From positions 58,528,001 to 58,592,000 of the forward strand of contig OZ024743.1 in assembly GCA_964016885.1 (NCBI GenBank): a stretch of DNA of 64,000 bases, read 5' to 3'. Position numbers and translations under genes: made by a program. Shown piece after piece: positions 1-64,000 of this stretch; position 1 is the stretch's first letter; the number at the start of each line of letters is the position of its first letter. Under the pieces are notes generated by a model. That model did no database searches, was not told the origin of the DNA, and was given only the letters and a program-made list of their open reading frames with translations. This stretch comes from Eledone cirrhosa. Lineage: Eukaryota.

Positions 1-199
1 ATATATATATATATATAATGAAAAGTATAGAAATTATTGTAGCAAGAAGCCAACAGTATTCCATAATATATAAGTGACTATAGCGTCAAAATGGAAAAAT
101 AGTTAACTAAGATGTGGGAAAATAATTCAAACTCAATTCAAAAAGAATCAGGATATAGATTCATCCACAGAATTTGGTGAAATCCAACTATATATATAT

Positions 200-533
200 A
201 GTTGTTCTCCGGTATTCGCAGAGGTTACGTTCCCAGAACACCCACGAAGAGTGAAAAACCACGTGGTACATAAATATGGCTATAAATGTCAAAATATAAC
301 GTAAAACATATGAAAACAGAGGGAGCGACTTAGGCGAAGGGACGTCCATTAGTTTGGCAAATTTAGTATATAATAATTTAGAGTTAAAAAAATATATATA
401 TTGCAACGAAAAAAGCCATAAAATATCGTGGAAGATATTTACGATTCCGCGAATATGCAGTGGTTTCCACGAACAATTATTAGGTTCTAAGAGAAATTCC
501 GCGAATGTCAGGACCGCAAATACCAGGGGTACA

Positions 534-535
<2 letters not shown>
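200..535. mobile_element. Degenerate pogo/Tigger-like MITE inserted in (TA)n
   Basis: Imperfect terminal inverted repeats (gttgttctccggtattcgcag... vs ...ccgcaaataccaggggtacacc), TA runs on both sides, no coding capacity. Confidence 0.4.
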
Positions 536-594
<59 letters not shown>

Positions 595-642
595 TAGTGT
601 AGGTATATTGTCACCAATTTAGCGGAGAGGTATTTAGAGAGT

Positions 643-1055
643 TGTAATATTGCCACGAGGAACCAGGTTTGGTAAAAAGATATGATAGGAATATCGACAA
701 CGACTTTAGCTTGGTTTTACATTATTTATTAACAGAGGTTGAGCTGGCATGCCAAGAGAAATAAAACAAATCAAATAAGATTACAAGAGAAAATACGGTC
801 GACTGGTTGAAGCGTTTAGCCAGGCCATAGTAATGTTTTGTCGTTACATATTGTTTGTGCTTACGGAGCAAAAGAACAAGTCGTGTTTACATTAGCACGG
901 TCTAGCTGGAAGTGATAGCGTCCTCAAGTCTTTGCGGGCTATTTCTCCCTCAGAACGCGTAGGGATACATCCTCTTCTACTGGCGCTGATTGGCTGAGCT
1001 GAGCCAAATCACGCACAGAGAATGTATGTGAGCCCGCGGAATGTAGGTCACTACA
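643..1055 (-). mobile_element. Probable LTR of a Gypsy-like retrotransposon (3' LTR with PPT)
   Basis: Minus strand reads TGTAGT...ATTACA (TG..CA with short inverted ends), has an internal AATAAA (tttatt at ~725), and is immediately preceded by purine-rich GGAGGTGA (1056-1063). Confidence 0.5.
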
Positions 1056-1542
1056 TCACCTCCGAGCAGATTTTTAGCCGAAAATCGTTAACGATGAAGC
1101 CGAGGACCCACAGATTATTGAATCAGCAAGAACAAATGCTGAAAGAGCACATCAGTGAAAAAATAATTGAGCAGAAAGATGGATGCAAGAAAAAAAAATG
1201 AGGCGCGACGGGCCGTGTTGAGCCGCTGTCAAATGACTAGCTGTTTTGTAGTTTATACATGACCACCAACGGTCTACCAGAAAACAGATAAAGTCTGACA
1301 TGGGCGAAGTTGCTGTTCTTGCATTAAATGTTAATGGTAAGTGTTGTACCAGTAGCTGTGGACGAAGCTATTATAGTAGTTTACCAGTGCTGGCAAGAAG
1401 ATGATGGGTAGGCGAGAAAATGTTGGCCTCCCAGATTATTGCCGAATGTGCTAGGGAGCCAGGAAAAAAATGGCTGGTTGCTTTGAAAAGAAAAAAAAGC
1501 AAGTTGAATCTGTAGGTGGGTTGCAGTTCCATAATTCGGACG

Positions 1543-2056
1543 AATAATAAAATAACAGGAGGCTGGACTGGTGTAATTCCTTAAATGTTTATTATACTAT
1601 GAACATTTCAATGACCGGGTTCAGTATGAACCCAGTGACATGAACAGTTATTGGAAATTTAACAAAGGAATATAATAGATACAATCCATGGGGCTTGAAA
1701 AAGCAAAAGGACGAGAAGGCGGCCAAAAAATTAGCAGTTGCCACTCCGATTAGCCGCCTTCAATTACCTTGGATTGTGTCTATTATATTCCTTTGATAAA
1801 TTTCGAATACCTGATGATGTCACCGATTTCGTACTGAACCTGGTCATTGAAATGTTCATAGAATAATAAACCTTTACGGAATTACACCAGTCCAGTCTCC
1901 TGTTATTTTATAATAATTAACTCCGTACTCGCACACCAACAACACAAACGAAGACGGGTGAATTGCATTACGTCGAGCGCTCTCCTTAATATTACATCAA
2001 GGTTGACTAACGGAATGACCACTTCTATCCAGTGGTGAACCAACAAACCTAAATGA

Positions 2057-2058
<2 letters not shown>
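1543..2058. mobile_element. Fold-back Penelope-type non-coding module (family A), inverted arms ~1543-1690 / ~1770-1915
   Basis: Arms are diverged reverse complements; same family as 41140-41460; carries an HHR motif. Confidence 0.7.
1807..1864 (+). ncRNA. Type I hammerhead ribozyme motif, family A (stem I has one mismatch)
   Basis: atac-CTGATGA(1811-1817)-stem II-GAAA(1849-1852)-tgttca-TA-gaat. The mirrored copy in the left arm has a decayed core (CTGTTCA). Confidence 0.65.
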
Positions 2059-2154
<96 letters not shown>

Positions 2155-2177
2155 TCAACTGTGAGATTTATATCGAA

Positions 2178-2358
2178 TAATAATTGTCTCTACTTTTGGC
2201 ACAAGGCCAGCAATTCCCCAGTACATTACTGGCAATTTATTTATCGACCCCGTAAAGATGAAAGGCAAAGTTAACCCCGACGCGATTTGAACTCAGACCG
2301 TAAAGGGACGTAACTATGCTAGAAAGCATGGTGTCCGACCCTCTACCAATTCTGCCAA
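2178..2358 (-). mobile_element. tRNA-derived octopus-type SINE (Meta-domain-like core)
   Basis: Reverse complement of the gagttcaaatccc B-box plus cctttcatccttacggggtcgataaaataaagtaccag core seen >15 times in the window. Confidence 0.85.
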
Positions 2359-2489
2359 TTTTATTTGTTTGCAAGCACACAGATACATAGCGCTATATGT
2401 TTCAACCGATTATCGCCATCGTTTTGTTCCAGTAGTGGCAGACAAAGGCCAATAACATTGACACAATTGTTAATTGTTTCTCTCAATTT

Positions 2490-2890
2490 CTTCTACGGCT
2501 ACACTCTCATCGACTTTTTCAAGTTCCACTTAGAAAATAAGTTGAGCGTAGAGTGCGACGTACAAGTACGTTCGTTAAGATGTGAGTGAAGGTAGTGGGG
2601 ATGGCCCGAGTGATTCAGCGTACTCTGAGAATGACTCTATAGGCTGCAGAATTCATAGGAGATAAGGGCTTCTTCCTATGCTGCTCTTGTGTTTAGGGTT
2701 GTTTCGGATCTGTGGGTTTCCTAATCTACCCTAGGTGATGTTAGCCGTCATTAAGGAAATCTGTTGTTATTTATTTATTCATTTATTGTTAATTGTGAAT
2801 AATTTCTTTTTATAATGTTTTTATGTAAATCCAATGTCCCTGTTCTTTTGTGTTCTCTTTTTTGTTTCGGCCCTAGTGGCTAATATAGAA
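2490..2890 (+). mobile_element. 3' end of Tx1/L1-like LINE, decayed
   Basis: LIDFFKFHLENKLSVE..., similar to 3326-3785, followed by a matching 3' UTR. Confidence 0.5.
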
Positions 2891-2934
2891 AGAATTATCA
2901 TTAATATTATTCCATTCGTAACGCTTTTGCTCTG

Positions 2935-3310
2935 ATGTTATACCGACACTATACTAAAAGAGCGAGCCGTAGCCAATGGCCCTTTGGTTCATTTCGTCTC
3001 CTTCAAATTTTTAATACCCACCTTAGAATCCTTGCTGTTTCCAGCAAGGCTGTTTTCTGTCACAATCCCCTTCTAGTGGTAATCACTACCTGTCTCATGT
3101 CTACGTGTCTGATTCTCCACAGTTTCCTGATTTCCTCCTTCAGCTCCTGGTACTTTTCAACTTACTCACTTTCCTCCTCATTCACCGAGTGGTTCCGCGA
3201 TGAAGCAATATCCAAAATACTTGCTTTGTTATTCTTCCTTTCTACGACAATGTCAGGCTTTCTAACTACGATAAAATGGTCACACTGGATGGTCATGTCC
3301 CACAACATCT
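2935..3310 (-). pseudogene. RTE-like LINE RT fragment
   Basis: Minus strand gives decayed RT C-terminal-type sequence (WDMTIQCDH...KPDIVV...ILDIAS...EKVEKYQEL...IQKTALLETARILR), which could alternatively be the nuclease end of an RLE-type LINE. Confidence 0.4.
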
Positions 3311-3325
3311 TAATATTATTATTAG

Positions 3326-3786
3326 GTTGAAAGGACTAAAGACAGACACTTTTCTCTTCGGCCAATCCCTCATCAACTTCTTCAAGTTTCACCTGGAAAG
3401 GAGGGTGAGGGTGGAGAGAGAAGTGCTGCCCCCCAGTACATTTGCTAAAAGGTGGGTGAATGTGGCGAGAATGGCTCGTGTGAATGGGCCTACTCTGACC
3501 ATGCGCCTATAGGCTAGCTAACTTGAGGAGAGGGGTGCTCTCCTGGGTGCCCTAGAAGCGCAGGGTGGTTCAGGATTGGTGGGGTACCCGAATCACCCCA
3601 GGGTCGTCCACCCCCTATCGGGGAATTTATTTTCTTATATTTTGCATAGTTTATTTTATATTTTATATTTTCATTGTTAAATTAGTCTTGCCATTGTGCA
3701 CTTTTACTCGACCTTATTGTAAACCCCCACTGTCCCTGTCTTTGTATTGTCCCCTACATGTCGGCCCTTGTGGCTAATAAATGAAA

Positions 3787-3790
<4 letters not shown>
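3326..3790 (+). mobile_element. 3' end of Tx1/L1-like LINE with AATAAA and (ATT)n tail
   Basis: RLKGLKTDTFLFGQSLINFFKFHLERRVRVERE...RW stop, then UTR, aataaa at ~3776 and (att)n. Confidence 0.55.
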
Positions 3791-3829
<39 letters not shown>

Positions 3830-3830
3830 T

Positions 3831-4005
3831 AGGGCGGTGGATTGGCAGGCGCCATGCTTTGCAGCATAGAGTTACGGTCCTTTATGATCTGAGTTCAAGT
3901 CCCGCCGAGGTTAACTTGCCTTTCATCCTTACGGGGTCGATAAAATAAAGTACCAGTAATACACTGGAATAATTGCTGGGCTTGTGTCAAATGTAGAAAC
4001 AATTA
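3831..4005 (+). mobile_element. tRNA-derived SINE (internally deleted head)
   Basis: gggcggtggattggcag ... gagttcaagtcccgccgagg ... conserved core. Confidence 0.85.
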
Positions 4006-4039
4006 TTATTACTTTTATATATCAGTCATTGTTGTTATT

Positions 4040-4540
4040 TAACCGGAACATTTGTCCTAATGAACATCAAGCCGCTACCTGCAGCCTCAGATATTCAAAC
4101 ATATTGGAGGGTCCTTGCTGTTCCCCGTAGGCATGCCTTCTGGAGTGTTCCAAAAAAGGGGAACTGGGCCCTTATGATGATGGGGACGACCTTAATCTTA
4201 TGACAATTCCAAATCCGTTTCAGTTAACATTTTAAATCCTGGTATCGATTATTTTTCTTCTCCATTCTTGCATTCGTGTGGCAAGCTATATCTATAATAA
4301 AGCAAGATCTTTTTTCCACATCAAAAACCACCAGGGTAAGCCTATGGTATTCTAATTCCTTTTCCTTTTGTATCCAGAAATCTCGGTCTTTTTCTATCAA
4401 CGACTCTGGCCAATGCTCACACCATTTCTCAGTGAACCACTTTTCCTATGTTGTTATGCCTTCATCCTTTATAGTTAGTCTGGCAAGGTGCTTACACACG
4501 GATACGATGTGAGCCACAGTTTCCTCTCTCTCGCCACAGA
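4040..4540 (-). pseudogene. R4/Dong-type (restriction-like endonuclease) LINE C-terminal fragment
   Basis: Minus strand ETVAHIVSVCKHLARL..RHN.IG (CCHC knuckle region) ... FIIDIAC ... K..RYQDL ... IW.CH.IKVVPIII, typical RLE domain; disrupted. Confidence 0.6.
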
Positions 4541-4544
4541 TCAT

Positions 4545-4725
4545 GGTGGATTGGCAGTATCGGTAGAGGGTCGGACAACTTGCTTCGTAGAACAGAGTTA
4601 CGCCCCTTTCTGATCTGAGTTCAAATCCTGCCGAGGTTAACTTTGCCTTTCATCCTTACGGGGGTCGATAAAATAAAGTACCAGTAACACACTGGCTTAA
4701 TTGCTGGCCTTGTGCCAAAAGTAGA
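4545..4725 (+). mobile_element. tRNA-derived SINE
   Basis: Full match to the recurrent SINE consensus. Confidence 0.85.
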
Positions 4726-5295
4726 ATAAAGTATTACTATTATACGCTTGGCCTTGTGCCTGAATCAGAAACCGTTATTACTATTATACGCTCAATACAC
4801 ACACACACACACCTATTTATGTGAGTGTGTATGTGTACGCATATGCTGAGTGTGCGGCTGGATGCGTGCGTATGTGTATATGCAGTTATGGCTATATATT
4901 TCCTTCTTTTTTTAACATATGTACATAGAGAGACACAACAACAAAAACAACAAAATTACAGCATACGTAATTAGAATTAAGGGAGTTAAAAAATGACTAC
5001 TCACTCCCTTTCACACCCCCTCTCCTATGGAGATTTCGTGTGTGACCTAGATCTTCTCACAGCCGTGAGGCAAAACATAAGTTTTAGTGAAATACTTTGG
5101 TAAGTTGATATACCTAAACCACAGGTATAAGTTGATGTCTCATAATTCCATACATACATATATATAGAGAGACAATAACTCTCTGAGACAATACGAGATC
5201 GTATGTGTGTGTGGGGGGTAGGGGGTGGGGTATGTCGGTGGGACGTATTGTGCGTCAGGTGTTGTATATATATATGTTGTGTGTTTGTGTGCTTG

Positions 5296-5336
<41 letters not shown>

Positions 5337-5365
5337 CACGCACACACACACACACACACACACAT

Positions 5366-5406
<41 letters not shown>

Positions 5407-5726
5407 CATATATACGTACATATGTGTTGTGTATGTGTGTGTGTGCGCGCGCGTTTGTGTAAGAGTGAGGGAATGTGTGTTTGTGTGAATGTCTGTAGTG
5501 GAACGGTTTGATGGTGTGAATATATTTATGTTGACAACCACGCACACACACACACACATACTCACACACACACACAGACTCTCTCTTTCTCACTCACTCA
5601 CGCACATACTCACACATTTATTCATTAGCATCGAAATAACCTCTACAGGAATACGACTTTCACTCGAATGAAATTATCATTATAAATACACATAGGCACA
5701 CTCGTGTGTATGTGTGTGTATATATA

Positions 5727-5805
<79 letters not shown>

Positions 5806-6012
5806 ATGTTCATATGTCTGTATGTGTGTGTAGCTGTGCGGGTGTATGATAGTTCAACTGTAATGGACATTTCTGATGAATTAATACAAATGAAACAGAT
5901 ATGGTGCGATAGAATCATTTCTATATAAAATATATATGGTCCTTCCCTCCTAACATATTGAGTACCATTTTTTAACTATGAATTTGGTTCCACCCCCTTC
6001 GGACAACCATTG

Positions 6013-6390
6013 ATGGATTGGCAGTATCGTAGTGGGTTGGACGCCATGCTTTGACGCATAGAATTACGGCTCTTGCCATTCTGAGTTCAAATCCCGCTGA
6101 GGTTAACTTTGCCTTTCATCCTTATGGGGTCGATAAAATAAAGTACCAGTAATGCATTGGGTATTTGCTGGCCTTGTGCCAAAAATAGAAACAATAATTA
6201 TATGCGGTTGATTGGCAGTATCGGTAGCGCGTAAGACACCATGATTTACAGCATTGGATTATGGCACTTTACGTTCTGAGTTCAAATCCCGCCGAGGTTA
6301 GCTTTGCCTTTCATCCTTACGGGGTCGATAAAATAAAGTACCAGTAATATACTGGAATAATTGCTGGCCTTGTGCCAAAAATAGAAACAT
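6013..6390 (+). mobile_element. Two tandem tRNA-derived SINE copies (6013-6197, 6204-6390)
   Basis: Head-to-tail copies of the same consensus. Confidence 0.85.
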
Positions 6391-6680
6391 TTATTATATA
6401 TATATGACTATTTCTGTCGATTTTTGTCGATTCTTATCTATTCGAGAATGTCCAGGTTAGTCTCTTACCTGTTTGTATTTATCGCTGCTGTGGTTACAAT
6501 CTATGGCCACATACACCTGATCGTTTTATTCATGGTGTCACCCTTTCTTAACTTTACTCTGGATGAAATTCTAGTAAAATGGAGTGCTTTGTGACTGCCC
6601 CAAACAATTTGATTGCTAACTGCTTTACTGCGGCTACAACTTCGATTTACTCCTTATATATATATATATATATATATAGT

Positions 6681-6865
6681 AATAATAATTGTTTCTACTT
6701 TAGGCACAAGGCCAGTAATTTACCAGTACATTACTGGTACTTTATTTTATCGACCCCGTAAGGATGAAAGACAAAGTTAACCTCGGCAGGATTTGAACTC
6801 AGACCGTAAGGGGACGTAACTATGCTAGAAAACATGGCGTCCAACCCTCTACCGATATTGCCAAT
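6681..6865 (-). mobile_element. tRNA-derived SINE
   Basis: Reverse complement of the consensus. Confidence 0.85.
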
Positions 6866-6964
6866 TCACTAATAAATGTGAAGACTAAAATCCGAAGAGG
6901 GCTCGATAAGGATAATATATAAATAACTATATATACAAACCGTAGAACAATTATTTATTAAAAT

Positions 6965-7032
6965 AACAGATTAAGTTTCAGAAGATCCCGTTAAGGGTGA
7001 AAGCAACGATTCTTTGCTTAAACTTTAATCTG

Positions 7033-7034
<2 letters not shown>
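6965..7034 (+). ncRNA. Type I hammerhead ribozyme motif, family B, core variant CAGAAGA, abutting (TA)n
   Basis: aacagattaagttt-CAGAAGA-t ccc gttaa ggg t-GAAA-gcaa cgattct ttgc-TT-aaacttt aatctgtt; 14-bp stem I with one bulge. Confidence 0.7.
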
Positions 7035-7098
<64 letters not shown>

Positions 7099-7423
7099 GC
7101 CTCTGTGTACATATATATGTGTGTTTATGTATGTGTGTAAGCATTTGTACATATGTTGCATTGGAGACATATACGACTAAGTTGGAACGGTATGGTTCTA
7201 AAATACATAATCGACGTTTATGGATCTACACAGTCACATCTTCAGGATGAAGTAATGCTGGCTTATATTGCTTACAATTTTTAGCAGATAAGGCTAATAT
7301 GATTTGTGTAAAATCACCCGCTGAAATCTGAATTTTGATCATTAGATTTCTAAGCCAATAGTTTCATTTATAACAACGATATATATAGTTTGTGTGTTTA
7401 TTTTAGCATTGTGTTGTGTCAGA

Positions 7424-7642
7424 AGGGCGGTGGATTGGCAGTATTGGTAGAGGGTCGGGCGCCATGCTTTGCAGCATAGAGTTAAGGCCCTTTATGAACT
7501 GAGTTCAAATACCACTGAGGTTAACTTTGCCTTTGATCTTTACGGGGTCGATAAAATAAAGTACCAGTCCCGTACTGGGGTAGATTTAATCAACTTTCCC
7601 CTCCCCCTAAATTCCTGGCCTTGTGCCTATATAAGAAATCAC
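7424..7642 (+). mobile_element. tRNA-derived SINE with target-site duplication
   Basis: Consensus match; tgtgttgtgtcagaag duplicated at ~7410-7425 and ~7643-7658. Confidence 0.85.
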
Positions 7643-7709
7643 TGTGTTGTGTCAGAAGTGTTACTTCCGAAATCAACCATCTAATTTTGTATGGAATTCT
7701 GTACTGTAT

Positions 7710-8010
7710 GAGGGCGCGTGTATTATTGTTTAATGTGCTGGTCTCGCATTCATAATGCTCTCAATTTGAATCTTGGACCATGCAGCGCATATTGTACTCT
7801 TGAGCAAGACACTATATTTCACATTTCTACAGAGTATTCAGCTGTCAAAAATGAGTTCAGATTTTGGAGGTGCCAAGCGACATCGGCCGTTCCCTTGCCT
7901 TTGGACGAAATAGGTGTCGTAGAGAAAGTAGAGTTTCATGCATAGGCGACTGCAGGCCTTCCACAAAACACCTAGCCTTGGTTTGTGCCTCGAAGAAGCA
8001 AACCTCTAGT
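7710..8010 (+). mobile_element. Second, older SINE family (tccttgagcaagacact core); other copies ~32700-33110, 46380-46460, 50385-50600, 57130-57330, 61210-61330
   Basis: tRNA-like head ggcgcgtg..tagtg..tt followed by cttgagcaagacact..atttcac.ttgctccagt. Confidence 0.6.
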
Positions 8011-8436
8011 CAGTCTGTCATGGGTTCATAACACATGGTCAATTATAACCGAAGGCATGGGTGGGTGTATGATCTCCTTTTTTGGTCCTTCCTTGTGTAC
8101 CGTGCCGATATGTTGTTTACCTCTATATATAAGTCGTTTTCATTGTCGTTTCTAGATGGCCTGAATATCTGCGGCAAAAAGTTGCTTTCAAGGTACAGGC
8201 TTTGACATTTCTATTTGGGGGGGGGGGTAGGTAGGTGGTAGTAAGACATACAGTCTCCCATGAATGCCAATCATTTCGCCTCACTTTGAAAATGTTGTCT
8301 AGTAATTCGCAACATTTTCGTACCAAGCAGTCTGTTGGAACGTAATGGATCTTATCAGATATCAAGAGACATCTCGTACGACACTCATTCGACTCCGCTC
8401 TCTCTCCCTCTCTTTTCCCCCTCTTTCTCTCTCTCT

Positions 8437-8505
<69 letters not shown>

Positions 8506-8605
8506 CGGTTGACGGCTAAGAGAATAGAGTACTCAATATCAAAGAAGGTTATTTAGTCTTAATAATATGAACAAACACACAGACACACAAATGCACACAC
8601 TCACA

Positions 8606-8691
<86 letters not shown>

Positions 8692-8696
<5 letters not shown>

Positions 8697-8815
8697 TAGG
8701 GTGTGGTAAAAAAACAGGTGGACCATAACCCACCGGAGTACTCGCTGCTTGGGGTTAGTAGATTCGAGTCTAGCTGTCGAAACGACCGGAGCTCAGCTAT
8801 CGGTGTCCTGAATCT

Positions 8816-8820
<5 letters not shown>
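8692..8820. mobile_element. (TA)n-flanked family C module (internally deleted fold-back) with HHR 3' half
   Basis: Left part is the reverse complement of the tail at 55630-55700/63925-63990; right part gtcGAAAcgac.ggagctcagcta.TC.ggtgtc. Confidence 0.6.
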
Positions 8821-8859
<39 letters not shown>

Positions 8860-8864
<5 letters not shown>

Positions 8865-9022
8865 CGTATTTAAGAAAGCCACAACAATGCAAAGGGAAAT
8901 CTCGAGGTAGGAAGTGAAATATACATAGGAAAAACCTCGAGATTTCCCTTTGCATTGTTGTGGCTTTCTTAAGTACGTATTTTTACACATTTCACAATGC
9001 TTCAAGCAAACTTTAACACCCT

Positions 9023-9025
<3 letters not shown>
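8860..9025. repeat. (TA)n-flanked fold-back: ~48-bp inverted arms, ~25-nt loop, ~42-nt tail
   Basis: aaatacgtatttaagaaagccac...ctcgaggt / acctcgag...tttcttaagtacgtattt; the loop contains tGAAAtatacaTAggaaaaa (possible HHR 3' half). Confidence 0.75.
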
Positions 9026-9083
<58 letters not shown>

Positions 9084-9641
9084 ACGTACTTATATACAGA
9101 CATATACATTCACATTCATATATGTGTGTGTGTATGTGTATGTTGAACCAATATCATTTCCGACGATGACTGTTACGGATGTTGGTATAACCCAATGCTC
9201 TACTCGCGAAATTTACATTTATGTGGCTGAACCATCCACAGTAACGTGTATCCTTCATAATGTTCTCACGGTGATCAAGCGTGACACTCTCAGTGACACG
9301 GCTGGCCGTATTGAATTACAGGTACAACATATTTTGGAGGCTAAAGCAATGGGAAATAATCGTTCTTGGCCAAGGATACATCACGCCGTCGGGAATCGAA
9401 TCCGTGATGTTTCGATTGTGAGTCAAAACCCTAACCACAAAGCCATGTGCCTTCTCACACATACATACACGCACGCACGCACATAGAAACAAGCATACAC
9501 ACACACCACACACACGCGCAAATACATACATATATATATGCAATATATATATACATATATACAAACACACACACACACAAATACATCCATATATATATGC
9601 AATACATATATACAAACACACACACACACACACACACACAA

Positions 9642-9728
<87 letters not shown>

Positions 9729-9736
9729 CACACACA

Positions 9737-9809
9737 CAGGGTGTCCTAAAAATGTATACACACTTCAACAGCATTCTATTAAATGTGTGTATACATTTTT
9801 TTGGTCACC

Positions 9810-9812
<3 letters not shown>
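9737..9812. mobile_element. Tiny Tc1/mariner-type MITE (CAGGGTG termini); related copy 45385-45484
   Basis: cagggtgtcctaaaaatgtatacacac ... gtgtgtatacattttttggtcaccctg within CA/TA repeats. Confidence 0.65.
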
Positions 9813-9906
<94 letters not shown>

Positions 9907-10184
9907 CATATATATATACATCAAGAAAAGAGAGACAGAGAGACGTGGGGAGAGAAGAGAACATTAGTTTGAGAGACCAACAGAAACATAGATTCCTACT
10001 TTCTAAAAGTTTTTCTTCTTCCCTCAATTTTCAATTACTTTCTCTCGTCTTTCTCCTTTTACTGCTACTCTTTCTTCTCTCTTCACACTTCTTTCTTTTT
10101 ATTTTTCTCTGAAGTCTATTTCTTAACATATTCCTTCACAACCCTCCTTATTTTACTCTCTCTTTCTCTCTCTCTCTCTCCCTC

Positions 10185-10250
<66 letters not shown>

Positions 10251-10498
10251 TCTTATTGTCATACTGTTTCTCTCCGCATCAGTTTCTCATAATATCACAT
10301 TTCACCATCTCCTACTCTCCTTCTCTAACCTCCACCTCTCCCTGTCTTACTTCTTCTTCTCACACTGCCCCTCTTCACTCATCCTTTCTCCTTTATTTTC
10401 TTAAGACTTTACGTCACACTTTTCTCCCCACACCCCTTTTCTACCCCACCCCCCTCTCTCCCTCTCTCTGTCTCTTTTCATTTTCTGACATACATATG

Positions 10499-10579
<81 letters not shown>

Positions 10580-12361
10580 TACATAAGCACACACACACAC
10601 ATATATATATATACATATATTATATACCATGTTTGTGTATGTAGTGTGTGTCTCATTCACACACATATGCACTCACATGTCATATACATACAAAATCACA
10701 CTCACACTCACACTAATTCACTGTCTCTCACTCACTCTCTCCCTCACTCTCTTTCTCTCTCTAACATACACACGCACACACACACACACACATACACACA
10801 AACACACACATAATCTCAGTTACAGATGAATGCTCCACCTACACCAACTTCAACATTCCCTGAAGCAGCAACACAATCTACATATAACTTACTTATTTTT
10901 TATCAACTTTATATAATCTTACACTGAGAGTCATCCCCAGGCAGTCTGCTCTGCTCTACAGTACCAATCTACTGGATATCTATCTATCTATCAATAGCAG
11001 CCACCCAACCACACAGCCCGTCACCCAGCCATCCAGGCTGACAGGCAACCCAGGATATATATCCTAAATTCAGGTTACTGGAAATGTCTCCTACTCTATA
11101 AATAACATACTCTGAAGTAATATCTATATACCTGGTGGATTAACAAATGGTCACAGTTCGGATACATGTCAGATATTTGTCTACCCATGGATATATAATT
11201 TAAGGTAAATATATATGTATGTATATTATCTATATACAAATATAAGTTTGAAAACCTTGTCCCACACGATGCAGACAACTTTAGTAATAGATGATAAATT
11301 GTTAAATAATCCAAAACGGCATACACGAGATATGGGGTTCAATTCCTCGCAGGCGTCTTTGCCCCCTGTTTTTCAGCTTCCAAGGGTACTGTACCCGATT
11401 TAGTCAACTATTCTTTATATGTATCATTTATTATTATAGTTATGAGTGTTGTGGTGACAACATTTAAAATTTTAAAAATTATAAATTTTCTATTGTTAAG
11501 TTAGACGTTCAATTTTATATAAAATTATAAATATACATCGGGTGTCATTTTGTGCATTTTACTGAACACCTACATAGCTTCAATAAAGAAGTTAATTCCA
11601 GTGAATTTTTTTATTGACTATACGTGGAATGGTTGCTGAGTTTTCTATTTGTGAAATGTCGCAGAGTTTTCTATTTATGAAATTTAGTAGAGCTTCATTT
11701 AGCCAGTACCAACGTTAACACTCAGGTTACCTAATCAGCAAAGCAAAGAGCTCAGAGAAGTGCCTTATCAAACTTTAAATGATTTCAGTTTTATACAAAA
11801 TTGTTTATTTAAATTTGATGACATACTTTACTGCGAGAAGTAAATAACCACTAAAGTTCAAACTGAAATTATTTTATTTAGGAGAAGTGGTGGCTCAATT
11901 TAGAATTAAATTAGAGTCCTAACGACGGAGACCGGCTCTGAATGTATCAAGGAGGTTGTGAAAATGGTCAGTCACCGCCGGGTGAAAGGGTGCAAAATTT
12001 GATCTGGCTTACCATGTCTATTAATCATAAGTAGTGGCGTCAAAGAAACTTGGATAAATCACTGAATAAGCACCAGGTGCAAACCTACTAAGAGTTGAGA
12101 TAACCAAAAACACCAGCTGACAGTTTGATGTATTCTAATAAAGTATACGTCAATTTCTTCCAGAGTAAGTGAGGGAAGGGGAAGGAGAGTTAGCCCATGC
12201 GAGAGAGAAGCAGAATTGTCACCGATACTGGTCTGATACCTTCTTTATTTATCATCATCGACATTTGTCCTGTGTAAAATTTAAACTCAGAATGTGGACA
12301 TCCGCAACGATAAATGCGCCAAAGTTCTCTATCATACGCCCTATCCACTTTGCGCATATGC

Positions 12362-12400
<39 letters not shown>

Positions 12401-12481
12401 TAGACATATATATATATATATAAATATATATACTGTATATATGTATATTGGAAAATGTGTGAGATCCTTGGTACAGTTAGG

Positions 12482-12706
12482 TATATTTTGAAAAAAGGAA
12501 AAGAATGACTTCACTTGTAGTGCTAAATAATTTGATTTAATTTTACAATATTATAATATTATGAGTTGGTAGATCTACCAAAGGAAAAGAATGACTTCAC
12601 TTTTAGTGCTAAATAATTTGATTTAATTTTATAATATTATAATTTTATAAAATAAATCAAATCATTTACCACTACAAGTGAAGTCATTCTTTTCCTTTTT
12701 TTCAAA

Positions 12707-12710
<4 letters not shown>
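12482..12710. repeat. Direct plus inverted triplication of a ~70-bp unit between (TA)n tracts
   Basis: aaaggaaaagaatgacttcactt..agtgctaaataatttgattt at ~12494 and ~12580; reverse complement at ~12645-12705. Confidence 0.7.
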
Positions 12711-12746
<36 letters not shown>

Positions 12747-12911
12747 CCCATATATATATATACAGACATGTATTTATATATATGTATGAATGTCTGTGTA
12801 TGTGTGTACATGATTACATAAGGTACATACACATATTTTCTCTATCTCTATCTGCCTATCTAACTATATCTACATATACATCTTTACTCTCACTCTGTCT
12901 GTCTCCCTCTC

Positions 12912-13015
<104 letters not shown>

Positions 13016-13032
13016 ATATATGTATATATATT

Positions 13033-13067
<35 letters not shown>

Positions 13068-13429
13068 GTGTGTGTATGTGTGTGTGTGTGTAACTGGACG
13101 TAAATCAACGGAAATTGACACGCTTCTATAACTTTGGTGTAGAATTTCCTAAAAGAAATTAAGTAAATTCTGCACTTGTTCCTCTTATTTTACCTTACAA
13201 CAGTTTTGTCTAGTTTGACATGCCATATATATCACAATCATTTCAACATTCACATCAGTATCAGGCCACAACCGACCATGTTTTAACCATGTTCATCACA
13301 TTAATCAGATCTCCACATTGTATCAGCCTTCCTATCATTATACCAACATTCAACAACTACACACCACCATTTCACTTAACTAGCACTATCACCACCACTA
13401 CACCACTATCAGCGATATAGCATCTCTCC

Positions 13430-13659
13430 CTCAAAATACCCACACCTCAATATATATTCTCAAAATACCCACACCTCAATATATATTCTCAAAATACCCA
13501 CACCTCAATATATATTCTCAAAATATCCACACCTCAATATATATTCTCAAAATACCCACACCTCAATATATATTCTCAAAATACCCACACCTCAATATAT
13601 ATTCTCAAAATACCCACACCTCAATATATATTCTCAAAAATACCCATTCATATATTCTC
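13430..13659 (+). repeat. 29-bp minisatellite, ~7.5 copies
   Basis: Unit tcaaaatacccacacctcaatatatattc, nearly invariant, no spacers. Confidence 0.95.
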
Positions 13660-13899
13660 GGTCAGTTACGTTAAATTTTACTAGCCGTCTGTTCCTTCGA
13701 TCAAACAACTGGAACTTTCATCCTCGAATCCACTATCAGCACCCCACCAGCACCACCACCACAACCACCACCACCACGCAAACACCACCATCACCATCAC
13801 CATCATCATCACCATCACCATCACCACCACCACACTAATATCACCGTCATAACAAAATATCAGCCCCCCTCATAATTGGCAACATTTTGTGCTTAATTT

Positions 13900-14065
13900 T
13901 AATAATGGTTTCTGATTTAGGCACAACGCCAACAATTTTGGAGAGGGGAAAGTCGATTAAATTGAGTCTAGTGCGTTACTGGTACTTAATGTTATCGACC
14001 ACGTAAGGATGAAAGGCAAAGGTAAACTCGGCGGGATTGGACTCAGAACGTAATGGGCCGTAACT
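13900..14065 (-). mobile_element. Diverged tRNA-derived SINE
   Basis: atcgaccacgtaaggatgaaaggcaaaggtaaactcggcgggatt. Confidence 0.7.
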
Positions 14066-14712
14066 AATAATGCTGAGATTGATCTGTTGATATTATTGTC
14101 GTTTAAAGCTAAGTCAGCTCTGATAAAACAAATATACAGGTGTGAAGCGTGGAAATCGTACATGCATCATATCAAGTAGATGGAAAGTGCTGCTGTACTT
14201 GAGAATGCGGGCAACACTAGTATTAAGAAAAGGATGACCCTCGTGTCAGAGTGGAATAAAGAAGTCTGCCTAAACAGATATTTTATGAGGCTGAAGGACA
14301 CAGCATAAACAAGGGAATCGGATTACAGAACTCATAACAGGTAACCTTAAGGCTTTGAGGTTGATATAGATAACTGGTAGGCATTAACTGAAAGCTGTAC
14401 ATCATGGAGAGAGATTATCAAGAATGAACCTGATGTCTTTGAGCAAAAGTGAGTGGAGCACGCTGATTTGAAGAGTTCAATCTGTAAGCAAGATCCAAGT
14501 GCAGTACCTGCAGAAATCTAACAGGAATTGAAGAGCAATGAAAGCACGATTTCTTCTCGCAAGAGCTGGATTTGTCGATTACATAATGTCACATGAGATC
14601 GAGCTGCTTGTGAGATGGTTAAACCGCCATACCCTTTGTCGTACATTTATACTGAGTGTGGTCTAATTGGCAGCCAGTTAGTGGTAAAAAATAGTAAAAT
14701 ATATGAAGCCAC

Positions 14713-14800
<88 letters not shown>

Positions 14801-14802
<2 letters not shown>

Positions 14803-14956
14803 ACAATTAAATTAAAAATGTACATCCACATATGTATACTGAACTAGTATTTCAGTATACATATGTGGATGTACATTTTTAATTTAATTGTTTAAGCGTC
14901 AGTCATACAAAAGTGAGTTACAAACGAAACGAAATTTAATTTCGTTTCGTTATTTG

Positions 14957-14960
<4 letters not shown>
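14801..14960. repeat. (TA)n-flanked fold-back: ~42-bp perfect arms plus ~68-nt tail with a small hairpin
   Basis: aacaattaaattaaaaatgtacatccacatatgtatactgaa-ctagtat-ttcagtatacatatgtggatgtacatttttaatttaattgtt. Confidence 0.8.
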
Positions 14961-15027
<67 letters not shown>

Positions 15028-16059
15028 AACTAGCGTTAGAAAATGCTATTAGGAGAATCATTACATAGGAATTACAAGAAGCAACAATGTGTAATAAACA
15101 TTTCCTCGATACACAACACAAAGGATGCGTTGTTCGTGCAAAGGTTTTTTTTTATTGACTCGAGAGAATGAAACCCGTTGGATAAGCTTAGGTCGTGTCG
15201 GCACTAAGTGGTAACTACAGCTAACAAGCGCTATTCAGCTGCAATCTGTCATGTGGGATTTTTCAGAAGGATTTTGTCTCACTTCTCATGGGGAACGAAG
15301 GAGTGAAGGCAATATTTTTTCCTACTTACATGGAAAGGCTCGTATATTTTTAACCGAAAGCAAGAATCTGCGTTAAAAACCAATTTCACCCGCTGAAATG
15401 CCGAACGATATGAAGAACAGTGCGATAGTTAAAGCTAGACTGGATGTTTTTCTCTCTCATCAAGATATATTTATCTGCCCCTATATTGGCAGCCGTCTAA
15501 TAAGACAAGCAGGACACGAGGAACATTCCAAATTGTGTGAACCAAGAAGTATACATTGCTAAGGATAAAAAAAAGGAACAAGGAGGACATGGATATATCC
15601 ATAAACCTGTATATCCTGTAAGGGTTTTTAGGGTGGCCTCGTGATATACAGCATGTCTTGAGCACTAAAAACGTGGAGGATTGTTTCCAGAATAAAGATA
15701 GAGCGTGAGAGAAATAAGAAGTAAGAAACAGTCGTAGAAGAAAAATCTATCCTAGGATTGGACTGGAAAATAGTTTTATCGACTTCGAAAGTATGCAAAT
15801 AAAGTTGAAATCAGTAGGGTTTCAATTCAGAGGCTCAGAATTATGATTAATAACGGAAAACATTCTATTTGATGTTCTAACTACTCTGCCAATGTGCCTC
15901 TCACAAAAGAGGACATGCATGGCAATTTTAGTCCCAGAACTCAGTTACACACAGAGTTACGGATTTTAGCAAAGGTACTCGCCAGGTGGATTAAAATTTG
16001 TCGGGTGTGGAATCAGAAGTGGGATCACTATTTTTATCCACATTTTGGCCTTATATCCT

Positions 16060-16099
16060 TTACCATTACCACTATCAACACCGCACGCACGCACGCACC

Positions 16100-16133
<34 letters not shown>

Positions 16134-17000
16134 TCATCATCTACACTGCAAACACCAGGTGAAACAGCACCACCAACCAACATTAGCATGATTATTAGCA
16201 TCACCAACACCGCTACTTACACCAACACTATAACCATCACCAATACAACCGCCAACAAAAGCATTATCATCATCATCATCATTTCACCCTCCTCCTCAGC
16301 ATCCCCACTGTAACTAGCACCACCAGCACGACCAGCACCACCACCACCAACGCCACCAAAACAACCATCATCCTCTTCAGCTTATTCTACAACTACACAT
16401 ACACGTCTGTCTCTACCACCACCCCGAACGACGCCATCTTTATCTCCAGTTCCTACCTTTAACTTAACATCCCCATCCATCATCTTTGCCTTCCTTATCT
16501 CTAAAGACCTGAACGGCTGTTTTCCGGTGCCAGTTTTAGTTCGTATCTACCGTGATTTCTGAGCATCACCGCCACCACTATCACCACCATAACCACCACC
16601 ACCACTACCACCACGGCCAGCGCCACCACCACCACCACCACCACTACCATCACCACCATCACCACCACCACTGCCGCCGGCACCGCTGCCGCCGCCACCA
16701 TCACCACCACCATCACCACCACCAACACTACCACACCCATCACCAGCACAAACAGCAAGCAGCTACAACAACACTGACAATGCCTCCCCCACACTACTAC
16801 CACCAAAATTAACCACTACCATCTTTACTACAACTACTACCACTAACACTCCGCGCTACCAACACCTCTTCTAACGCCACCACCATTACAACTACTATCA
16901 AAACAAACACCACCACTAATACCATCACCACCATCACAACCACCTCCACCACCACTACCAACGCATTCGACTGCACAACTACCACTATCACCATCACTAT
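16060..17000 (+). repeat. Degenerate (CAC/CAT/CAA)n trinucleotide region
   Basis: Runs of accacc/catcat; similar patch at 13735-13850. Confidence 0.85.
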
Positions 17001-17033
17001 TGATTCTATCGGCAGCCCAAGACAACAACACAG

Positions 17034-17092
<59 letters not shown>

Positions 17093-17095
<3 letters not shown>

Positions 17096-17214
17096 GTGGT
17101 TACACAACAGTTAGTTCACCATAACGAGAACAATTGTTTTACCTTGGCGGATCCTCAACTCGTCCCATGGACTGAGTGCTCTACCACTACGGATATTACC
17201 TTCCAGTGTTCTAC

Positions 17215-17217
<3 letters not shown>
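17093..17217. mobile_element. 125-bp minimal derivative of the Penelope-like element at 34275-36043 (both termini only)
   Basis: Left part matches 34275-34337, right part matches ~35984-36043; junction in the HHR core; (TA)n on both sides. Confidence 0.8.
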
Positions 17218-17258
<41 letters not shown>

Positions 17259-17261
<3 letters not shown>

Positions 17262-17722
17262 TAGAAGGGATATTTAATTTGTTGAAAACCCAACAAATAT
17301 AAATGTTTATAACTGGTTCAGAGCACTCGACAAGTTGTCTGGTGTAAGTAGTCAATGATATTAAATAAATGGAAACTATATTTATAAAACCATATTTATT
17401 CAATTATATATATTTCAAGTGTACCAAATAAAACTTTGGTACGCTTTCATCAGATAAAATACAAAGTTTGGTTTATAAATAGACATACCCAGGAAAATCT
17501 TACCTGATCAGTTAAATATACCTGATCAGTTAAATATTCCCTGGATACTATCCAGGGAATATTTAACTGATCAGGTATGATTTTCCTGGGTATGTCTCTA
17601 TTTATAAAACAAACTTTGTATTTTATCTGATGAAAGCGTACCAAAGTTTTATTTGGTACCCTTGAAATATATATAATTGAATAAATATGGTTTTATAAAT
17701 ATAGTTTCCATTTATTTAATAT

Positions 17723-17727
<5 letters not shown>
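17259..17727. mobile_element. Fold-back pseudo-LTR module of Penelope-like element PLE-1 (arms 17353-17547 / 17549-17727, tail 17259-17352)
   Basis: Palindrome centred at 17548 (ccctggata-c-tatccaggg); 18-bp duplication in the left arm; (TA)n both sides. Confidence 0.85.
17619..17683 (+). ncRNA. Type I hammerhead ribozyme motif, family D (mirror copy 17397-17461 minus strand)
   Basis: tattttat-CTGATGA(17627-17633)-aag.gtaccaaa...tttggtac.ctt-GAAA(17664-17667)-tatata-TA-attgaata. Confidence 0.8.
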
Positions 17728-17780
<53 letters not shown>

Positions 17781-17783
<3 letters not shown>

Positions 17784-20773
17784 CAGAAGGGATATTCAAT
17801 TTGTTGGTAATTCAACAAATATAAATGTTTATAACTGATTCAGAGCACTCGACAAGTTTTCTGGAGTAATATTCAATGATATTAAATAAATGGAAACTAT
17901 ATTTATAAAACCATATTTATTCTATTATATATATTTCAAGCGTACCAAAACTTTGGTACGCTTTGAAGGCCTCAAGAATAAAATAGACAATCCAGAAAAA
18001 ACTAAGAGGATCCTCGTAAAATCTGATAAAACAAATAATTTATATAATATGGAAAATGACGAATATAATAACCTTATATTGAAAGAACTCAGAAAAAACT
18101 ACAAAATAACATCAAATGAAGATCTTTCAACGTTAAATAGAGAAGCTTCTGAAATTATTTATAAATTAGGCATCCAAAATAGGACTGACCCCTTTATACC
18201 CAGGAAACCGAAAATTAACCTGAAGGACAACAAAAGAAATTTTGAAATTGAACTACCAGTCACACTCATCGCACCATCTAAATCGGACTTAGCCATAATT
18301 AGCAAACATATATTACGTAGATAGAATTAGCCCACTACTTAAAGAAAAATCACACCTTAAACTATGGAACGGTACTAATGAAGTTATAGATTGAGTCAAT
18401 AACATAAAATTAAAACATAACAAAAAATTCATTCAAATGGATATTGCAAATTACTACTCCTCTATTACCCATAATTTACTTTAAAAGGCACTTATCTACG
18501 CGTCTAAATATACAGACCTATCTAGTGATGAAATGAATATAATTCTAACAGCACGTAAAACACTAATAGAGTTTAATAATCATCTCTGATGATAAGGCTG
18601 AATATTATAATGAAGCTTTACATAGAACAGGATACTCGAATAAAATTAAATACATAGATAGCAATAACATGACAAATCCATCCTATTAAATATAATAATA
18701 ATAAACAATTTAACTTAAACACTAAACCAAACAAAAAACCTAGAACTAGAAATATTATTCGTTAAAACACCTTTAGCAAAGCTATTCTTTAAAGCACTAG
18801 ATAAATGTTTTCCTAAAGCCAACAGATACCACTCTATTTTTAACAGACATACTATAAAACTATCCTACTCTACTACTATGAACATAGCACAAAATATAAA
18901 TAGAATTAATAACAGAAACTTAAATTTAAACCCTAACCAAACTAACCAAAATAGCAATAATAATATTTCTAACAACAATATTTCTAACAACAAGATTCAG
19001 AATAATAGTAGCGTTCCGAACAACAACTCCAGAAAATGTAACTGTAGAATCAAACGAAACTGCCCTTTCCAAAATAATTGTTTAGACAAAAACGTAGTTT
19101 ATAAATGCGCAGTTAAAACTAGAGACAAAATATTTAACTATATTGGTGCCACTTCAACAAAATTTAAAGAACGCTGGAATAACCATAAACACATATTTAG
19201 GAGAGCTGATAAAAAATCTTCTACTTCACTTTCACATCTAATTTGAACTTAAAAGACAACAATATAGACTATTCAATATCTTGGAGAACGATTTCGAAAG
19301 CACCTGCATACCGAAATATGGCTTTATCAAGATTCTGTAACTTGTGTATCGAAGACATTTTTTATATAATTAATTGTCAAAACTCTATTAATCTTAGAAC
19401 AGAATTATTTTCTTCTTGCAGACATCGCCAAAATTCCACGTTCAGAACTAGTTTTAATTTATAATATTCCTATACACCTTCAAAATGATCCTATCTTCTT
19501 TAAAAATTTAAATGTAAATTTTTTTAAATTTTGTAATATTTTAAATATTTTTAATATTTCTAATTTTTTTTTTAATATCTCTAATATTTCTAATATTTTT
19601 ACCTTTTCACATTAATTAAAAAATATATATATATATATATATTTTTTAAATATATATATATTTAATATTTTTTTAAATATATATATATTTAATATTTTAA
19701 ATTCTGAGATTATTTTTCTAATGACACCCCTCTAAATATATTATTTTAGATGTAGATTGATAATCTTTAATTGACATTCTGAACATTTATCCTCTTTACG
19801 ATAGTTCTTCGAAAAGCACATTACGTTTTTCCTATCTTTTTGATATGCAAACATTCACACATCTTTCGACTAAAATAATTAATCTCACACAAAACAATAT
19901 ATAATTTCTCTATATATTTTTGAATAAATCACTCATCAAATTTAACGGTTAACAAACAAAATTGGAGTTATCTTTCCTTTTTCAATCGTGCAAATATAAC
20001 ATATTATGTATGATAATCTATATAACTTCGCTAAATTAACAATATTCTGAAAACATTTTCAATGTTGAACAAAATATTCGAATCTACAAATTGTTCTCCT
20101 CTCACAACTTGAACCACCTATTTGTTTATGTAAAATACAAAATCAACTTCCTTCGTAACTCATATTAGAAATATATACAACTAATAATTGTAAATTATTT
20201 CTATTTCTATAATACTAAAACATACGCAATTATTAATCGATATAGAAATTTATATACATATAACCTATTGTAATGTAATAAGATAAAAATACTTACAACC
20301 ATAATTCTTCATATAATCTAATTGATTATATATACAATATTATACCTCATAATATAGGTAAATAGATTTAAATTTAAACTCTGGAATCATATTCCACTTT
20401 TCCCCCAAATTAACGTAAATACAAGCTCTTCTTCCTTTTTCTTCTTTCCTACGCATACATACACATATCATAATTATTTAAATTCTCCATAGCGTCTAAA
20501 ATAATTTTTTTTCAGCCTGTCACCTCAACTTCATTTGCACACTCATTTGCATACTCATCTTAACAATTTGAAATATCTGACTTTTCTTCTCTTATCCCTT
20601 CACTATCCAAGCAAAACTTGAACCGTTAAGGTATTTTCCTTGGTTATGTCAAAATTTATAAAACACACTTCGTATTTTATTTGATGAAAGCGTAACAAAG
20701 TGTTGGTGCCTTTGACATATAATAGAATAAATATGGTTTTATAAATATAGTTTCCATTTATTTAATATCATTG
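17781..20773 (+). mobile_element. Penelope-like retroelement PLE-1, 5'-truncated, with inverted 3' copy at its 5' end
   Basis: Inverted terminal copy 17781-17964 joined to the RT/GIY-YIG pseudo-ORF, ~1.3-kb AT-rich 3' region ending in a decayed HHR (20673-20730); (TA)n both sides. Confidence 0.85.
17965..19464 (+). pseudogene. Penelope-like RT-GIY-YIG polyprotein, disrupted (Nematis/Neptune-like)
   Basis: ILVKSDKTNNLY, INLKDNK.NF, LIAPSKSDL..ISK, FIQMDIANYYSSI, IFNRHTIKLSYS, CNCR.K..CPF...C....VVYKC ... YIGATSTKFKERWNNHK, CNLCIED; stops and deletions. Confidence 0.9.
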
Positions 20774-20857
20774 TATATATATATATATATATATAAAATA
20801 TTAAAAAAATAATGAATAAAACAATGAAACAGTTCCTTATATTAAACAAAAAAAGTT

Positions 20858-21008
20858 CATTATTTAACGATCGTTTCTAGGATATATATGTGTTAGAATT
20901 GGCATGCATATTCAACAGATCTATGTACAAAATTATACAAAATTATACAAACTATCAAAATTAAATATACATACCCAACACATATATATGCCGTCTTCAG
21001 AAATAATG
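20858..21008 (-). ncRNA. Type I hammerhead ribozyme motif, family E, with ~116-nt extended stem II
   Basis: Minus strand: cattattt-CTGAAGA-c gg c atatatatgtgttggg...tctaacacatatatat cc t a-GAAA-cgatcg-TT-aaataatg (perfect 8-bp stem I); inside a (TA)n-flanked insert ~20795-21043. Confidence 0.75.
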
Positions 21009-21039
21009 GACACTACCGTAAACTCTTGGTAGATTTATC

Positions 21040-21096
<57 letters not shown>

Positions 21097-21102
<6 letters not shown>

Positions 21103-21280
21103 ATATTAAATAAATGGAAACTATATTTATAAAACCATATTTATTCTATTATATATATTTCAAGGGTACCAAAACTTTGTTACGCTTTCATCAAATAAAA
21201 TACGAAGTGTGTTTTATAAATTTTGTCATAACCAAGGAAAATACCTTAACGGTTCAAGTTTTCCTTGGATAGTTAGGGAT
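21097..21280 (-). mobile_element. Inverted copy of the PLE-1 3' end with HHR (21142-21202, TTGATGA core variant)
   Basis: Reverse complement of ~20597-20773; 8-bp stem I tattttat/atagaata. Confidence 0.8.
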
Positions 21281-21559
21281 ATATATGTATAGTAACACTG
21301 CTCAACACTACAGTTGGGCACTAAATTACGAATAGAATTGAGTTTTACGTCTTTTGTGTTTAAAATAGTCCCCGAGGGTGTATTTTTCAATTAATTACTT
21401 GTATAATAGTTGTAGCTTAACCTTTTACAATTCACTATATTAAACTTCATGGGAGGTGAATTGGCAGAGTCGATAGAACGCGGAAATAATGCTTTGCAGT
21501 AGTCAGTCATAGCTTAGCTGTTCATCTTTCTAGGTAGATAAAAAAATGTCCAGTACTGG

Positions 21560-22520
21560 GGTCGATCTTGTTTTGGAGTTAATTGATATAGAGGGGGGGG
21601 GGGGGGTTGGAAGAGAGTTCCGTGTAGTAGATATAGAGAGAGGGGAGAGTTTCGTGCTAATTGATATATATAGTGGGCTGGAAGAGAATTTGGTGTAGTA
21701 GATATAGAGAGGGGGAGATATTGATGTGATGTCTATCGATATAAAGAGAGTAGTTGGAAGAGAGTTCCGTGTAGTAGATATAGAGAGCGGGTGAGGTTGG
21801 CGTGAATTGATATATATATGGGGATTGGGAGAAAGTGTTGTATGGCTGATGCAGAGAGGAGGAGAGATTGATGGTAATGGATAGAGTGAAGATATTGAGA
21901 GAGATAGGTATTGTTAGATATATAGACGGGGATAGGGAGAGAGTTTCGTGTAGTAGATATAGAGAAGGGGAGTGTTTGTTGGTAAGTGATATAGTGGGAG
22001 GTATTGGAAGAGAATGTGTTTTATATTAGATATAGGGGGCGGGGGTAATGTATATTGATATAAAGAGGGTGATTGGAAGAGAGTTCCGTTTAGTTGGTAT
22101 ATAGAGAGGGAGAATTTGGTGTTAATTGATATATAGAGGGGAAATGGAAGAGAGTGTTATATGACTGATGTGGAGAGAGAGAGAGAGAGTGTGGTAGTGA
22201 TGGTATAGAGTGAGAGGGAATGAGAAAGAGGGTTGTATAGTAGATATAGAGAAGGGGATTGTTTGGTGGTACTTGATATAGTGAGGGGGTTTGGGAGAGT
22301 GTTTTGGATATTAGATATAGAGAGGAGGGAGGAGGGAAGATTGATGTTTATTGATAGAAAGAAGGTGATTGGAAGTGAGTTACTTGAAGTAGATATAGAC
22401 ATGGAGTGTGTTTGGCGTTAATTGATATCGATAGGGGAACTGAAAGATAGTTTGGTGTAATAGATATAGAGAGGAGGAGAGATTGATGTTTATTGATATA
22501 GAGAGTGGTATGGGAAGAGT
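21560..22520 (+). repeat. Degenerate purine-rich minisatellite (~60-bp period)
   Basis: Recurring ttggaagagagttccgtgtagtagatatagagagagggga...ttgatat. Confidence 0.8.
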
Positions 22521-22649
22521 GTTCCCTTTAGTAGTGTGTGTTCTGGTAGTTTCTCCCCAAACTCCAAAACACATCTATTTAGATATATGCGCTAAAATTT
22601 ATGTACATGTTATCAGTAGAACTAAGTTGCCCCTAATCAGGCGAGGACA

Positions 22650-25073
22650 TAAGCTAGATTGACTTCCTGCTAGTTAGTCAGCGATACAGACAGATGGTGT
22701 CAAATTCTAAGGCATACCCCGGGGAAGAATGTACCCCACAGCATAGGTTAGTCGTTAGTGACATCTCAGTAAGCAAGAGAAAGAATGAGACATACAGGAA
22801 GGTGTGGAAAAGAAAAGAAGGTCTGGAAGCTAAAAGACCTTTTATTAAAATATAAATTTAGCAAAGCCCTTCAAGATGTGTCTGACGAAAAAGAAGACGA
22901 TTTAGATTTGTTTGACATAGATGATAACTGGAATTTCTTGCGTGACAACTTACTGCAGGCTACTGAAGTAACTTGTGGTTGGGCAGAGCTTCAACCAGAC
23001 AGAGAGTGACCTGGAGGTGGAACAGCGCGGTAGATAGGGCCATTAGAGAGAAAAGACTGGCATGGTAGGCTTGGAAAAATGGTGGGAGTAGAGAAGGATA
23101 CACAGCCACTAAGAGAGAAGCTAGACGTCAATGTACTTAGCACGCAGGGAGGCTGAGAGTGGGGGGTTTGCCAATGTTCTGCAACGGGAAGATCAGAGAC
23201 GTGCGGTGTTCCGCTTTGCAAGGCAGTGTGTCAGTGCGAATCAGGATGTTGTTGGAGATAAGTGTGTCCGGAATGATGCCGGTGTATTTAGTGTCACGAA
23301 TGATCAAAAAAAGGAGGCCTGGAAATGTCATTATGAGAGACTGATGAATGTGGAGAACGAATGGGACAGAGAGAAATTACCCACAGTAGGCTCGACAGAA
23401 GGACCAGCTATTGAGATTGACGAATATAGGGTACAAGAGGCAATTAAGGAAATGAAGACTGGTAAGGCTGCTGGACCGTCAGGGATAGTTGCTGATATGC
23501 TGAAGGCATCAGGAGAAGTAGGCACTAAACTAGTTGCACGCATCATTAATCAAGCTATATATGGTGGTGTCATACCCAAAGACTGGTGCAGCAGTATTCT
23601 CATAAATTGCTACAAAGGTAAAGGGGATGCTCTAGAGAGGAGCAATTATAGGGGCATAAAGCAGATGGATCAGGTTATGAAAGTGGCAGAGAGAATATTA
23701 TCGCAACTGATTAGAGAAAGGGTCAAATTAGATGAGATGCAGTTTGTGCTTCGGAAGAGTACAACAGATGCCCTCTTCTTAGTGAAGCAACTACAAAAGA
23801 GGTTCTTAGAGAAGAATAAGCCACTATACTTAGCTTTCGTTGACCTAGAGAAGGCCTTTGATAGGGTACCCCGATTTCTCATCTGGTGGTCCCTAAGGAA
23901 ACTAGGTGTAGAGGTATGGTTTGTGAGGACAGTGCAAGCTATGTACAGCGGTGCTGTCAGTAAAGTGAGAATAGGAATGGAGTTTAGTGAGGAATTCCAG
24001 ATACAAATAGGTGTACATCAGGGTTCGGTCCTCGGCCCGCTCTTGTTCATTATAGTCCTCCAAGCCATAACAGAGGAGTTTAAGACTGGCTGCCCATGGG
24101 AACTTTTCTATGGTGAGGATCTGGTTCTTATAGCAGAATCAGTAGAGGAGCTAGAGAATCAATTCTGGCTATGGAAACAGCAGTTGGAATCAAGATGCCT
24201 GAACATAGCTAAGATGAAAGTGTTGATAAGTAGAAGAGAGGACAATACTCAGGGAAATGGCCATGTTCGATATGTAGGAAAGGAACTGGCATAAATTCCA
24301 TAAAATGCAGATCTTGGGTACACAAGAGATGTAGTGGGATAGCAGGCAAACTAATAGGTAGGGAAAACTACGTATGCAGTAGATGTACAGGGAAAGTTGG
24401 CAGTCGTAATCGCAGTGATAGACACATTTTTCCGATGCAGGTGGTTCTATAGATGTGGTTGATAGCTTCCGGTACCTAGGTGATCAGATTAGTATGGGAG
24501 GGGAGTGTTCCAAGGCCTTAGTATCTATAATAATGACGGGTTGGCAGAAGTTTAGAGAGCTGCTTCCTCTGTTGACAAAGAAGGGTTTCTCACTGCGGAC
24601 GAAAGGACGGTTATATGATGTCTGTGTGAGATGCGCGATGCTGCATGGTAGTGAGACACGGGCAACAACTGCAGAAGATATGTGACGGCTGGAGAGAAAT
24701 GAAGCAAGTATGCTCCGTTGGATGTGCAATGTCAATGTGCGTGAACTACCAAGCATAGACGAGTTGAAAAGGAAACTCGGTATAAGAGGGGTAAGTTGTG
24801 GTGTGCAGCAGACATGGCTGAGATGGTATGGACATGTGATGCGTATGGAGGATGACCGCTGGTTAAAGAAGTGCCAAGAAATCCTAGTAGAAGGGTAGAC
24901 CACGAAAAGCATAGGCGGAGGTGGTGAGAGCAGACCTCAGATCACTGAAACTCACCGAGGAGATGACGAAGGACCGTGACAAGTGAAGAGATGATGTGCT
25001 GAATAGGACCCGTCCAACCCTTGCAAGCAGGGAAAAGCGGACGTAAAATGATGATGATGATGATGATGATGAT
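22650..25073 (+). mobile_element. RTE-clade LINE, 5'-truncated and decayed, with (ATG)n tail
   Basis: Endonuclease end (IDFLL, ECTPQHRLVV), RT (GKAAGPSG, NYRGI, FVDLEKAFDRVP, GVHQGSVLGPLLF, YGEDL for YADDL), MLHGSET, LRWYGHVMR; (atg)n at 25048-25073. Confidence 0.92.
23131..24294 (+). pseudogene. Reverse transcriptase ORF of the RTE LINE (catalytic YADD mutated to YGED)
   Basis: 387-aa ORF with RT motifs; frameshifts on both sides. Confidence 0.9.
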
Positions 25074-25089
25074 ATATATATATATATAA

Positions 25090-25342
25090 TACATACATGA
25101 GTATAGCAAAGTGCTCAAGCGCAGAAATGCTATAAAAATAGCTTATAAAATAGGGTGAACGGTGTTAAAACGGACAACTCATTTGCCATCGATGACTACT
25201 TCTTTTCCCGTCTTTAAAGGGTGTTCACTCTATTTTGTAAGCTATCTATATAGCATTTCTGCGCTTGAGCACTTTCTTTATACGTATATATAGTCATAGA
25301 TATATTTTCAGGGCTTCAAAAGTCGAATATTTGGCTCCGTGC

Positions 25343-25345
<3 letters not shown>
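25090..25345. repeat. (TA)n-flanked fold-back module (arms ~25099-25160 / ~25222-25283, tail to 25345)
   Basis: aaagtgctcaagcgcagaaatgctata...tagggtgaac / gttcactcta...tatagcatttctgcgcttgagcacttt. Confidence 0.7.
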
Positions 25346-25379
<34 letters not shown>

Positions 25380-25399
25380 TGTGTGAGGGGGGGGGGGGG

Positions 25400-26210
25400 G
25401 GCAGATAAATCCAGAAAGATTAATAGATAAAAACAATCCCACCGTTTTTATATATCAAATTAATATATTCCAATTAAATTTTATACAGTTAGGCATATAT
25501 ATAAAATACAAAAATCACTCGATGTGGCCACCATCAGCACCCACCACACTTTCCAGGCGGGACCGGAAGCTGGAGCAGTCCTTTGCGATGGCATACCTGT
25601 CCATGTTGGCCATGGCGTAACAGATGGCTGCCTTGAGATTGTATGGACTAATGTACACCTCCATCTCTATAACGCTCTACAAAAAATAGTCGAGAGGATT
25701 ACAGTCTGGCAATGAGGGGTCCGTAAGTCGGGCGGCCAATAGTACGGTACATTGGCGAAGAGCCAGGCCTGGATGGTCCTGGCCCTGTGGTTAGGGTCGG
25801 AAAACTGTTGAAAGGCATAGGGCCTCCCATTTGCCATCATGTCTATCCTGAAGCCTTACGTAGCCATTAGCATCAAGGCGGAGGCCGTCAAGGACAAATC
25901 AAGACGCCATGATGTCCCTATCGCCTATAACCCCGCCAAGAACCATGACGTGAGCTGGATACTTGTCGTCCGAAGCCCCTTATGACTTTGAAAGTTCGTA
26001 GACCATGGTTTTAGAGCATCTAAACCATTCAATTATTTACTTAGCATTCAATGATTTACTTAGCCGGAGCGAAGGCTCTCGACAGCAGGTCGACAATCGT
26101 TCCAGACAGCTATTGAGATGTAGTACTTTCTAATGGCACACTCAAAATCTCGCTACGCCGTGAGCCGTGAAGTCACGGCGCTGTTGCCACGTAAAAATTC
26201 CGGATTTATC
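25400..26210 (-). pseudogene. Tc1/mariner-like transposase remnant
   Basis: Minus strand has ...PAHVMVLG..., YAFQQF.DP.HRA.TIQAW, WPPDL.TP..PDCNPLDYF..., ACHRK..SSFRSRLE.V motifs, heavily disrupted. Confidence 0.65.
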
Positions 26211-28598
26211 TGCGTCTCACTGTATATGTGTTTATATATACTGAGAGGAATATATAAGTGTTTGTCTGTAAGTGTGTATATATGTTTCACCTGTGTGTCT
26301 ATATGTGTATCTGTATATGTGTAAATGTTTTATGCCTGCTAGGTTACATTTAGAAATATTACTATTGTTTATAATTATATCAAAAATATACAAAATACAT
26401 AAAAAACGTTATTTACTCTGGCTCTTTGCTCCCATAGTTCAAATCTCATTGGGATCGTTAAATCAGCTATCTCTGCAAGACGATGGATGAATAGAATTGG
26501 GAGACATATCACGTGGAATCTATTCCGCTTTAGTGACTTCTGATTTGAAAAGTTGTCTCCTATCCCCGGGATTTATTTTTTTTCAAAACTATGCTTTTAT
26601 TATGTCAACTACATTTTACAAACAGGAGTTATACAATGATGGAAAAAAAAATAAAAAATTAAGTAATGAAAAAATCAAGGGGTAAAGAGTAAATAAGGGC
26701 AAGTCTGGCTGTATAGGAAAACAGAAGAAAGGACTATAAATGCCATAAATGTGAAGAAAAGGAGGGAAAGAACAACGAAAGAAAGGTAAGGGGAGGGTGA
26801 TAGACTCTCTAGGTTGGGGCGGTATTTCGGCTGCACCCCGTGGACGAAATTGCAAAAGCATTTCCACGGACAATCCAGCGACCCAGGGGAAAATTGTAAC
26901 ATGATACCACTGAAACCTTTATCATAATAAATAAAAATATGAAAGATACTTCTTACGCACGCGTGAGCCCTAACAACCATCTAAGTCCAACTCAAACGAT
27001 TTCCTCTTTCTCTCCATTTCTTTTTTCATATATTTTGTTTTTTTTCCTATTCTTATATTTATTTTTCATTTTTCTCCGTCAGCGTCTCTTTCCCTCCTCA
27101 GCCCCTCCTTCTCTCTCTCCTTGTCTCACGAGTCAAATTTGCCAATTCAAAACTGAATCTTGGATCAGAATTTTGTTTTGGCTTCGATTCTGTACATGAC
27201 ATCTAATACAACTATTCTCGCCTACTTGCTTGTTTAGCTGCTAGTATGGCAAGAAAGTGGTTGTCAAGCTGATTTACACATGACAAACAACACTAATGTA
27301 TAGCACATAGTTATGCCAACAAACAATTTGAAGGCCATTACACACATACACACTCACTCGCATACACATACACACACTCACTTGCACACACACACAGACA
27401 GACAGACACACACACACACACACACACACTCTTATATATGTGTGTGTGTATGTCTGTATATATATTTACTTGTATACGTATATATGTGTGAAGGTATTTG
27501 TATATGCCTGTTTTTGTCTGTGTGTGAATATGTTGCGTCTAGGTGTGTGTTTGTGTAGTTCTATGTCTAACTAAACATTCGAAAAGTAGAGAAATCTCAA
27601 TACCATACCAGTGGAAGAATTAGATGTGGTCTATATAGTGTACATAAGTATTACAATCCCCACTTAATTCTCATGCTAAATTGGCTGATATTGTACACTG
27701 GTAGACTGCAACTGTTCTTAAAATTTCTTTGTTTAAATTTACTTCCAAATATAGCTAAGTAATGATTCTTCTCTGCTGGTTATTGGGGTACAATTGAGGT
27801 AAATACCGCGTGGTACACGACTGATTCTACGTTCTAGGTGGCATGTATCTGTCTTACAATAAGAACTACTCAGGTTGCTATATTTAACTAGCTTGTTTTT
27901 GATAAGCATGATTATGTTGTAGTAAAGAAGTAACTGATTTTCATATAAGGTTTATTGAATATATTCCTATATCTATGATTTACAGTAAAATGTTTATCTA
28001 TATGGCCCAGGAATTTCAATATTTAGTTAATTTTAGCGTTTTCGGAAATTGGGTGAGCAAAGTAAATAATCTTACAGGGTATATTCCTGGAGCTGTGAAG
28101 ATTCTTGTCTTAGAGTTTATTGTGTTCGGATCACGATAGTAAAATCTTGTGTTCGAAACCCGGAGTTGTATTCTTGGGTAAAACATTTAATTTAACGTTG
28201 TTCCCGTCTATTCAGCTAGCAAAATCACGCTATAAAACTAATTTAAATGCCAGCTTGTTCATAAAATGTTTCACATTAACAGTACGCATGTCCATGGAAT
28301 CCACAGCCATTTGCTCATTAATTTCACGCGCAGGCTGTTACATTTTTCGTACAACTAGAACACTTGTCGTCGATGGGGATCCAAATCAAAATACTGCATA
28401 ACATACCAGGATCATATTGAAAGGTTTTGAGTTTGTGTCCGGTGGCGGAAGTTGCTGTTAGCTATGATACTGTCGTATAAAGCGGATACTTCTATTTTTT
28501 TTACACTAGACATTACCTCTTTAAAAACATCACAAGTGTCTAATCTAATTTATATATATATATTAAATTGCGTGTATAGTGCGGTTTATATATATATA

Positions 28599-28655
28599 AG
28601 CCACATTGTCGAAACGGCCGGAGCTCAGCCGTCGGGGTCCTGACTCTTTTCCTTT
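28599..28655 (+). mobile_element. Family C fragment: HHR 3' half between TA runs
   Basis: gtcGAAA(28611-28614)cggc-cggagctca-gccg-TC-ggggtc. Confidence 0.55.
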
Positions 28656-29227
28656 TATATATATATTTAATAAATTGCGGGTATATATACCATTATAAAA
28701 AACTGAACGTCAGTGGGTTGGGAAAATATAGTGTTGCATTAGAATAGTGTTAAATCGAATATAATGAACCGAGTGGGAAATGATACACTGAGCAAACAGG
28801 AGAGTATAAGAGCGATAATAATTAGGAACATGACAAACATATGAATTACACCGAAGAACCCCGATCTGCAGCCGAATCCTTTAAACTCATGTTTTGTTGT
28901 TTTTTTTGCGGTTGGTAAACGTTCGGTAACCCATAGCTTTTAGGCATAACACGATGACACTGCGAAATTTGGAAGGCATCATTAGGAAAAGGGGAATGTT
29001 GCGAAGGACAGAATACTCTGTGTCGACGAGACACAAACAGACAAGTTAGAGTAACATAACATTCATAAATAAGTAACAGGCATAAAATCATGGATAGGCA
29101 TACACAAAAGAGTGTTGATGCCAGGATCAAACAACCGTCGTTAGACATAAAAGAGAAATACAGACTACATGGAGCAGACATGCGGCCCATTACAAACACA
29201 CCTGCGGCTCGCACAAAGGTTTTTACA

Positions 29228-30900
<1,673 letters not shown>

Positions 30901-32765
30901 TTTCAAACAAAATGTGTGTCAATCAATGTGCCAATGTTAATATGCGTGCGTGCCTGTGTGTACGTATGTGTGTGTGTGTATGTGCGTGTGCATGTGCACG
31001 TGTGGGTGTGCGTGTGCGTGTGTGTGTGCAAATCAAATCTATAAATTTCTAAGGTGGCATCTTACCAACTACCTTATCACAATTGCTGCCGTACATATAC
31101 GCGCACACACACGAACTTGTTCTTGTAACCAAGACCACCTCTGAAGGAGAATTTACATTTTGTTTAGCGGCTACCGGTGATTGTTATATCTATCAATTCA
31201 ATGACCAATCTAAAGATTTTTCGTTGCCATGTCGGTGTTCTTGTATGTTAGAAACAATATCAAGTTCTATAAAATACACAGGTTGTCCGTGCACAACTAT
31301 GGACATGCCCTAGTTTTCCTGTGTTGTAGTTTTCCTATTTTTCCAGTGTTTCAGTATTTTAAATCCAGTGTCAAATGTTGCCTTTCATTCAAACACGTTC
31401 GATAAAATATACTACTCCCACCCTGCTACAAATAAAAATATCTGACTCTTTCAATAAATTGAAACTTATTACAAACATAGAAAATGCAATCTCTGCATTC
31501 TGACTATCGCTATTACTAGCATTAATACCATCACCACCGCCACCCTCCATCATCATCAGATTAACTACGATCGACTCGTCAAACTATATCTCTAGTTAAC
31601 TATAAGTGTGTAGATTTTGAGTCTGGAATCCGTTCCATGGTGGTTGGCAGGACCAGTCTACGGCAGGTATTGAACTCGGACTATATAGAACATAATAAAA
31701 CAGAAACATAGCTTCCCATCCGGCACTCTATTTGTTCTCCGACTAGTTTGGATTTATCAACCTCGAAAGAATGAAAGGCAATGTTGACCTTGGTGACATT
31801 TGAACTCAGAGCTCACAGTTTTAGAACAAAAACCGGACAGCATTTTGTCAGATTCATTAAAAAGACCCCCTTGTTTCCACAACTAATACGGATTTTTTTA
31901 CCTGAATAGACGAAAGCCAGGGCAAGCTATTTTGTGGAAGACTAGCAGGTGAATACGCATGCCAATCTCCCTCTCTACGTCACCAAAGTTTGCCCAAGAG
32001 AAAGACAAGTGCCGAACAGTATGGGAACACGATGTCACAGTACACAAATACTTTAGGGCACAACTCAACGCACGGCCTGTGATTCGAACACACAATCTTC
32101 TGTCTATGATCCAAATACTCTACCCAGTGAGCCACGCGCCTTCTCCTTTGTCCAACGCATCAACGATTTTGCCAATCTACCACCTTGGCAAATTGACAGA
32201 AGCGTTGGCACGTATAAAATAAAAAAAAAAATAAATAAAAAAATAAAAAAAAAAAAAAGAAAACTACTTGCGCCACAAAGCATAGTTACAATTAGGGGAA
32301 AACTTAAAAATAATTTACTGACGTTATTGCTGAAATTGTTGCATGAGGAAGTCGAAAAACACATTCATCCACGATACACCGATTTTATTGTTTGTGTGTG
32401 TGTGTGTAGTGGTGGTTTTGAGTTTGTATCTCCGTTGGTTTCAACGATGAGTGTTCTATGATAGTTCGAACAACGTTACCATGAAATTAGCGTGCATAAG
32501 ACAGAGCATTTCACAGACACGTGTAATCTTAATGTAGTTCTCAGGGAGATTCAGCTTGACACTACTAGATAATGATGGCTTTCTGAATTATAGGTAAATC
32601 TCGGTACATATTTTGAAGCAACAAATGTTCCTTCGTCAACTTCATATTGTATTGGTCGTTTATTTATGTTTTCTTTGTTTTTCTTCGACCAGACACGATA
32701 AAGCACATACCACAGTGGTTAAGGTATTCCGTTCATGATCGTAAAGTCATAAGTTCGATTTGCAT

Positions 32766-33050
32766 AGCTTGGAGATCAGAGAGTCACTCCAGGTAGAACC
32801 GCTACTTCTCCGAATTGAGATATCGCAGCTCCGGTACTATGGGCATGTGTTTAGAATGTTCCAGGAAAGAATCTCTGGGTAGATTTTACGAGCAAAGCCA
32901 ACACGTATATCCAGGGTTATACACCGACCAAAATGGATGTTCACGCTTGGGGATTCATCCAGATCCGTTGGAGATAGTTGCTTCTGACAGGATGCGTTGG
33001 AAGGAGTGTTTGAGGACACTGCCCCCACGACCATCTCAGGAACAAGTGGG
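32766..33050 (+). mobile_element. RTE LINE 3' fragment interrupting a SINE
   Basis: LEIRESLQVEPLLLRIE.SQLRYYGHV.RM...; same family as 33775-33990. Confidence 0.65.
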
Positions 33051-33651
33051 CGAAAAAGTGTTGTATCGTTGAGCAAGACATTTCATTTCACGTTGCTCCA
33101 GTCAACTCTACTTTCATAAACATGCTGTTCTTGTGATCAAACAAATTGAACATACGTCATCGTAACCGATCTAGCTCGAACACACACAAACAACTGCTCT
33201 AGGATTGACTGTTTAACTTCCCTCATCAATCCCGTATAGTAATCGACTCCATCTCTGTATTTATGCTTAATCTTTTTCTTTTCTTCGTGCAGACAAATAC
33301 TTCTCTCATCTAAACAGATTCTCATCATTATTGTTAGCTGAGCGAGAAACATTTGTCCAGTTGCCAAGTAGACTATTTATATATGAAGACAGAAGCTTCG
33401 TGTGGTGTACTTAATTGGAACAAAAGCCAACATTCTGTCGATTTTTCTCCAGACCTTACAACAATATGCGGAGATGGATTATATATATTTTATATTTTCA
33501 CATTTGCTAACAATTGTCTTGTCTTGTATGGATATTTGACAATATAGCTGGTATGAAAGAAGGAACCATACAATACACACATAAGAAAATATTTAACACA
33601 TTATCACAGACATATTCTCATTCATATGAGCTCTGAATGAATAGTCTTTAA

Positions 33652-33990
33652 TTCTTCTTCTTCTTCTTCTTCTTCTTCTTCTTCTTCTTCTTCTTCTTCT
33701 TCTTCTTCTTCTTCTTCTTCTTCTTCTTCTTCTTCTTCTTCTTCTTCTTCTTCTTCTTCTTCTTCTTCTTCTTCGTGGCGGCAGTGTCTTCAAATACTCC
33801 TTCCAGCTGTTCCTGTCAGAAGCAACCGCCTCCAATTGATCCGGCTAGATTCCCAAGCGAGGCCATCTTGCTCGGGGTCTAGCCACGGGTCTTCTGCTGG
33901 CTGGTTTTGCCCGTATAATCTGTCCAGCGATTCTTTACTAAGACATTCTAACCATATGACCTTAATATCAGATAGTATTTCGTCCAAAGT
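33652..33990 (-). mobile_element. RTE LINE 3' end with expanded (AAG)n tail (33652-33774)
   Basis: WLECLSKESL / VASDRNSWKEYLKTLPPR followed by ~40 AAG units. Confidence 0.75.
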
Positions 33991-34007
33991 ATGCATGTAT
34001 ATATGCG

Positions 34008-34043
<36 letters not shown>

Positions 34044-34235
34044 GTTTTAATATAGATGAGATTCTACAGGACTAGAACTGTTTCATTCTTTAGAAATCAT
34101 CAGGAATCCTGATGATTTCTAAAGAATGAAACAGTTCTAGTCCTGTAGAATCTCATCTATATTAAAACTTTTATACTCTGCAATGTATTGAGTACCTTAC
34201 TTACTGTGGTTACCTCCGATTCAACCCGGAATAAC

Positions 34236-34236
<1 letters not shown>
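34044..34236. mobile_element. (TA)n-flanked fold-back module, family F (perfect arms 34044-34104 / 34108-34168, 68-nt tail)
   Basis: Palindrome centred at 34106; second copy at 44827-45019. Confidence 0.9.
34059..34109 (-). ncRNA. Type I hammerhead ribozyme motif, family F
   Basis: ggattc-CTGATGA-t ttc taaa gaa t-GAAA-cag ttctagtc ctg-TA-gaatct; GUA cleavage triplet. Confidence 0.8.
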
Positions 34237-34276
<40 letters not shown>

Positions 34277-34300
34277 TGGTTACACAACAGTTAGTTCACC

Positions 34301-34346
34301 ATCCCGAGAACAATTGTTTCACCTTCGCGGATCTTCAGCTCGGGAT
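34301..34346 (-). ncRNA. Type I hammerhead ribozyme motif, family G
   Basis: atcccgag-CTGAAGA-t cc gcgaa gg t-GAAA-caattg-TT-ctcgggat; perfect 8-bp stem I, palindromic stem III. Confidence 0.88.
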
Positions 34347-34862
34347 GTGTATGGTTATAGGAACAGGAAGGACAACCGTACGAACGCGCATGCGCAGAAA
34401 CTCGGTCACTTCACAGGGGCAATACTAGACTGCGTGCGGGATGGTGTAAGTGAGATAACTGCGAAAGTCCGGAAAGTTTTTAGGTTGAAAATAAAATAAA
34501 AAAATTAAAAATAAAATTACAAAGAATCAGTCCGGAACCTTGTAGTTATGCAATAGATGTTTGGTGACGTGTGGACAACATGTGAAAAATTCACTTCTCA
34601 GGTTTAGGCAATTACTATTGCGTAATCTCTTTAGGATAGATATTCGTTCGTCAATACATAAGCCACACGTCGGATTTCCCCTTTCGTATAGCTTGGACTT
34701 AGTGATGGCTTTCCATTGAATGGAGTAGCCTATACTTGAGTCCTTGAGGGACCATACGTGGCTCGCGAGTCTCGTGGATACCCGGAGTCTGTCCGGGTAT
34801 CTGAAGGTAGACTGGTGGTTCAGGAAACGCTCCTTGAATCGGCCCTCCGCCATGCCCACAAG

Positions 34863-35723
34863 GACTCATGCCACCCACCCACTGTTTTCAGAAACTTCGT
34901 TAAGAATATGAGTACTAGAATCTCAAACCTCTGTTCTAATAAGGCTATCTTTGACAGAGCGGCACCCTACTATAACATGGCGTTGGCTAACAGCGGCTTC
35001 TCACAACCTATCACCTACTCTCCCACTAGCAACAACACCATTAAGAAAAGTAAGCGCATCAATAGACAAACTATCTGGTTCTCTCCTCCCTTCTCACTCA
35101 ACGTTAAAACCAATGTAGGAAAAAAATGTCTAGCCCTCTTAGATAGACACTTCCCCATAGGTCATAAATACCGCTCCATCTTTAACCGACACAAAGTTAA
35201 ACTAGGATAATCCTGCGCTAAGAACATGAAAGCCCACATCACCAGCAGCCCTAGGAGCCGCACCCCACCAGGGTGCTCTTGCCGTAAGCCTGAAGCTTGC
35301 CCCCTTCAACAGCAATGCAACACACCAGCTGTAATCTATGAAGCTGTGGACACTTCCAACCGACCAAACGAACCACAGGAGGTCAAATCCTATGTGGGCA
35401 TGGCGGAGGACCGATTCATGGAGCGTTTCCTGAACCACCAGTCTACTTTCAGATACCCAGACAGACGTTCATCCACGAGACTCGCGAGCCTAGTATGGTC
35501 CCTCAAGGACTCAAGTATAGGCTACTCCATTCAATGGAAAGCCATCACTAAGTCCAAACCATACGAAAGGGGAAATCCGACGTGTGGCTTATGTATTGAC
35601 GAACGAATATCTATCCTAAAGAGATTACGCAATAGTGATTGCCTAAACATGAGAAGTGAATTTTTCACATGTTGTCCACACTTCACCAAACATCTATTGC
35701 ATAACTACAAGGCTCCGGAGTGA
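34863..35723 (+). pseudogene. Penelope-like RT thumb/linker plus GIY-YIG endonuclease (one in-frame stop at 35208-35210)
   Basis: DSCHPP, APYYN.AL..SGF, IWFSPPFSLNVKTNVGK, IFNRHKVKLG*SC, CSCRKPEACPLQQQC, VIYEA...YVGMAE..F.ERF.NH, CGLCIDE, C.N.RSE...CCPH. Confidence 0.9.
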
Positions 35724-35903
35724 TTCTTTGTAATTTAATTTTTAATTTTTTTATTTTATTTTCAACCTAAAAACTTTCCGGACTTTCGCAGTTATCTCCC
35801 TTACACCATCCCGCACGCAGTCTAGTATTGCCCCTGTGAAGTGACCGAGATTCTGCGCATGCGCGTTCGTACGGTTGTCCTTCCTGTTCCTATAACCATA
35901 CAC

Positions 35904-35949
35904 ATCCCGAGCTGAAGATCCGCGAAGGTGAAACAATTGTTCTCGGTAT
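35904..35949 (+). ncRNA. Type I hammerhead ribozyme motif, family G (sense copy)
   Basis: atcccgag-CTGAAGA(35912-35918)-tccgcgaaggt-GAAA(35930-35933)-caattg-TT-ctcggtat. Confidence 0.85.
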
Positions 35950-36040
35950 GGTGAACTAACTGCTGTGTAACCACTTCTACCTAACTCGTCCCTCGGACTG
36001 AGTGCTCTAACACTACGGATATTCCCTTCCAGTGTTCCAC

Positions 36041-36111
<71 letters not shown>

Positions 36112-36113
<2 letters not shown>

Positions 36114-36765
36114 AAACTACAGCAATGAAGATCCGGATCTTCAGCTTTTCACGAAGGTCCGACTTCCACACCGATATCAAGCTGTGGCACGCCGCCCAGG
36201 CTTTGCTCTTCCTCTCAACCACACCATCTTCCTTATTACCAATCTTTGCTCTCAAATACAGGAAGTCCTCAACCAATTCTAGCGGCTTCCCGCCTAGATT
36301 AGTGATCCCCTCTGTGTTCTCAACATTCTCTACCAGATATTTTGTTTTAGTCTCTTCATTGATATCTTCATTGCTGTAGTGGAGTCTGTGCTGCTGTACG
36401 GGTCTGAGACTTGGACACAATGACCAAGAAACTCACTCAGATGGTGGTTGGGTGCTACACGAGAATGCTGAGGATGGCTCTGAACATTAATCAGTATACA
36501 CTGAGGATGAAAAATTCAGAGTTGTATGGGAGCCTCCCAAAAGTCAGCTCAAAAGTGACACAGAGGAGATTGAAGTTAGCTGGACATGTTCACCGACATC
36601 CAGAGTTGACATTACACTCAGTGCTCCTGTGGGAGCCCCTACACGGACACACTGGAAGAGGAAGACCAACGTTAACGTATGTTGATGCCCTAAGGACAGA
36701 CACTGGTCTGTTGGAGACGCAGGACATGGCAGCGATAATGACGGACAGAGACCGCTGGAGACATA
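36112..36765. mobile_element. RTE LINE fragment with 5' inversion (36112-36362 minus, 36365-36765 plus)
   Basis: Minus: KTKYL...VEDFLYL...KIRIFIAVV; plus continues FIAVVESVLLYGSETWT...YTRMLRMAL...RLKLAGH. Confidence 0.8.
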
Positions 36766-36959
36766 TGTATGTGATTGTGTGTATAAATAATAGTTGCTCA
36801 CGTTAATGTTATTGAATCGCTCAATTCAGTCATCCTCATCTGTGTCAATGTTCTCAATATTATTTTAACATAAGACTTGTTTACATTTGTGAAAGGCATT
36901 TTACAAAACATATAATTATGATATAAAACATATAAACATATAATTATAATAATAGGCGT

Positions 36960-37200
36960 TCGGTTGGAATAAGTAAGGGGTGGGAGGATCGGTAGTGGTT
37001 CTACGTTATCTCCGTTGATATATTTAAAAACCAGAATTAGTCGATTAGTTTGCGTATTGAGTTCGCAACCCATCCTATTTATTTTATAAGGTATGAAATT
37101 TCTAGTAATGTATAATGTTTTTTAATGTATAAAGAAAATTAATTGTTGCAGGAATGCTACCAATTAAAATAACATTCGCAGGTGATTATTCGAGACTGGA
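36960..37200. mobile_element. Decayed MITE-like repeat; related copies ~47090-47426 and ~51455-51636
   Basis: Shared cagaattagtcg.ttagttt.c.tatt...attttataa.gtatg..attt and end ttattcg.ga...gagagta. Confidence 0.5.
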
Positions 37201-37979
37201 AAATCGATTGTAGACTTTTTTTAAGTTTAGATTGTAGACTTTTAGATTGTAGACTTTTTTTAAGTTTCAAGAACTCATGATGAAAATGAGCAACTGTAGT
37301 AGCCGGCGTTTTAAGTGGCGTCCTGTCCAGATGCGGGGTTGTCTTGTACTCTCAATGACTTAACGCTACGGGAACCGGGATAAGCTTGATGTGCCACCGG
37401 GATCGAAACTTTAGACTACTAAGTCTCAAGAGACATTAACAATGATTTGTAATTTTGGCACAAGGCCAATAAATTTGAATTCTACCGAGATCCACGATGC
37501 CTTTCATTCTTTCGTGGTCGATAAAATGAACTATCAGTCAAGTACTAGGGTCGATATAATCTACTTAAAGAACAGAGTAGCGCCTTTTGTTTCCTACTAC
37601 TTGCGCAACCGAAACTCATTGGGGCGTTCCACTGGACAGCCGACATACATACATACATACATACATACATACATACATACATACATACATACATACATAC
37701 ATACATACATACATACATACATTATATTGCTGTTGAATATTGACTTCATTAGTCCATCTGTTTGAAAGAAAACAAATCAATATCCCTAAGATATAAAAAA
37801 TACAGACACTTATACATATAAGTATTAAATTAAAAAAATTCTAAATAACCTACAATTAAAAGGCCCACCCGAGGGCACAAATAAATTGCTACGGTCGTCG
37901 CTGTTAGCCCCCCCCCCCATTAAATCCGGCCCGGGTGCTTACATTAACATATAGACTAAAGTGACACCTTTACTTTACT

Positions 37980-39030
37980 CTAATTCCATTAACACATACA
38001 CTCACATTACCCATTTCCCTCTCCAGTGTTACTTGTCATGCTTTCGTTAACACAAAGTCAACTGTAGAATTTTCCTCAAAACACTCACGTGTCGTGTTCC
38101 CATCGAGTCGCAGGGGATTATGTAATACATTTCCCTTGACATAGTCACGTGTCCTGCTTCCATTAGAACACAAAGTCATGTGACGCACCTACACCAGCAT
38201 AGTCTTGTGCCATGCTTCAATCAACACACAATCATGTAAACAGACTTTCACTCGCCTGCTTCAACGCATTCAGAACATAAGCTCACTTTGAATGAGATGT
38301 ATGCTGGCCTCCCACGCATATCTGTCGTTGTACGTAAAAGTAAGATTTGCTGGCCACTGCCATCGTGCCATCTATGAGACTGTATCCCCATTAGTGCTTT
38401 GGAAACCACAAGCAGTCTTTAATAACAGGGGGTGTAAGCTCTCCTATCCCGATGTCATCTCCAGAGATTCTGGTATTGAAATCTAGGTCTTGGCAACGGC
38501 AATGAACGACAGACCCACATGGAGATCAATTGTTGAATCCATTTCGGCTGAGGCCGCCGGATGATGATGATGAGTTAGGTATCATGATTCCATTAACAGA
38601 GTCATGTGATTCTTTTTCCCCAAATCAGTCACATGCCACCTTCCCGTTCTGTGAACACAATTCCCACAACATGACATATTTTCCTTAATACATAGACACA
38701 CGTGACCAGTTTAATTCAACGTAGTCACATATCATGATTTTCATTGACACACACAGAATCACATGACACATTTCCATCAGTACAGTCTCGTTTGAGGCTT
38801 CAATTAACATATATACTCACGTGACCGATCCACTCAACGCATGTGCGTCTCAAAATACTACAAGTTACATGTTATTCCACAGTGACGCGTGCATGATTCC
38901 ATTACCAGACTCACGTGACCCCTTTCCTTGCACATTGTCATCAACAATATTTTGCTAGCTTTACTAAATATGAAAATATATTAGAACTGTTTTTCTCGTC
39001 ACAGTGTCATGTGACTTGTTTCTGTTAAAC
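37980..39030. promoter_or_regulatory. Degenerate ~30-bp tandem array rich in E-box/M-box cores upstream of the TPR gene (interrupted by an RTE 3' end ~38330-38575)
   Basis: About 15 occurrences of tcacgtg/tcatgtg/tcacatg or near matches, typically preceded by ttcc.ttaacac.nag. Confidence 0.45.
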
Positions 39031-40208
39031 AGTCTTCAAATGACTCTTCATTCTGTATTATGGTGATTCTTCGGGAAAACTCGAATGATCTATCAAATCA
39101 CACTTAATCATCGTTAGATAATCTTGTAAACGTGAGGTATTATATTATATCTGAACACATTCGAGATGGTCAAACATGGAAAGTCTTTGGTCACCATCAT
39201 TGTGGTTGGACCGGTGCCTCGGTATTTAACGTCCTAAACCAGCTGTATAATTAGCGCTCCCTCTTTCAGTTTCGCATGATGACAAACCTAGATTTCGACA
39301 ATGCTTGCTCCGGGTATAATAAAGAAATGACTGAGCTTGCATTATCTACTGCACTGATCACACTCAACAAGGGCAAATCGTGTTATAGGTTATAACATCA
39401 TACGACCCTCCCTTATGGTGTGTATATTTCTACAACACTGATACGTGATAAAGAAGTATAAAGATTGTTTTATTAATCACAGAAATTATTATATAGCATG
39501 AACACTGATCGTTTACGATGCCGTAGGTGCCCTCGTCAACATCCTACTTTGCATTAATAGTAGCACCGATCGTGGGTAGGATTGCTTTATAATTACGTTA
39601 CTGAAATATTTTGTCGATCCATTATCATTTACTTGATAGTTATTTTTTTTTATTTCTCATTTCAGGGATTGACAAGATTCTATGGAATGTATGAAGAATT
39701 TAAACCTGATATCTTACAGAATAAGTACAACAAAACTGAACACACCTCAACTCCATCAACTGGGATAATATTTAAATAATAAATATTATAAAAATATTTA
39801 TAAACCACTCATACTTATACAAGAGCCTATAGGTATAAATGTATATATCACTGTATAAATAATCGTATATACATATATAGAAATCTAAAGTTTGACTCAT
39901 ATATACAAATAAATAAAATTAGTCAGAACTATTTAATCTGTTCACAATAGTTCCAAAATAAACATAGATATACAAAAATATTTGCTTACCCACTTCAAAA
40001 ATAAATTAAAATTGAAATAAAATTAAAAGCATAATTATATATACATACATCTTATAAACATACATATATATCTATATATACATACTAACAAATATACACG
40101 TCCATAGACATATAATTACCTATATTTATAAATAAATACATATTCATACGTACACACATACATATACATAGATGAACAGATAATTAAATTATTGAAACCC
40201 TCATCAAT

Positions 40209-40965
40209 ATGTCTTGTTTAGAGCAAGGAATTCAACATTTTAAAGCTGAAGAATATAAAGATGCACTATCGTACTTTAATGAGTCACTAAAAACTCAGAA
40301 TAACACCAAAGAACAAAATGACGTACTACAAAAAAGATCCCAGTGTCATTTATATCTTGGTAATATCAGTTTAGCAATTGAAGATGCAAAAAAACTGATT
40401 AAAAACAAACCAGATTCTACTATAGGCTACATATTACACGGTAAAGCACTGATAAAAGCAAAAAAGTTCGAAGATGCGCTTATGGCCTACCGTAAAGGTC
40501 TAGATGTTGATCCTAACGATAAAGTTATCGCACAGTGTCTAAAAGATATGCAGAAAGCCATTGTGAGTTCTTACGAACAGAACGCTAAGAGTAAAGACAT
40601 GAATTACAACGCTGTTAATCTGTGTACGCAAGAAGCCTACCCGGGTGATGAAGAACTGGCAGAAAACGAGAGAGAAATTATTGAAATGAAAGGTTACAAT
40701 AAATTACCTTGTATATACAGTGGAATACCTGATCCTGAACAAGCATATAAATATCTACTATTGGCCAGGAAAGAAATCAAAGCTGGAAATTTATTAAGTG
40801 CTTTAAAATCATATGATGTATCCCTAAGTAGAGACCCCTTAAATTTTGATAGTTGGACCGAAAAGGCAATAGTATTAAATCAACTGGAAAGAAATGGAGA
40901 GGCATATCAATGTGTCTCGGCAATACCCTCAGAGTGTAGAAGTTCGGACAATTGGAAACTAGGAG
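40209..40965 (+). CDS. First coding exon of a TPR-repeat protein (phase-1 donor at 40966)
   Basis: 252 open codons with TPR consensus (EQGIQHFKAEEYKDALSYFNESL; RSQCHLYLGNISLAIEDAKKLI..KPD; GYILHGKAL..AKKFEDAL.AY.KGL.VDPND), in-frame stop 24 nt upstream, strong G|GTAAGT donor; upstream acceptor ttctcattttcAG at 39665. Downstream exons not identified. Confidence 0.88.
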
Positions 40966-41047
40966 GTAAGTCATGCATTTTCTCCCTATACACCTTATGA
41001 TGTATATATGTAGAACGATATTCACGTACATACATACATATACGCAT

Positions 41048-41132
<85 letters not shown>

Positions 41133-41180
41133 ATGAAATGACAGGAGGCTGGATTTGTGTAAATCCTTGAAAGGTTTATT

Positions 41181-41238
41181 ATACTATGATCATTTCAATG
41201 ACCGGGTTCCGTATGAATCCGGTGATATCATCAGGTAT
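41181..41238 (-). ncRNA. Type I hammerhead ribozyme motif, family A, intronic, in module ~41140-41460
   Basis: atac-CTGATGA-tatc accgg attc atacg gaac ccggt catt-GAAA-tgatca-TA-gtat; palindromic stem III. Confidence 0.75.
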
Positions 41239-41873
41239 TCGAAATATAATACGTGAATGTAATAGGTAAAATCCATGGGGCTGAAAATCGAGACCCGAGG
41301 GCGACCGCTATTCTGTTCCTTCAACCTCAGCCGGTCGCCCTGTTATAAAGTTAGTTCCACAAGAACTTAACAAACCAAGTTGTGGAACTAACTGTACACC
41401 GAACTCGTCAGATGGGCAGAGTCCTCTACTTAACTATGGATATAACCTCCCGGTGTTTTACCACTTTATATATATATATATATTTATATATTTATTTATG
41501 CATACACACACGCAAACACACACATATACACATGTATATGTGTATTTATATGTGTGAAGGGATGTGTCCAGTAATCTTCTGATTCAACGAATAGAGGTGG
41601 AACCAATCAGTCAGTACCAGACCAGATTTATAGGTTACAGGTATAGTTGTGCTGTGATAAAGAAGTCCGCCTTGTTGCCACACGTTTCTTCACACCAGCC
41701 AGATGTGCGACAACATGGACGTCTTCTATCATAGACTTATATGAACACATACAACGTGAGCAGAATTTGACACAGGGAGGTTGTGAAGAAACCCATTTCT
41801 TTTACACCCTATTCCAGCAAATGCACAAGAGCTCCCGCCCCCGTGAAGAATTAAAAGCACATATATACATTAT

Positions 41874-41923
<50 letters not shown>

Positions 41924-41964
41924 AATTTAAAAACGGAGTTAAGGACTCACGTTAATACTCTATA

Positions 41965-42152
41965 ATTTAATTGTTTCAACTTTTGGCACAAGGCCAGCAA
42001 TTATCCCAGTACATTACCGGTACTTTATTTTATCGACCCCGTAAGGATGAAATGCACAGTCAACCTCGGCGGGATTTGAACTCAGATCATAAAGGACCGT
42101 AACTCTATGCTGCAAAGCATGGCGTCCAACCCTCTACCGATACTGCCAATCC
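41965..42152 (-). mobile_element. tRNA-derived SINE
   Basis: Consensus match. Confidence 0.85.
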
Positions 42153-42204
42153 ACTATAATTTAATGAGCTCAAGGAATATATATACACATAATATACATA
42201 TATT

Positions 42205-42271
<67 letters not shown>

Positions 42272-42349
42272 ATATATATAATATATATATACATATATGT
42301 ATATATGTATATATATAGATGTATATATATACATATATGTAGACACATA

Positions 42350-42380
<31 letters not shown>

Positions 42381-42432
42381 ATACACATAACATATAAATA
42401 TACATACATACATACATACATACATACATACA

Positions 42433-42529
<97 letters not shown>

Positions 42530-43046
42530 ACATAATTATAGCCATACGTGTGCATGCGTATGTGTGTATGTATATATGAGCATTAGCAAATTAAATGCAG
42601 CATTTATTAAATATTATTTCTCACATTCTCAATACCATAAGAATGGAATAATAGAACGTCGTTATAAATCTCCGTAGTACCGTATAGACAATATACTCCC
42701 ATTATGCATAAAACTGAAATTACCTATATCGAATTCTGAGTAGTCGATTCCTCCTCATAACGTTGTATATGTATATCGATAGATAGTGTGTGCGAGATGA
42801 CATTTCTATTACATTTTAGTAGAGCAAGAACTCCAAGAAATATATTTTTATAATACTGCAAAATATTATAGGTGAGAGCAGGAAATACATTAAAGTATTC
42901 ATTCTAATTTCAACTATAAAGACGTCTGACATTTTAACAGAAAAGAAGCGAAAAGCATGGAATCTTTCGTTTTACCTGACTGACTATTGCCAACTTTACA
43001 TAGTAGGAGCATTAGTATTTATAACGAGCTTAGTAGGTGAAATATT

Positions 43047-43222
43047 AATTGTTTCTACTTTTGGCACAAGGCCAGCAAATATCCAGTGCATTACTGGTAC
43101 TTATTTTATCGACCCCGTAAGGATGAAAGGCAAAGTTAACGTCGGCGGGATTTGAACTCAGAACGTAAAGTGACATAACTCTATGCTGCGAAGCATGGTG
43201 TCTGACGCTCAACCGATACTGT
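43047..43222 (-). mobile_element. tRNA-derived SINE
   Basis: Consensus match. Confidence 0.85.
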
Positions 43223-43424
43223 GAAATATTAATGTTATTATACTATACGTGGGTCATATGTTAGAATGGTATGGACAGCAGTACCAGGGACCGATGAGTA
43301 GTGGCGATCTCACGAAGCTTTTGATACCAATCCACGACCTTCCCCCAAAAAAGTTTCATTATTATAAAATAAGTGTGTAAACAAATAGTTCGGTATTTTA
43401 ACATATGTAATTTACACCCCCCCC

Positions 43425-43482
<58 letters not shown>

Positions 43483-43650
43483 AATTAATATATCTAGTAA
43501 CATATATATACACACAGATGCATACCAATGCTAGCAAATACATAGATTTTGTCTTAGTAACTTTGTGGTTCAATGCATGGGGTTGCAGAACAATAATATG
43601 AGAGACGTAAAATAAGAAAATTATAAAATTAACTTACTTACTAACATTTC

Positions 43651-43732
43651 ACTCCCAACTAATTAGTTTCTGAAAGGGAATAAATATACTTTCCGAAGAA
43701 AATATTGAGAAGCCTTTCGTCGTCAGGGAAGT
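43651..43732 (-). ncRNA. Type I hammerhead ribozyme motif, family H, within a 525-nt unit bounded by a 21-bp direct repeat (43476-43496 / 44001-44021)
   Basis: acttcc-CTGACGA-c gaaagg ... cctttc a-GAAA-ctaattag-TT-gggagt. Confidence 0.8.
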
Positions 43733-44119
43733 CTATTCTCAGCTAAGTTTCCAGGCGATACGTGGACTCTGGGAACTTATACAAAAATAATTCAGTGGAT
43801 AGAAAATAGCAAAGCGTGGACTGAATTCCTAGCCATTGAGAAAATCACTGCCTACTGCGTCGGTGGCAAATTCAAAAAGAATCAATCACGTGACATCGAG
43901 GTCAATCAGTGGAAAGTGGTTTGTTAAGAAGACAGCAGCCTTCCTGCTACCATAGCAGCAGTCTTGGCCAATATTGCTCGACAAATAATTTGGAGATAAA
44001 TATAAAGAATTAATATATCTATATTGTATGTATGTATGTAAGTATGTATGTATCTATATGTTTGTATCTATACATATATATATGTCTGTATGTATATATA
44101 TATGTATGTGTATATATAC

Positions 44120-44640
44120 CTGTCTCATGGTCGGGTCGTTGGCGACTAAACTGGCAACCCCACAAAAGGTTTCTTCGTTAGGAGGGTGACTTTGGACATC
44201 CTGCAGGACTAAAAACAAAACCTGTCAAAGGGCAAAGGAGCTCTTAAGTATCAATGGCCATCCAAAATCACCGGGAGAGATGACCCTAAAGCCTTTGTCA
44301 AGGCAGAATTCTAGGAGAAGGAAAACTCTGATATAACACCTGCAACCCTGATGGTATCCAATGATGTTGACTTGTTCTTCTTTTTGGTAAATATCATCTT
44401 GGTTAAGAGAGTGGGACTGGCTTTGTGCAGTGCCTTTGCTCACTATAAAAGCTTCACGGCACAGGCATTGCTTTATATCTGGAGATCTCTCTGCACTTGC
44501 CGTCACATGGTACCATGGGCCCAGAACTATATGTCAATAATTGTCACAAGTGTAGTGTTTGTACCAGAGTTTTCAAGTCGCTGGGTGGACTAAAAAGTCA
44601 TATTCGTTCAGCGCATCGGCCGTACTCGATGACGAGTTGG
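44120..44640 (+). mobile_element. Rearranged RTE-like LINE remnant with C-terminal C2H2 finger
   Basis: CSVCTRVFKSLGGLKSHIRSAH followed by tactcgatgacgag. Confidence 0.5.
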
Positions 44641-44662
44641 CAGCCACCATGTGTATATATAT

Positions 44663-45368
<706 letters not shown>

Positions 45369-45493
45369 TAAATATTTATTTATATAGAGTGTCCCCAAAA
45401 ATGTATACACATTTTGATTACCTGTATAGGCAACGTTTATTAGAATGCTATTGAAGTGTGTATACAATTTTTGGGGAGACCCTGTGTGTATAC

Positions 45494-45603
<110 letters not shown>

Positions 45604-45931
45604 AAGTGCGCACAATTTTGTTTATTAATCTCCCCCACTTATAAATAGCACTGAGATCCCTGGGTAGGGGTTGGTAAATATAGTAGGAATGGTAGCGACT
45701 GAAGTAAGTCTGTTGTTTGAATGCAAAGTGAAAAGATTATTTTCTCTTCTAGGTGAAACTAGGTTTCACATACGCTTCTGTTTAAGCAAAACCAAGTTGA
45801 AATGCTGTTTGGCAAAAAGGTAAAATGATATCATAGACGGTGTGGAAAGAAATGCGAATTGGAGCAGTAAGGAGTTTATATATATATATATATATATATT
45901 TATATGTAGATGTATATATATCTATATCTAC

Positions 45932-45989
<58 letters not shown>

Positions 45990-46873
45990 GAGGCGCGGGG
46001 GGGGGGGGGGGAGAAGATAGCAAGGAATGGGGTTAGAGAGAGAATAAGATATCACGTGGTGCCTGTAACTAAACTATATGATGCATTTAGGTAGATACTC
46101 GGTAAATGTAGCTGTAAATCTTTTTGAAAGTATGTTCCTCACACACACATACGCACACATTTATTGTTTACCTTCTTTTACTTTATTCATTCCAGATATT
46201 TTTCCTTAATCCGTCCTACTATTCTTTTTCTCATAGACTTCCATTCTATAAGATAAGAAATATATTTGTCGTTATTGTTGGATCTCCGTCAGTTAGAAAC
46301 AATTAGTATGAATATCTATTAGGAAAAATTGACACAATCTTTGCTGAGATACTTTGTTATATTTCTTGTCATGAAAATAAGTGGTCTTGTGGTAACGGTG
46401 TTCAATTCACGACCGTCCGATAGTGTGTTCGATTCAAGGCGGCCCATTGTGTCCTTGAATTCATAATAATGGAACTTTGAGAGTAAATCCTGATAGAATG
46501 ACACATGAAACTGAATTGACTATAAAACATTACTATGATATTTTTATGTGTATTGTAGTTTTAAGAAGGGTGTAATTTATCATCGGAATCTGTTATTTGA
46601 CTGATTGAATTCCATCATAGGTACACATGGGCCAAACATGTGTGTTAAATGGGGATAACGGATTATGTCTACCATCACCAAAACAAAATCGTTCGATCCG
46701 CTCACGAAATGTCACTCACGAGGCTTTGAGCGACTCATGACATTTACTTAATCTGCCTGAACAATGGATTTGAACACGAAATCTTGCAGAAGTGTAGTGT
46801 TAGTTGTAACTCAAGGGAGATAACCAACACACCTGTAATGCACTACGGTAGATTGATTGTTATTATAACACGA

Positions 46874-47038
46874 GTAGAGGGTCGGACATGCTTTCCAGCA
46901 TAGCTATGTCCCTTTACGATGGAGTTCAAATCCCGCCGAGGTAAACTTTGCCTTTCATCCTTACGGGGTCGATAAAATAAAGTACCAGTAGTTATACTGG
47001 GTAATTGCTGGCCTTGTGCCCAAAAGTAGAAACAATTA
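46874..47038 (+). mobile_element. 5'-truncated tRNA-derived SINE with TSD attataacacgag
   Basis: Consensus match; duplication on both sides. Confidence 0.85.
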
Positions 47039-48073
47039 TAACACGAGAGGCGTTATAGGGGAGATGGAATAAGCGACGCTGAGAGGTTGGAATAAACTGG
47101 GTGGAAAATCGGTAATTTTTTTATGTTGTCTCCCTTGATTAAAAAAAAAAATCAGAATTAGTCGTTTAGTTTACATATTAAAACCCCAACCAATCTTATT
47201 CATTTTATAATATATGGGATTTCTAGTAATGTATATTTTTTGTCATGTGCAATGTTTTTTTAATGTCTAAAGAAAATTAATTTTCGCAGGAATGCTATCA
47301 TTTAAAATAAAATTTCGCCGGAGACAGATGAGCAAATTTAATAAGCGTGGAGTGGGTTTGAAAAAATCTGAAAGATTAATAAGCTGCTGGGCTGGTGGGG
47401 GTAATATTACTCGAAACCTGAGAGTACTCTGTGAATCCTGACGGTATTAATATAGTGAATATTAATATTGTACTAAGGCAGATAAAGTTAATTAGATATT
47501 CTGGAGTCAGAAGATGTTATGCAGAGAAGAATATGAATTATTATTAAACCAAATACTATTATTAAAAAAAGAAAAAAGAGCTGATGTCAGATCGGACTAA
47601 GTAAACAGTTTTAATTACTGTTGCTATCTACTAGTAACAACTGTTGGTAGATGTGGTAGCGATTTGGACACATAACAAGAGCTGATACTGTCCGATTATT
47701 CAACAATTTAACTTATTTTATCGATTCAAAAACAATAAATAATAAAAAAAGGAAAAGCTAAGTTGAATGTCGGTAGGATTCGATTTCAAATATGCCTGAA
47801 CCAATGCCGATGCATTTAATCCAATAATCTAACGGCTCTGCCAATCTACCATCTTAGGATAAAACAATGTAAAGGTAAATATAGCGACATTCAGTTTCGT
47901 ATTGATTTATCCTCTATTGTTTTTTATTGTAACATCGATCGAAACTCTGCCTTTCTTGTGTTGGGTTTCAACATCTAGTCGAGATGTCACTCTGGTGCAA
48001 ACCCATCACTCACCAGAATTGACCATGTTTGATTTATTTCACCACCGCAAGAGAAAGAATGAAAGAGAGAGAG

Positions 48074-48116
<43 letters not shown>

Positions 48117-49235
48117 GCCAAACTATTGTATTGGCATCAAAAAGGAGGAAATGTAAATTTGACGACACCTGGATTTGAAGTCAGTTCACAGAACGTTATA
48201 CATTGATGCAATAGAAAGTGACCAGCGAATTATATTGTAACCAGTACATACATGCTACTTATTTTATTTAGTCCATAAAAGTGAAAGGCAAAATTGGCTA
48301 AAGCGAAATTTGAACCAAGGATGTATAACAGAAAACAAACACATTTGAATTGTATTTAAACAGTCCCTCCAGAGTTTTGAAATACTGTTGTATGTAGAGG
48401 CTGTATTGCATGTACAATAATTAACCGCTTATAAGCGGTGAATTAGTAGATAAATTAGTGAGTCGGATATAATTTTACGCGGTATTACTTTCTGAACATC
48501 TCAGCGGTCGACTTTGCTTTTCATTCTTAAGGGGTCGATAAATAAATTACCATTCCACACCTGGGGCTAATGTTTCTTCTATATTTCTATCCCTCTTTAT
48601 CTTGCTGTCTCTCTCTCTAGAAGAAAGCGGCTGTGTTCAGACTGTAGATTCATATATAATGTCAATACCCATATGAATCTACAGGGCTTAAGGAACCATA
48701 GCATGGATGGGTATCTTTAGTGAGAACCAAAAATCAATTAAACCAGCGTATTGTTGGTGATTCGTTATCGACTCACGTCAGGTTAAAGGAAAAGCCATCC
48801 CTGTCGAGACTCGAAGCTGTGAAATAATTTTAAATATTGTACGTTTAATTCGATGGAGTTTCTATTGTTCAATATCGATTTCTAATATTTATAAGACTTT
48901 TCACTCCTAAGGAATTCTTTTATTTAATTGAATTCTCTCACGAACTTCCTTCTACGAAAACTTCCTCTTCCAGATCGTTATACGGATAGAATAACAATCA
49001 AAAGTGATAGATGTTTATACTTGGAGAAGTGAACTTAACTCACGGACTTCCAGTACTACCTTTACCCACGACAAGTTAGGCACCGCCGGTAGAAGACCAT
49101 GCATTACAGGAAGGAGAAAAGTCAATTAAATCACATTCAATATATGAATTCTATTTTATTTAATCGTTCCTGGAAGATAGTACATTAAAGAAAACTTCGG
49201 TCGCAGTTGAACACGGAGTGTCATTATATTAACGG

Positions 49236-49424
49236 GGGCGGTGGATTGGCAGTATCGGTAGAGGGTCGGACGCCATGCTTTACAGCATAGTTACGTCCCT
49301 TTACAATCTGAGTTCAAATCCCGCCGAGGTTGACTTTGCCTTTCATCCTTACGGGGTCGATAAAATAAAGTACCAGTAATGCACTGGGTAATTGCTGGCC
49401 TTGTGCCTAAAGTAGAAACAATTA
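49236..49424 (+). mobile_element. Full-length tRNA-derived SINE with 16-bp TSD
   Basis: attatattaacggggg at 49223-49238 and 49421-49436. Confidence 0.9.
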
Positions 49425-50622
49425 TATTAACGGGGGAAGAGGCGTGTTGAGATGTTAGAAAGGCATAGGACTTTAATTAACTCATTTGCATTAAGGTAAG
49501 AGAAGCTTAGCGTATTTAAGGGAGAATCTAAGAAACAATTTTTTTTTTGGGGGGGGGGGGGGCTTCAGTTTGCTTTGGAAAGCGTATAGCTTAGAATTTA
49601 ATTTAATTTAATCTTTATTTTATGTTTACTTTGAGAACAATTTAATATATTTGCCTTGAAGCAGCAATTTTTAATAAAAGAAAGGAGTGAGTAATTTTAC
49701 AATGAAGCTGTAGAAATTTAACATCTGTACATTTAACATACACATATACACCAAGTCCGAACAGAAAAGAACCAAACCTCTACTGTCACTGCCTCCGTCT
49801 CTCACCACCTCTCATTATTATGAGCAAATTGGGGTTCACGCGTTGGCTGCCCCGCAACCCCGGCGGACAGAATAGAGAATACGTTTCCCAGGAGGACAGT
49901 GAGGGAGACGCGGAGAAAGTATAAAAGATGTTATGTGGTGTTAAGTAGAGGCAGACAATATAAACAAAATAATCATAAATCATAAATAAGAAATAAAATG
50001 ATGTAGTTAGTTTACTACATAGTTTACCGCTCCCCTTTCCATACATCTGAAGTTTTAATATATGATGAATGACAATTATGCATTAGCTACCATTCTCAAG
50101 TGCTAGAGTATGCGTTTCCTTTGTAAAAATCGCTAGAAATTACGGAAAACAAACTGTGCAATAATTAGAAAGTTTCGTGATTTGTAGTTCTGTTGTTTAG
50201 AGTGCGATTCATAGTGAATCTTTTCAGCAGAGCTGGTTCTACCGTTATATAACACATATACACAATCGTAAACACATGCGCGCACACATACACATACACA
50301 CACACAGACACATACACACACATACACACATATATGTATAGATATGTATATATATGTATGCATGTATATATAAATATATGTGTGTGTAGGCACGTGGTCT
50401 ACTGGTAATGGTGTTGGACTTGCGATCATAATGTCCAGTGTTGCGTGTTGTGCTCTTGAGCAAAACACTTCATTTCACGTTGCTCCAGTTACTCAGCTGA
50501 AAATGAGTATCAGCAATAACTGGGGGTTTAACCCTACGATGGACTGGCGTCCTGTCCAGGAGGGAGTCTTGTACTCTCAGTCACTTACTTCACGCCATGT
50601 AATCGGGATAAGCAAATGAGCC

Positions 50623-50689
<67 letters not shown>

Positions 50690-50695
<6 letters not shown>

Positions 50696-51337
50696 AGGTT
50701 AATTATAACGTTCGCGAAAATGAAAGTAGGTCTTCTGACACGTGAATGTGTTTCTTCTTTTTTACATTGAAAGTTACGATACAGTTATTTACAACAGGTC
50801 TCTATAGTGATATGGTGTTAATTAGTATTGCGTGTGTGATTATTTTCTCTTATATATATGTGTGTGGGTGTGTATATGTGTGTATATATATGTGTGTCTG
50901 TATGCATATATATATGTGTGTTTGTATATATATATGTGTTTGTGTCATCATCATCGTTTAGATCTTTTTGTAATATCTTGCCAAAGTTGGCACCAACTAT
51001 AAACAAATTAAGGCCGGGTCATAAGAAGGACAGAAAATGATAAGGGATTTGGGTAAAAACATCTAAACGATGATGATGACACAAACACATATATACATAC
51101 AAACACACATATATATATACATACATACACACATATATATACACACATATACACACCCACAGACATATATATAAGAGAAAATAATCACACACGCAATACT
51201 AATTAACACCATATCACTATAGAGACCTGTTGTAAATAAACAGACTGTATCGTAACTTTCAATGTAAAAAAGAAGAAACAAACACATTTACTTGTCAGAA
51301 AACCTACTTTCATTTTCGCGAACGTTATAATTAACCT

Positions 51338-51342
<5 letters not shown>
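50690..51342. repeat. (TA)n-flanked inverted duplication (~270-bp arms, ~100-bp spacer)
   Basis: ggcataggttaattataacgttcgcg...catcatcatcgtttagat (50691-50963) vs reverse complement 51061-51342. Confidence 0.85.
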
Positions 51343-51384
<42 letters not shown>

Positions 51385-53371
51385 TGGGCTTCTGCAGTTT
51401 CCACCTGCAAAATTTGATGATAGAAGAAACTTGTCTAAGGTGCCCTGCAGAGGGGTGGGGTGGAATAAGCGGGGTATTGGGCAATCGGTAATTTTTCTGT
51501 TTTCTCCTTTCATTTTTTTTTAAATCAGAATTAGTCGTTTAATTTACATATTAAGACCCCAGACCATCCTATTTATTTTATAACGTATGGGATTTGAATA
51601 ACGGGTGGAGTGGGGTTATTCGGGATCAGAGAGTACTCCACCTTAACCACTATAAAATACAGACTCACAACATGCAATCTCACAAGTGCCTACAACAATA
51701 ACAACAATCTTTATACAAACATGTGTGAAATAACTGTAAAATGTTCCATGTGCAAAATACATTTAAATCCCATTAAATCTCGTTGATACTGGTGTTGATG
51801 TTGTTGTTGTACACTGGAGAACGTTGCCAAGATAAAGTTTCAAATAACAGCAGTTAGTTTAAAATCCATTCCAAAATATTTCATTCATAATTCAAAAAGC
51901 CAGTACACTCTCAACTCCATCAACCCCATGTACATCTCACGTCACTTACAGTTCACAGTATCATCATAATACATCCGGAATGGCAGACGTGTCTGTAATG
52001 TTTCTTACACTATCTTTTCACTATCAAGGATTTCTTTTATTTGAATGTATTTCCCCCCGCTATAATTACTGTCTCTTTCATATTGTTATATGATGAGAAT
52101 TACTTAGAGGAGAATGGATACATAATCGCCTAATTCTATTTTAATCGCCTAATTCTATATTTAAAAATTTGAACTTATCTTACAGAATCTCAGTACTACA
52201 AGTGCTACTTATGGCCAAGAGATGTGAAATGATCATAATTTCCTTTCAATTTGTTTGCATTTGTTCTAACACTAGGTTGAATGTTCAAATGACATCGTGG
52301 TCAACTTTGACTTTCATCATTCCAGGATCATTAACAAAAACTAACAGTTAAGTATTTGTGTCAATATAATTAACTTTCTGCACATTCCGTAGCTTGTCTA
52401 TTTCTGACCCACTGCGTCGAAGTAGCCGTGTTCACTATGTCAGAGAATCTTAAACTTAAAACCATACATTGACAGATAGTTAAACTTTCAGTGAATGGGT
52501 GTTGTTGCAATCAGGACCACCGGTACCCTCGGTTCATGGTCTGACGTCGTTTTTACTCCGCCAAATCGGCACGAGGGCACCAGACCTGCAACAACAAAAA
52601 AAAAACGCCATGAAAAGGAATGCTTGATGCTGCAGATATCGCTAACAGTTCCCTGCGACAACTCTTTCACCATCTTATCTGTCCGGGCGGGGAGTTGAGA
52701 TACACTATCCAACGCAGAGTGTTGACACTGCCCCCTCCCCATTATTTATTTATTTAATTTGTAGTTGTTATGTCATTTGTTATCCATTTCTCTTTGTCTA
52801 TATATACAGTGGAATATGTTTACTATAAAAATATATGAATTTGCGAATTAGTTTTATAATTCTAATTTCTATAATGGTTGAAATTAAAGTAAAAAAAAAA
52901 AAAAAGAAATGAAAGTAGCAGCTTAAACCTATGCAGGTTTAGTTGATTCCGACGAGGATGTATTTCATTCGGTATTTTTATGACTCTTTTCATATTACCC
53001 TCTCTAATGCCCTACGTATGCACTACTCTGGTGCATTATGGTCCACTTAATATTTTACCACACCCTCTTTGTTTTATATATATATACACATAATATAAAG
53101 ATTCATAAACGTGCTACATGTATGTGCTACCATTGGTTTCAGTGTCCCGTCATGGCTACCACTGCGGAATGGAGGTGACAATTTTAAACTGACCTTTCAT
53201 TCAGACACGTGGATATAGGGTTAGTGTAAAAGTGCCTCCTCCATTATACAGTGGTTGCCACGACTGGACTTTGAAATCAAGGATAAAGGAAAAGCTAATC
53301 ACGGCGGGATTAGAACTCATAACGTAAAGAGACGTAACTATATGCCAATCTGCCGCCTTATGTTTATGGGT

Positions 53372-53553
53372 AATAATTGTTTCTACTTTTGGCACAAGGC
53401 CAGCAAAATACCCAGTACATTACTGGTACTTTATTTTATCGACCCCGTAGGGATGAAAGGCAAAGTTAACCTCGGCAGGATTTGAACTCAGAATGGTAAG
53501 GACCGTAACTCTCTGCGTCAAAGCATGGCGTCCGACCCTCTACCGATACTGCC
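53372..53553 (-). mobile_element. tRNA-derived SINE
   Basis: Consensus match. Confidence 0.85.
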
Positions 53554-53904
53554 AGGGTAATAATAAACATAGGAGATTTCCGCAATGGATGTTTTAAGCT
53601 GTGATCATATCCCAGATATCTGAGTACCCATTGAAAATGCGAGATACAATCTTCCAGATTTTATCCTTCGTCAGTGATATTTAGTCACTCAATACTGCGA
53701 GGAGTATAGGTTAGAGTGTATATATTTTTTTGCGTAAGAAACATCGACTAGATATGCTCATTTGAATAGTGTGAACTAGAATGGGTAGGATTACTTAGCA
53801 GTAGCACTAAAAGAACGTGTAACGATGTGTTTATATTTATGTTTAATAAAAATACGACAGTCACGCTATGAGTGTTTCAGTACCCCACTAATATATATAC
53901 ATAC

Positions 53905-54001
<97 letters not shown>

Positions 54002-54526
54002 AAGTAAACAAAAATAGAGCAAGAAACCAGGACTCTCCGTCATCAGTGATCTTCTGGCTACCATCTGTATTTCTTCGCATTAAAGTCCAAATACCTCTAG
54101 ACAGTGCGAGCAATAACTAAAATAAGTTATTGGGATAAAAAGAATTGGGTGGAGAAAGAAAGACATGTAAACAAACAGAAATGGTAAGGCAACCTAAAGA
54201 GAGGAAAATGAGAAAACAAGTCAGTAATACATTGTGAACTTAAGTTCTAGGAAATCAATGACGAGAAGAAAAGACGCGTTGAAACACTGCGAAATGTAAG
54301 CGAGAAAAGGATTTCACACAGTTCAGATGGGAGGAAGTGAGAGAGGGGGAGTAGCAGAGAGTGAGTGAGTGAAAGTGTGAGGAAGGGTCCAGCCGAGAGA
54401 GGGTGATCAGCAGGGGGAGTGAATGAAATTAAGAGATACATGGAGAGAGAAGGGGGAGAGAGAAATAGGATAACAGTAAGGTGATAGAAACAGACAGGTC
54501 ACAGCGGAGGGAAAATTATATATGAA

Positions 54527-54637
<111 letters not shown>

Positions 54638-54706
54638 GTATATATAAATATAGACGTATATAAATACGTATATATGTGACTGTGTACGTCTATATACATA
54701 AATATG

Positions 54707-54796
<90 letters not shown>

Positions 54797-54820
54797 AATA
54801 TATATATAACCATAAATATA

Positions 54821-54864
<44 letters not shown>

Positions 54865-55078
54865 ATATAAATATATATATATGTGTGTGTGTATATATAT
54901 ATATATAATACAATATGTAGAAAAGATGACACACTAGAGAGAGAGATATAGTGCGCCATCAATCAAACAGGGAAAAGCCACCAGTGTATGGAATCTTTAG
55001 CCCATGGAAGGCAGAGTAGACACACAATAATTAAAAGTATAAATTAAAGTGTAAATACATACTTCGATAATTATCTAA

Positions 55079-55258
55079 CACACACGTACAAATCCAAAAA
55101 GATCTGTTTCGCCAAGTAGGTTATTGACAGAAATGAGTAGCCCATGGTTCATCATCGTGTGTAAGGCTATACATTTCAGATAACACGAAGAGAATCTAAA
55201 GCGACCATCCAGCCACACGTAGGAGAGAGAGTGCGTTTATGCAAGTTTATATATATAT

Positions 55259-55323
<65 letters not shown>

Positions 55324-55504
55324 TGCATAAACGCACTCTCTCTCCTACGTGTGGCTGGATGGTCGCTTTAGATTCTCTTCGTGTTATCTGAAATGTATAG
55401 CCTTACACACGATGATGAACCATGGGCTACTCATTTCTGTCAATAACCTACTTGGCGAAACAGATCTTTTTGGATTTGTACTTGTATAAACGCACTCTCT
55501 CTCC
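55079..55504. mobile_element. Family I module: inverted arms (55086-55250 / 55317-55481) around a central (TA)n, each with an HHR-like motif (ATGATGA core variant)
   Basis: tacacacg-ATGATGA-acca tggg...ccta cttggc-GAAA-cagatc tttttg gatttg-TA-; minus copy 55079-55163, plus copy 55403-55489. Confidence 0.75.
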
Positions 55505-55518
55505 CATATATTTATATA

Positions 55519-55707
55519 GGAAAATCTACCCCGACGGTAGAGCTCAAGCCGTTTCGACGGCTATTTCTTGACCCAGAAATAGCCGTCCTAACGACTTGAG
55601 CTCTGCCGTCGGGGTTAAACATTTTCCTATTACCCACTCTACTACCCTAAGTATTGAGTACTCCGGTGCGTTATGGTCAATTTGGTTCCTTACCACACCT
55701 CCATCGT
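55519..55707. mobile_element. Family C fold-back module centred in HHR stem II (~55571)
   Basis: ccccgacggtagagctcaagccgtttcgacggctatttct-tgaccc-agaaatagccgtcctaacgacttgagctctgccgtcgggg, then ~80-nt tail. Confidence 0.75.
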
Positions 55708-55921
55708 TATATATATATAATAAATAAATGCTATTGTTAATTAACAAATAAATCAACTAATAACTTAACACTTCACACAGAGTAAAATATTTTGTTTTAA
55801 TCATTTTCTAACCCAGAAAAAAGAGAGAAAAAAATAAAAAGGAAAAAAAGATATTTTTCTTCCTAATAATCGTCGTTTTCTCCGTTTTTCATATATATAT
55901 ATATGAATAAATAAATATACA

Positions 55922-56259
55922 AATAATTGTTTATACTTTTGGCACAAGGCCAGCAATTTATTTTATCGTCCCCGTAAGGATGAAAGGCAACGTTAACCTC
56001 AGCGGGATTTGAACTCAGAATGGCAATGGCCGTAACTCTATACGTCAAAGCATGGCGTCTGACCCTCTACTGATACTGCCAATCCACCGCCCTGATAGAT
56101 ATACAATAAATATAATATACTAATAATGAAATAAATATACAAATAATTAAATAATTGTTTCTACTTTAGGCACAAGGCCAGCAATTACTCAGTACATTAC
56201 TGGTACTTTATTTTATCGACCCCGTAAGGATGAAAGGCAAAGTAAACCTCGGCGGGATT
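55922..56259 (-). mobile_element. Two tRNA-derived SINE copies (55922-56092; partial 56150-56259)
   Basis: Consensus match. Confidence 0.8.
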
Positions 56260-57512
56260 AATGAAACCATTTATATGTATGTTTATATCTGATATGCACA
56301 TGTACAATATAGCGATATAACGATACAAAAATAAATATGTTTATAAACATTTGACAGTTGTTTTAGAGTACAACAAACATCTGAAAAAGCTTGTTTATTG
56401 CCATGGACAAGAATAGGACTAATTTTAGAATTGTTAACGTTACATCATTGTTAGAAACTGGATTGTAGCCTATTTGACGTGAGAAGGAAAAACAAAGGAA
56501 TTATTGTTAACCAACTTCATCTGAATACTACCTCCGGATTGTTTTATTTATCTACAATATCTTGCAGGTAATACGTTGGATTAGATTACTTAGTAGTACT
56601 ATTTGGAGCTCTGATTTCAAAACCTGCCAAGGCTGACGTCAAATAAAAGCTAATTCAATATATGAGTCGAGTGTACCTCTATGTCTCCTCACTTCGTTTG
56701 TCGCTCTCGTTCTCTGTCTTCCATTGTAGAGTGGGATGGGCCCCGGTTTGATTAAATTCCCCCATGACTCCATCTGTAATTAAGGTGCCGTGGCATTGGC
56801 GTGGTATTTCATCGAGCACTTCATATATAATCATTATACAATAGAAATAGAATGGATTTCGGCCGGTTCTCACGATAAGTGTTCTAGTTTATCAAACAGC
56901 CTACTCAAGAAATTAACGTGAAAATGAGTAAACTTTACACAAACGTGTACGCATCAGATACTTCTCAAAGATTTAATGTTCCACAATGAGACATGGCTTG
57001 CTCCATTTATCATATGTACAGCTGAGTAGACTGAAGGAACGTTGAATAAAGTGTTTGTTGAATGACACAACGCACCAGCGGTAACTGAAAACCTATTCTA
57101 AGCTTTATAGGTTTCACAGACTAATATATACATGGCTTAGTGCTAAGAGAATTGGATTCACAACACTGGTCAGGTGATGCATTGTGCCTTTGAGAAATAT
57201 ACTTTATTCGCCTTGTTAAAAATGTGTTGCGATATCACTGGTGCCAAGCTCTATCGGCCTTTGCCTTTCCCCTGGACGAAATCAGTGGCATGGAGATGGG
57301 AGATTGGTATGCTTGGGCTGGTTTTCCACAAAAACAACTCGTCCGATGAAATAAATACTAGAGTTGCAAATATTAATTAAGTACTAATGTCGGTAGAATT
57401 GAATAAGATCCTTTTAAGGATGTGCTCTCAAATAGCCAGATTCTAAGACTGGAACTAATGTAAACGTATAAAGAACGTGAAGCAAACAAAACAAAGAGAT
57501 AGGAAGAAAGCG

Positions 57513-57621
<109 letters not shown>

Positions 57622-57792
57622 TGTTTCTAATTACAATAGTTTGGCATATATAAGATTTCGGTATGAATATAAGCACAAACTCTGTTAGTAGTTCTTAAAA
57701 TAGACTCATGTTAGAAGAAAACACACTCTCTCATAACGTTTTACTGTCCCAATAATCAGCTGTGAGAGATACAGTTAATCAGCCTCTCATCG

Positions 57793-57973
57793 CTTGGCAG
57801 TATCGGTAGATGGTCGGACGCCATGCTTTGACGCATAGAGTTACGGCCCTTGTCATTCTGAGTTCAAATCCCGCCGAGGTTAACTGCTTTTCATCCTTAC
57901 GGGGTCGATAAAATAAAGTACCAGTAATGCACTGGGTAATTGCTGTCCTTGTGCCGAAAGTAGAAACAATTAT
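57793..57973 (+). mobile_element. tRNA-derived SINE
   Basis: Consensus match. Confidence 0.85.
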
Positions 57974-58140
57974 TGCCATGTTAAAACAACGTTATTCATA
58001 CGTTCCTTACACAATTTCTATGAAAGTGTTTGGTTTCATAGTTTGGACTTTAAGTTAATGAGTGTAATTCCAGCAATATGATTCACAGAGTTACCTTGAG
58101 TATTTGAGCAAGAGACTTTATTTCTCTTTGCTTTAGTCTA

Positions 58141-58967
58141 CGAGGTGAATCAAAAAAGAAACAGGACTGGAGTTGCAAAAAATATTTCAAACAAACTGAA
58201 AGTTTTCTCCTTCAAATAAATCCCCTCGAAGCTAACACCATTTCCCATCCTTCTCCGGCTCGCCTCCATGCACTCTTAGAATGATTCACCCGGGATTCTC
58301 TGCAGCTCCGGTTTCACGGCCATCTTGATGGCATCCACGTCCGGAAAACGGTTCCCTTGATGATCCTATTGAGGTAAAGGAAAGGGGAAAAATCACACGG
58401 AGCAGGTCGGGTGAGTAGAGAGGTTGCTCCAGCACAGCGTCTTTCTTCTCTGTCATGAAATCCCTAATGCTTTCATGCAGATATTCCGTATTCCGTATTC
58501 TTTGGTGATAATCTTCGAAATGCTGTCCCGGTTCATGACCAGCCCAGTCAAAATGTCAGCCGACGATTGCCATGCACCCCCTGCCTCATACGCTCAGCAC
58601 TTGTCTCAATCTTGTTCGTTGAAGGGCTTCCACGTCCCTCTTTTAACGTTTTGTGCCACTCGAAAACCTGTGAGCGTGATATCGTCTCATCTCCGTGCTT
58701 GCTGCAGTATTTCCCTAGCTTTTCCGCCAGTAGGACCAGAAACTTCACGTTGGTTCGTTTCGTTGCTCTGTAACCATGGCTCGACGGCCTAAAATTGAGG
58801 AGTTTTTAATAAAAGCACCTGAAATAAAATATAATAGTTGCAGAGATCTGAGATCGCAATTATATACTCCCGGGATTTTACGTCACGTCGTGAGGCAACT
58901 CGCCAATCCCTACCCACTCAGAGCTCACATAGCACACCAAGTATTATTGTTTTTTTGATAAACCTCG
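58141..58967 (-). mobile_element. Internally deleted mariner element with TIRs and TA TSDs
   Basis: ta-cgaggtgaatcaaaaaa ... ttttttgataaacctcg-ta; minus strand KFLV.L...HGDETISRSQVFEWHK..KEGR (HTH) and YSPDLLRV.F.PF (YSPDL) motifs. Confidence 0.8.
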
Positions 58968-60194
58968 TATGTTGGGCCTGTTTTTCGAAAGGTCAGCCTG
59001 CTCATACAGTGTGTCAAGCTAAATCTTCCCACGAACTACTAGGTTAAGTGTATACGTGTCCGTGGAATTCTCAGCCACTTGCACGTTAATTACATGAGCT
59101 GGCTGTTCAATTGATCGAATCAACCGGAACACTCGTATGCCAGAGCCGATAGAAGTCCATTAATCATAATGTGTATACCATTCCTTTTGTGTAATTTTCT
59201 ATAGCTCTTTTATATTACATTTAAACATTTATAAAAAGATGTGGTGTATATAAGTTAATTAATGTAGAATGTTCGGTGATTTACCGAAATTATAAATTAT
59301 TTCACTGTTGAGATTTGACCATTTGTAACATAACTGAACAAAAGGTTCTTATATTTAATCGTGATTATAATCTTAATTAAGGTAGGCACATTTTAGTAGA
59401 TTTCACTGGTTGGCAATGTATTGCCTTTTGTGGCATCCTCAAGTGTGCCAGTGTCTGTTCAACATGCCACCCAGTGAACTGATAATGTGTAATATATGCT
59501 CACTCTAGCTGAGTTCCTAGCCTCTCTCAGTTCGAAGACCGACATGCGTGGTGAAAAGCCACATCCTACACAAGATGCCTATGTTTTAGCTATCATATGA
59601 TAGTCTAACAGAACAGGTAGGATCTAGAGGAGTAAGCCTCGATAAAGATCCTGCTTGTGTCATAGAAAGCAGTAGCTCATGCGACGGTCGTCATTTTAAT
59701 TAGCTGACTCTAAAATTTTAAATACCATTGTCTTCACAGATGTTCCTCAATTAATTCGACAATGGGTTGTCTCAAATGTTCCGGTTAGTAGGAAAAGGTG
59801 AGGCACATATATTGGCACATATATTGAGGCACATATATTGTAGCCATAAGAAACAGCAAAATGAATGCTTCCCCTTTGACGGAGAGATGACTCAAGAAGA
59901 AGTTGTTTCATAGAACCGGTGGCTTATCTGGGATGGTTGGCATCAAAATGGTTAATGGTGATTTTGTCTGTTAATTCACTCAAAATCACTACTGGTTCCA
60001 TGGGCTGGTATCAATCCACTAAAAACCGTTACTAGTTCTATGAAATAAAAACACCTATTTTAAAACTTTCTTAAATTAAAACCTTCCAACATAATAAGGC
60101 TAGTTGTCACATTAGATAAAGTGATTACAGATTCTCTAAAATATGTTATCACAGATAGAATCATTCTAATCATGCATCTCTAGGGCGAATAAAA

Positions 60195-60689
60195 TCCAGG
60201 GAGATACATTGGTTCCCTACCTTTTTATCATCGTAGTGGACTATTGTATGCGCCTTGCACTGGAGAAACACCAGGACTCTGGCTTTACTGTAGCACCAAT
60301 CAAGGCAGGAGAGTTAAGGCGAAAAAGGTATCAGATGCTGAATTTGCCGACGACATAGTTTTGGTGACAAATTCAGTGAAGGAGGCAGAGGATTTGTTGC
60401 AGGAGGTTGAGACTGTGTCGATGAGTGTGGGGCTGAGAGTGAATGAGACTAAAACAAAATATCTGGTAGAGAATGTTGAGAAGCGAGAGGGGATCACTAA
60501 TATAGGCGGGAAGCCGCTAGAATTGGTTGAGGACTTCCTGTATTTGGGAGCAAAGATTGGGAATACGGAAGATGATGTGGTTGAGAGGAAGAGCAAAGCC
60601 TGGGCGGCGTGCTGCAGCTTGAGATCGGTGTGGAAGTCGGACCTTCGGAAAGACCTGAAAATCCGCCTCTTCATTGCTGTAGTGGAGTA
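60195..60689 (+). pseudogene. RTE LINE RT fragment, same family as 36112-36765
   Basis: QGDTLVPYLFIIVVDY, EFADDIVL, GLRVN..KTKY, VEDFLYLG, KIRLFIAVVE. Confidence 0.85.
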
Positions 60690-61569
60690 ATCATGCATGT
60701 GCTTGATAAAATATGACTCAGAAATAAGTGTATGTTCTCTGCTGTATTACAATGATGTATTACATGATATTTCATTAGTGTAATGTTTTCAACAGGTTAT
60801 AAAGGAATTCTTTCACAAATGTTCATATCTCCTGTTTATGTCTTTGGTAGTCACAGATGCAAATGACCTCATGATATCTGTTCGTGAATGAGTATGTGTA
60901 AGTGGGTGCGTGTGTACACCCTAACCCCCACACAAACATACACCGATATATTTACTAATAAACGCATATATTATTAAATAGATAGGCCCTACGATAGATT
61001 ATTTGAGTACTATGTTGAATAATGACCATACTTGTCTTAATTAGTAAAATTATACACACGCACCTCCCTCTCACACACACACATACACACACACACACGA
61101 ACACACACACACACACAAAATATATATATAGAGAGAGATAGATAGATTTCTTTATTAGCCACAAGGGCTCATCAAAGGCTTCATGTTTCGTTCTTTAAAA
61201 CATAAATTAGGTGAGAGCTCGTGGTCTAGTGAATATTAGAACACAAGTTCGTGAGTCTGATATCTAGAACAGGTGAACAATTGCGTCCTTGAGCAAGGAA
61301 GATGTTTTTCATGTTTATTTAGTTCTTTAAGTTGGTAAATGAGGAGAAGTGATAGCTCGGTTTTAGGCCTGTGAATATTGTACTTCCTGTCGTTTAGGTC
61401 CTGTGGAACCGGCATAACCTCTGTGGTTCTTTCAACACTAGCAATGCACGGAGAAATGGGCGTAAAACTACTTTGGTTTTCAATTATTTAATTTCACCGT
61501 GACGAAAATGATATAATTTATTAATTTCCGTCATGGCCTTGTAATTGGCTGATGTATTTGAAGAAATTC

Positions 61570-62560
61570 AAATCTTCCACTCTCTATCTAACTTACGCTC
61601 CGCATCTGTGCCCTGCCCTATATAATGGAGAATACACTGCCCCGGAGGAAAGAGAGGGTGACGCGTTGGAGCAGCAACTGCACCACATGGGTCTCGCATC
61701 GCATCTCCGAGTAGCCAACTCCGCTCCGATAGCAAGAAGTAGGGATGTGGTCTAACGGGGTAGGAGGCAAGAACGCCGGAAGTCTCTACTGCTACAGGCT
61801 CAACCACAAACTTATCAGAGAGCGGCACATACTTGGACATTTTACACTCTTCTGTCTAGTGTGCAGCAGAGCCTGGGCTGGTAGCCGAACGCACCAGGTT
61901 GCCACTAGAGAAGGTGTCGCAGCATGTAGCATCCAAGATAAGGGTCCTGCCATACTGTCTGGCCTTATGCCGTCCACTTGGTCTAGCCCCTTGGCTTTCA
62001 GCTGGGAAGGGTGGCCTGCACCCTCCATGCCATGCTTTATGATCTCGTTGTGAGGCATTGCATCGGAAGCTGCCAACACTGTAACGGCATGACAGTGGGT
62101 GGGGACCGAAAGGATCGACAGTGGTACTGCAGCGCCATTTGTGAGGCTCACAATCTTGGAAGCCGAGCTGTTCAGTTGATTGCTAGTCGCAAATGATGGA
62201 ACTGCATTGAGCCAGTCACCACTGTGGGTTGGGAAGCCGAGCGGAAACATGCCAGACGTTGCAGGTCGAGTCGGCGCACCAACCCATCTGAAATCATGTT
62301 GAAATGATTGGCGTCCTATTTTTTTGGGGGGGGGGGGGCATCTACGAGATAAGAGGGGGATGGACGTTCACAGGGTAGAGGCTGAAGTGCTTTCATATTA
62401 TGTAAGGCGGTTTGCGCTCCTCGATCACAGAAATTTCAGTTGTGTCGTAAAGAACTCTGTTGATGAGTATATAGAAAGCAAGATGTTACAGACGAAAAGA
62501 CACCAGGCATTGTCAGTGAGACAGGAGTCGGGCTATAGTGGCTGCCTTCAAATGAAATCT
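61570..62560 (-). pseudogene. CRE/NeSL-type (RLE) non-LTR retrotransposon C-terminal remnant
   Basis: HSGDWLNAVPS, HNEII, DG.RPD, KY, FVVEPVAVETSG motifs with frameshifts. Confidence 0.7.
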
Positions 62561-62767
62561 AGTATTTTTCTCTAAACTGATTCCATTTCCTCCTTATGGA
62601 ATATTGCCTCGCAATTATCAGGTCTTAGGTTTGATCTCACGGTGTGGCACATTGGCCGGTATCATGAGCAGTGAGTAGCATTTACCATAGTTTGAGGTTG
62701 TAGGCTTTGGTAATGAGATTGGGTAGAGAGGAACCGTTTGGAAACCCTGGCGGATGAACTGCAACCT

Positions 62768-62847
<80 letters not shown>

Positions 62848-62913
62848 CCTCTCTCTCTCTGTCTTCGTCTGTGTATATATATATATATATAATAAATATT
62901 ATATATATATATA

Positions 62914-63740
62914 GAATTTAGGAACAGTTTAGGTATGATACATTTTATTACTAATTATATCTAAATGTTTCTTCTCTCTTCATAATGTATTTTTAACTCT
63001 GATACTGGTTCAGTCTGGTTCAAACTGAATTGGTCTGTCCCAGTCATTCATTGAGCAACATCGGTGAAGTTGGCACCCTTAACTCACAGTTGGGTGCGGA
63101 TGCATTCATGTATATATGTGTGTGTCCGCATGTATCTGTGTGTTTCTAAATATATTAATAACTCCCTCTGGTCGAGCAATCTTTGAAGTGTGGGGACAAC
63201 TGGAAAGCTTCCATTACTCATACTTCTCGCCTTCTTCACTACCTCTTCTACGGCCTCGATATGAATACCCCCTCCGCCTCCGTGGTATTTTCTTCGTGGT
63301 TATAAGAGGCTTAGCTCTGTTTCTCGACCGTTATATCGCGTGACTGTCTCCCCCTCCGCCTTTTGGGATTCTTTCTCACGTCGTGTAGACGCGTTCTTGA
63401 GACTAGTAAAATGAGGTATCCTCTTGATAAGTCGGCAGACCTCGCAAGGACTCTATATCTTTGATATATTGTTTTTGTTTATGCCACGAAACTACGTAGT
63501 CGAGGAATTTAGGAACAGTTTAGGTATGATACATTTTATTACTAATTATATCTAAATGTTTCTTCTCTCTTCATAATGTATTTTTAACTCTGATACTGGT
63601 TCAGTCTGGTTCAAACTGAATTGGTCTGTCCCAGTCATTCATTGAGCAACATCGGTGAAGTTGGCACCCTTAACTCACAGTTGGGTGCGGATGCATTCAT
63701 GTATATATGTGTGTGTCCGCATGTATCTGTGTGTTTCTAA

Positions 63741-63744
<4 letters not shown>
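62914..63744 (+). mobile_element. Family J partial tandem (591-nt unit plus 240-nt repeat) between (TA)n tracts
   Basis: 62914-63153 appears identical to 63505-63744; HHR-like motif at the junction. Confidence 0.85.
63419..63506 (+). ncRNA. Type I hammerhead ribozyme motif, family J, decayed core (TTGATAA)
   Basis: tcctc-TTGATAA-gt c ggca...tgcc ac-GAAA(63488-63491)-ctacgtag-TC-gagga. Confidence 0.65.
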
Positions 63745-63795
<51 letters not shown>

Positions 63796-63797
<2 letters not shown>

Positions 63798-64000
63798 AAC
63801 CAGTAAGACCCCGACAGCTGAGCTCAAGCCGTTTCGACGGCTAATTCTGGACTGCTAATTCTAGTCCAGAATTAGCCGTCGAAACGGCTTGAGCTCAGCT
63901 GTCGGGGTCTTACTGGTTCCTATTACCCACTCTACTACCTCAAGTATTGAGTACTTTGGTGCGTTATGGTCCACCTGGTTCCTTACCACATTTCCTTCGT
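63796..64000. mobile_element. Family C fold-back module centred in HHR stem II (arms 63796-63853 / 63863-63920), tail runs to window end
   Basis: Perfect 58-bp arms; gtcGAAAcggc ttgagctca gctg TC gggg on both strands; preceded by (TA)n. Confidence 0.85.

What the first reader, a model, noticed from the sequence alone, without database searches (positions are those of the whole stretch)
62914..63744. 1.4-mer tandem whose 5' end lies 3 nt after the hammerhead cleavage site
The 240-bp direct repeat begins at gaattta, and the junction HHR predicts cleavage at GUC|gag-gaattta. This is what reverse transcription of a self-cleaved RNA, read past one unit or around a circle, would leave. The repeats look identical although the core is doubly mutated, so the template RNA may have carried the inactive internal ribozyme, allowing the longer-than-unit copy.
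Basis: partly seen in the sequence, partly recalled or inferred. Interest (0 to 1): 0.72.

Follow-up and report, generated by a model that had tools for sequence, protein, structure and literature searches.

The report
Hammerhead-trimmed retroelement copy in octopus DNA
An 831-base non-coding insert, 1.4 copies of a 591-base unit sitting between TA repeats in what is likely an octopus-type genome, begins three bases after the predicted cut site of its own hammerhead ribozyme, which is likely functional rather than broken, so the copy was likely made from an RNA that had cut itself.

Summary
Observation confirmed. An exact 240-bp direct repeat (62914-63153 = 63505-63744, period 591) lies between (TA)n runs. 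One type I hammerhead sits at the junction, with its predicted cut after 63501, 3 nt before the repeat. It is the only strict hammerhead in 64 kb (0 hits in 300 shuffled windows).

The 'dead ribozyme' reading fails. TTGATAA swaps the C3-G8 core pair for U3-A8, a published covariation found in Penelope-element hammerheads and reported active in vitro. Contigs of two public runs with different organism labels carry the same core, not CTGATGA. One of them holds the unit as a closed 591-nt cycle, one base different from the window.

Best reading: a non-autonomous Penelope-type, retrozyme-like element. It was likely copied by a borrowed reverse transcriptase from a linear multimeric RNA cut at the upstream hammerhead and uncut at the next. 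A true circle would not predict this 5' end.

The link between the 5' end and the cut rests on one copy (chance about 0.7-2%). Pile-up of ends, cleavage, RNA circles and the partner element were not shown. This is a known kind of element and a useful lead on what Penelope hammerheads do in vivo.

The parts
62873..62913 (.). left (TA)n flank: G(TA)9 plus 22 A/T bases; inferred insertion target
62914..63153 (+). repeat copy 1 (pseudo-LTR-like), 240 bp; starts 3 nt after the equivalent of the hammerhead cut site
63154..63504 (+). unique 351 bp of the 591-nt unit; non-coding; one difference (63346) from the contigs of runs X1 and X9
63413..63417 (+). GAGGU just upstream of stem I. Predicted to pair with ACCUC 63439-63443 in the stem II internal loop (5-bp pseudoknot), or alternatively to fold back on the stem I 5' strand (off state)
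   Evidence: duplex -8.0 kcal/mol; chance 0.3%; prediction only
63419..63506 (+). type I hammerhead motif: stem I 63419-63423/63502-63506; U3-A8 core 63424-63430; long stem II 63431-63487; GAAA 63488-63491; palindromic stem III 63491-63500; predicted cut after C63501
   Evidence: core letters shared with X1 and X9
63505..63744 (+). repeat copy 2, 240 bp, identical to copy 1
63672..63733 (+). long predicted hairpin ending about 11 nt before the 3' end; candidate signal for the reverse transcriptase (inferred)
   Evidence: -35.5 kcal/mol for 63660-63760
63745..63795 (.). right flank G(TA)25

Best explanation
This is a non-coding 1.4-unit partial tandem of a 591-nt unit between TA repeats, likely a non-autonomous Penelope-type (retrozyme-like) retroelement, likely copied by a borrowed reverse transcriptase from a linear RNA whose 5' end was likely made by self-cleavage at a predicted-functional U3-A8 hammerhead. 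Shown: the repeat geometry, the motif, the absence of an ORF, the TA flanks, the + strand fold bias, and the same core in two other data sets. Inferred steps: (1) a donor with at least two hammerheads is transcribed on the + strand; (2) the upstream hammerhead cuts and the next one does not, because it is slow, favours a dimer through its palindromic stem III, and is predicted to sit mostly in an off fold; (3) a Penelope-like endonuclease/RT nicks (TA)n DNA and starts copying inside the RNA, at the AU-rich site just after the 3' hairpin, 243 nt past the uncut hammerhead; (4) it runs through the uncut hammerhead and one full unit and stops 1-3 nt short of the cleaved 5' end. This copy has one hammerhead, so on its own it could not release a unit-length RNA.
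For: Exact 240-bp repeat with period 591 and TA flanks. This matches the Penelope-like pattern of partial tandems forming pseudo-LTRs, (TA)n targets and no discernible TSD (PMC8557442 passages). The longest stop-to-stop frame inside the element is 86 codons. Strict hammerhead: 1 in the window, 0 in 300 shuffles. U3-A8 is a natural, active covariation. X1 and X9 contigs carry the same core with at most 1 difference over the pieces laid. The unit folds far better than shuffles on + (circular -173.0 vs -134.0+/-5.6, 0 of 60 as good) and at shuffle level on - (-130.3) (z -5.06). A 5-bp complement between the strand upstream of stem I and the stem II loop has 0.3% chance; pseudoknots of this kind are common in hammerheads. 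Stem III is better as a dimer duplex (-12.9) than as a hairpin (+1.5), as described for Penelope hammerheads. A purified Penelope-like protein cuts AT-rich DNA and starts RT internally, 111-118 nt into the ORF, while the hammerhead cut lies 26 nt after the start codon (PMC11167929). O. vulgaris has 31 recently active Penelope-like families (PMC13282606), and the nearest host exon is 84% identical to Octopus sinensis.
Against: The link between the 5' end and the cut rests on one copy; no pile-up was seen (table 6 is empty, with almost no reads laid). One X9 contig aligns only from 63515 (14 nt after the cut) with 29 letters loose, which may be another 5' end or a variant; unresolved. Stem I is absent from the predicted minimum-energy fold at all 11 transcript lengths tried; the active fold lies 5-8 kcal/mol higher at 37 C and 6-12 at 15 C (pseudoknot and dimer not modelled), so cleavage may be poor. 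In the anole element, hammerhead mutants did not affect insertion in vitro and no RNA-seq reads ended at the cut. 8 of 9 Xenopus dimers did not cleave in vitro. No autonomous partner was found: 0 GIY-YIG hits among 50 of 104 window frames scanned. Cleavage, expression and a donor with two hammerheads were not shown.
Confidence: 0.52

Rival explanations
1. Template jump on fully cleaved monomers: RT starts internally at +243, reaches the cleaved 5' end, jumps to the 3' end of the same or another monomer, copies a whole unit and stops at the 5' end. The ribozyme is active and no uncut multimer is needed.
For: Predicts exactly 1.4 units, one hammerhead, identical repeats and a 5' end at the cut (inference). 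End-to-end jumping by R2 reverse transcriptase is recalled, not from a call.
Against: The internal junction is seamless and identical to the X1 contig, whereas jumps usually add or lose bases (recalled). No paper held all of Penelope, template jump, hammerhead and reverse transcriptase.
Confidence: 0.15
2. True RNA circle as template (published retrozyme model): RT goes round 1.4 times and stops near the ligation point by chance or at a structural block.
For: X1 holds the unit as one 621-nt contig = 591 + 30 overlap with no flanking letters. Strong circular fold. Proposed for Penelope elements and animal retrozymes. A stable hairpin begins 10 nt after the cut (63511-63563) and could stall RT.
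Against: A ligated circle has no end at the cut site; a chance stop there is 0.7-2%. The closed contig can also come from a tandem array or from a 1.4-mer whose TA flanks were pruned in assembly. The kind of run X1 is not on record.
Confidence: 0.14
3. Ordinary random 5' truncation of a tandem Penelope-type insertion that happens to fall beside the cut site, or a boundary inherited from a parent copy; the hammerhead played no part in this event.
For: Penelope-like insertions are commonly 5'-truncated partial tandems. The coincidence was noticed after the fact among many windows. Hammerhead cleavage is dispensable in vitro for the anole element.
Against: 0.7-2% by position alone.
Confidence: 0.1
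4. One reading: the template carried an inactivated internal ribozyme, which allowed the longer-than-unit copy.
For: The core differs from CUGAUGA at two positions and the repeats are identical. The active fold is not the predicted ground state. Activity of this RNA is untested.
Against: The two changes are the compensatory U3-A8 pair. The same core is in X1 and X9, so it is a family feature. No CTGATGA version was seen in 2 of 2 runs covering the core.
Confidence: 0.06
5. Assembly artefact: the duplication was created, or a longer array collapsed, by the assembler.
For: 100% identity and microsatellite flanks; no laid record spans either flank junction. A collapsed 2.4-mer or polishing that equalised the repeats cannot be excluded.
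Against: Contigs of X1 and X9 independently read through from the repeat into the unique part, and the X1 contig also reads from the hammerhead into the repeat, so the 591 period exists outside this assembly. X1 may be the source sample; X9 has another organism label and study.
Confidence: 0.03

Closest known systems
Animal non-LTR retrozymes (Cervera & de la Pena 2020, PMC7229834, parts 2-4 of 6 and passages read, supplement not readable; Li, Clavereau & Pollet 2026, 10.64898/2026.07.22.740005, parts 1-3 of 5 read)
   Same: Non-coding, GC 42%, type I hammerhead at the unit junction, strongly self-paired unit, animal host (a mussel family is described), proposed mobilisation by Penelope-like elements.
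   Different: 1.4 units with one hammerhead rather than two or more hammerhead-bearing units. 591 nt against 150-450 nt in the 2020 paper (within the 51-972 bp range of the 2026 preprint). U3-A8 core with a long stem II. Apparently low copy, not thousands. Circular RNA not shown.
Penelope-like elements and their non-autonomous derivatives (Cervera & de la Pena 2014, PMC4209133, parts 1-2 of 4 read; Craig et al. 2021, PMC8557442, passages; Frangieh et al. 2024, PMC11167929, parts 1-2 of 4)
   Same: Partial tandem forming a pseudo-LTR, (TA)n flanks without a clear TSD, type I hammerhead with 5-bp stem I and palindromic stem III, 3' end downstream of the cut site beside a stem-loop. U3-A8 core as in the Schistosoma Cercyon family.
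   Different: No RT/GIY-YIG ORF. The repeat starts after the cut site, so the hammerhead is not duplicated in both pseudo-LTRs. No autonomous partner identified.
Plant LTR retrozymes (Cervera et al. 2016, PMC4918200; PMC5680766; passages read)
   Same: Direct repeats of a few hundred bases around a unique non-coding core; unit of about 600 nt.
   Different: Those have a type III hammerhead in each LTR, PBS/PPT and 4-bp TSDs. Here there is one type I motif outside the repeat and microsatellite flanks.
R2 and L1Tc elements with 5' HDV-like ribozymes (review PMC6765202, passages read)
   Same: Works like them if the reading holds: a self-cleaving ribozyme sets the 5' end of the RNA that is reverse transcribed.
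   Different: Different ribozyme class; autonomous, protein-coding elements; no partial tandem.

Membership tests
Type I hammerhead ribozyme | Core with 3-8 Watson-Crick pair, GAAA, NUH triplet, three stems, open stem I | tested here: met
   U3-A8 variant accepted on PMC3088659 and PMC4209133
Type I hammerhead ribozyme | Match to an Rfam hammerhead model | tested here: not met
   no hammerhead family listed; the variant core and 57-nt stem II may explain this (not tested)
Type I hammerhead ribozyme | Active fold accessible in context | tested here: inconclusive
   1.4 kcal/mol above the minimum locally, 5-8 in element context, pseudoknot and dimer not modelled
Type I hammerhead ribozyme | Self-cleavage at the NUH site | not testable with these tools
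   needs an in vitro assay
Animal non-LTR retrozyme | At least two tandem units each with a complete hammerhead (criterion for an active retrozyme in the 2026 preprint) | tested here: not met
   one hammerhead at this locus; the closed contig in X1 leaves longer arrays elsewhere possible
Animal non-LTR retrozyme | Non-coding unit, GC under 50%, strongly self-paired | tested here: met
   GC 0.42; 63% paired in the circular fold
Animal non-LTR retrozyme | Expressed as a circular unit-length RNA | tested here: inconclusive
   closed 591-nt contig in run X1, whose kind is not on record
Non-autonomous Penelope-like element | Partial tandem forming a pseudo-LTR, microsatellite flanks, no ORF | tested here: met
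Non-autonomous Penelope-like element | End shared with an autonomous Penelope-like family of the host | not testable with these tools
   no genome held; none in the window
Non-autonomous Penelope-like element | Dispersed copies with a common 3' end | tested here: inconclusive
   one search shows no loose ends at 63153; too few records laid
Autonomous Penelope-like element | ORF for RT and GIY-YIG endonuclease | tested here: not met
   longest frame inside the element is 86 codons
Plant-type LTR retrozyme | Type III hammerhead in both repeats, 4-bp TSD | tested here: not met
   single type I motif outside the repeat; TA flanks

The most novel reading that the evidence does not exclude
The 591-nt unit is a low-copy, viroid-like hammerhead RNA circle that moves between animal species almost unchanged, and this locus is a captured DNA copy whose 5' end records in vivo self-cleavage. 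That would be direct genomic evidence that Penelope-type hammerheads set the template's 5' end. Basis: 14 of 24 listed runs (11 organism labels, 10 studies) hold half or more of the sampled words; two laid runs with different labels share one unit, 1 base from the window; one holds it as a flank-free cycle; about 3.9 billion letters of raw reads under a third label gave no near-identical read. The labels are coded and may be close relatives, mixed samples or the source itself.
Probability: 0.15. Interest if true: 0.78.

Novelty: new variant of a known kind. Interest (0 to 1): 0.45.

Why it matters
What hammerheads do for Penelope-like elements and animal retrozymes is open. One review of the group calls the function unclear. 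The only reconstituted element did not need cleavage and showed no RNA ends at the cut. The standing model is a circular template. A family whose genomic 5' ends map to the cut site would show cleavage in vivo and would favour a linear template over a circle, and this can be counted from one genome assembly. I found no paper reporting such a 5'-end mapping or a hammerhead element in octopus (searches; open-licence papers only; supplements of PMC7229834 and of the 2026 preprint were not seen and may list one). With one copy, this is a lead and not a result.

Tried and rejected
Whole-genome family analysis: no genome held. Rfam gave no hammerhead hit. Pattern scans: metagenome contigs gave 1 locus, a 20-base match in unrelated GC-rich sequence. 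Viral contigs gave 0 twice (the gap was too short for this stem II). Prokaryote genomes gave 120 loci from too loose a pattern, none aligning over more than 35 bases. No RNA holder was listed; this is no evidence on expression. Raw Hi-C reads X22 and X23 laid 5 and 3 partial reads, none 95% alike or better; one copy would be expected to give 2-11 reads under assumed genome sizes of 2-5 Gb, so the element is scarce or absent in those samples. Conservation of the ribozyme in the diverged X9 contig (63480-63584, 12 differences, 2 gaps, depth 2) cannot be claimed: only 7 of 12 differences are listed, and those near contig ends seem to be left out. A co-transcriptional on/off switch was tested and only weakly supported (gap 5 -> 8 kcal/mol, never favourable). 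A G(TA)n target-site duplication is possible but unprovable: G precedes 34 of 160 (TA)6+ runs in the window. No tRNA gene was found in the window; T-runs in the unit argue against a Pol III unit (inference). Earlier scan notes held no look-alike. PMC5785218 (dimeric Penelope hammerheads) was not held; literature searches for 'U3A8' and 'C3U/G8A' added nothing.

Full report
OBSERVATION. 62914-63153 and 63505-63744 are identical for 240 bp and diverge at offset 240; the spacing is 591. The 831-bp insert is flanked on the left by (CT)n, G(TA)9 and 22 further A/T bases, and on the right by G(TA)25. A type I hammerhead motif spans 63419-63506. It has a 5-bp Watson-Crick stem I, core TTGATAA, a 57-nt stem II region closed by G-C, GAAA, a palindromic stem III and a GUC triplet ending at 63501. 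The repeat begins at 63505, three bases after the predicted cut. Because the flank ends in TATA, the junction can also be read as one base after the cut with a G missing. A strict descriptor finds this one motif in 64 kb on both strands, none in 300 shuffled windows and none in 20,000 shuffled units (descriptor written after seeing the motif). A random start falls this close with probability 0.7-1.9%. Rfam lists no hammerhead here. No second family member is in the window, and no genome is held.

THE CORE IS NOT A DEAD CORE. In hammerhead numbering, TTGATAA is C3->U with G8->A. C3 and G8 form a Watson-Crick pair in the active structure (PMC3884650, passages). Perreault et al. state that these positions covary to U3 and A8 in natural ribozymes and that such ribozymes had been shown active in vitro (PMC3088659, passage). 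Cervera and de la Pena found U3-A8 in the Cercyon Penelope-like family of Schistosoma, with about 1,300 hits (PMC4209133, parts 1-2 of 4). I laid 4 of the 24 listed runs on exactly one unit (63030-63620). Run X1 gave one contig covering the whole unit with a single difference, at 63346. Run X9 gave a contig over 63266-63452 with the same single difference. Both therefore read TTGATAA, and the predicted CTGATGA consensus was seen in 0 of the 2 runs that cover the core. X1 may be the source sample; X9 carries another organism label and study.

OTHER SIGNS OF A SELECTED RNA. The unit folds better than shuffles on the + strand only: circular -173.0 against -134.0+/-5.6 (0 of 60 shuffles as good), and -130.3 on the - strand (one search gives z -5.06 for the linear unit). 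GAGGU at 63413-63417 is complementary to ACCUC at 63439-63443 in the stem II internal loop (duplex -8.0 kcal/mol, chance 0.3%). This resembles the stem I-stem II pseudoknots predicted in about 40% of hammerheads. Stem III is unstable as a hairpin (+1.5) and stable as a dimer duplex (-12.9), as described for Penelope-type motifs. Against efficient cleavage: stem I is absent from the minimum-energy fold at all 11 transcript lengths tried, and the active fold costs 5-8 kcal/mol at 37 C (1.4 in the local fragment). Pseudoknot and dimer were not modelled. The 3' end lies about 11 nt after a long predicted hairpin, at an AU-rich site. No frame inside the element exceeds 86 codons.

HOST AND DISTRIBUTION. 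An exon at 40209-40970 is 84% identical to an Octopus sinensis protein and 82% to Argonauta hians, so the host is likely an octopod. O. vulgaris has 31 recently active Penelope-like families (PMC13282606, passages). In one search, 20 of 24 listed runs hold the stretch or part of it; 14 hold half or more of the words, under 11 organism labels and 10 studies. Only X1 and X9 of these were laid. The X1 contig is 621 nt = 591 + 30, starting at 63458 and ending at 63487: a closed cycle with no flank. That fits a circle, a tandem array, or a 1.4-mer whose TA flanks were pruned; the run's kind is not on record. Raw Hi-C reads of a third label (X22, X23; 1,938 million letters each) gave 5 and 3 partial reads, none 95% alike or better, and no pile-up of ends. 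The family is thus not abundant there, and the 5'-end test could not be run. One X9 contig aligns from 63515 with 29 loose letters; 12 pieces of table 8 and about a fifth of that run were not seen, so its meaning is open.

MECHANISM. The layout is the Penelope-like signature: a partial copy ahead of a full one forming a pseudo-LTR, in (TA)n, with no discernible TSD (PMC8557442, passages). A purified Penelope-like protein nicks AT-rich DNA and starts reverse transcription inside the RNA, downstream of the hammerhead cut (PMC11167929, parts 1-2 of 4). I infer that RT started 243 nt past a hammerhead, read through it uncut, copied one more unit and ran off a 5' end made by cleavage at the previous hammerhead (confidence 0.52). 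A slow, dimer-favouring, mostly off-folded ribozyme accounts for one cut and one uncut site without any inactivating mutation. A ligated circle has no end at the cut site, so it predicts random 5' ends (0.14). A linear cleaved template predicts a peak there, whether by an uncut multimer or by a jump between cleaved monomers (0.15; jumping is recalled from R2, and one search found no paper on it for Penelope). Chance truncation gets 0.10, a dead internal ribozyme 0.06 and an assembly artefact 0.03. The 591 period is seen outside this assembly, but no record spans the flanks. Results against any role for cleavage: hammerhead mutants did not impair insertion by the anole protein and no RNA-seq reads ended at its cut, and 8 of 9 Xenopus dimers did not cleave.

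COMPARISON. It works like an animal non-LTR retrozyme (PMC7229834, parts 2-4 of 6; preprint 10.64898/2026.07.22.740005, parts 1-3 of 5). It fails the preprint's criterion of two hammerhead-bearing units at this locus, so I do not file it as an active retrozyme. It meets the structural marks of a non-autonomous Penelope-like element; the shared end with an autonomous partner could not be tested, and 50 of 104 window frames scanned gave no GIY-YIG hit. It is not a plant-type LTR retrozyme (passages). Earlier scan notes in other genomes describe the same general kind (unchecked AI notes, not used as support).

VERDICT. The feature is real and belongs to a known class. It is a variant with a U3-A8 core, a predicted pseudoknot, a single hammerhead and a 5' end at the cut. 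I found no report of such 5'-end mapping or of an octopus hammerhead element (open-licence papers only; the supplements of PMC7229834 and of the preprint were not seen). Its value is that it points to a countable test of whether Penelope-type hammerheads cut the transposition template in vivo. Interest 0.45. The boldest reading, a near-invariant RNA circle moving between species, has probability 0.15 and interest 0.78 if true.

Noticed in passing
window 63793-63923: Perfect hairpin with 61-bp arms and a 9-nt loop, directly after the right TA run. A 79% relative lies at 55528-55707. It is unrelated to the unit and looks like a separate foldback repeat.
   Followed up: partly
window 40209-40970 +: Exon of a TPR/MYND/SET protein, 84% identical to Octopus sinensis and 82% to Argonauta hians. 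No further exon was found in the window by tblastn.
   Followed up: partly
window 23125-24294 + and 60193-60690 +: Two reverse transcriptase remnants (Pfam RVT_1); clade not tested. 60440-60683 has a 92% inverted relative at 36116-36358.
   Followed up: no
window 2140-57974, many places (e.g. 6014-6200, 41962-42154, 49241-49429): A dispersed family of about 185 bp, 82-92% alike, more than a dozen copies on both strands, SINE-like.
   Followed up: no
window 63511-63563 (and 62920-62972): Stable predicted hairpin just after the cut site. The diverged X9 contig lacks one T at 63520 and one A at 63554, which would remove one base pair of this hairpin (single contig at depth 2).
   Followed up: partly
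window 63380-63401 with 63508-63530: Alternative predicted helix that would extend stem I and hold the two ends of a cleaved unit together.
   Followed up: partly
window 62892-62913: The interrupted part of the left flank contains TAAATAT, the same seven letters that end the element (63738-63744); may be chance in A/T sequence.
   Followed up: no
window 34019-35979, 44790-45121, 17057-21281: Several young, long inverted or nested repeats at 92-99% identity, e.g. 34271-34864 vs 35979-35388.
   Followed up: no
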